Origin: Octopus vulgaris
Lineage: Eukaryota
Assembly: GCA_951406725.2 (NCBI GenBank)
Contig: OX597822.1
Coordinates: forward strand, 75,454,001-75,518,000
Direction of reading: 5' to 3'
DNA: 64,000 bases
The notes under the pieces were generated by a model, which had not been told where the DNA came from, searched no databases, and worked only from the letters and a program-made list of their open reading frames with translations. Made by a program: the position numbers and the translations under genes. This document shows positions 1 to 64,000 of the stretch, piece after piece (position 1 is the first letter of the stretch; each line of letters starts with the position of its first letter).

Positions 1-274
1 CCAGAAATCAACAAAGCAGTTTAAGTATATATTAACTAAATTTGGCTGAAATTGATGAGTGAGCGATTGGCCAACAGGATGCGCAAGAAGCCGTGCTAGT
101 GTTGACTTATGGGTTCGATTCTGGCTGAGGTTAGCTCATAATGTTTTCAGTAATTAGTTTGTATTTATAAATTGTCGCTTCAAATCGGAGAATAAAATAT
201 TATGTTTTTATACAGTTGTTTTATATATATATGTACACGCACACATACATATATGTATGTCTCTCTCTCTCTCT

Positions 275-321
<47 letters not shown>

Positions 322-1353
322 CGCACATAGCCTTGTAGACATAACTCAGAACCTTCAATTCGCTTTGGATCTTGAGTGAGTTAAATGCAATAGGTGCCTT
401 GAGAATCCATATATGAACTTGATGACATTTTGTGTATTCAGTCAGCTATTTGTGCATGTATGCACAACTGGAGTACAAATTCGCTTTTACTTGAGTTTGT
501 ACATATTTGTCCCAAAATACAGCTTGTGTTAGCAAAACACCTTCTGTTATTTATTTTGGCCCTTTACGTTCTGAGTTCAAATCTCCCTGAGTTCAGCTTT
601 GCCTGTCATAACTTCGGGGATCGATAAAATTACAACTAATCATTGCATATTTTGTTGATTGGTTCAACATTACGGAGGCATCATTTTTTTTACATTTTTA
701 TCCTAGCTGAGTCAGAAGAATATAAACTTTAAATAATACCATAGATTACGCTAGTTCAATTATTGATCAATAACTTAGATACAACGTTCCAAAATTTCTT
801 TCATTCTTACAGAAACAACCCGAGCGTGTTTAAAGAGATATTGTTTCTATTCCAAAGCCAAAAAAGAAAGAGAAAATGATGTATTATAACTAGCTTCTCT
901 TGTTTCTCTTTCGTTGCTTAACACATAACATTGTTCTAATGATAGACTAGTTTCCTGTAGCATAGAAACCGATTTACAAGCACGCCCCGACTTCCTGTAA
1001 CATATAAGGTGTTTCCGGTCAGGTGTCAGTCTTTTTGTAAACCGTCGACATACGCAAATGTCCAGATCGATAGGGCACCGGTCAAGCAGACAAAAGGTCA
1101 CCAATTCGTATCTTGTTAATTACGATACCATATTCCATCTGTGACTAAGACAAAACAGTTTTCAATGGACGAAGCCGATTAGCTCACAGTAGATATTAAA
1201 AGCATTTTTTGTGTGGCAAGCAAAGATCTGTGGTTCATATCTTCCGTTTGTAACGAGAGAATTAATTCAATCCTACTCAGTAACACCAATCGGACGTATA
1301 AGTGAGTATATGCATGTATGTATGGGTATATATATATAAGTATACATACATAC

Positions 1354-2106
<753 letters not shown>

Positions 2107-2195
2107 TACCCTCCGAATTGAGGAAATGCATAAGAAAAAGCAACAGCAGGAGGACGTGTTACATGCAAAATATTAGCAGACGCTCAAGTATGTGC

Positions 2196-2231
<36 letters not shown>

Positions 2232-2319
2232 GCACATAATACATATGCAAATGTAGACATATATACATACATACATTCATTCGTACATATACATATACAC
2301 AATATACACGCACATATCT

Positions 2320-3035
<716 letters not shown>

Positions 3036-3044
3036 TAATACACA

Positions 3045-3088
<44 letters not shown>

Positions 3089-3410
3089 CACACACTCATA
3101 TATTGATACAAGATACATAGATATAAACACCCCCTGACATTGAATTGCGGGTTACTCAATAATATTTAGTAGTGTACAACGTTTATTAGTTTGTACACGT
3201 TTAGTTTACATAACCAAACTACCTATGTGTGATGTAATTGGAGAGAAATTTAGTTACCATTCCTCGTAAGTCGAATGATCATGTAACGATTAATTTTGCA
3301 CATAAATGAAAATAAATTCAAACCTATTCAGTCGAGAGATACATTCCGTTGCGGAAAACATGCATACGTACATATATACATACGCATATATATAAATGCA
3401 TATATATATG

Positions 3411-3444
<34 letters not shown>

Positions 3445-3462
3445 TGTATGTATGTATAAATG

Positions 3463-3497
<35 letters not shown>

Positions 3498-3524
3498 GCA
3501 TGTATGTACGTTTATATATATATG

Positions 3525-3580
<56 letters not shown>

Positions 3581-4269
3581 GGTGTGTCTATTTATGTATG
3601 TGTTATTGTATATATACTTATGGATGTGTGCTCTTTGAGTAATGGAGATAGGAATGGAGTCGAAATTGGTAAAATGGATTCTACTTTTTCTGCTGAGTGA
3701 TTGAGAGATTAAGATCTATGACATAATTCGTTTACTTTTAATGGCAAGATGTGAACGATTTGGTCATTAAAATTTTACCTTACGTTTCAGATTTGTGTTT
3801 GAATGCGTGTATGTGTCTACCTATGTTTATGAACCAAATATCTGTTTTCCAGTTACAGTTATATCACGGCAGCAGTCGAAAGGAGAGGTTTTCACGGAAC
3901 AGTTTTGTATTGTCCACATATTCAGAAAAATTTGCAACAAGAAAAACATTAGTAAAAAAATATACTAAAACTAAAAACAAGCAGCTACATAAACAAATAA
4001 CAACAGCTACTTAAAGCCTTTAAGAAATTATAGGTTGCAGTGTCATACATCACGGAGGGGTTGTTTAGAACAATACCAATAAATATATCTCTATTTCCTC
4101 TAAAGAAACTAACTGTATTCATATAATTTGGAACAACTTTGGAAAATGAACGGTTAGCTCGCCTAATTTCTGAATTAATATATAGTAATTATGGCACCTA
4201 TCCAAATATTAATTTTGTCTGCGATATTATGGTTACTGGTCGAATGAGCTACGAAATTATAATTTTCAG

Positions 4270-4507
4270 TTGACCTTTGTATATAAAGTTTCTTTGCAAA
4301 TAACATTTCTAGGAGATCTATACATGGCTTCAATAACTAGTTGAAATACAATTATTATGTTGCAACAGAAAATTGTAGAGGACCAGAAAAATAAAAACGC
4401 TGCGATTTGCCTGGAAACGTTTAAGCAACTGAAAGCCCCAAGAGATATGTCGTGGAAAACATAAACTGTAGAACTAGATTCAGAGACCATAACCATAACT
4501 GCAGATG
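4270..4507 (+). pseudogene. Possible decayed exon with a RING-finger-like start (AICLETFKQLKA)
   Basis: TTTTCAG acceptor and G|GTGAGA donor; peptide resembles CxICLExFKxPKxL but the first Cys is missing and a stop follows. Confidence 0.25.
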
Positions 4508-4757
4508 GTGAGATTCTTGCGATTAATATTTAGTCATTGTCTTTTATTATCTTTTACTTGTCTAAGTCACTGGGCCGTGGCCAAGCTAGAGCACAGTCTT
4601 GAAGAGTTTTTACCGAACTAATTGACACTGTGCTTTTGTTTTTTTAAAAATAACGTGGTATTTATTCTCTTAATCTGTTATGTCGAACCGCAAAGTTACG
4701 CGGACGTAAACCAATACAGGTTGTCAAGCTATGGTTGACACCACACAGACACACACA

Positions 4758-4807
<50 letters not shown>

Positions 4808-5061
4808 GGCTCTGACATTTGAACTACCCCTTCCTCTATCTATAAATAGAAAACTTCTTGTTTGTCTCCACTGAACTTAATAAAAAAAAACCCCTCCCCA
4901 TTGGTAAATCTAAATAACAAAGTGAACTCAGGAAAGATCTACTACCATGTTCTTATTGATGAAATTCACCTCTCTGTATATATATCTACCCTCTTTGTAA
5001 TGTTGGCAAATGTAATAAGTATAAAAATGAACATTGTCAATTTAATTTAAAAAATTCCAAA

Positions 5062-5149
5062 TGTGGCTGAAGAGTGCTCTACATTTAAAATTGATGTAAT
5101 ACTTACACTGTTTAAATTAAATGAAGTAGCATGAAACGATTGTACTACA
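5062..5149 (+). ncRNA. Type I hammerhead ribozyme with extended stem II (Penelope-like terminal repeat)
   Basis: TGTGG-CTGAAGA-GTGCT...AGCAT-GAAA-CGATTG-TA-CTACA; outer TCCAAA/TTTGGA pairing. Confidence 0.75.
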
Positions 5150-5180
5150 CTACCTTTGGATATCATTGTTGCTTATATGG

Positions 5181-5262
<82 letters not shown>

Positions 5263-5829
5263 AATGCCCGCGTGCGCTTGTGGGCGTGTGTTTGCGTGTG
5301 TGCGTGTGTGTGTGCATGTGTCTGCGTGTGTGTGTGTGCATGATTTTTGTATTTATATGTGTCTTCAACCGCTTGATAACGAACGTTGGTTTGTTTGCGT
5401 CCCCGTAACTTCGCGATTAGTGTAAGTACCAGACTTGTTCTCTTACTTATTTTAATCATTGAACTGAAATAAGTAAAAGACAAACGGTAGCGATATTCTT
5501 TAAGGATATCAAAGGTGAATTTGAAAGTACATATGTTCGGTCCAAACGAAACCTGAATAATAAACATGTAATATTTTTTGTTTTGTGTATGTTCGCAGTG
5601 TAATTTTCGTCTTTAATTTGGAAACATATGTACAGATACAAGAAAGAAGCTGATAGTGGAGAACCGGTCAGAGTTGATTAGATGTTCACTCAGCGCATGA
5701 GAATTTATCTGACTGATAACAGTGCGTACATAATCGATTACGACTGACAACATTATTTTGTTACACATACAACGCATATTTACACATCCAAACACACTTA
5801 CATACATAAACATACGTATACGTACATTA

Positions 5830-6245
5830 AGGCGGCGTGCTGGCAGAAACGTTAGCACGCCGGACGAAGTACGTAGCCGTATTTCGTGTGCCGTTACGTT
5901 CTGAGTTCAAATTCCGCCGAGGTCGACTTTACCTTTCATCCTTTCAGGGTCGATAAATTAAGTACCAGTTACGCAATGGGGTCGATGTAATCGACTCAAT
6001 CCGTTTGTCTGTCCTTGTTTGTCCCCTCTGTGTTTAGCCCCTTGTAGGTAGTAAAGAAATAGGTATTTCTTCTGCTGCTACGTTCTGAATTCAAATTCTG
6101 CTGAAGTCGACTTTGCTTTTCATCCTTTCGGGGTCGATAAATTAAGTACCAGTTACGCACTGGGGTCGATATAATCGACTTAATCCGTTTGTCTGTCCTT
6201 GTTTGTCCCCCTATGTTTAGCCCCTTGTGGGCAATAAAGAAATAA
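5830..6245 (+). mobile_element. tRNA-derived SINE (family B), dimeric
   Basis: A-box TGGCAGAAACGTTAGC, B-box GTTCAAATTCC, central CCTTTCATCCTTTCGGGGTCGATAAATTAAGTACCAG present twice. Confidence 0.9.
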
Positions 6246-6265
6246 TAAACATATACGTACATACC

Positions 6266-6340
<75 letters not shown>

Positions 6341-6698
6341 AATATTCATAAATAAGTTTCCTCTAAATGTGTCCACTTTAAGGGCTACCTTCTGGACAAT
6401 TGGATCTTCCCGTTTGCTGGTTAGGCCTTTTTGGGGTCTGTAAGTGTTGTTTTATTCCTTAAGTCTCGATGTCTGAGCGTTTCTTCACGTCCGCGTGGTA
6501 GAAAGTTTAAATTTTCTTTGTCTTTGTATTGAGTCTGACGAACTGTCCACAAAACCTTGGCTTTCGTGAATGCGAAACCTTTTGGTAATTCTATGTCCAG
6601 AATTAAAATTTTTGTTCTAATAATTACTTTTCCATTCTTTAGAATGTGCTTTTTTCTGATATATGTTTTATTGACTATATGTATATATATATATGTAT

Positions 6699-6914
6699 TG
6701 TAAAGTATAGAAGCCATCTTATCATTGCTAACCACATTGAGGAGGGGGTGTTACTGTAGCTTTATAGCCCCAAGAGATCGTCGTCTCTAGCTGGCTTTAG
6801 ACACCATATTAGTCTAAAGCCAGCTAGAGACGACGATCTCTTGGGGCTATAAAGCTACAGTAACACTCCCTCCCAATGTGGTTAGCCATGATAAGATGGC
6901 TTCTATACTTTACA
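6699..6914. repeat. Near-perfect inverted repeat, ~104-bp arms, 9-nt spacer
   Basis: 6699-6802 is the reverse complement of 6812-6914 with few mismatches. Confidence 0.95.
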
Positions 6915-6950
6915 TTATCGAGCGATTACTGTTTCAATCTCATTCTGAGA

Positions 6951-7008
<58 letters not shown>

Positions 7009-7343
7009 GTATGTATGTATGTATGTATGTATGTATATGTATGTATGTATGTATACGTACGTATATAGATAGGTCGAGTGGCTAGTGGCATTGTGTTGGT
7101 TCGAGCTTCTACAGGAGATGTCCCACAACACCACAAGGCTCTCCAGCTATGTATGGTATTAGGTTCCTCCAGCGATTCCATCAACTGAAAGATCCTAAAC
7201 AAGCACACATACACACACAGGCATAGCGTACATAAAATACACCTAAGAAATAATGGGTGTTAGCTAATGCATATATTTTTGCATAGCGATATACGGAAGA
7301 AGATACACCGACATTCTATTCCGACATGACCAAAAGGTAATAC

Positions 7344-7381
<38 letters not shown>

Positions 7382-7509
7382 CTCTCTCCTTCTGTCTGTC
7401 TGTCTCTCTCTTTATATATATGTACATATATATATGTATATATATATGTGTGTATATATGTGTGTATATATGTATATATGTATATATACATGTATACATA
7501 CATATACAT

Positions 7510-7703
7510 ATTCTTTTATTCTTTTATTTGTTTCAGTCATTTGACTACGGCCATGCTGGAGCAACGCCTTTAGTAAGCCTAGTACTTATTCTATCGGTCT
7601 CTCTTGCCGAACCGCTAAGTGACGGGGGCGTAAACACACCAGCATCGGTTGTCAAGCGATGTTGGGGGGGGGGACAAACATAGACACACAAACGTATACA
7701 TTC

Positions 7704-7740
<37 letters not shown>

Positions 7741-7882
7741 ACGGGCTTCTTTTAGTTTCCGTCTTCCAAATCCACTCACAAGGCTTTGGTCGGCCCGAGG
7801 TTATAGTAGAAGACTACTTGCCAAGGTGTCACGCAGTAGCACTGAACCCGGAACCATGTGGTTGGTAAGCAAGCTACTTACC
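7510..7882 (-). mobile_element. SINE family A, near full length
   Basis: Reverse complement of family A consensus, small internal deletion. Confidence 0.9.
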
Positions 7883-7899
7883 ACACAGCCATTCCTACG

Positions 7900-7963
<64 letters not shown>

Positions 7964-7991
7964 TAAATATATATACACACACATTTATATA

Positions 7992-8054
<63 letters not shown>

Positions 8055-8851
8055 TTATGTATGTATATATTCTGTATATCAGTTAACAGAAACGAAAATC
8101 AAGTTGATTGCAAGCTTTATTTTAAGCAAGATAGATGTGGCGGGGAATATTACGAAGGTTTTGTTTCCTATATGGTAAAAGCTAATCGACTATTACAGAT
8201 CAAACACATACAAGAAGTTAGAGAATTGATAAAGCGTTCTAGTCAGATAATTTAGTATCGTGTTGTTTGTGTTTTTAGTTGTTTTCCCTTTTCTTTCTCT
8301 ATGCGGTCGTAGTTGTATGATACAGAAAATACACAAGATGTACGAATCAAGAAAAAAAAAACTAAAGCTAAAAATAAAAATGAAAATAAAAATAAAAGTA
8401 GAAGCGTCGTAGCAAAGAATCAAAAGATTCTCGAAATGACGAGTTCTTTAAATTATGGCCAATAATATTCCTGCTTTTTTTTTTCTGTTACATCCTATTT
8501 TTTTTAGTTTTTAGTTTACTGTTTTGTTTCTGTTCTTTTTTGAAATGTTCTGCGAAAAACAACTCATATTTCAATGAAATTCTGATGGTGAGAACGATTT
8601 AAAAAATTCTGGGAGTAAATATCTTGAAACGATAAAGCCCCTCTATGTGTGCGCGCGTGTGTGTGTATGTATGTATGTATCTATGTACATATGTATGCAT
8701 GTATGTATACATACACACACGCGCACGTATATATATATATACCTGAAAAATGAGGGGAAAACAGAAATTCAGATTAATGTTACTATAGTTTTACACACAC
8801 ACCCACGCATGCGCGCACACAACAAACACACATACATGCATATTTGTGTAT

Positions 8852-8931
<80 letters not shown>

Positions 8932-9378
8932 TTATATTCCTATTATATGGAGAGAGAAAAGAGAGACCGAGAAAGGCTACCAACAATAAGCAACAAAAGC
9001 TAACTCAGAGAAACAGGAAAAGGGCTTAGCTATTACGGCATTTGCATACACTAACCGTTCAAACACTTCAGATATTGATAAAGTATTAAACTTCTTCTAA
9101 AATATTCACACATGCACAAAAATACATATTCCTAGCTGATACCGACAAAATCACTTATAGAGAGTGGGGTGGGGGAGAGAAAAGGCGGCGACGTAACGAG
9201 ACCGCTATAATGTTCTAAACTGATGGAAGAAAAAAATGTAACACTTGTAACTGCAGATCTATCCATCTGCATATTAGACCTTTATATTCTAGAGATCTTC
9301 CCTTGAAGTAACATTTTTTTACTTGTTTGGAGAAAAGAAACAACTTCAGTCAAAACGAAGTAAACTGGTGTTACAGAT

Positions 9379-9780
9379 AGGCGCAGGAGTGGCTGTGTGG
9401 TAAATAGCTTGCTTACGAACCACATGGTTCTGGGTTGAGTCCCACTGCGTGGCACCTTGGGCAAGTGTCTTCTACTATAGCCTCGGGCCGACCAAAGCCT
9501 TGTGAGTGGATTCGGTCGACGGAAACTGAAAGAAGCCCGTCGTATATGTATATATATATATATATATATGTGAGTGTGTGTGTTTGTCCCCCCCAACATC
9601 GCTTGACAACCGATGGTGCTGTGTTTGCGTCCCTGTAACATTAGCGGTTCGGCAAAAGAGACCGATAGAATAAGTACTAGGCTTACAAAGAATAAGTCCT
9701 GGGGTAGATTTGCTCGGCTGAAGGCGGTGCTCCAGCATGGCCGCAGTTAAATGACTGAAACAAGTAAAAGAGTAAAGAGA
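9379..9780 (+). mobile_element. SINE family A (tRNA head, CORE-like domain, internal microsatellite, GAGTAAAA tail), full-length reference copy
   Basis: Head GGCGCAGGAGTGGCTGTGTGGTAA...GGGTTGAGTCCC; CORE-like GGCACCTTGGGCAAGTGTCTTCTACTATAGCCTC; many related copies in the window. Confidence 0.92.
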
Positions 9781-9793
9781 AAGTGTATATGTA

Positions 9794-10687
9794 CGTGTTA
9801 TGATCAATAAGTATCGGGACTTTTGCCATAGTAACGAAGCTAAAAAACCCAGAGTGAAGCCGCTTGGCACAGATTGAGCTTAAACTCTGCTGTGCATGCG
9901 CACTAAGTTTTAAAGTTTTAGCTTATTTCATCGTTTACGGCAGTGGTTGGAAGTAACGCGTCTAGCGTGTGTTCGTCCTATTGGCCCTGGCAGTGAAAGT
10001 TGAGTAGAGAATCTGCATCAAAGTTTGCCTAAAGCTTGGCAATGTCTGCTCAGCGGCCCACGCAAAGTTTTTAGAAAGTTTTCATCGTTCTCCACTCAAT
10101 CGAGGAGATTTTGTTCAACTGAAACCCGAGTCTTTTAGGTCAGCTAAAAGTAGTTTTGGTACAAATTTGGCAGACGCGAGTCTCATACCCAAATCGTCAG
10201 TGATAATGGACTGAACTGAACTTTAACTAATCTGCACATCCTCTGATAACCCACAGATGGTAATTTGAGGATTTCCCCTCACAGCTGCAAGCACATCTGC
10301 GATGTTTTTCTCAGTTCCGCTGGTTGCGGGTCTCCCAAAACGTTCGTCAATAACGACAATTTTTCGGCCATGTTGGAAACGTCTTAACCACTCGTACACT
10401 TGTGTGCCACTCATAACTCCTCTTCATGCACTTTCTGCAACTTTGCGTAGGCCTCTGAGCAAGTCTCGCCAGGACAACTTTCTCATGACCAACTATCATG
10501 GTCAATGCGACGATCACACGCTACACACCTTCCTTCCAAGCACTGCTGTAAACAGTGGAAATGTGCTCAAACGTCAAAACTTAGTGGACATGCACAGCAG
10601 AGGTCACGGTCAATTTGTGTGCAACGGCCTGCGTACTTTAGTTTCATTATCTTGGCAACAATCCGGATACTTATTGATCAGAGCTCG
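9794..10687. mobile_element. Non-autonomous mariner element made of two inverted 5' ends
   Basis: TIRs CGTGTTATGATCAATAAGTATCGGGA / TCCGGATACTTATTGATCAGAGCTCG with TA TSDs; minus-strand ORF 10223-10414 (QVYEWLRRFQHGR...DERFGRPATS) is a mariner N-terminal HTH. Confidence 0.88.
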
Positions 10688-11009
10688 TATATGGCCGTAG
10701 AAACCTGTTTTCTGTGAATATATCAAAATTGATGGCAATCCAAGGTATGGCTATGTAGTGAAGAAGCTTGCCTTGCGACCACATGTATTTAGATTCTGTG
10801 CCACTGTGTGATGTGGTACGCATCTTTTGCGTGACGTGGTACGCAATCATCTTTTACCATAGTCCTGGCTTACAGAATGCCATCGGAGTGAATTAAATAG
10901 ACAGAAACTGTGTGGAATCCCGTCGTATACATATGTGTGTGTGTGATTATGTGTATGTATTTATGTTTCTGTTTGTCTGCACCCACATTATGACAAGTGG
11001 TGTTGGTTT

Positions 11010-11185
11010 TCAAAGGGCCAGCCTTGTCACACTCTGTGTCACGGAGAATCTCCCCGAGAACTACGTTAAGGGTACACGTGTTTGTGGAATGCTCAGCCAC
11101 TTACACGTTAATTTCACGAGCAAGCTGTTCCGTTGGTCGTATCAGCTGGGACCCTCGTCGTCGCAACCGACGGAGTGCTCCTCCT
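11010..11185 (+). mobile_element. SINE family C, 3' half
   Basis: Matches the 3' part of the copy at 53828-54155. Confidence 0.8.
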
Positions 11186-12299
11186 CTATATATTTGATAT
11201 AGACTTGATACTAAATATTAAAGTATTTGTCAAAACCTTCCAGCAGGGTAGTCTTATCAGTATTAGGGCCTCAGCCAATCAATGCACTCGATTCTATGCT
11301 ATTTATTTATTGACAGCAAGCCACGGTATACATAGATTAGAATTGGGCCATAGACCTGTGGGTACCCGAGCAACTGCCCAGCGTGTCCACATCAAAAGAT
11401 GGTACTGCTTTTTAGGCATTTCTGATTCAATATCTAAGCATTGAAATCCAACATCGTATCCACAGAAAAGAGTTCGAGTTCATATTTCTCCAAATTAACT
11501 TTGCCTTTCATTTCCCGCTCCACTCAGTGGTCGATAAAATAAAGTATGAGTCAACTACCAGGGTCGATGGTATCGACTCACGCCGCCCACTCAAAATCGT
11601 TGGCATGACGCCTAAATCAGAAACAATTCTGGTTTCAGATTTAGTTACAGACTACTTAAGGGTCGGCTTTTAAAAGAAATATTACTACGAATATTGATAT
11701 TACTATAAATGGAAATTTAATTTGTTTTTCAAGTTTTGCAATCACATTTCATTTAAAGATGATAAAAAAAGGATAAAACCAACAATTATGAATAGTGAAT
11801 TAAAAATACAGTTGATAAGTATCAATACTACATAAAATTTTATTAAATATATTCTAAAACTCGAGAACTAAAAACCAATTAAGTGTTTATTGATATAAAT
11901 TGCATACACATACACAGCGAAATTTCAGCATACATTAACACACGTCTTAATATGCGTACTAGTAGGTACATACATACACACAATATTACGAATTAAGTGT
12001 ATTTTCGTTTCCATACGTAATTTTCCATTGATTTCCTTCTTTACATCGTTTTTACCTTTGTCCTCCACTACCTTGAATTATATGAATTTAAATTGTTATA
12101 TTTTGTTATGGTTATTAAATTGAAAATGATCGTAAACGTAAATTACGGTTTCGGACATTGTCGGAAAGCCAGAGTTTGAAGAGTTATCGACCCCAGTACT
12201 TGACTGCTAATCAGTTTTATGGGCTCCAAAGAATGAAAATTCACGAAAAAACTTGACAGCATTTGAACGTAAAACGCAAGAATTCGTTTCCGAGTATTT

Positions 12300-12515
12300 A
12301 ATATATTTCAGTTCGGCGGGGTGGGGATCATTTTTGCTGCAGGAGACGATGGGCTTTCTAATGGCTAATAAACCAGATTCCTGTTCTAAAACAGCCTATT
12401 GCAAGAATCGCATGGGATTGCAGATAGATATTTAGGATGAGCACACTATGTAGGAGTCCTGCAGGAATTTTGTCTTGGCCTACAGCTTTTCTGTGGTGTC
12501 TTTGCCTCGAGGCTA
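12300..12515 (-). mobile_element. RTE-clade LINE 3'-end remnant
   Basis: Minus-strand translation includes IPCDSCNRLF, like the C-terminal C2H2 motif of RTE ORFs; stops present. Confidence 0.45.
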
Positions 12516-14536
12516 CATATAATCATAGTAGTTAAGGCGGGTATTGGTAGAACAAAGGGGGATAACCATGTATTATATAAAAGTGAAACATTAGAGTGAC
12601 TAATTTATTGTCATGCATTATTTAATTACTTCCTTGTCGGTTTTGAGTCTAATTCTGACTCAGACTTTGTTTAAAGTTGAAGGGTCGAGAAACTAAATAT
12701 CAGTGCCATATTGAAATAAGTATGATATCAAATTAATCGATTGTACTCTTCATTGAAATTTCTGGTCTTGTGTTTATAGCAGAAACCAATCATTATGACG
12801 ACATCAATGACAAATCAATAAGTAATATGTGTATCAAAAAATAAATAAATAATGTCAAAGAAATGAATGTCTCACATCGGTTCTTATCTAGTGTATTCAA
12901 TTTAGCTTTGATGATTTCAAGATCAGATAATTAATCGTCAATATAGACTGAGGTGAGTGAATCGTTTTGATTAGTATATTAATAATATGGCAGAATGTGA
13001 AGATAATGTTATTAAGATAATGTACAACTTAATATGCTCAATATTAGTGCAATTTTGTGTTAGCAAAAATTAACTCATAACTTCCCGTTAATAGAAGCGA
13101 TCAAGTGGATGCTTAAGATGATGTTCGGTTTGCGTAATGTTCAGGAGTTCGAATATACTGCATTCTCGCCACCCTTTTTTTTGTTTGACTGTTTATTTTG
13201 TTAGGCTTTTTGCTCCGTATTGAGCATAAGCCATCGATAACTTTTTTTCATTTCATCGACTGTTGGCTGTCGTCTCACGGGTGTCGTAACTTTTGAATTG
13301 TCATCGAAGGTTTTGTAACTTTGCTTTTGCTAGGTGGCGCTGTTGGTCCTACGCAAATCCATTTTTGCATCATAAGAGAGCTGGTCCGTATGAGTCTGGC
13401 CTCTTTCAGTTAGCCTGTCCAATATAAGAGGCCCAACAAGGAACTAGTGCTCTACTGGCATAATTCTCAAAGTTAATGAAGCACACGAGTCACCATACCG
13501 CGCAGCAAGGACGGATTTTCTAGAAAGAAAGCAACGAAGGAAACAAAAGGTAGTGAGCATTGAAGTTCTCTGGCATTTTGCCTGTACTTACGGTAGAAAA
13601 GAGTTTTAAAAAAATCCCCAACTAATCACCACCTCTCACAAGCATTACTGCCACCACCAAAATGAACCACTATAAATACTACTGTAACTACCAGTACCAC
13701 CCCAACCAACAACGCAAGTTCAAGTTACAATAAACATTGCCATCACGACAATAAATCACCACCATTATCAACAACAGCAGCATGAATAATCACCAACTAC
13801 GACTAATACCACTACTACTCCCCCTAATAACACCACACATACAACAGCAACCTCTGTCACCGGCTTCTGTCAACTCTACATTCCTTGTATCTTCAGTAGC
13901 CAGCACGTTCACCATTGACCATCATCAACACTGAAGACAACCCCTGTGCCACTTCAATAAAAGCTACATCTATCTTCTTAGTCATAACGTGATAACTGAA
14001 TCACCAACGAATGAGTCATGTCCACGCACTTTGTAAATCAAATGAATGATAGATTCATTGACAACAAACTCGCGGTCGACAGTAGCAAAGCTTCCACCAT
14101 CGCGTATTTTTTTGATCGTCTGTGTCGTTTGTTTGGATCAAGTAACTTCATATTTTTCTCTTCAATGGTCCCATGTTGATGGGTAAAGGTACGTAAATTG
14201 GCATAAAAAATATACGCTGCCTTGCTGCACAATCTTGTAAATACAAGCGATAATCAGAGCACTCTGGGTAGCCGAGCATTGTGGGTGGTCGTTGGCGTGC
14301 GTTTTTTGCAGCACAAACAGAATCTTCGACCGATGGCTGACCGTGTTATTACAGGTTAATCCGTGATAAACGTAACATGGTTCACAATTGAGCATGGCGT
14401 GTTATCCTGGATGAGTGATGAATGTATCTGTGATAAAAGAGGTTACATGCTCTACTAACATCAGCAAACAAAACCACCACAGCCATTCAAATACGATTAT
14501 TCAGCCACATATTTCAAAATGCGTTCGCACCACATC

Positions 14537-14800
<264 letters not shown>

Positions 14801-15927
14801 AAGCATCACAAAATACAGCGACTATAACATGTATCATTACTAGCTACTACCACTACTACCACAGTAAAACCACGCTTAGATTCGTCATCACCGTTTGTAA
14901 CACTCACCGACAAGGCAATTAGAATCGCTACCAATCACCAACACCACCACTACCACCCACCACTTAAACCGTTGCCACCACCGCTACTACCACCGCCACC
15001 AACACTACCATTACCATCTGAAATCCAGCCAACCCCACCCTTCGGCAACCTCACTATCACTCCTACCATTAAACAAAAAATTACACCCATCATCATCATC
15101 GTCGTCATCAATATCGTCGCCGTCGTTCTCCTCTTCCTCCTCCTCCTCCTCATCATCATCATCATCATCGGCAGCAGCAGCATCAGCATCATCATCATAA
15201 CGACCAATAACATCATAGCCTCTTACAATCCAACATCGCCACAACCATCACCATCTCAACCACCACCACCACCACCACCACCACGACCATTATAAGGTGC
15301 AATGCAGTCTCTGCCTCCAATACTACATTAATAAGCATCCTCAAAACGGCGAACACTAACGCCACCACTACGCTCGAAACCACCATCGCAATTACCACGT
15401 AAACTACAACCTCTACTACCTACAACTAGCTCCACCTCCATAACACTCGCTACCACCAACATCAACCAATACTATCACAACCACAAATGCTGACACATCT
15501 ACACTAATCACGATCTACATAATACAATACAAGAAATTATAATATAATATAGAATAAAATAAAATAAAATATATAATATAATATAATAAAATAAAATATA
15601 TAATATAATAAAAGCGATGCATCTTAGGTCAATTCAGGAAGCTGTCTAAAAACCGGATGTGGGTCGCATTCACTACATGTCACACTTCTCATTATCGCCC
15701 TTCCCACAAAGCCTTGTCAGGTTTTCTAGAGTAATAAGATTTGGCGTTTCAATTTTAATTTGAACTGAGGAAATCACATCATGTTCGTCACGTCGTTGAT
15801 GCGTGGCAAGGATATTTGCTATGGCTGTCACAAGTGCGCTTAGTAATAACTAGCCTGGCCTTGTCCATGCCTATTCTACCTCACCGCTTTCCCTCCTACT
15901 TCACATCGCTCCACCATCTTACGCCCC

Positions 15928-15966
<39 letters not shown>

Positions 15967-16100
15967 CTTGTATGTGTGCATATATCTATATATACATATA
16001 TATGTGTGCATGTATGTATGTATACAAACACACGCAAATATATAGCTATGTAGATATGTATTAATCTAGGCATACATAACTACACATATACAAAAGCATG

Positions 16101-16162
<62 letters not shown>

Positions 16163-16276
16163 TATATATATATTCACATATATATTGTATTGACGTATTG
16201 ATGACGCACATGGGGAAACACTAGATCTATCTATCTATATATATATATATCTACCTACCTACCTACCTACCTACCG

Positions 16277-16394
<118 letters not shown>

Positions 16395-16494
16395 GATGTA
16401 TGTATCTATAAAAATTTGTGTGGGCAAATATATATGCATGTATCGTAGATGTTTTTGGATAAATGGATGAATATATATATGCATATATGTGTAA

Positions 16495-16538
<44 letters not shown>

Positions 16539-17049
16539 ATGATAGAGAAAGAAAGACATAGAGAGGCGGAAGAAAAAGAGAGTAGCGGGTGAGAGAAAGA
16601 GAAAGGGAGAGACTGTGTGTGTGTATGTAAGTATATGCATTGAATTATTTAAATATATGCATACATACACGTAGATGACATATATTCGACACACACACAT
16701 ACACACACACACACACACACAAACACAAACACATACACACAAACACACACACACCTGTGCACAGACACCTCCATATATATATCTACACGTATGCATATCA
16801 TATTTTTCATCAGTTTATAAGATTAGAAATAACTTTAATATAATTAATTTTAGCTGTACAATCTTTTTTTTTTGTGTGTGAATTTACATATATTTTAGCT
16901 TCATTGATATCATATATGTTAGCTGTATTGCTATTATGAAGCTATATCTTTTATTGTGAAGAAATTTATAATCTGTCAATATCGTCATAGTTTTAACACA
17001 AAACCGTACACATACTCACCTCTATGTACGTACGTATGTATATATGTAT

Positions 17050-17920
17050 GTATGTCATTATTCAGTTATATTTCAAGATTTCTTGCCAATAGGGAAAGAA
17101 CCGGTTTCTAACTTAAATCCAAAGCTCTTTCATTAGAATTTCAACATCAACAAGTTATTTTTGTATGTATGTATGTATGTATGTATGTATGTATGTATGT
17201 CCTTATTCGGTTTTATTTCAAGACTAGCAGTATCGCCCGGCGTTGCTCGAGTTTGTAAGGGAAATAACTATATAAGCATTTTTAGAGAGTTATAGCCAAA
17301 AAATAGCAAAAAATGCATTAAAAATGGAAAAAAATTATGGTAATTTTTTTAAAAATCGTTGACTCATCGTAGACATTTTTAGAGCGTTACATCCCTTATA
17401 TAATAGCGAAAAAATGCATTAAAATGGAAAAAAATGATGGTAAATTTATTTTTAAATCGTAGACTCATCGTAGACGAGCGCTAATACCCAGAATGGCTCG
17501 ATATGAATCACGACTAGAAGATACCCGGTTTTGGTTAAACTGCGCCGCAAAATGTGGGAGTAATTAGGAATCTAAATCGTAGGAGACAGACACACAACCT
17601 TACTTTTATATATAAAGATTTCCGGCCAGCAGAAAAAGGGCCGGTTTCTAACCTAGATCTAAGGCTCCTTCATTGGAATTTCAACATAAACTACAGAGTA
17701 ATTTAGTATGTATGTTTACGAGCAGATTTTTATATTTTATCTTATGTAAACATTCGCATGCATATAGTTGCATGTCTAGACATGCTCATATATACGTAAA
17801 TGATAAACTTCCGGAAAGTTTTACAGATTTTTACAGTTCCAGTGATGGATTGGGTCTGTTGACTTCGAATCAGTTTTTTCCTTTCTGGATTTGAGAAACC
17901 TGATTTCACGAGATTGGTAT
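17050..17920 (-). mobile_element. Modular (ACAT)n-tailed interspersed repeat
   Basis: Module TTATTCAGTTTTATTTCAAGATTTCTTGCCAATAG...CCGGTTTCTAACCTAGAT occurs twice here and in opposite orientation at 28255-28815. Confidence 0.75.
17224..17618 (-). mobile_element. Non-autonomous Helitron-type element
   Basis: On minus strand starts TC and ends CTAG, subterminal hairpin (CCCGGCGTTGCTCGAG on plus), inserted between A and T of the host repeat with no TSD. Confidence 0.85.
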
Positions 17921-18197
17921 GTATGTATGAATATATGTATGCATGTATGTATGTATGTATGTATGTATGTATGTATGTATGTATGTATGTATGTATGTAT
18001 GTAGGCATATATGTTTGAATGTATGTATGTATATATGTATGTATGTATTATGTATGTATGTATGTACGTACGTGCGTACGTATGTATGCATGCATATATG
18101 TATGTATGTTTGTATATATGTATCTTTGCACGTATGTGTACGTCCATGTATGTACGAGTATATATGTATATATATATATGTGTGTGTGTGTGTGTAT

Positions 18198-18505
18198 TCA
18201 ATTAGAGGTTAAATTAACCTCATTAAGGGAGGGTGTCATCCAATGAATTACTGGTTCGTTACCTAATATTTGTTGTGAATAATAATATTCATAAAACAAT
18301 AGGTTTATATATAAATCATGGTTTATAATCATTCAAAAGAAAGTAAGACGATGGAAATATAGCATTTAATAAAAATTTATTATCTGCAAAAATCAAACAT
18401 AGTGTCTTACAGCTGTTTCAATTAAGCCTGAAAGATTAAATAACAATTATTAAAATCATTATATTAGGCAAAATCTCTTCAGAGGGGTAGAAAAAATATA
18501 TACCT
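18198..18505 (-). mobile_element. Penelope-like terminal repeat with HHR motif at 18403-18487
   Basis: Minus strand CTGAAGA-GATT...AATT-GAAA-CAGCTG-TA; homologous to 52250-52545. Confidence 0.65.
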
Positions 18506-18628
18506 TTAAGTTGTGTTGTATTTTAGAATCATCACAACAAACTCTGCTGTGATTATTCTAAAATACAACACATAAAAAAACCTCAACAGAAAAATCACAC
18601 ACACACACACTCTCACACACACACACAA

Positions 18629-18710
<82 letters not shown>

Positions 18711-18997
18711 ATTCATTACATTTTAAAACTTACTAACTTCTTATGGCGTCAACTACAAACAATTCTTGCTAGTAAGAATAAAGTTTCTAAAACAGGCATA
18801 AAACAATTTGGTCTGATGGTAGAACGTCTGCCATGCTTACAGAAAATATATACCACTGCAACTTTCGATATTTATTTTATCCAAAATATATTTTTAACTC
18901 AATATTTACACGCTAATATTTATAGGTTTATTTGCTTCGAGATTCCCCATTCCTGGAAATGTAAGAAACATTTCACATTCACGAAGTTTCTAAATTC

Positions 18998-19073
<76 letters not shown>

Positions 19074-19380
19074 GCCACTCTCTCTCTACATATATATTTA
19101 TTTATTTATTTATATACACACGCACACTCACACACACACTCGCACAAGCACACACACACATACACACACATATTAAGATGATACATACCACAAGACAACG
19201 TAAATAATAAAGGTGTATGAAGAACTCAATACAGTATGTTAGAGTAAAATATCGTTATAATTTTCGTTTTAATCTGAGATTGAAAGGACAGCATCAATTG
19301 TTTTCAGATTTTAGCGATTTTTCCGAGTAATCAATGGTATAAATGAAACAAATTAAGCGTTTAAATGAAAATGAATTACC

Positions 19381-19411
<31 letters not shown>

Positions 19412-19938
19412 TTAGAAGAAGAAGAAGAAGAAGAAGAAGAAGAAGAAGAAGAAGAAGAAGAAGAAGAACGACAACAACAACAACAACGATGATGATGATG
19501 ATGACGATGATGACGATAATATTGATGATGATGATGATGATAATGATTACAGCAAATAAAGAAAAATAAATAAATAACCGTCGCATAACACGTTAACTAT
19601 ATAAAATGCTTTGATGTATTTGGAATAATATTTTATAAGGCGATTGGACGTTAATAAAAAAAATTATTTAGTCAACACGATGAAAACGTTCCTTATTTTT
19701 GTCATCATAAATGACTGATGGCCTTATATAATGTTTGAACAAGATCAAAAAGTTTTATTGCTTTTTTTTTATAATTTTTTCCGTAAAAAATAAAGTATAA
19801 ATATGATCTTTTTTTTTTTCATTTATTAAATCCGATTATTTAAAAATCATTTAAAATGGGAAGCAAATGGTCACTATTGATGTGATTTTCAGCTTGGTGT
19901 TAAAATACGTGTTTGTGCGTGCGTACCTATGTGTTGTG

Positions 19939-19994
<56 letters not shown>

Positions 19995-20200
19995 TACATA
20001 TATACACATACATACACATACACGCAGAGACACACACACACATACATCTATGTGTGTGTTTTCATACATATATGTATATATGTATATGTATATATTCATA
20101 TATATGTATATATTTATATGTATATATATAATTATATGCATATATATATGTATATGTATATATATATGTGTGTGTGTATGAATGTATGAATGTATAAATG

Positions 20201-20248
<48 letters not shown>

Positions 20249-20352
20249 TATATGTATACATATATAAACATATATATATATGTATACATATATAAACATA
20301 TATATATATGTATATATATGTATGTACATATTTATATGTATATATATATATA

Positions 20353-20395
<43 letters not shown>

Positions 20396-20487
20396 GTATA
20401 AATGCATTTATTTATATATATATATATATGTATACATATATAAACATATATATATATATGTATATATATGTATGTACATATGTATAG

Positions 20488-20566
<79 letters not shown>

Positions 20567-20952
20567 TGTATGTGTGTGTGTGTGTGTGTATTTGTATTCC
20601 TTTCTATTTACTAAAGCTTTCAGACCTGACTCATGTTCTTGTAAGTGCATACCGTTTAGTGATGCAGATGCAGGCCATTATAGCGAACCTTACCATTTGT
20701 CTGCTACTTGCCAGGAAGAATAAACATCAAAGTCAAAATGGAGTTTGCTTATTTATTTATATAGAGCGACATTATAAAGTAGCGGTACAACTTCAAATTT
20801 TTATTTTTAACGGTTTGTAACTTTAATATATGTGATAGAAATAATCTCATTTAGACGCCTCATGCTGGTATTATGTTGGTCGTCAATTAAAAAAAATATA
20901 CTATAATAAACGGTCATTAACTTCGAAAATAAAACACCTTGATTATTGCTTC

Positions 20953-21071
<119 letters not shown>

Positions 21072-21435
21072 ATTCGGTTTGATTGTGCAAATAACTTGTG
21101 GTTTACAGGTACCAATAGAAGCCAAAATGCCATTAAAAATCAGGTGAAAAATATTTGTGGAAGTTAAGAATAGCGGTTTGTGTAAACACAGTTTGTGTAA
21201 ATAATGGCAGGGAATATGTTAAAAATTAATTATGCCAAACAATACAGAAGTATTTGATTAATTCGACTTTATATTGGAGAAAATTAAAATAAATTTGAAA
21301 TTACATAAAAGCATGCATATTCATGTTGATTTACATATTGTTGTGCACGCATTCATACATACATGTATATATGCATATATGAATGCAAATACATATACAT
21401 ACATTCAAACATACATACATACATACATACATACA

Positions 21436-21466
<31 letters not shown>

Positions 21467-21986
21467 GTACGTACACATGTACATACATACATGCATGCAT
21501 GCATAATATATTCACATACACACACATACATACATACATGCATACAAACATGCATACATACATACAAACATACATACATGCATACATAATACATACATTC
21601 ATACATACATACAAATCTGTTCATATACATGCATACATACATATATACATGCATACATACACACATGCATGCATACATGCATTCATGGATACATATACTT
21701 TGCGCGTTTGTATACATGTATATAGGAGTAGCTGTGTGGTAAGTAGCTTGCTTACCTGTATCGTGATTAGATGTGTTTTTTGGCAGTGAGTCGAACGTTT
21801 TGTTGAACCTTGAATTATTTTTCTGTTGGAATTCTTGACTGTTTATTGTTGAACATTTTCGAACTGTTGAAAATTGTTGAACTGTTAAACGTTAAAACTT
21901 TTTGTGCTTTTTCCCGGTGACGTGAGTAATTGTTTGTGTAAAGCCATTTTTGCAGTTGTGAATTGTTGAAATATTGAACTTGTCAA

Positions 21987-22410
21987 AGCCGTTGTAGGCT
22001 TTATTGTGTCGCCCCCGCCCCTGCGAGGGTGGAATTTAAACTGTTATCCTCAGTAAGAGGAAAAAAATATTATAGGTTTTCCGTTTTTGGGGATAATCAA
22101 TATATTATTGTGTAAAAAATTTAATTTTAGCCGTTGTAGGCTTTATTGTGGCACTCCGCTACTAGCGGGGGTGAGATTTGAACTGTTCTCCTCGTTATGA
22201 GGAAACGAAGAAAAAAAAAATTATATTATAGGTTTCCCGTTTTGGGGGATACCGTATTTTTATTATTGTGTGAAAAATTTAATTTCGACCGTAAGCTTTG
22301 TTGTTACGTCTCGCCCCCCCCTCCGCCAGCGGGGTTGGGATTTGAACTGTTGTCCTCGTTGAGAGAAAAAAGAGTAAAAAATTATAGGCTTCCCGTTTTC
22401 TAGGATTAAA
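21987..22410 (+). repeat. Three diverged tandem units of ~140-160 bp
   Basis: Units start at ~21987, 22129 and 22288 (GCCGTTGTAGGCTTTATTGTG...GAACTGTT..CTC...ATAGGTTTCCCGTTTT). Confidence 0.85.
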
Positions 22411-22424
22411 TTTCGAACGAATAT

Positions 22425-22655
22425 ATACGCTACTCCTTAGAGAGGGTGAGGAAGCTTTCTAGCGCAGAGGGGGCACTGGTACATTTAGACCAGTCTAAGG
22501 CATTTGATAGGGTCGACCATCGGTCGATAGGGCCCGACCTTCCACGGTTGGATTGCTGCGTTGTACAGCGACATCGCGTCTGTCATAAAAGTGAATTGTT
22601 TTCTTTCGAAGTCATTCAGGATCGAGCGCTCAGTGCATCAGGAGTGTCCCCTCCT
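22425..22655 (+). mobile_element. Tx1/L1-clade LINE reverse transcriptase fragment
   Basis: GALVHLDQSKAFDRVDHR, then in another frame YSDIASVIKVN...RSVHQECPL (QGCPLS motif); internal deletion. Confidence 0.8.
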
Positions 22656-22782
22656 GAAAAAGGCGGTGCTCCAGCATCGCCGCAGTCAAATGACTAAAAC
22701 AAGTGAAAACAAAGAATGTGTATACATTCACACACACACACACACACACTTTCCCTCTCTCACACTCACAGGCAAACACGCA

Positions 22783-22819
<37 letters not shown>

Positions 22820-23214
22820 CCTCTATCTCTCTCGCACACGCATACACACACTCTTTCTCTCTCTCGCTCTCGCACACACACACACTCTCTCTCTTTCTCT
22901 CTCACACACACACACTTTCTCTCTCTCGCACAAACAGACAGACAAAGACAGACACAAACAGACACACACACACCTTCCCTATCTCTCTCTCCTACACACA
23001 CACACACTCCCTATATTTCTCTTTCTTTCCCCCCACACACATCCCTCCTATTTCTCTCTCTTTCATACACACACGCACATAGAAGCATCCATGGATATGA
23101 ACCGTGTGTCATGTCTGACATTAAATGACATTTCATGGAACTCTAAGTGTATAATCGTTTAGAAATATTACTTTGGAAAATATTCATAACTATAGACCGA
23201 TTTTAATTTATTAA

Positions 23215-23650
23215 GGATCTTTTCGGCTTGAACAGCAGCTTTTTAAAATAATTTCCACGTAACTAAACTCTTTTAAACTTCGTATACTGGTAGAATGTGT
23301 TTATATAACATCTTTTTCTCTTGGCTTTATTGAGAAAATCTATAGTTTGTAAGATATTTGTTGTTTTTTTCTTCAATTTCTGCAAATTCAACCAATCAAT
23401 GACGTCTATTTGAGGTGAAAACATTCTGTGCCCTATGAATATGTCCCTCGTTTAAGAAACAGATTGGGTTTATTTACATTTCTGAAGAAAAAAGATACCC
23501 TTCCCCCCACCCCTAACCCTAACCCTAACTAACCCTAACCCTAACCCTAAGACAGATTGAAATGCAATAGATCGATACTAGGATCATAATTATGGGTGAC
23601 AATTTTATATAACACCGCTAGAAAAACTGCCGTTCAAACCGAAAAGAACC
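23215..23650. mobile_element. MITE with GG termini and TTAA-type target (Kolobok-like), containing (CCCTAA)n
   Basis: TIRs GGATCTTTTCGGCTTGAACAGCAGCTTTT / AAAAACTGCCGTTCAAACCGAAAAGAACC; flanks TTAA and TTTA. Confidence 0.8.
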
Positions 23651-23974
23651 TTTATTAACAAGTGCTAAAGTTTACTGTTAATCTTGCAAATGTTTTACAA
23701 AATATTTCTATCTATAGGGCAATAATTAAAATACAATAATTTTTTAATATTATATAAAATATGAAATTATATTCGGGAAACCAACGACGAAAGCATTTGG
23801 CCAGATTATAAATTTCATTGGAAAAATTTATGTATATATACATATATATATTTTTATTTGTTTGTCATTTTCTCTGTGGCCATGCTGGAGCACCGCCTTT
23901 TCGTCGAAGACATCGACCCCTAGACTTATTCTTTGTAAGCCTGGTACTTATGCTATCAATTCCTTTTCCCGAAC

Positions 23975-24184
23975 CGTGTGATCTCTTGAGCACCACCAGC
24001 TCAAATATTTTTTCCTCTGTCTTCCCTTCTTGGGATCTTTCCTTCTCCTTGTTTCCGACGAAGAGCTCCGCTCGAAACGTTAAACCCTTCTTCCTTTCTT
24101 TCCTGAGCGTCAATAATACTTTAATTGTTCCACGTCCTGCGTTGCTGTGTTTTTTTCTTTTTTTCTGTGTTTTCTTGTTTGGAT

Positions 24185-24190
<6 letters not shown>
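23975..24190 (+). mobile_element. Penelope-like terminal-repeat fragment with minimal HHR (24051-24085), nested in a minus-strand family A SINE (23855-24390)
   Basis: GTTT-CCGACGA-A-GAGC(TCC)GCTC-GAAA-CG-TT-AAAC. Confidence 0.6.
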
Positions 24191-24226
<36 letters not shown>

Positions 24227-24764
24227 ACAGGCTTCTTTCAGTTTCTGTCAACGAAATCCACTCACAACGCTTTTGGTCGTCCTGAAGCTATAGCAGAAGT
24301 CATTTAACCAAGGTATCACGTAGTGGAACTGAACCCGGAACCGTGTGGTTGGGAAACAAGCTACTTACCACACAGCCACGGCAGAGCCTATGTACGAGTA
24401 TATAGAAAGTGGGAAAAGCTTTAATTCATTAACTTTAACGAAGATGAGCAATTGTGTGATTTTAATTTGCTGTTTTATTGTTTAATTTTCTTTGTGCTGT
24501 ATGTACACTGAATTCATTAATTGCTCTAATTAAGACTCTTTGCTGTCCCTTCGGGCAATTAAATTAATCTGGCAGCTAATTTAATACCACTAACTGACCC
24601 CTGTGTGGATTTAAGAGAATCGACTCTGTTTTAAGTATTCCGACCAAATGTTTGGCTTGGTGACTGACACTTTTCTCCGAACCGCGCAATAATTCTGAAT
24701 GGCCTAGAAAGCATCATGGGCGCTGTCTTCCTTCTGATTGAAAGATTTTAAAAACTGTATATGT

Positions 24765-25235
24765 ATAGGTGCAGATATGGCTTCCCAACCACATGGTTCC
24801 GGGTTCAGTCCCACTGCACGGTACTTTGGGTTAGTGTCTTCTGCTATAGCTTCGGGCTGACCCACAGCCTTGTGAGTGGATTTTGTAGACGGAAACCGAA
24901 AGAGGTTCGTTTCTTTAGGAACGTAAACAGCACAACACCGGTTTCAAGCTGTGGTGGTGGACAAATAAACACATACGCACACACAAACACACACACACAC
25001 GCGCACACACATATATATACATACATGTGTATGTATATGTGCGTGCGTGTGTGTGTATGTGTGTTTGGTCCTACCACTGTTTGCTTGACAACCGGTGTTT
25101 GCGTCTTTTCGTCCCTAAAGAGACTGATCAAGTGAGTACAAGACTTAAAGCAATCAAGCACCGAAATCGTTCATTCGACTGAAATTATTCAAGGCGGTAC
25201 TCCAGCATGGCCGCAGAATAATAACTGAAACAACA
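24765..25235 (+). mobile_element. SINE family A, rearranged copy
   Basis: Head, CORE and tail match family A; includes an inverted internal fragment. Confidence 0.8.
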
Positions 25236-25699
25236 AAAAAAACAAAACAATATAATACATTCGCGTGTGTATTTCCGCCGAGGTTGACTTTGCCTTTCAT
25301 CCTTTCGGTGTCGATAAATTAAGTACCAGTTGCGTACTGGCTTCGATCGAATCGCTTGGCCCCCTTCCCGAATGTTTCAGGCCTTGTGCCTAGAGTAGGA
25401 AAGAATATATTCAAGTGTGTGTATGATTTTTAAAATTCTTTTTTGTCTCTTAAAAGATTTTTTTTATGTCTGGCCAGAACGGTATTGGTGCTAATCGGCA
25501 TTGCAACTTGCTTTCTTCCGAAATTAACAGGCACCATAAGTCTTCTCTGTTAGTATTAACATGGATTAAATAACCTCTAATGATACTGTAATAACTTCTG
25601 CTTCTTAAATACAAGAACTGTTAACTTCTTGATGGCAAAATTTTCGTTGCACCAACTGCGGCTTGGACATCGACACGGTTCCACTTCATCTTAATATAA

Positions 25700-26060
25700 C
25701 GTGGTACAATGAAAAGTTTGACACCAAATAAAAAAAAAAAGGTTTAATTGAAATTAACACTTTTAATTGTTAACAACAGAGCTGTAGTTGTATCTGTGCT
25801 TGTAGATGGATCTCCGACTTGGACACTCAGCGAGAGACTCAGGTGCATGCTGAGTGGTGCCTACACCAGAATGTTATGTGCAGTGCTCAACAACTCTTGT
25901 AGGGAGAACCCATCAAAAGAACGGTTGTATGGGAACGTACCAACTTTCTCTCATCAACCATCCAAGAGCGGAGATTGAGGATTGCTGGCCACTGCAGAAG
26001 AAATAAAGAACTTGTGAGTAATGTGTTGCTGTGGACAATCAGCCTGACTGGATGATATAT
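25700..26060 (+). mobile_element. RTE-clade LINE RT C-terminal remnant
   Basis: SVLVDGSPTWTLSERLRCMLSGAYTRMLCAVLNNSCRENPSKERLYGNVP, then in a shifted frame ERRLRIAGHCRRNKELVSNVLLW. Confidence 0.85.
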
Positions 26061-27341
26061 CGATTTAAAAAAAAACATTTTTTAGTGTTTTTGAATGATA
26101 AAAGTGTCTTCCACAGATTGTATTGATATTTGGGATATCATTTATTTATTAATTTACATATTCATTCATTGTTCTAAATTCTATTTTTATATCTTTCATT
26201 GCGTTATCTATGTTTTCTCTCCTCTTCGATCGATGTAAACCCCAACGTTTTGTGAGTTGTATTTCGTCTGAGTTCAAATTCCACCGAGGTCGACTTTGCA
26301 GTTCATCCTATCTAGGTCGATAAAATATTACCGGTTGAGCACTGGGTTCGATGTAATCGACTTCTCTGCACCCTGAAATTGCTGGTCTTGTGCCAAAATG
26401 TGAGACCAATATGCATTATTACAAATTAAATGAGCTAAGGGAAATAACTCAATTGGACCAATGACAAAAATTTGAATAATTAGATTAAAAGGTGATGTAT
26501 TATTAGATGTGTTACAAATTTTTAAAATGCGCTTCTTTCCCCTCTAAAATCCATGTAGTCATTCACCCATTCTACACTTTCGTTCCTAAACATTATAGGG
26601 TATAAATACATGTACAAGCTAACTAAAAATGGGTAGGTCCATTCACTGATTCATTCATAGGCAGGAAAAAGGAAATACAATGGTAACAGGTGCTGGAACT
26701 AGCAGAGTTAACGAGATCATTGCAATTCACTTGAAACATGCAAAAAAAAAAAGAAAAAAAGAAAAAAGAAAAACCACAAAAAATCAAAGCATTAGCTATA
26801 AAATTAAATTCAGTTGATTAAATTCCAATATCTGTTCAATTAAATTATTTTAGCATGTCTCAAGAATGGTGTTAAAGAGATAATCGCAATTCCGTCAAAT
26901 CACGCAGCAGAAAATAAAGAAAAAAAATTGCTTTAGCTACGAAAATTCAGCCATTAGATTAGTTTCAATGAAATAATCGCTTTTCAGGGATGAACACGAT
27001 TCACTGACAGGTAATCGTAACACTAATCATAATCTCTCTCTCTCTCTCTTTTTATCTGTCTGTCTGTCCGTCAGCCGGTCTGTCTGTCTGTCTCTTTCTC
27101 TCTCTCTCTCTCTCTGTCATTCTTACGCACCCGTAAGCAAGGAGACAGCAGCATGCATTTACTCCAGACTTTGCTACCAGCCATACTTAATGTACGCCCG
27201 CACGTGTAATACAGACACATATAAACACATACACGAACACGCAAGCACACATGCATACATATATCTATGCATAATATACACACACGCACACGCACTTTCG
27301 TCTCTTTCTCTCTTTTTCTCCCTCCGCGCTCTCTCCCTCAT

Positions 27342-27396
<55 letters not shown>

Positions 27397-27450
27397 GTCT
27401 GTCTGTCTGTCTGTCTATTTAGCTAGCTAGCTATGTATATATACATAGCT

Positions 27451-27815
27451 AGCTAATATAGCAGTCCAGAAATATAGGACGAATCCTGCCGTTGATTAGC
27501 TCTAAGAGGCCATCGCCTCTAGCTAGCTATGTGACACACGAACCTGTGTCCATTATAACCTTCGAACAGGGGAGGTCAGCCGCTTCCTTTTGCTGGTCAG
27601 GCATCTGCAGACTAGTTTCAGGGTATTTGTCCCTTATCAATGCAGAGCAGCCGAACCCAGCAGGCGTCGCTACTGACCGTCTGTTCGAAGGATTATTTAC
27701 CTAAATTCAGTGGAATACAGCAACTGGTTTTCAAAAATAGAAATATTAATATTCCTACGTTTCTCTAAAGGAGATTACGGCAGCAGTCCTATATTTATGG
27801 ACTGCCATATTAGCT
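27451..27815 (-). mobile_element. 365-bp rod-shaped element with an apical type I HHR-like motif (27604-27646)
   Basis: Nested inverted repeats; minus strand TCTGCA-TTGATAA-GGG(ACAAATAC)CCT-GAAA-CTAG-TC-TGCAGA. Confidence 0.7.
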
Positions 27816-28139
27816 TGGCGATAACTATTTATATGCAGTACCGATTCATTCGGCTAAAAACTCTTCAAGGCAGTGCCACAATATGGCCACAATGTAATAA
27901 CGGAAACAAATAAAAAATAAAAATCACACATTATACATATACACATAATACATGCATATATACATACGTACATACATAATACATACATACATACATACAT
28001 ACACATACATACATACATACATACATACATACATACATACATACATACATACATACATACATTAAAGCTGAAGATCAGTGAAAAAGAGAATACCTACCCT
28101 GAACTATTGGTAGTTATTCTATCCAGATTACAAGTTCAG

Positions 28140-28192
28140 GTTTATACCTGTAATTACTGAGGCCCTGGGCCTCAGTAATTACAGGTATAAAC
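28140..28192. repeat. Perfect 53-bp palindrome (26-bp arms, 1-nt spacer)
   Basis: GTTTATACCTGTAATTACTGAGGCCC-T-GGGCCTCAGTAATTACAGGTATAAAC. Confidence 0.97.
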
Positions 28193-28254
28193 ACTACCAA
28201 AATACATGTCTTGAGAAATTAGGCCAGAAAGGAGAACGTTAATTTGGAGACAAC

Positions 28255-28815
28255 AGATTCAATCCATCATTGGAACTGTAAAAATCTGTAAAACTTTGCG
28301 GAAGTTTATCATTTAAATATATATGAGCATGTATAGATATGCATCTATATGTATGAGAAAACATACATAAGGCAAAACGTACAATCCTTCAAAAACTTGT
28401 ACATAAACATATATACATGCACAGCAACCCAGCTAATGTTGAACTTGTAATAAAGAAGCCTTGGTTCTAATTTGGAAACTGGATCTTCTCAATTGGCAAG
28501 ATATCTAGAAATAAACCTAAAGAATTACATACAGACATTGTAAGAATCTGTAAAACCTTCCAGAAGTTTATCATTTAAGTATATGTGAGCATGTTTAGAT
28601 ATGCAACTAGAAGCATGAGAATACATACATAAAGCAAAACATACAAATCTGCACGTATACATGCATACATACGTACATACATACATTAAAAAAATACCCT
28701 GTTGTTGATGTTGATATTCCAATGAAGGATCCTTGAATCTAGGTTAGAAACCGGCTCTTTCTCTATTTGCAAGAAATCTTGAAATAAAACTGAATAATGA
28801 CATACATACATACAT
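28255..28815 (+). mobile_element. Modular (ACAT)n-tailed interspersed repeat, same family as 17050-17920
   Basis: Reverse-complement similarity; ends AATAAAACTGAATAATG-(ACAT)n. Confidence 0.75.
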
Positions 28816-29219
28816 CAAGGTAAAATTCGGAAACCAAGATACAATATACATCCTGTCATCATTTTATAACTTGTGAAAAAACAAAAGCAAAAACAAAAAT
28901 GGAAAACAAGTAAAATGTTTACGATATCAATCAAAAGTATTTTACTGTTAAAACCAATATGAGTATGAAAAGAAGCAAGAAGAAAACACAGAGGTCAAGA
29001 AAAACGGAAGTGGTATGAATCGATCAAAATTACACAGTGACGTCGTTGGATAAATTTATTGTTGTTTCAAAGGCTTGTAACACTGAATCATAACATACTT
29101 GTCTCTCCACGCTGTAGAAAATTATTCAAACGCATTAATATTAGACGCAGGTATGGCTGCTTTGAAAACATGTAACTACAGGTTCGTTTCTGCTGCGCGG
29201 TACCTTGGGCGCGTGTCGT

Positions 29220-29382
<163 letters not shown>

Positions 29383-29977
29383 ACTATGCCAAGCAGTGAA
29401 GGCGCATGGCCCGGTGGTTAGAGCGTCGAGCTTACGATTGTAAGGTTGTGAGTTCGCATCCCGAACCGGGCTGCGTGTTGTCTTCTTCAGCAATACACTT
29501 TATTTCACGCTGCTCCAGTTCACTCAACCTTGCTCGGACTTGTGCCTGGGAGGGTAACCTTCAAGTTGCAATCCCATGGTCATTCATGAACAAAGGCGGT
29601 CTCAAATATGCCAACCAATGCCTTGTGATTGGATTTAGCAGACCGAAACTGTGTGAGAACTCATCGCACCTGCAGTTCGTTTTGATCTGAAGTCTATAGA
29701 CGGCGATGCAATTGGTGCAGGAAGTGTACTCAGGTGTGACTGTGAAGAATTGCTGTGTATTCAGTCAGCCATTTATGAATGTATGCATAAATGGAGAACA
29801 AATCCGTGTTTACCTCAGTGAATACGTATTCGTTATTATACATTGTTTGCACACGGTAGCGTAACCAACGAACTGACCTCGGTGCTTTCACTGTTTAAGT
29901 ACCTAATTCTCTTGAATCCTGGAAATGCATACATACATAATATATATATAATTGTATTTATGTGCTTTCTGAGTATA

Positions 29978-30034
29978 TTCCACTGATGAAGGCAGAGCAT
30001 TTCTTATGCAGAGCCAGAAATCCGGGTTCTGAAA
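29978..30034 (+). ncRNA. Degenerate type I HHR
   Basis: TTCCA-CTGATGA-AGGC...GCCA-GAAA-TCCGGGT-TC-TGAAA; canonical core, stems partly eroded. Confidence 0.55.
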
Positions 30035-30206
30035 TTATCCACCAATATTTTGCTAATTTATTTTGTCTCTTTGTTTTCTCTCCTGGTGCTGTATGAACAT
30101 TTAATGTGGTTTTAGAGTCAAGCTTTGACTGTTATTTTCAGCGTTGTGGTATCTCTTAGAGACCCTAAATTATAATTTTATATACATACATACATACATA
30201 CATACA

Positions 30207-30330
<124 letters not shown>

Positions 30331-30339
30331 TATATATAT

Positions 30340-30510
30340 GATTGACCGCTAACTCCAAAAGTTTTTATTCTCACCCTGTTTATTTCATCGTGTTCCTTTC
30401 TATTGAAGAGCGTAGGCTCGAAACGTAAAAGACTTTCTCATATTCCTAAGCGTCAAACTAACATACCTACTTGTTGTTTGTCTTTTGTTTTTCTGTAAAT
30501 TTCAACTATG
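30340..30510 (+). mobile_element. Penelope-like terminal repeat with degenerate minimal HHR (30396-30431)
   Basis: CTTT-CTATTGA-A-GAGC(GTAG)GCTC-GAAA-CG-TA-AAAG; relatives at 55650-55835 (+) and 61735-61823 (-). Confidence 0.55.
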
Positions 30511-31104
30511 TGCGTGTGTGTGTGCATTCAGTTATAATGAAACTTCGAAATCACTGTCAATAATATTCTTTTTTAAGAATACTATATATACACAAATATA
30601 TATACATACATACATATATATGTGTGTGTGTGTGCGTGCCTCTGTGTGTCTGTGTGTTTGTGTCTGTCTCCATACTTGACAACCAGCGCTGGGTTGTTTT
30701 TACATTCCCAGAACTTAGCAGCTCGGCAAAAGATACCGATGTATTAAGTCGAAAACTTTTGAAAAATAAGTATTGACGTCGATTTGTTTGAATAAACCTT
30801 TTTTAAGGTGATGCTCTAGCATGGGCGCACTCCAATACCCGTAACAAGGAAAAGATTAATCAATTATAAGTTATAGTATGTCACTGCCTCTTCGGCCTCA
30901 GCATTCTGTCGACCATTTTTCCTCTTCAGCTTTATTAAAATTTGGATATTTAGTTTGTTTATTCATTTTTCCTGTTATTTCTTTTCCAACATTTCAAAAC
31001 AGATTCAAGCCTTGAACTAAACGCGCCATTAAAAAATATCCAAATAACTTGTACAGGTTGCCTACTTCCTGGCAACCAGATGCGTGTCAGGTGAGGTGTG
31101 TAAG

Positions 31105-31555
31105 AGTTTCTTTCTCTTCGTCACTCTTTCTTCATTTCTTCCTTTGTTTCCTCCTTTCTTCCTTTCTTCCTTTACTTCTTTCTTTCTTTCTTTCTTTCTT
31201 TCTTCACTTCTCTGTTTGTTTGTTTCTTTCTTTCTTCCCTTTGTTTCTTTGTTTCTTTCTTTCATTCTTTCTTCCCTTTTTCTTCTCTCCTTTCTTTCTT
31301 CCCTCCTTTCTTTCTTTCTCTCTTTCTTTCATTCTTTCTTCTCTCTCTTCTCTCTCCCTCTCTCCCTCTCTTCCCTTTTTTCTTTCTTTCTCTCCTTCTT
31401 TTGTCTTTCTTTCTTTCTTTCTTTCTTCCCTTCTTTCTTCTCTCCCTCTTTGTTTGTTTGTATGTTTGTTTGTTTGTTTGTTTGTTTGTTTGTTTGTTTG
31501 TTTCTTTCTTTCTTTCTTCCCGTCTTTATTTTCTTTCTTTTTTCTTTCTTCCTTC

Positions 31556-31619
<64 letters not shown>

Positions 31620-31632
31620 ATATATCTATCTA

Positions 31633-31701
<69 letters not shown>

Positions 31702-31725
31702 GTAAGTCTGTCTGTCTGTCTGTCT
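31105..31725. repeat. Polypyrimidine (CTTT/CT/GTTT/TATC) low-complexity tract
   Basis: Direct reading; source of F/L/S pseudo-ORFs. Confidence 0.95.
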
Positions 31726-32782
31726 AGTTATCCTTTACTGCAATCATCCTGGGGCATCACCTTTAAGAATATTCAATCATATTGATAGACCTCAACACCT
31801 TGTTTTTTATAGCCTAGTACTTATTCCATCGGTCAATTTTGCCGAACCGCTATGCTACAAAATGAATACAATAAGGTATTTAATCCATTGCTTTACACTT
31901 GTATCAACTCACACAAACACGTACAAAGGCTTCTTTCAGTTTCCGTCTCCTAATTCCACTCACAATTCTTTGGTTGGACTAAGGTTATAGTAAAAGACAC
32001 GTTCCTAAGGTGCCACGCAGTGATTGAACCCAAGTCCATGTGACTGGGAAGCAAGTTTCGTAGCACACAGCCACGCCTATGTCTCGTTCATTCTTCCTTT
32101 ACATTTTTTTCTTTGCTTTGATGCAAAATTTATCGACATGAATTTAGCATGATGACTAACGCATCACATATCCCGTAAATTATAGGATTTTCGTTAGATT
32201 CTTCCCTCATTATGTCGTTGAAAGCTAATTAAACGTGGAGCCACAGCTTGTTTTATGAATACAGGGCTGTTGGCGTTAGAAATCTCTTTTGCCCTTCGAG
32301 CGTAAACAGCATTTGGAAAATTCAAATGAAATTCTCAGTCGTAGTGCTTTACTTGAAGAAGCCTGAGAAGCACAAAAACCACTCTTTTAAATCGATACCA
32401 AATAAGATTGTCTGTTATATATTTTATCGACATGAAAGGATGAAAGGGAAAGTTGAGCTCAGAATTATTTCATACATGTACCTTGGGGAGATACGTGGAC
32501 ACTTTATCATTACTGTTGAAATTTATCTCTTTGCCTCTCCTACTAAGAATTCTCACCCTCTCTTCTAAATGTGAATAGCCATGCAGCACTTCGACAACAC
32601 GAATCTGCTCGACCCAACTTCTCATACATTAACCCCTCAGCATGTAATGACGGTTAAAATGCCGCTAAGCATTTTGTCCGGTATGGTAACGATTCGGCCA
32701 GCTCGCCACCCTAAAGACTTGCCATTAATAATGTTCACATAAGCACAAGACCTCAGAGTACGGGGATGGTGTTAGTGCAACA

Positions 32783-33040
32783 GGCGGCGAGCTGGCAGAA
32801 ACGTTAGCACACCGGGCTAACGTTTAGCTAGATACCGCTAAATGCTTAGCGCTATTTCGTCTGCCGTTACGTTCTGAGTTCAAATTCCGCCGAGGTCGAC
32901 TTTGCCTTTCATCTTTTCGTGGTCGATTAAATAAGTACCAGTTACGTACTGAGGTCGATGTTATCGAATTAATCCCTTTGTCTATCCTTGTTTGTCCCCT
33001 CTATGCTTAGCCCCTTGTGGGCAGTAAAGAAATAAGAAAA
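32783..33040 (+). mobile_element. SINE family B with 12-bp TSD
   Basis: TSD GTTAGTGCAACA at 32771-32782 and 33041-33052; empty site visible in the right arm (~34394-34405). Confidence 0.95.
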
Positions 33041-33379
33041 GTTAGTGCAACAGATCGACCCCCACCCAGAAGCTGGTTGGTTCTAATTTTTTCAACTTAG
33101 GAATATTGAAGCGGAAGGCCAACCTCGGTAGAATTTAAAAGTGTGCAAATGAATACAACAAATTATTTAATCAGTTGCTTTACACTTGCAGCATATCACT
33201 ACTCTCACTTTCCTATAATAATGATTTCTCAGTCACAAAACTAAAAATGAACATAGTAAAGTGGTTATTGTCAACTCAGATGTTGCTAATACATGATGGA
33301 TCTTACTTATTTTATAGGAATGAACGTCCATTCGCATAAAATATAGGAATGATATATAAAAACAAAGGAATCCAAATTC

Positions 33380-33705
33380 ACAATACTCCGTCAGTTTCTA
33401 CGATCAGTGTTTCAGTTAAATCAATCAATGGAATAACCTGGTCGCGAAATTAACGTGCAAGTGTCTCAGTATTCCACAGACATGCGTACCCTTAACGTAG
33501 ATCTAAGGGAAATTCAGCGAGACCCACCGAATGTGACACGGCTAGACCATTGAATTACAGGTATGATTTATTTTTGCCAGCCGAGTGAATTGGAGCAATG
33601 TGAAATAAAGTATTTTGCTCAAGGACAAGATGCATCATCAGTAATCGAACTCACGTCCTTACGAACCTGAGCCGAATACACTAACCACAAAGCCACGCGA
33701 CCTTA
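33380..33705 (-). mobile_element. Degraded tRNA-derived SINE related to family C
   Basis: AAATTAACGTGCAAGTG...CGTACCCTTAACGTAG is the reverse complement of the family C body. Confidence 0.7.
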
Positions 33706-35311
33706 ATCACAACACAGAAGAAAACAAATACATATGTCTGCTTAATGCGGTGTCCACGGTGAATAAGTGACTGAAATTACAGCACACTTTCCTGGACGGG
33801 ACGTCGGTCACAAGCATGGTTAACTTTCCACTTATACTTGGAACTCATTTACTGCCGAGTGAAGTGGGCAAATTGAAATGATGCGTTTCTCTCAAGAACA
33901 CACGGAACTACACGATCCGGGGAGCAAAACCACGGTTTTATGATGGGCAGTGTAACACCTTAACCTCTAAAGCAAATACTACGAAACATTTAATGTTCCG
34001 TTTTTTGTTACTCTACATTTCCTGCACTTGAAAATAATAATTATAAGAGAAACCCTGAAAAATTAAAGCAAACATTTCTGTATTAATAAAAAGTAAAGCA
34101 AAGATCTCAATATTAGTAACATCTGAGTTGACTTTGACCACTTTACTATGTTCATTTTTATCTTTGTGAGAAATCATTATTATGTGAGAAATATAATTAT
34201 GTGAGAAATCATTATTATTGGAAAGCGAGAGCATTGAATTGCTGCCAGTGTAAAGCAACTGACTAAATAATTTGTTGTATTCATTTACACACTTTTACCT
34301 TTGATTTTAAATTCTACCGAGATTGGCTTTCCGCTTCAATATTCCTAAGTTGAAAAAATAAGAACCAACCAACTTCTGGATGGGGGTCGATCTGTTGCAC
34401 TAACACCATCCATGTACTCCGTGGTCTTGTGTTTATGTGAACATTATTAATGGCAAGTCTTTAGGGTGGCGAGCTGGCAGAATCGTTATCAAACCGGACA
34501 AAATGCTTAGCGGCATTTTAACCGTAATTACATTCTGAGGGGTTAATGTATGAGAAATAAGGCTGAACAGATTTTATATTCAATATTTTCGTTTGAATTT
34601 CACATCAAAACAAGAAAAGCAGGAACTCTATCATTAATTTACAAAATCTACCAATAGTTAAAGGATCATAGAGGAAAATTAACAAGATTAGTTGGACAAA
34701 TAAATACAAAAGCACAGCACACGGGGTTGCAAAAGCAATAAGGAGAATATTTCTCATTCTTAGACTTGCTTTTGTGAGAAACATATTTTTTGTCTATTTG
34801 CTTAATCATTCTTTATCTCTCACTCAATCTCTCGTATCCTCGCTTCCTCGTTTTACTTTTCGAAAGTAGGTCTACGCTGGGAAATAGATTTTCAACATTA
34901 CTATCGTAGATTTTTTTTCATCTGAAAAAGTAACTCTTAATCTCATGGTTGAAAATATAGAAAAGTATACACTATGTTTGAAATGTAAGAGAAGTAACCT
35001 ATGTTTCTCCAATAAATATCATATTCCAAAAAAGAAAAAAACACCTAATTAAATAGCTACCTAGCAAACTTTGGATACATTCATCATGTAGGCATGAGGA
35101 AACAAATTCCACCAAACATTTATTAGAATTGCAGATTGGATACAGCTGCGTATCAAGTAATGTCAATGTTCCCCGTGACACAAAACTTTCTAGCAAAAAA
35201 GCTGTATCCCCTCAAGGTTTTAAAGAAATATATACTCTCTATTTATAGTGCTGAGCTCCTTTCTCTTCGTGTTTGTATACAAAAACAAGCCCACAAACAC
35301 ATATTTTCGTG

Positions 35312-35399
<88 letters not shown>

Positions 35400-35805
35400 A
35401 TTTGTGGGCTTGTTTTCACACGAACGCATAGCTGTATGCAGCATAGAATAGATGTGTTTGCAGTTTTATGTTAAAAAATACGAAAATGCTAATATATACA
35501 CTTGCAGTTTAGAGTGAGGCAATTATTGATTTTGGTGAAGAGCGTGTGCTTTGAAATTCATAAAGGAAGCGGTATATGCTGGTAGTATGAAATACACAAA
35601 CTGATGCTGTAGGACCTAACTGACATCTTTATTGAGAAAGAGAGGGAGAAAAAGTTAGAAGTGTAGAAGGGAGAGAGAGAAAATTAGGAGTGAAGTGCGT
35701 GTGTGTGTATGAGATGCGTGTCTATTGTATTGAGATTTAATGCATTTTATGCCTTTCATAAACTAATCTAGATAAAGAAAATATATAAATTTGGTCGACG
35801 CTTAC

Positions 35806-36827
35806 CACCACCATTTTTTTGGTTTCTGTGTTTTCTTCTCAGTTTTTGGTATTTGTTGGTATACGAAGACTTTTCTTATAAATGCCTCAAAATTCACCCT
35901 AGTTTCTATATGCAAAGTTGGGCCCATATCACAAGCTTTAACGCACCGAAAGACTTTTCCTCCTGAATATACGTAACAGAAACCGGAGTTCGTCTAATAT
36001 GCCCGTTTGTCTTCTTTTGACCGCCAAATACTAACATTCCATAGTATCTGAGCTGCGTATATCTAATCAATTGACTCACAAATATATGGAAGTATACAAT
36101 ACTTGCCTCACATTTCACAGAAAAGCCAAAATTGTATTGAAAAATAGGAATACCAGTAAAGTACATTGATTCAACGAGGATAACTTCACAGGGTCATTCG
36201 ACTGGCGAGGCTAAGCGAAGCCAACAAAGTCTTTCTCGAATCTCACCATATAGTCTTATAAGTACAAAGGAGACATTCCGTAATGTAGTCCTAGATACAC
36301 AACGTTTAAAGACAATAAAATGCTTTTCATCGTTGGTGTCCTGGATGAGGGCTGCCTTGAAGGCCAGCAACTCTAACAACGGCAGCGACAATGTACAAGA
36401 GCAGAAAGAATGGGAAGTAAATTGAAGTTTATTGAAGTCGAAACATGAAAAGAGATTAATTCGTGAGATGCCGTAGGAAATGTACGGAGAGACACGTTGA
36501 TGATGTGAATGATAAAACAGATGAAAGAATGAACATGAACAAGCAGAATGTGTGGACAATGTAATTGACAGTCAAATGGAAGAGAGAATAAAGTTTTTCG
36601 AAAGTTATCGGTCAAAGGAAAAAACAAAACAAAGAAAATAAAAAGCAAAGACAAAACGTGTCTCCGCGAAAAATAGTAACTATATAGGCGTTTGAATAGG
36701 GTGATGTGGATGTCTGAATTCATTCGTAGATGTAAATGGTTAGATTTTCAAGCGCATGTGTATGTATGTATGCCTCTGTGATTACGTGTACAAAAATGTG
36801 TGAGCAGAGAGAGAGAGAGAGAGAGAG

Positions 36828-36909
<82 letters not shown>

Positions 36910-36944
36910 CGTTGCTGTGTCCTTCAGTGTTCAGTTCTCACTGA
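35806..36944 (-). other. Candidate first exon of a host gene (long 5' UTR, ATG-GTG-GTG, then GTAAGC donor)
   Basis: Largely TE-free kilobase; minus strand AAAAAATGGTGGTG|GTAAGC; TCAGT initiator-like motif at 36944-36940; no downstream exons identified. Confidence 0.3.
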
Positions 36945-38829
36945 AACGTGTCCCTCATCAAGTTACGTTCTTCAATCATTTTCCCCGAATATCTAATCAA
37001 CCAGGAATTATATCGACAATACAGGCAATATAGCGTCTGTAAAATCAAAAGGCCATGCTTTTATGAAAATGATATGCATTTATATTCGACATACAGGTAC
37101 ATCAACACGTATACATACTTTTATACATACATGCAACTGTACTTGAGTTTCTTACACACACACACACACATTTATGGCCTAATGAATAAATATGTATGCA
37201 TATATATATACACATGAAATATTAGAAAAAAACACCTTATATCAATTCAAAATGAATAATTAATTAATATATATACTGTAATATATATATATATATATGA
37301 AAATTCTAAATATACATATCTGAAAAATAAAATAATACTTCAATAATTAAATACTTTAAAATTAAATAAAATACACAAACCTATTACAAGTCATTAAATT
37401 GTAATCAAAATAAGAAATGTTTCAAATATAGACAAACTCCTTACATAAGCTAACCATATAATAAACATACATGTGTAGTATCTATAGATTTAATATAACA
37501 AACTATAACAAAATAAACTAAATATCAAATAATATAATACCTAATTAACTTCAATTTAGTATTACAAATATATAATCCACCTATATATATCAATAAATAA
37601 TACAACATATTATTAAAAAAAAGTGCTTACGTAACGACTTGAAACGAATTTACCATCCTCACCGGTCGATTACAAGCGAAATACATTGGTAGAATCAAGT
37701 TTGTCCCTATATTTAGAAGACTGGATGATAAAAGAAATGTCGTATCAAACCATAAAAAGAACCATTGTATGAAACAGAGTCTGAGAACAAGGAAGGATTA
37801 TAATATATAAACAGGCAATAGACTTTTATCACAGGGAGAAAGGAAAGAATAAGCAAATAGCATTAAATCTGAAGACGAGACAGTTCTAATTAAAGTTTCG
37901 TATTCAAAACGCTCGAGCATACTCGGATGTGGGAAGACCTTCCGCTGCGGAAGTAATCGCGGGAGAAAAGTTTCCTCCTATATATCATGCGTGAAAATAC
38001 ATTGCGCAGTTAATTATGATTTCTTTCGCATATAATATTACTAATAGTTTTATGAATTCTGTCTTTGCTTTTTTTTTACTTTTGTGATTCATTAATACTC
38101 AACCCTTAATCTTATTGTATTGTTTATGTAAGTATTAAAAATGTTTATCTCTTGTTCAATGTTTAACCTGACAGCTTAATAAGATAGCATTAGAATAATA
38201 AATATATTCATAAATCTAAGCTGTTATGGTTGAGTAAGAAAAGAAATGGCTTCTTAATTTCATTAAAATTTCATCAAGAAGAGGATAATAATCCTCAGCT
38301 TACTTAAGACTGAACTGGCGCGTCTTGGCGGCTTCATTAAATGAATTGTTCTTATCTTGTGTTTTTCTTTCAATCTATCATTAAGGTTTATTGCTTGTTT
38401 ATTTAGTAATTTATATTTCATTTTTAGATTACTTTTAACTGGTTTTCACCTTCACTAGATACTTCTTCGGCTGTAGGATCCTAGTTTTCCTCTTTCTTTC
38501 TGTGGTTCTTTCTATGATCTCGTGTGAACTTTCTCATCCTACCTACCATATAAGGTTAAATTTCATTCCACGAATGTATTTCGCTTGTAACTGACTGATG
38601 GACATGGAACCTACGTAAAAAAAAGTTACAAGGTAACCACTTAAAACGTACGTATTAAATACGTTCGAAATATCAGTAATCGGATTTGTGAATACTTTCA
38701 TAATATTGTAATCATTTCATCACAGTCTACCGTATCCCTGCAAGGATAATACAATGAAATGGCAATATAAGTATAAGAGTGGAATGTTGATCTGGATATT
38801 GATTTGGAAAAGAATACTGCGGCGAATAC

Positions 38830-38906
<77 letters not shown>

Positions 38907-39062
38907 ATTGTCCGTACCTTCGAACGCGGATAGACGAAATAGGGTCAACTGAAGAAGGGGAATATTCCTTATGTTGTATATCTTGTACTCTGCTCTTTCG
39001 TTGTTTGAAAAAAATGTTCGTTTCCATGTTTTTGTATATATATATACATTATATATATATTA

Positions 39063-39093
<31 letters not shown>

Positions 39094-39094
39094 C

Positions 39095-39154
<60 letters not shown>

Positions 39155-39173
39155 ATATATATATATATACATA

Positions 39174-39350
<177 letters not shown>

Positions 39351-39412
39351 ATATATATATACATACATATATACAATATACATACATGTACACACACACA
39401 TATTTATGCTTG

Positions 39413-39448
<36 letters not shown>

Positions 39449-39672
39449 AAATACTGAATTTCTAAATCTCTCGTAGAGACATGTACGGTGGTGGGGCGAT
39501 AGAATGGTTGTATACTGTCAATCTAACACGAACGTGACAGTAGGGGGTACACCACCGCTGTATAGCCCTAGGAAGCATCGAACGCCTCCTGATGGCTTTG
39601 ACACATTTTCCCCTGTGTCCTTATATACATTTACGAAGGGGAGACAAACACCCCCGGCCGCCGAAGCTGCTA

Positions 39673-39716
39673 CTAGGGACACGTGTTTCAGGATCATTGT
39701 CCTTCATCGGCCTAGA
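39673..39716 (-). ncRNA. Type I hammerhead ribozyme (copy 1, antisense)
   Basis: Reverse complement of the copy at 39771. Confidence 0.8.
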
Positions 39717-39770
39717 TATATACAATTGCAAAGTCGAGACAAATATCACCAGCTGACCGGTGTCTGCTAC

Positions 39771-39815
39771 TCTAGGCCGATGAAGGACAATGATCCTGAA
39801 ACACGTGTCCCTAGA
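39771..39815 (+). ncRNA. Type I hammerhead ribozyme (copy 2), predicted cleavage after C39809
   Basis: TCTAGG-CCGATGA-AGGA(CAATGA)TCCT-GAAA-CACGTG-TC-CCTAGA. Confidence 0.85.
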
Positions 39816-40137
39816 TGCAGCTTCGGCGGCCGGGGGTATTTGTCTCCCCTTCGTAAATGTATATAAGGACACAGGGAAAAATATGTCAAAGCCATCAGGA
39901 GGCGTTCTATGCTTCCTAGGGCTATACAGCGGTGGTGTGCCCCCCTCTACTGTCACGTTCGTGTTAGATTGACAGTATACAACCATTCTATCGCCCCACC
40001 ATCGTACATGTCTCAACGAGAGATTTAGAAATTCAGTATTTCTTATTTTGATAATCAGTGAATAGACTTCACTGAATTATAGATATATACAATTGCGAAG
40101 TCGAGACAAATATCACCAGCTGACCGGTGTCTGCTAC

Positions 40138-40182
40138 TCTAGGCCGATGAAGGACAATGATCCTGAAACACGTGTCCCTAGA
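40138..40182 (+). ncRNA. Type I hammerhead ribozyme (copy 3), predicted cleavage after C40176
   Basis: Identical to copy 2. Confidence 0.85.
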
Positions 40183-40348
40183 TGGAGCTTCGGCGGCCGG
40201 GGGTGTTTGTCTCCCCTTCGTAAATGTATATAAGGACACAGGGAAAAATGTGTCAAAGCCATCAGGAGGCGTTCGATGCTTCCTAGGGCTATACAGCGGT
40301 GGTGTACCCCTCTACTGTCACGTTCGTGTTAGATTGACAGTATACAAC

Positions 40349-40389
<41 letters not shown>

Positions 40390-40448
40390 GCGTGTTTGTA
40401 TAAACTATACATATGGTAATGTAATATAACATAATAGACATGTAGACA

Positions 40449-40502
<54 letters not shown>

Positions 40503-41229
40503 ATCATCTCCAATGCTCTGCTAATTAACTTTAGCCGGGACTTTCAACAAATTCGGTTTTTCGTTCTGCAGTAAGTTGATGTTTTTTCTCTTTTCTTTTT
40601 AATGTTTGCTCAACATGAATACCTTTCCTTGTTTACGAATCACCCATAAATTGCATTAACATGTCCTTCTGTTCGCTAATGCCATAAATTATGGCAGAAC
40701 ATCTTCTATATTCCGGTTTTCACGTCATTTCAAGCCTTAAATGATCTTAATCACTGAGTGTCATGTTAGCGATACAAACTTTCATTTGACATCGTTTTCA
40801 AATTGGTTACTCTAATAAAACATTGGATAATATGTTCACTAATGGATTAAGTTTATATTATGTTGGTGCGAAATACTTCAGTGATGGCCACTGTTATTTT
40901 AAATTTGAATACGAACAAAAGTGAGCGGACATTGAGGTCGATGCTTAGGAAAAACTAAGTTTAATGACGTGTTATGAATGGTGCCGGCCAGTCGGATCTA
41001 CAGCTCTGATAAATAACGGTTTACTGGAAACTTACTGTATGTATGTATGTATGTATGTATGTATGTATGTATGTATGTATGTATGTATGTATGTATGTAT
41101 GATGGTATGTATGTATGTACGTACGCACGTATATATGTATTAATTTATGTGTATATATATATATGTATATATTTATATATAAATTTATATTTATACACAA
41201 ATGTATTTATGTATCTCTCTCTCTCTCTC

Positions 41230-41297
<68 letters not shown>

Positions 41298-41559
41298 TGT
41301 GCGTATAAATATACGTTTTTTTATCCATAAGTCATCGCTCCTTTCTTCCTCTCTCTCCCCTTTTTCTGTAAACTTCCATGCATAGCGTACCCTTTTCCTC
41401 TTACTTCCGCTCTGATACATCACATCCTTTTTCTCCATCAATCGTCATGCGACTGCAATGTTCTCTTGTCTTTCCTGCAATTCCTTTTCGCTTGTTTTGC
41501 ACAAACATCCAACATTTCAGCTCACAAGAAGTTTATCTCCCGAGTTGTATCGTTTTGTC

Positions 41560-41870
41560 TTATATTATTTGGATCTTGAAATAATGTATTTTTTGTTCTT
41601 TCTTGTTCTTCCCAAGCTGCTAAGGCAATGCCGCATTGGTTTTTGTCTCCGTCCGTCCCTTCCGCTCTCACTTATCTCCAGTTTTCCTGTTATGTGTGCC
41701 TCGTATTTGCTGCTTATGTCTATCACACAGCTAAATATTTAATAATATTTCTTCCCATCTTCTTTGTCCCGTCGTTATCGGACTTCTCCTCCCTATTCAG
41801 GGTTTCCGGCACAACTAGTCAGGTACAGCTGTCTTCAACAATATTCTTAAAATGCTCAAAAATACCAAAA
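41560..41870 (-). mobile_element. RTE-type LINE C-terminal remnant
   Basis: Minus-strand translation includes HITGKLEISESGRDGRRQK, resembling the ITGKIEGKRxRGRQR motif. Confidence 0.45.
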
Positions 41871-41996
41871 GTGTGTTAGCATGAATCACTAAGCACTTTA
41901 TCAGCCGTTCAACGGCTATATGAGAAACATATTATAAATTAAATGTCTTTTACATTTTAACTACATGTATTAAGACAAGAGACAAGGCCAGCAATT

Positions 41997-42360
41997 CCTT
42001 ATCTACTCTAGGCATAAGGCCCGAAATTTTGGGGGAGGGGCCACTTGATTCGATCGACCCCAGTACGCAACTGGTACTTAACTGTCAAAGTCGACCTCGG
42101 CGGAATTTGAACTCAGAACGTAGACAGACGAAATACCTATTTCTATTTCTTTACTACCCACAAGGAGCTAAACACAGAGGAGACAAAGAAGGACAGACAG
42201 ACGGATTAAGTCGATTATATCGACCCCCGTGCGTAACTGGTACTTAATTTATCGACCCCGAAAGGATGAAAGGCAGAGTCGAACTCAGAACGTAACGGCA
42301 GACGAAATATGGCTACGCATTTTGCCCGGCGTGCTAACGTTTCTGCCAGCTCGCCGCCTC
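41997..42360 (-). mobile_element. SINE family B (partial dimer) with TSD, inserted in an older SINE
   Basis: TSD ACAA(G/C)GCCAGCAATT at 41982-41996 and 42361-42375. Confidence 0.9.
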
Positions 42361-42744
42361 ACAACGCCAGCAATTTCGTGAGAGAAATATGTCGACTCTC
42401 TCGACCTCAGTGCCAAACTGGTACTCATTTTAACGACAATAAAAGGATGAGTGACAAAATTGACCTCGGCGGAATTTGAACTTAGAACATAAAGACAGAC
42501 AAAATGCTACTTATTAAAAATAAGATGCAGCACGAAATTTTGTCCGTGAATAGGTCGCGGTTTCAAAGCGACGAAAATATTTCGACATATTAAATTTAAA
42601 GGTTGAAGTGAATCTAGCGGTTTTTGTGTGTTTTTAAATGGCTTATAAACACCTTCCACGCTGCAATTGTTTTAGTTTCAGCATACCATCTCAAATCAGG
42701 TCATTTACTATGCAAATACATTTCCTTCCGTAATAAAAATATAT

Positions 42745-43140
42745 TAGGCGTAGGAATGGCAGTGTGGTAAGTAGCCTGCTTACGAACCACATAGTTCCGG
42801 GGTCATTCCCACTGCATGGCACCTTGGGCAAGTGTCTTTTACTGTAGCCTCGAGCCGACCAAAGACTTGTGAGTGGATTTGGTAGACGGGAACGGAAAGA
42901 AATATGTATGTGTGTGTGTGTATGTTTGTGTGTCTGTGTTTGTCCCCCCAATATCGCTTGACAACCGATGCTGGTGTGTTTACATCCTCGTAACTTAGCG
43001 GCAAAAAAGACCGATAGAATAAGCACTAGGCTTACAAAGAATAAGTCCTAGGGTTGATATGCTCGACTAAAGGCGGTGCTCCAGCATGGCCACAGTCACA
43101 TGACTGAAACAAGTAAAAGAGTAAAAGCGTAAAAGGGTAA
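42745..43140 (+). mobile_element. SINE family A, full length
   Basis: Matches 9379-9780. Confidence 0.92.
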
Positions 43141-43374
43141 AAATTAGATACTCATCAGGTCGAATATACCTTAATTATGTGAAGGTTACATTGTCGAGTT
43201 ATCTTGGAATTCCTCAACGAGAATTTAACCTTCATATAATGAAGTTATCTTCAGCCAGGTAAATAACCAGCTGAGTACCCTTCACTGAGTAATTATTACA
43301 TCAGAGAATGTAGTAGACGCATGAAGCCTGATTTTTACCTGCTCCACTTCCGCAGTTTGGAGTTTTATTAATAA

Positions 43375-43767
43375 TTAGCCGTATCGCCCGGCGTTGCTCG
43401 GATTTGTTTCACCCCTTTAGAATTGGAATTTTTGAAAAGTAAAAATTTTGCATTATGTAGCTTGTTATTCTCTTTAAGCGAACATTTTTCTGGTTGAAAT
43501 TTACCGAAACATGGCGACACAGCAGTCAAAAAATCGTAAAAAATAGGGATTTTCATAGAAAAAAAGCACCTTTTTGATGTAAATAATTTTTGGCCTTAAC
43601 ATGGTCTGATTTGAATTATTTCTTCGACGGAAGGAAGAGCAATCTTTTCTTTTATCATACTCTCAATTTTGGTCAACTTGCACCGCAGGGTCTCGGAGAA
43701 GATAGTGTTAGTTGAAAGCTACCAAACCTGCCACACACAGACAACTTCAGCTTAATATATAGAGAGA
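43375..43767 (-). mobile_element. Non-autonomous Helitron-type element (second family)
   Basis: Shares termini with 17224-17618 (TAGCCGTATCGCCCGGCGTTGCTCGG ... ACAGACAAC..TATATAGAGAGA) but has a different interior. Confidence 0.75.
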
Positions 43768-44398
43768 TTAGAGGTGTTTTACCTTTTAACCATTAGCGCA
43801 TTACATGTATCAATACATATAAAGAGACTTTAAATGTTTACAAGGCAATGAATTTCTAATTATTTTGTTGTTGCTAAAATATTTAATGTGAAAGAAAACT
43901 CCCTTTTCCATGCAACCATATGAAAATTAGCAAAAACGATAAAAACAAAAGAAAGAAAACATCAATGAAAAGTGTCCATTTTGGTTGTTATGGAAGAGAA
44001 ATTGCAAATAATGAACGCTCCATCTGCATAACTTAATCGATAAGATTGCTGTTCTTGTCGGGAACAAACCAACGTCGCCGACTGGTTTAGTTGACCTTTA
44101 TCAATCGCATCAACAGAAGCTCTGAAAAGGAGAACTCGAATAAAAGCCGTATTATTTCTTGAAAAGAAAAAAAAAGGGGGGTTTAGTGGGGCACATGTGG
44201 TTAACCAAAAGGATATCATCCCACCCCATCATCGGTTTGCTTCGTAAAGCATCGTGGAGCTTTTAGGTGTTTTCGCTCAATAAACACATACAACGCCCGG
44301 TCTGGGAACCAAAACCGCGATCCTCCGACCGCGAGTCCGCTGCCCTAACCACTGGGCCATTGCGCCTCCACGGTTGTCAAACGATGTTGGCGGGGACA

Positions 44399-44447
<49 letters not shown>

Positions 44448-45174
44448 CCACTCACAAGGCTTTGGTCGGCCCGAGGCTATAGTAGAAGACAAGAACAGCA
44501 ATCTTATCGATTAAGTTATGCAGATGGAGCGTTCAAGGTGCCACGCAGTGGGACTGAGCCCGGAACCATGTGGTTGGTAAGCAAGCTACTTACCACACAG
44601 CCACTCTGCGCCTATGTATATATATTCGTATGTGTATATATAATGGAATCTCCCCTCAATGACGACGCCGAATGAGATTTCAATTAATAGCAGTGGTAGC
44701 TGTTACTAGGATAAGGATGCTGGTTCTTGGTGTACTGATCATCTTGGTGATGCTGTCGATAGTTTGGCACTGAACGGAACTTGGTGCTGGCAGTGAATGC
44801 AGGGGGATACATCGCCTTACCGTTGATTTTTTGGGGGATGGCACCGATTCAAAGAGTAGTTTGTTGGTGAAGATGTTCGTGTGCTGGTAATGACTATTGT
44901 TGAGTCAAGACTGAAATGGTGTCGGTGTTGTCTGTGAGAGTAATTCTGTGTCGCGGTGGATGTAGTTATGATTGGTGGCGGCGGCGGAGGTGGAGGTGGT
45001 GGTGGTTGTTTTGATGATACTATTAAGCGGTGAGTGGGGTGACGGAGCGGTGGCGGTGCTGCTGCTGCTGCTGCTGTTGGTTGTAATTAGTGTATCAAAG
45101 GAGCTACAGATGACCTTAATGGGGATGAACTGGTAGTGTAGTAGTTTAGTTGATGTTTTCTTTTAACGATATTT

Positions 45175-45179
45175 AATGA

Positions 45180-45213
<34 letters not shown>

Positions 45214-45425
45214 GGTGTTGACGACGATGACGATGACGATGATGAGGATTATGATGACGACGACGACGACGACGGTGATGATAATGTTGATGACGACGGT
45301 GATGATAATGTTGATGATAGTGGTGGTGGTGGTGATGAAGATGATGAGGATTATGACGACGACGACGACGGTGATGATAATGTTGATGACGACGGTGATG
45401 ATAATGTTGATGATAGTGGTGGTAG

Positions 45426-45463
<38 letters not shown>

Positions 45464-45545
45464 ATGATGACCACGATGATAATGCTGATGATACTGGTGG
45501 AGGTAGTGATGATGATGGTGATGAGGATGGGAATGGTAGCTATTA
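45175..45545. repeat. (GAT/GAC/GGT)n tract with a ~100-bp higher-order duplication
   Basis: Block GATGATGAGGATTATGA...GATAGTGGTGGT occurs twice. Confidence 0.9.
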
Positions 45546-45963
45546 TTATTTTTTTTTTTTCAACGGACGAGGTAATTTTCGAATCTATTTCCAGAAACAT
45601 CCATTGATCTCAAGAGCCGCTTCTTCATCTTATCCTAGATCCTTCCTGCTTCACTTGAGATGATTTTTAATCTTGTTGTTGTCGTTATTATTATTATAAT
45701 TGTTGTTGCTTTTGTTTTTGTTGTTGTTGGTGTTGGTGGTGGTGTTGGTGGTAGTGGTGGTGATGGTTGTTGTTGTTATCATTATTATTGCAGAATTTTT
45801 TTTGTTATGTGTTGTATGCATGTTTGCTATATATATATTTATATATATATTTTTTGTTTTTATATTTTCCTTTAATATATTTTAGCTGTGTGCAATTATC
45901 TTGCCTCTTTGGCGAGTCTTCAACTCGTTCAAAGTCTGAGTCGTACAATCCAATCTTGAAATA

Positions 45964-46027
<64 letters not shown>

Positions 46028-46241
46028 GTGTACTGAGGTGTGGATCGGTAAGGTGGGATTGGCAGTGTGCGTGTGTGCATGTGTGTGTGTGTGAGCTCGT
46101 GTGTGTGTGTGTTTGTGTGTGGGTGTAAGAGATGAAAAAAAGGAAGGCAGATGATGGTTAGAATGGGAAAGAGAAAGAGAACCAAAATTTAGAGAGGAAT
46201 AAGAGGGCACGAACAGAGAATGACATAATTACTACAAGAAT

Positions 46242-46276
<35 letters not shown>

Positions 46277-46580
46277 GGTGTAGAGTCAGAGGGAAAGGGA
46301 GGAAGAGGGAGCGATGAGAGTGAAGGGTAAGGTTCACATAAAAAATAGGGGAAAGAGGTAGATAGAAAATGAAAGAGAAAGAGAGATGTAGAAGAATTAG
46401 CGGATAATTATAGATATTATAATCTGTACTACCACATAATGCCTTTCATATCCCATCTATCTATTTATCTATTTATCAGTCTGTCTATCTATCAATCATT
46501 CTGATATATATATATATATATCCGTTTACATTTGGATTATAAAAACAGTATAATGCTTGAACTTATAAATATGATATATG

Positions 46581-46634
<54 letters not shown>

Positions 46635-46769
46635 CATATATAATATATATATTGCATAGATTATTAGATAAATATACAAAAATATAATTGTATATTATAT
46701 ATATATAACATTTGTATACATATTATGTACATATGCATATATATATATATATATATATATATAAGGCGA

Positions 46770-48914
<2,145 letters not shown>

Positions 48915-48917
<3 letters not shown>

Positions 48918-49195
48918 ACGACTACGTAAACACTAACACCAATTGTCAAGCAGTGATGCGGGACAAATACACACACACACACACACACGCACACACACAC
49001 ACATGCATATATGTAACACACAAACACATATACGGCGAGCTTCTTTCAGTTTCCGTGTACCAAATTCACTCAAAAGACTAGACGGTCTAAGGTTATAGTA
49101 GAAGACGCTTGCCCAAGGTGCCATGGAATGGGACTGAACCCGGAACCATGTGGTTGGGTAACAAACTTCTTACCGCACAGTCACGCATGCGCCTA
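48915..49195 (-). mobile_element. SINE family A, 5' two-thirds
   Basis: Reverse complement of family A head and CORE. Confidence 0.85.
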
Positions 49196-49449
49196 ATGAA
49201 ATTCCTTTGAAATGGTAACACTATTCTGTCTTTGTGGGAACTGCTATTAAATTCGTTATCGCCATGCTTTTTTTCAGATAAATTCAAAGAATTACAAAAA
49301 TTGTCACATGTTGCAAAAATGAATAATGAATAACTCCCTTCACAGACCATGAGACAGTGACCACTAACTTCTTAGCTTAGGGTGCAATGGTGGGTTTGGG
49401 TAGTGTTTAGGTGACTCTCCTGCATGTTCACCTGCTGCTGTCAAAAGGT

Positions 49450-50060
49450 ATCCATTTCTCACCACAAGCAATGCTTTGATGCACAAATAGTATTTTTCAA
49501 GTCGAGAAAGCAATAAGGAGCACACTTCGAGGCATCTGTCTTTTTTAATGTCATTCAGTTGATGTGGAACAAACCTATCTGTTTTCTTGACGTTTCCAAT
49601 TTTTTTTACAGGTGTCCAAAAACACCTGTGCGTGATGTTTGGGGTTCTGATAAAAGTTTTCGAACCTTTGTTCTCGGATTTTGTTCGACCAAAGCATTTA
49701 ATTCATCAGGACGAATAACTGATTTTGGCCTACTCCTTTTCAAGGCTATCATTTCTTACACGAGAGCTTAGGAACCACTCTGAACAGTTCTGATGTCAAC
49801 AAAACCATTACCACAGATCCGCTTGTTATTCCGTAGAGCTTCTGCAGCAGAGTGACCCAGTTTGTACTCACACGAGAAAATCACTCAACATTGTTTGGTT
49901 GTTATCATTTTCATAAGGTCTGTGGGTACGAATTTTGCATACCAATATTGTTGGGAAAGAAAAAGAGTCAAGATTAAATGCAAGGTAAATATAATTGAGT
50001 TTTTAAATGACTGAAATAACAAATAATTAAAAATGCGGCATTTCACGTGAACCAACCTAA
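49450..50060 (-). mobile_element. Mariner 5' end with decayed transposase N-terminus
   Basis: TIR TA-TTAGGTTGGTTCACGTGAAA; peptides EYKLGHSAAEALRN, DELNALVEQNPR and FVPHQL (WVPHEL motif). Confidence 0.85.
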
Positions 50061-50092
50061 TATTAAAACGTTAAATAAGATTCCCGTTGAAC

Positions 50093-50143
50093 AGGATTCC
50101 TGGTTATAACGCAGGCGACCCGGGTTCAATTCCCGGCAAGGAA
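50093..50143 (+). pseudogene. tRNA-Glu-like fragment (3' two-thirds, anticodon loop mutated)
   Basis: AGGATTCCTGGTTATAACGCAGGCGACCCGGGTTCAATTCCCGGCAAGGAA resembles tRNA-Glu(TTC); 5' end absent. Confidence 0.6.
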
Positions 50144-50234
50144 ACCGTATTTATTTGTTTAAAGGCGGTGCTCTAGCATGGCCGCAGTAAAAAAAAAAAA
50201 CAGGAGTGGTTATTTACTTCAAAGTTTCATTTAC

Positions 50235-50621
50235 CTTTCTCGGTTGTCACACATTTCTCCTATTGCGCCACATTGAAACATCTCTTCCTGTGATTCACCT
50301 GTAATCCTTTCAATATGTCTTTTACTATAACTTCTCTGTCGTTCTTCATAATCTTTCTAAGAGAAGTCTCTAACAAATCTCCAACGATTTTCTCTTTGAC
50401 CTGTATTTTCGCTATTTCTTTCTTAAAATTCTCAACGCTGCTTGATCTCAATTTAAGTTCATTTTTACTCGTTTTCTCCATGCAAGCGCGTTTCCTTTCA
50501 GCGTCAGCTTTGCAGGAGAGCTGTCTGATCAGAAGTTCTCTTAGCTACGCTTTTTATTTTGCTTTCTTTTCATTTATAACCTTTTGTGCTCCATATTCAA
50601 ATATATTTGCAATATAATATA
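50235..50621 (-). pseudogene. Pseudo-exon encoding a coiled-coil-like peptide
   Basis: TTGCAG acceptor, AAG|GTAAAT donor, 387 nt symmetric phase 1; K/E/L-rich translation with three in-frame stops. Confidence 0.45.
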
Positions 50622-50806
50622 CTGCAATACAATGAATTGCAGTTTTTCCCCCTCTTTTTATGAGTATAAAATACCTAAATATCAAATCATAGCATGACTA
50701 AGAACAACTGTTGAAGTAATAATGAAAAACCTACACGAACTATTATCTATCTTTCCAGCAACATAGCTACCTACTTGCCTGACTAACTACCTGCCTGTCC
50801 GTTTGC

Positions 50807-50879
<73 letters not shown>

Positions 50880-50997
50880 GATCGATCGATCTGTCCGTCT
50901 GTTTGTCTGTCTGTCCGTCTGTGTTTCTTTCTGATTATCTATCTATCTATTTCTCTGTCTGTCTGTCTTTCTGTCTGTCCGTCCGTCCGCTTGTCTT

Positions 50998-51065
<68 letters not shown>

Positions 51066-51232
51066 TCAATATATATATCTGTGCGTCCGTCCGTCTGTCT
51101 GTCTTTCTGATTATCTATCTATCTCTCTGTCTATCTGTTTGTCTCACTATTCGTCAGTCCCTCCGTCTGTCTGTCTATCTATCTGTCTGTCTGTCCATTC
51201 GTCTGTCTGTTTGTCCGTCTTTCTGTCTGTCC

Positions 51233-51302
<70 letters not shown>

Positions 51303-52249
51303 ACATCGACAGCATACATACATACACAAACGCACGCACACATACACACATACACATATCCTTTGTATGTTATAATTATATTAAAAATTAATGAACGTTA
51401 TGCTTGCCCTGTGGTAATACTTCAGTGAGGTGAGGTGAGAACAGGCAAGCACACATACATACACACATACACTCGCATAAAGACATAGAGAGAGAGAGAG
51501 AGAAAAAGAAAGAGAGAGAAAGTGATAAGGGTGGGTACACTAATTCAAAAAGTCGAAATAATAATTATATTGAGCGTTTTATTTACGCGAAACCAACACA
51601 AGAACGGACAACAACGAAATAATAGCGAGAAGAGAATGAAAAGCGAAGTGTGAGAGATGGAGACAGTCAATTATGTATATGGAGTAGAATTGATAGACGG
51701 ACATTTAAAATTATATACATTTGTGCTTAGTGTTCTGTTAACTAAACGTTCTGTTCGTTCGTTTTTCTTTCTGCGAAATACAGAAAAATAGTGAAAAGAC
51801 TATGGCAGTTAATTGCTTTTGATGTATTCGTTAGAGGTATGGACAAACAGAGAAATGGAAGCTCGCTGTTAATTACGTTAGTATATTAATTTATTATTTA
51901 ACACTTTACACCGGCGAAGCACGGTGAAAATTGTTAAATACCGCAGCGGACTGTCTGCAGATACACAATAATTATGAATAAATAAATAAATATCGTTTTG
52001 CATTACTTGTGTATATAATAACTTTAAGGAAAAATATATACATATTTCCACAAGTGCAGGCATGGTTATGAGGTCAAGAAGATCGTTTTGCAATCTCGTG
52101 TATCCAGGTTCAGTTCCACTGCGCGGCACATTGGGCAAGTGTTTTCTACTAAAGCTCTGATCCGACCAATGCCTTGTGAGCAAATTTGGTAGAAGAAAAC
52201 TGTGTTGAAGCCCATCGTATAGATATATAAATATACAAAGCATCTAAGT

Positions 52250-52544
52250 GTATATTTTTCCCCCCTGAAGAGATTATGTTCAGAAATATGAACTTAAAAT
52301 TTTGTTAATTCGTTATGTATAATCGAAACAGCTGTAAGGGATTATTATCGATTTGTTGTTGATAATAAACTCTTATTAACCCCACAATCTCCATTTTCTT
52401 CTTCTTTATTTATATGAATATAAACTGTTTATATACACACCTATCATTTTAAGGAAATCAATTTTCTCCAAAATATTAGATATTGAATAAGTATTTTCTT
52501 GGATGACACCATCCCTTCATGAGGCAATCATAACCTCTAATCAA

Positions 52545-52545
<1 letters not shown>
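52250..52545 (+). mobile_element. Penelope-like terminal repeat with HHR (52259-52341)
   Basis: CCCC-CTGAAGA-GATTATG...TATAATC-GAAA-CAGCTG-TA-AGGGA. Confidence 0.7.
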
Positions 52546-52576
<31 letters not shown>

Positions 52577-52860
52577 TTGTGTGCGTGCCTACATGTGTGT
52601 GATTCGTATCTGTATTTTGTCACCAACCACCACTTGACAATGAGTATTTCTTTTATTGTTTCCGTCCTTCTAACTTAGCGGTTAGGCAAACACTCCGATA
52701 GAATAAATAAAATGTCCCCATATGAATTAGGGGCGGTTATTTCAACTAAAATCCTCCCAGCTGTGCTCCATCTTGGCCGCAATTTGATAAAGGAAATAGG
52801 TAAAAGATAAAAATGTTTCTCTGTCGTAAACGGAAAGCCAGTACACCAATTGGGAAGTGT

Positions 52861-52892
<32 letters not shown>

Positions 52893-53208
52893 GCAAACAC
52901 GTAGACACACACGCACACACACACACATGCGCGCACACACACACACACACACACGCACACACATATGTATATATATAAATGTTTGTGATGGTGTGTGAAT
53001 GCGTGCATGTATATATCTGTATATGTGTTATGTGTGCGCGTTGTATGCATACCAATTCCTGACCAATTCCTGTACAGCCGAATAAACAGTCAGATAATGA
53101 AAATCACTAAGTAGAAACATCAAATCTGATGGATAAACAGAAAGATAGAATTTGGATAGAATTTTCTAGATGGAAGTTTGGAAGAAGAATAAATTCTGAA
53201 TAATTGAT

Positions 53209-53820
53209 AGGCGCAGGCATGGCTGTGTGGTAAGTAGCTTGCTTAGCAACCACATAGTTCCGGGTTCAATCTGACTGCGTGACACCTTGGGCAAGTGTGT
53301 GTGTATGTGCGAGTGTGTGTGCTTGTGTGTCTGTGTTTGTCCCCCTAGCATCGCTTGACAACCGATGCTGGTGTGTTTACATCCCTGTAACCTAGCGGCT
53401 CAGCAAAAGAGACCGATAGAATGAGTACTAGGCTTACAAAGAATAAGTCCTGGGGTCGATTTGCTCGACTGAAGACGGTGCTCCAGCATGGCCATAGTCA
53501 AATGACTGAAACAAGTTAAAGAGTAAAAGAGTAAAGAGTAATTGATAGGCGCAGGCATGGCTGTGTGGTAAGAAGCTTGTTTCCCAACCACATGATTCCG
53601 GGTTCAGTCCCACTGCGTTGCACCTTAAGCACCTATTACCTCGAGCTGACGAAAAGTTTGTGAATGGATTTGGTAAATGGAAACTGAAAGAAGCCGATCG
53701 TACACACACATATATACATATATGCATGTATATGCCTTTGTGTCTGAGTTCGTCCCTCACCACCGCTTGACAACCTGTGTTGGTTTATTTACGTCACCTT
53801 TATCTAGCAGTTCGGCAAAT
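53209..53820 (+). mobile_element. Two head-to-tail family A SINEs
   Basis: TAATTGATAGGCGCAGGCATGGCTGTGTGG at ~53201 and ~53539. Confidence 0.9.
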
Positions 53821-53827
53821 AATTAGT

Positions 53828-54155
53828 GGAGGCACAATGGCCCACTGTTAGGATAGCGAACTCGCGATCGTAGGATCACGTTTTCGATTCCCGGACCGGG
53901 TGTTGTAAGTGTTTATTGAGCGAAATCACCTAAAGCTACACGAGGCTCCGGCAGGGGGTGGTGGCGGACCCTGCTGTACTCTTTCATCAGAACTTTCTCT
54001 CACTTTGTCACACTGAACCTCCCTGAAGACTACGTTAAGGGTACACGTGTCGGTGGAGTGCTTAGCCACTCGCACGTTAATTTCACGTGCAGGCTGTTCT
54101 GTTGATCGGATCACCTGGAACCCACGTCGACGTAACCAACGGAGTGCCACAACAT
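53828..54155 (+). mobile_element. SINE family C (tRNA-derived), near full length
   Basis: tRNA-like head GGAGGCACAATGGCCCA...TTCGATTCCCGGACCGGG; relatives at 11010, 33380 and 44200-44372. Confidence 0.8.
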
Positions 54156-54708
54156 AAAAATTAACTGTCGCAGGCGTACCTGTTTGGTAAGATGTTTGCT
54201 TCCGAACCGCAAGGTTCCCGGTTCAATTCCACTGCATGGCACTTTGAATAAATGACTTCTAGCCAAGTGTTTTTTTACTATAGATTTGGACCAACCATGT
54301 GAGTGGATTTAATATACGGAAACTGAAAAAGATCTGTCGTATAAAAGACATATATGAGGTTGTGTCTGTGCGTGTGTGTGTGTGTGTGCCCACCACTTCA
54401 TTGACGTGTTTATGTCCCTGTAACTTAGCGGTTTGATAAAAGAGAAAAGATAAAAGCTAATAGGAAAGTACCAGCATTAGGAAAGATTATAAGTAGAACA
54501 CGAAGAAGGATTTACAAGGAAGGCAGCAGAAAAGATATAGGCATGCAAACTCAAAGGCAAAAAAAAAAACAAAAAAAACACGTTGTCTCTTCTGCTACTA
54601 ATTTCTTCTCCGATATGAAGAATCGGCTCGAAGAATTAGGCAGGACAAAAATAGGAAATACAGAGGTAGGAGTAGGAAATGAGTAGAAATAGTTGGTGTA
54701 AAATAATC

Positions 54709-55320
54709 TTTTCTACTGTAGGCACACGGCCCGAAATTTTGCGGGAGAGGGTCAGTCGATTAGAACGACCCCATTACGCAAATGGTTCTTAATTTATCGA
54801 CCCTGAAAGGATGAAAGGCAAAGTCGACCTCGGCGGAATTTGGGCCCAGAACATAAAGACAGACGAAATACCAATTTCTTTACTACCCACAAGGGGCTAA
54901 ACACAGAGGGGACAAACAAGGACAGACAAACGGATTAAGTCGATTACATCGACACCAGTGCGTAACGGGTACTTATTTAATCGACCCCGAAAGGATGAAA
55001 GGCAAAATCGACCTCAGCGGAATTTAGACTCAGAACATATAGACAGACGATATACCGCTAAGCATTTCGCCCGGTGTGCTAACGTTTCTTATTTCTTACT
55101 GCCCACAAGGGGCTACGCACAGAGGGGGCAAACAAGGTCAGACAAACGGATTAAGTCGATTATATCAACCCCAGTGCGTAACTGGTACTTATTTAATCGA
55201 CCCTGAAAGGATGAAAGGTAAAGTCGACCACGGAAGAATTTGAACTCAGAACGTAACGGCAGACGAAATACGGCTACGCATTTCGCCCGGCGTGCTAACG
55301 TTTCTGCCAGCTCGCCGCCT
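54709..55320 (-). mobile_element. Multimeric SINE family B with 19-bp TSD
   Basis: TSD TAGTT(G/A)GTGTAAAATAATC at 54690-54708 and 55321-55339; central domain present three times. Confidence 0.93.
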
Positions 55321-55847
55321 TAGTTAGTGTAAAATAATCCCAAACACGAAAATCAAATAAAATTGTATTATTTCTCTTATACTTGCTGGAGTCATTAGAC
55401 TGCGGCCATAGTGTGGTACGCGCCTTGTAGAGTGTTTAGTTTAACAAATCGTTCCCAGTACTTATTTTAATGTCTGATACCTATCCTATCGGTCTCTATT
55501 GTCGAACTGCAAGGTGAAGAGGCCCATGAACAAACCGTTACTGGTTGTCAAGCTTTGGGGAGGATAGAAAACGACAAAGCACAACGACACAACACATGTA
55601 GAAACATAGATATTTACACACACAAATTTACATACATATACATATCATTATATTGAACCGTTAATCCCTACAGATTTCGTTTTCTCTTCTTTGTTTTCGT
55701 TCTCTCAAAGTTTCCCATCATAATCTTTACTGTCGAAGACCGTAGGCTCGAAGCGTCAAAGACTTTTCCATTTTTCCCGAGCATTAAACTAATACACATG
55801 CTTCTTGTGTTTTCAACTGTCTTCGCCTTTTGTTATACACACACACA

Positions 55848-55931
<84 letters not shown>

Positions 55932-56140
55932 CAGTCATGACAGAAGTAAATAGGCAACCCTATAAAACATCGTCTTATGTTTATTTTAACTTATAAAGGT
56001 TTATATTTTTTTTTAATTGACTTTTTTATGTTTCAGGTTCTATATGTGACTGTTTAATCATGCCAAGAACAAAATAAGCCATGGAACTGTCTGAATTTCA
56101 AAGAGGCCATATTATGGGTCATTCTGAAGGTGGACATAGC
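55932..56140 (+). mobile_element. Tc1-like transposon 5' end
   Basis: TA-CAGT terminus; MPRTK*AMELSEFQRGHIMGHSEGGHS resembles a Tc1 transposase N-terminus. Confidence 0.7.
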
Positions 56141-56890
56141 CTAGCTATCTATACATTCTACTATTTGCCTAGGCTGCCCAAAGACAGAAACTGGTAGACA
56201 GGAACTGAGAAGCGCGTCTACCAAATCCAATCTCACGGTTTTAGTGAGCCTCGGCAATAGTAGAAGACCCTGCCCAAGGTTCCACGTTGTGGGGATGGAA
56301 CCAAGGTTACATTGTCGGAAAGCAATCATCTTAAATACACAGCCACACTTGCGCCAGGTTATGCAGGTAATATTTTAAAAAAAGACATGCAAAAAGCAGG
56401 GGATGTAAATAATATTCTAAGACATACAAAAAACAGTTTAACAGAATAACTTGAAACAATGGAGAGAAAATTCTGAGAAAATGTCACAAGAGCAGTGCGC
56501 CGAGGTAAACATTGGCATGTTTCTTATTTTAAATTGTTTTTGCTTGTTTTCTGTAATATGGAATGGCTATAGTAATACATAGATTAATAACAATTTGATA
56601 CAACCGCCATTTTCTGTCAAATAATTGTCTGGACAGTATGAAGTAGATGTCAAACAAAATTATGTTTTGTTATATAAAAGATATGTGTATGTCAAACTGG
56701 GCTTCAGTTGTCTCGTCTGCTGTTACAGCTAATTTTGGCGCAATAGTTTATTTTTTTTATTTTAGGATATTTTCGATAAAAATATCGAAAAATTGTTTCT
56801 TTTGTTCGTGTGTTTATGTGTTTGTTTGTGTGCGTGTTTATGTGTGTGTGAAAATGTGTTTATTATGTGTACATGTATATGTATATTTAC

Positions 56891-56944
<54 letters not shown>

Positions 56945-57086
56945 ATATATTGTTATAGTATATTCTGCTAAGAACGTAATAGAGTACAGCATAAAGCTCA
57001 TCTACCTTCAGATTTCACCCTCTGCTATCCAGTAGTGGTATTATACGTACTTCCAGGTTTGCGTTTGGGCATCTGTTGTGTGTTAA

Positions 57087-57123
<37 letters not shown>

Positions 57124-57172
57124 TGATATAATATATACGTATATGTCTATATATATATATAACCTTCTTTCG

Positions 57173-57206
<34 letters not shown>

Positions 57207-57232
57207 GTATATATAATGTATATACGTATATG

Positions 57233-57275
<43 letters not shown>

Positions 57276-58397
57276 CGCAAACATCTATAAGTATATAATC
57301 GCTGTATGGCAAAATGATTTAAAATTTACCTTTGCAATCAAGAGATCACGGATTAGATCCCCCTGCGTGACGTTTTGGGCAAGTGACTTTCGCCATGGCA
57401 TGGAGTCAACCTAAACCAGGTTAGTGTAAGATGACAGATAGAAGCTGTGTGCAAACCCGTCGGATACTTTGTACCTGTACTTAAAAGCTACAACTTTGAT
57501 CCACATTGTGTCACATTGACTGCAGGTGAAAATGACTAGATTAGTAGTGCACGAGTCTGTAGAATGCTTATTCAATGAAAAGGGAATTCAACCAATCGGA
57601 AAATTACACGCTCTTCAAAAAAACCGACGGAGATCCATGCACTTATTTTCATTATATACATATATACGTACACAGACGTGTTTTCAATATACACATACAC
57701 ACATCATATAAACACACACTCTCATATATACGTGTATATGTGAAGATCGTTATAGGTAGATAGAAATAAATTGAACCTAAAATTAAGGACTAAATATTCT
57801 AGCAATAAACTACAAAGGACTTTTATTAAATTACCCTTCATCAATGCAGCTTTGTGGACATCAAACGCTTTCTTAATTACTGTCATATATGCGAAAGCTT
57901 TTCTTTTTCTTTTACTTTAAAGAAAATAATTTCCTTTTAATTTGAAGCAGTTTTATGTGAAAACCATTGTACCAGGACAGTTTAAACACGAACTTCTTTA
58001 TAAAAAGAAGAGATTAGGAAGAAAACTAAGAAACAAAACCAGAATCAAAAACCTGAAAGCAATTGCGTCGTAAACTAAAAAAAGAGTAGGTTTTCACGAA
58101 ATTAAAAAAAAGGAATTTAAAAAGGAATTTGATGCTCAGAAAATACTATCGATAAAGAATAAGTTTTCTCATACATACATAGATACATAGATACATACAT
58201 ACATACATACATACATACATACATACATACATACATACGTACATACATGCATACATACATACATACATACATACGTACATACATAAATGTATACATACAT
58301 ACACACACACGCATGGACATATATATATACATACACATACAAATATACATATATATATATATATATACAAATATGTATATGCACATGTATATATAGT

Positions 58398-58431
<34 letters not shown>

Positions 58432-58496
58432 GTAGATACATTCATGTGTATACATATATATGTAAATATATATATATATGCATATATATTTATGTA

Positions 58497-58547
<51 letters not shown>

Positions 58548-58630
58548 CATATATAATATATGCATATATAATATTCATATATACATATACGTACACAGAC
58601 ACACACGCACGCACACAAACACACACATGT

Positions 58631-58773
58631 ATGAGTAAGACAATGAGAACCCAGAACAACAATGGCCTTGATTGCTTCACTGAAGGAGAAATGATTGAAC
58701 TCAGAAAGAACTATAATTATTTCGACACAATCCCATCAAATAATTGTTACTTCCATAAAGAATATATTGAGAG
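58631..58773 (+). pseudogene. Possible exon remnant ending in a B-box-like start (CYFHKEYIER)
   Basis: 47 open codons ending at a strong AG|GTAAGT donor; 5' side abuts a microsatellite. Confidence 0.3.
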
Positions 58774-59628
58774 GTAAGTAAGGCCGAGCAAGCAATCAGT
58801 ATGTTGTAACCATTAAGAATTCCAAGCAAAATATCAACAAGTACAATTTCAAAATATGAATATTCATTTTAGTATATAAATATATAATGTCCATAACTAG
58901 AGATGCAAAACTTCTGTCTTTTGGAAACGAAGCTCCCTGCAATGTACACTGGCGATTAGTTGGAACTTGTACATAATTAATGCTTCTATGAAAGAAATTT
59001 GTAGTTTAGATGATGTAAATAATTTTGTTAAATTTCCAAGAGAGATTCATGTGGGCGATGTACTTTTAAGGAAAAGATGTCTTATAAAATATATCTTCAA
59101 TTTGTCATACGAGGGAAGGAAATTGCTTTGTATACAGAGAGATACGTGGTTACGAAAGAAGATAAGAGATTTTTGAAGGACATTTAATGAATGTATAAAA
59201 AAAACCCATTCAAGTCAGAAGTAAGTTACATGAATTCGCAAGATACAAGAGATACACCGTGAAAGTGAGGGTAGCTTATACATACATGATTTTTCTTTGA
59301 TTTTAATTCCAGTTTTTGAGAGAGTTCAAGCCGGTTGCTAACGAAGCGACAAGGCATTTAAGCTGGTAGTCCTCGATGTCTGTGAACATGTGGTTGAGTT
59401 GGTGTGTTGGTTGAACTGCCGCTGCATACACCCAAATATCTGCATCTATGCACATAAGAATCTCACACGGAGAATTTCTGGAATCTCCTGCTGTGCTGCT
59501 AATAGATTGGTTAGTGTATGTATGTATGTATGTATGTATGTATGTATGTATGTATGTATGTATGTATGTATGTATGTATGTATGTATGTATGTATGTATG
59601 CATGTATGTATGTATGTATGTATGTATG

Positions 59629-59903
59629 TGTTATGTCGCAATACTACACAGTGGCTGTGTGAGCTACGCAATTCTCGTCGCTACTGTTACATCGCACGTT
59701 CGGATGACCTCTACTCAACTCTACTACTCTACTGACATCTAGGCTTCTCCCTCTATATCTACGTATTGGGATTGGGCTAGTCTTCTTCATCGTCTGGGGG
59801 CGTCCATACAACAGTATGTATGGTGCATACTTGAATACGTGTCGGGAGATATTTCTCTCAACATGAAATAAATGGTTGTCCGATTACCCCACGAATATTA
59901 ACA
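59629..59903 (+). mobile_element. Candidate solo LTR (275 bp)
   Basis: TGTTA...TAACA termini, AATAAA near the 3' end; no TSD visible because flanks are microsatellites. Confidence 0.5.
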
Positions 59904-59920
59904 CACACACACACATATAC

Positions 59921-60002
<82 letters not shown>

Positions 60003-60480
60003 CTGTGTGTGTGTGACAGTAGTAGAACACACAACACACTTGTCCAAGATGCTGCGCAATGGAACTAAATACGAAACCGTTTGGTGGAGAACTAAGCTTC
60101 TCAAACCCAGAGTCATATCGTCGCTACGCATAACTTTCATTTACGTACAGACTTAAAGAGTAAACAATATACAATATAAGGCGATGAAATAGGAAGAACT
60201 AAAGTTGGTTATTTCATTGACTTGAGTCATAAACATGAGACAGAAAAGATTATTTTTGGCATTCTTTTCTGATTTGTATTTCCATAATTTCTTTATAACT
60301 TTATCTATACATCAAGGAAAACGACACAAAAATTAGCAGAGCACACGTCAATAAATAAATGTTGGTTCACAGTTGTGGTGAGTCGACAATGATGCTCTGT
60401 TTCGCCCCCATAAATCTGAAAGATGTTACATTCATACATACACTTTCAAATATACAGAATCATACATGCACATACAACAG

Positions 60481-60511
<31 letters not shown>

Positions 60512-60641
60512 TGTATGTATGTATGTATGTATGTATGTATGTATGTATGTATGTATGTACGTACGTATGTATGTATGTATGTATGCATGTTTTCATGTAT
60601 ATCTATATATATATATGTATATATATATATGTGTGTATGCA

Positions 60642-60678
<37 letters not shown>

Positions 60679-60751
60679 ATATATATATAGATATAGATAT
60701 ATGTATATATATGTATATGTATATATATGTATATGTATATATATGTATATG

Positions 60752-60844
<93 letters not shown>

Positions 60845-60857
60845 GTACATATACATA

Positions 60858-60917
<60 letters not shown>

Positions 60918-61823
60918 ATGTAACAAAAAGTATATATACTACTCATACAGAAAGACGAAAGGAGACACATTCTAGATCTGTAAATATTCCAACCAAACAA
61001 GAAGCTTCTGGGGAATCTTTGATTTATCTTCGAACAGCAATATCGTCTTTCGCGTAGCCATTATTATATTGATGTACCTCATAGGAAAGTTTTAATGAAA
61101 AACTAAGTTATGTGGATAAAATCCCACATATTACGCAATATATTTGAATCTGGAAAGCATTTTAGTGTTATCAGCGACACAATCTAAAAGTCACTGTCGA
61201 CATCACCAGGAATTTCCTGGCACTGATAAGACACAATCTTTCTGCTGTGCAAAATGGAAGTCATAGCTTTGTGGTTGCAATAATGAAACCGCAATCATAT
61301 ATCCGGTGTATCCACTATTCATTAGCGTACTTCTATCTCTGAAAAAAAATTATCTACCTGTTCAATTTCAAATAAAGTCATGTAGAGATCAACTATAAAC
61401 ATGACGGACAGAATTGAAAGAAATTATAGAGTTCTTGCTAGGAACAATTTCAATGGTAACTTCCTTTAACTTCTTCGCTCATTGCAGATGATAAAACGTC
61501 AATTAAAATTTCACATCTGTGTCACAATTTATCTCAAAGCCTACACCTTCCAATACTCTGAAATATTGTCGGTAGGACAACCGAATTCGTTTACTCAATA
61601 TAAATCTGGAGTCTGATCAAGTGAAATATTATAATTACTGAAGTATTCTGCAATATTTAAGACTAGAAATATTGTGCTGTTATCGCGATCTGAATGGGTT
61701 TCTCATGTTTACGAATGTATATATATATATATATATAGTTGAAATTTACAGAAAAACAAAAGACAAATACCGGTGCATTGGTTTGAGGCTTGGGAACGTG
61801 AAAACGTCTTTTACATTTCGAGC

Positions 61824-61889
<66 letters not shown>

Positions 61890-61910
61890 TTATATGCGTG
61901 TGTGTATATG

Positions 61911-61947
<37 letters not shown>

Positions 61948-61994
61948 ATACGTATGTATATATGCATGTATGTATATATATATATATATATATC

Positions 61995-62405
61995 CTCTTT
62001 TACTCTTTTACTTGTTTCAGTCATTTGACTGTGGCCATGCTGGAGCACCACCTTTAGTCGAGCAAATCGAACCGAGGACTTATTCCTTGTAAGCCTAGTA
62101 CTTATTCTATCGGTCGCTTTCGCCGAACCGCTAAGTTACGGGGACGTAAACACACCAGCGTCGGTTGTTCAAGCGATGCTGGGGAGACAAACATAGAAAC
62201 ACAAACATACACACACACACACATACATACATACATACATACATACATACATACATACATACATACATACATACATACATACATACATACATACGACAGG
62301 CTTCTTTCAGTTTCTGTCTACCAAATTCATTCACAAGTCTTTGGTCAGCCCGAGCCTATAGTAGAAGACCGTAACCCAAGCTGCCACGCAGTGGAACTGA
62401 ACCCA
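61995..62405 (-). mobile_element. SINE family A
   Basis: Reverse complement of family A, head truncated. Confidence 0.9.
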
Positions 62406-62865
62406 TTTTTTACCGGATTTTGCAGAGTTTTGACGTTTCTTAAAACATTTTTTTTTTTTGCAATTTTCTGATAATAGTCACAGACTTGCTCAGATGCATC
62501 AATAAATTTCACATTGATATTTTTTCACCTTTGTTTCAATCATCTAAATATGGTTGGAGAGAAAATGCCTGTCACCTGATGTATATGGAAAAAGATGGAA
62601 GGCTGTGGCGAGTTTGTTGCGAATGAACCCACATTGTATATCCATAAGGTTTATACCAAAGGTTACAGTCGAAGCAAAACCCGTCCCCCACTTCATTGTT
62701 TGTGTATTTATTTTGCTTATCATTTGTTTATCATTCTACTATATAAATTTTTAACTTCATCTCTGAGTAAAAATCATATGCACCATCAACCTTTCTCTCA
62801 TTTGTACCGTCCCTCTATGTCAGGCCCTCTTGTGGGCAATAAAGAAAACGTTGTTACAATCATCT

Positions 62866-63075
62866 GAAATAGAACTTTCAAAGCGTGATATTCGAGCACT
62901 TTTACTATTCATCTCCAAAAAAAAGATGCAAAGCAGCTGAAACTACTCGCGATATCAGCGAAACTTTTGGTGAGGATTTGAACAGTCAGTGATCTGCTTG
63001 AAAATGGTTTAAACGATTTCGCAGTGGCGACCTCAGCCTTGACGATCAAGAGTGTAGTGGAAGCTCCTCTGTTAT
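62866..63075 (+). mobile_element. Mariner transposase N-terminal remnant
   Basis: ELSKRDIRALLLF...KAAETTRDISETFGED...KWFKRFRSGDLSLDDQECSG across frameshifts. Confidence 0.8.
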
Positions 63076-63642
63076 TGCTGTTATTGTAAAAATAACCGAT
63101 TTCTTATTTTCTTTTCAAATTTATCAAATTTCTTTACCGATATTGTGTCATCTCTTCGCTATGAAGTGAAGTATGAGAGTTCCAGATAGTGGAAGGTAAT
63201 CAATGATATTTTCGGTGTAACGGTAGTTAGATTAAATAAGGAAACATTACTTCATTGAAAAATATAAGCCAAAATTTAACCATTTCTAGCAATTTCTAGC
63301 AATAAAGAAAATTACCTCATTGGAAAAAAATATAAAGCAAAACTTAACCACTTCTGACCTTCTATTCTTTGTAAACCAAATCATGCTAAATTAATAAAAA
63401 ACAGTCATTCCCAACATTTTTTATTATCTCCCTTATACCGAAAATGTCCCTGATTACCTTCCCCTGTCTGGAACTGTCATACTTCACTTCATAGCACAAA
63501 ATTTTATACACAAAATTTTATAACATTTTCCTGACATTTTAAATATATTCTTTAACGATATAAAACAAGTCTTCTGTAGTTTTGTCCCTCTATTTTGTCT
63601 TTTATACATCAAACCACACGACTTCACATTCCAACTTTCTCA

Positions 63643-63687
<45 letters not shown>

Positions 63688-63711
63688 CATGTCTGTATAT
63701 ACATATACAGC

Positions 63712-63768
<57 letters not shown>

Positions 63769-63792
63769 TGTATATGTATATACAGACATGCA

Positions 63793-63832
<40 letters not shown>

Positions 63833-64000
63833 TTCTTATGCTGGTGTGTGAGTCACTTTATTTAAGTATACTCGTAGCTGTGTACTTGTTTGTAACTCTC
63901 TCTCTTTCTATAGTGAGAGAGAGAGACAGAAAGACAGAAACAAGAGAGACAGAAACAGGCAGAAACAAGGAAAATGCCGCATGTATTTGAATACTATGCA

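Follow-up and report, generated by a model that had tools for sequence, protein, structure and literature searches.

A hammerhead-delimited repeat in the Octopus vulgaris genome as a non-LTR retrozyme probably copied by a Penelope-like enzyme

Animal retrozymes have already been proposed to be non-autonomous derivatives of Penelope-like elements (PLEs), in a 2026 preprint that bases the case for PLE dependence on co-occurrence and homology and leaves the mechanism to be worked out (bioRxiv 10.64898/2026.07.22.740005). Metazoan non-LTR retrozymes consist of tandem, non-coding units of 150–450 bp, each with a type I hammerhead ribozyme; they are self-paired, and have a GC content below 50%, target duplications of more than 4 bp and a proposed dependence on PLEs (PMC7229834; bioRxiv 10.64898/2026.07.22.740005). 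Insertions of EN+ PLEs are marked by partial tandem copies, an inverted and truncated copy, a tail at one end and a bias toward (TA)n (PMC8557442). In vitro, the PLE tail corresponds to the stretch between two internal start sites of reverse transcription, and the protein is predicted to be a dimer (PMC11167929). Target-specific Tx1 LINEs, which carry an ORF1 zinc knuckle, an APE endonuclease and a reverse transcriptase (RT), occupy a fixed place in another transposon, as Tx1 does in Tx1D and Tx1-Mar in Mariner-N4 (PMC4494074), and ORF1-only derivatives are described as HAL1 half-LINEs (PMC5753468).

We analyzed a locus within a 64,000-nt stretch of the Octopus vulgaris genome (contig OX597822.1; hereafter, the window). 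A 43-nt hammerhead motif occurs there three times without a single difference, at 39772–39814 and 40139–40181 on the plus strand and at 39715–39673 on the minus strand. The complete type I hammerheads, with a C4 core in place of the canonical U4 and a palindromic stem III, span 39771–39815 and 40138–40182 (+) and 39673–39715 (–). A preliminary description of the locus had reported three identical hammerheads with a 367-nt period; the period and the identity of the motif were reproduced, and the identity of the stems requires correction in that the minus-strand copy lacks the sixth pair of stem I. The plus-strand copies are spaced by 367 nt, with predicted cuts after 39809 and 40176, and delimit one full monomer (39810–40176, +; GC content, 44.7%), in which position 1 corresponds to window position 39810.

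We computed the folding energy of this monomer (–126.7 kcal/mol, z = –5.4) and found that none of 100 shuffled sequences was equally stable; when the monomer was folded as a circle, as the preliminary description had proposed, z was –6.1 (30 shuffles). The predicted fold contains the rod and the hairpins listed in that description, and its claim of a strongly structured monomer therefore stands. For a dimeric transcript (39740–40200), a double hammerhead with a shared 8-bp stem III was predicted in both the minimum free energy and the centroid structures, which is consistent with the dimer-type ribozyme suggested earlier. The absence of a credible ORF was likewise confirmed: two stop-to-stop frames of at least 110 aa across the element showed no Pfam family match at E ≤ 1, and no RT + GIY-YIG ORF was found in the element or in the 64-kb window. 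The Rfam search recommended at the same time turned out differently, since none of the five matches to the element at E ≤ 10 was to a hammerhead family, and no hammerhead appeared among the 150 of 281 matches listed for the whole window. Contigs from four sequencing runs (three guessed to be RNA and one unlabelled, none on an RNA record) cover the stretch and are uninformative about level, ends or circles.

The locus is a single insertion into a (TA)n microsatellite, of which the left part lies at 39035–39446 and the (TA)n-rich right part at 40354–40499. An inverted, 5΄-truncated arm (39444–39716, –) comprises monomer positions 329–367 and 1–237 and ends at a fixed 3΄ site, B, and a direct arm of 1.75 monomers (39713–40356, +) comprises positions 271–367, 1–367 and 1–182 and ends at a second fixed 3΄ site, A. 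The 5΄ ends of the two arms are joined by a 4-nt microhomology (39713–39716). Of the limits given previously (39444–40355), the start was retained and the end was moved to 40356. The minus-strand hammerhead is not a ribozyme of a second polarity; it belongs to the inverted arm of this same insertion. Hammerhead viroids and viroid-like circles share with the element their size, branched fold and hammerhead processing, the last being predicted for the element. Unlike viroids, which have ribozymes in both polarities and no DNA phase, the element is DNA-encoded, belongs to a dispersed genomic family, carries its ribozyme in one polarity only and gives no sign of RNA-only replication; the term 'viroid-like' was thus an overstatement. 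The 55 nt between site A (39991) and site B (40046), at 39992–40046 (+), would correspond to the PLE 'tail', with both sites as putative starts of reverse transcription, if the meaning proposed for such tails (PMC11167929) applies.

To describe the ends more broadly, we collected 90 loci of the window subfamily (F1), comprising the 30 best whole-monomer matches and 60 loci drawn from the first 100 hammerhead matches listed; because loci were sampled by hammerhead or whole-monomer match, short copies are under-represented. Two outward-facing 3΄ ends were present in 51 loci and one end in 39, and the ends lay at monomer position 182 (A) or 237 (B). Whenever both ends were canonical, one was A and the other was B (41/41 loci, P = 4.5 × 10^–13), and a further 10 two-ended loci had one non-canonical end. 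Single ends used A in 16 loci, B in 18 and another site in 5. The same rule was found in a sister subfamily, F5 (15/15 among 39 loci, with two further loci having one other end), giving 56 of 56 scorable loci for F1 and F5 together. Canonical F1 ends adjoined (TA)n in 99 of 126 cases. Target duplications of 7–14 bp outside microsatellites were seen in 8/90 F1 loci, most of the others lying in (TA)n, where a duplication is unreadable. Among strand switches defined by BLAST, 35 of 55 overlapped by 1–7 nt, and arm lengths did not differ between A and B arms.

Like EN+ Neptune-type PLEs, the family thus exhibits partial tandems, an inverted 5΄-truncated copy, a tail at one end, (TA)n targets and a hammerhead with a palindromic stem III (PMC8557442; PMC11167929; PMC4209133). 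Because the insertion ends carry this PLE signature, the RT that the preliminary description had supposed to be borrowed can be specified as being of the PLE type. We infer that, of the two nicks making up a staggered cut, one primes at site A and the other at site B. Unlike the EN+ PLEs of those reports, the element has no ORF, shows no sequence match to the sampled autonomous families and has a tail of 55 nt, compared with published tails of 30–40 nt. Judged from these sequences, it would work like a non-autonomous PLE. Whereas the published connection of metazoan retrozymes with PLEs, as far as the cited parts go, concerns sequence homology, the connection here comes from the insertion ends, namely two arms with a strict combination of A and B.

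The element is one copy of a dispersed clan of about seven subfamilies. A search of its own genome gave 2162 candidates, of which 40 were scored; there were 430 exact matches to the hammerhead core, 759 matches to a sister hammerhead pattern (20 for the control) and 2504 exact matches to the 3΄ motif at site A. Subfamilies F2–F4 are 72–82% identical to F1, F5 and F6 were found subsequently, and unit length across subfamilies is 342–367 nt. The C at core position 4 pointed out in the preliminary description was present in 97 of the 100 listed F1 cores and in part of F2, U4 prevails in F3–F5, and about half of F1 has an extra G in stem III. In vitro, U4C reduces hammerhead activity and need not abolish function (PMC3088659). 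F1 loci differ from one another by 5.4%, and repeats within a locus by 2.6% (same arm) or 2.3% (opposite arms); the earlier word 'young' therefore fits F1, at about 5%, less well than F5, which is far younger. F5 (L247, L268–L317; e.g. C2:54864367–54866561) has a 352-nt unit with the canonical U4 core, copies that are 98–100% identical, arms of up to 6.5 turns and 2946 first-look candidates in the genome. A further retrozyme-like subfamily (L323, L328, L332, L334) has a U3-A8 core and likewise contains the half-LINE target described below. Within the window, positions 6741–6953 hold what is left of a two-armed insertion, a short piece from a distantly related sister subfamily (70–81% identical to F6). 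Other window features are a 521-aa RT frame at 47233–48798 (Pfam RVT_1, E = 3 × 10^–31), presumably CR1-like, with a near-identical element in L184; copies of a common short repeat at 5879–6244, 42047–42491 and 54874–55305, which we take to be SINE-like; and a short, internal telomere-like (CCCTAA)n tract at 23511–23550.

We examined hammerhead covariation across 14 representatives and found that 12 of 14 pairs had changed on both sides, a number reached in 0 of 500 shuffles, and that slid controls gave 0–1 pairs. Since the rows were preselected by a pairing filter, which inflates the percentage paired, and related rows are not independent, these values express conservation of the fold and not a probability. 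All three stems around the core are supported in this manner, as expected for type I, and stem III is palindromic or nearly so in several different sequences. In a consensus fold of eight monomers, one row of which starts in flanking DNA, 24 of 80 pairs showed two-sided change. Following up widely spaced hammerhead pairs and a hammerhead loop variant brought up sister subfamilies and LINE inserts but no PLE. With its non-coding, self-paired and dispersed 367-nt unit, its GC content and its target duplications, the element is, at the level of sequence, a non-LTR retrozyme as defined in the cited portions of PMC7229834 and PMC4209133, and the description of a non-autonomous, dispersed, hammerhead-delimited monomer is supported. 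Its C4 core sets it apart from the metazoan members, among which no cephalopod is named in the cited portions of PMC7229834 and the 2026 preprint. The word 'ribozyme' is absent from the main text of an octopus repeat annotation; the family may be catalogued under another name.

Variation among the repeats of one locus bears on whether the template is a monomer circle or a multimer. At five F5 loci, a base absent from all other sampled loci fills every copy: L247 (six copies, both arms), L280 (five, both arms), L288 (four), L299 (five) and L305 (four). L299 has a second locus-wide variant that is otherwise present only in an old neighbour in L287, giving six sites in five loci with 4–6 repeats each; loci without rearrangement seldom show intermediate states. 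For a new mutation to appear in every turn, it must have passed through a single monomer, as happens in rolling-circle copying, and a one-monomer, circle-like bottleneck in F5 is thus implied by the sequences, although gene conversion, unsampled parents or assembly smoothing may also produce such variants. At L247, one variant occurs in the second turn of both arms and in no other turn, which suggests, from one site in one locus, that both arms were copied from one multimeric RNA. In F1, after leaving out six rearranged loci, two insert-bearing loci and three stray pieces, no register effect was detected; at 37 of 119 sites, it was the upstream turn that differed from the rest. Private variants of F1 were shared by tandem copies in 3/106 cases and by opposite arms in 6/135 (low power). 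Of nine Xenopus retrozyme dimers in the preprint data cited, one was cleaved (bioRxiv 10.64898/2026.07.22.740005).

We searched the genome for the Penelope-type partner. It holds young RT + GIY-YIG elements of two families, both ending in (TA)n with tails of their own. Our PLE sample consisted of 54 loci, obtained from the best 148 of 6136 endonuclease candidates in a GIY-YIG search. No terminal sequence common to a PLE and a monomer was found between these 54 loci and six subfamilies, the matches being neighbouring insertions, and among 147 loci searched, no PLE ORF was attached to the repeat. Where PLE protein matches lay near monomers, they belonged to separate neighbouring elements or amounted to a weak RT match of 30%, and no PLE ending in a monomer was found on extending an RT fragment next to L157. 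The preliminary description had allowed that the unit might occur only as the terminal repeat of a protein-coding Penelope element; with neither an attached ORF nor a matching terminus in the loci searched, this possibility finds no support. Because no autonomous PLE sharing the repeat was found in the 54 loci, we classify it as a non-LTR retrozyme, and for the same reason the partner is deduced rather than named. One young PLE family (L046–L053) has an intact 781-aa RT + GIY-YIG ORF, a 35-nt tail, a U3-A8 hammerhead-like motif and, upstream of this ORF, a separate 479-aa ORF without a Pfam family. In the second (L054, L060, L061), core position 4 of a minimal hammerhead is C in two copies and U in others; the inverted arms of L054 are 100% identical, one end being long and the other short. 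The Cys linker of these PLEs suggests the Neptune type, a label taken from PMC8557442 and our own reading.

Some monomer copies are interrupted by a same-sense insert that lies 15–35 nt 5΄ of the core of the hammerhead and has an 8–19-bp duplication around it. It is either a 1.7-kb element with one ORF of 430–480 aa (an ORF1-only half-LINE) or a 5.5-kb LINE with a CCHC knuckle in ORF1, an APE endonuclease and an RT, the architecture of Tx1 LINEs; the half-LINE ORF and the LINE ORF1 are 30% identical (E = 2 × 10^–23). From this architecture, we take the LINE to be probably of the L1/Tx1 type. In the window, the half-LINE target, which is duplicated around the insert in other copies, is empty at 40109–40125 (+), with a second empty copy at 39742–39758. 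The LINE was seen at L177:1239–6700, and LINE or half-LINE inserts, sometimes in tandem, also at L176, L180–L183 and L187–L202; L139 has a tandem insert in one arm. Among the 30 best LINE 3΄ ends, 14 were at the same F2 site (two with identical flanks), 1 was in an F5-like copy and 15 were elsewhere. Of the half-LINE 3΄ ends, 27 of 30 were at the target (the first 30 of 94 in genome order, several sharing an array): 17 were followed by monomer (BLAST), 3 by another hammerhead subfamily (by eye) and 7 by a target stub and a LINE or half-LINE, the remaining 3 continuing into unrelated DNA. Both fractions, 14/30 and 27/30, exceed the share of more than 20% of flanks in one target type that marks target specificity (PMC4494074).

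At position 312, C was found in 11 of 12 duplicates 5΄ of the insert, in 4 of 12 duplicates 3΄ of it and in 18 of 123 monomers, which suggests that target sequence from upstream is included in the LINE RNA. For the half-LINE ORF, a protein search gave no match and PDB none with a useful E-value, and its leads in Atlas were CCHC and ZCCHC3-like (0.90–0.93). In a search with the LINE protein from the genome, both named eukaryote matches were cephalopods, and no named reference RT was among the matches. Other half-LINE subfamilies form tandem arrays of ~1.8-kb units at different targets (L208–L216), and at C7:33737411–33737444 a half-LINE 3΄ end is followed by letters that, as we read them, resemble the start of U2 snRNA. 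The insert behaves like the target-specific Tx1 LINEs in its fixed place within another transposon, and its ORF1-only form parallels HAL1. Unlike the Tx1 LINEs of PMC4494074, as far as described in the part cited, its target is a ribozyme retroelement, and its position is kept across subfamilies with differing target sequence. We found no literature report of a ribozyme retroelement as the target of a Tx1-type LINE.

Several other explanations deserve consideration, the most serious of which accepts PLE-driven insertion and holds that the F1 hammerhead is weak or idle, that no circle forms and that the template consists of linear multimers that stay uncut, new multimers arising by template jumping or gene conversion. 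Such an account accommodates the C4 core and the extra G of F1, the in-register variant in both arms of L247 and the behaviour of the anole PLE in vitro, for which uncut RNA is the main substrate and hammerhead cleavage is dispensable for insertion (PMC11167929). It is harder to reconcile with stems kept by compensatory change across subfamilies, with private variants that fill all repeats of F5 loci and with the frequency at which the F1 upstream turn is the odd one out, which is that expected with one source monomer; we regard it as possible but somewhat doubtful. It appears improbable that our sample missed an autonomous PLE in which the monomer serves as terminal repeat (pLTR), here in solo form, and that the copies are ordinary truncated Penelope insertions: arms run head-to-tail through up to 6.5 monomers without an ORF, no sampled PLE terminus matches any of the six subfamilies, and PLE proteins near monomers are neighbours or weakly similar, even though every insertion feature is a PLE feature, the sampling covered the best 148 candidates and one sister hammerhead shares its U3-A8 core and stem III palindrome with the family of the 781-aa ORF.

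The tight association between LINE and retrozyme could also mean that the L1/Tx1-type LINE mobilises the retrozyme or that LINE and monomer transpose as one unit. Distances between inserts and between flanks were weakly congruent (Mantel rho = 0.48, P = 0.027, eight loci), and one arm of L006 begins inside the last ~30 nt of a half-LINE, observations that count weakly against pure independence of the two elements. Nevertheless, monomer ends have nothing in common with the LINE tail, LINE inserts have target duplications of their own, and insert sequence occurs in only 5 of 90 F1 loci. In seven loci with two arms, the arm opposite the insert has an unoccupied copy of its target site, and the inserts must therefore have come later than the retrozyme. 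We consider a LINE-driven origin very improbable; the LINE and half-LINE are best explained as passengers. Finally, a fold-back DNA element (MITE) or a satellite with a chance hammerhead-like motif would account for inverted ends in TA-rich DNA and for the lack of an Rfam hammerhead match, and is hardly credible given covariation in all three stems; it is refuted by 3΄ ends that are fixed while 5΄ truncation is random, by arms of unequal length and by copies with a single arm.

We therefore consider it likely that the locus represents a single insertion of a non-LTR retrozyme, a non-coding 367-base unit dispersed in the genome, that is copied by a PLE RT/endonuclease priming at two fixed sites on one RNA. 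In the proposed mechanism, a tandem copy would be transcribed, and adjacent hammerheads would pair via the palindromic stem III and excise monomers, which could circularise and regenerate multimers. The ends suggest that both strands of AT-rich DNA, mostly in (TA)n, would be nicked with a stagger of 7–14 bp by a PLE enzyme that is probably dimeric. One nick would prime at A and the other at B, 55 nt downstream, in accordance with the pattern of ends, and both would be copied through the hammerhead for up to several turns. The truncated arms would then be joined, as they often are in the observed loci, by a microhomology of a few bases, one-armed insertions also arising. An L1/Tx1-type LINE and its ORF1-only derivative would subsequently enter in the sense orientation just 5΄ of the hammerhead, with the target duplication seen in the present copies. 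A tentative extension, whose chances we place clearly below even, is a three-level chain of parasites: a circle-cycling retrozyme, one PLE dimer priming both strands at two fixed sites and a LINE lineage specialised on the retrozyme, whose place of insertion immediately upstream of the hammerhead would have it co-transcribed and its RNA ends cut by the host ribozymes.

Although the retrozyme class itself is known, specialists may find interest in the strict rule of two sites, in the signal of a monomer bottleneck and in the LINE that targets a retrozyme. Present copies record in their ends the reaction by which animal retrozymes return to DNA, and with the one-A-one-B rule the PLE 'tail' can be recast as a model of two primers on one RNA that is open to testing. 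In the 99%-identical sister family F5, a live substrate is available, and circle and multimer can be compared as templates at the genomic level. Should a LINE indeed follow a position beside a ribozyme from one diverged subfamily to another, site-specific retrotransposons would gain a new class of target, and target and nuclease would provide a natural example of co-evolution. If the chain of parasites is true, it would represent a retrotransposon that borrows a ribozyme rather than encoding one.
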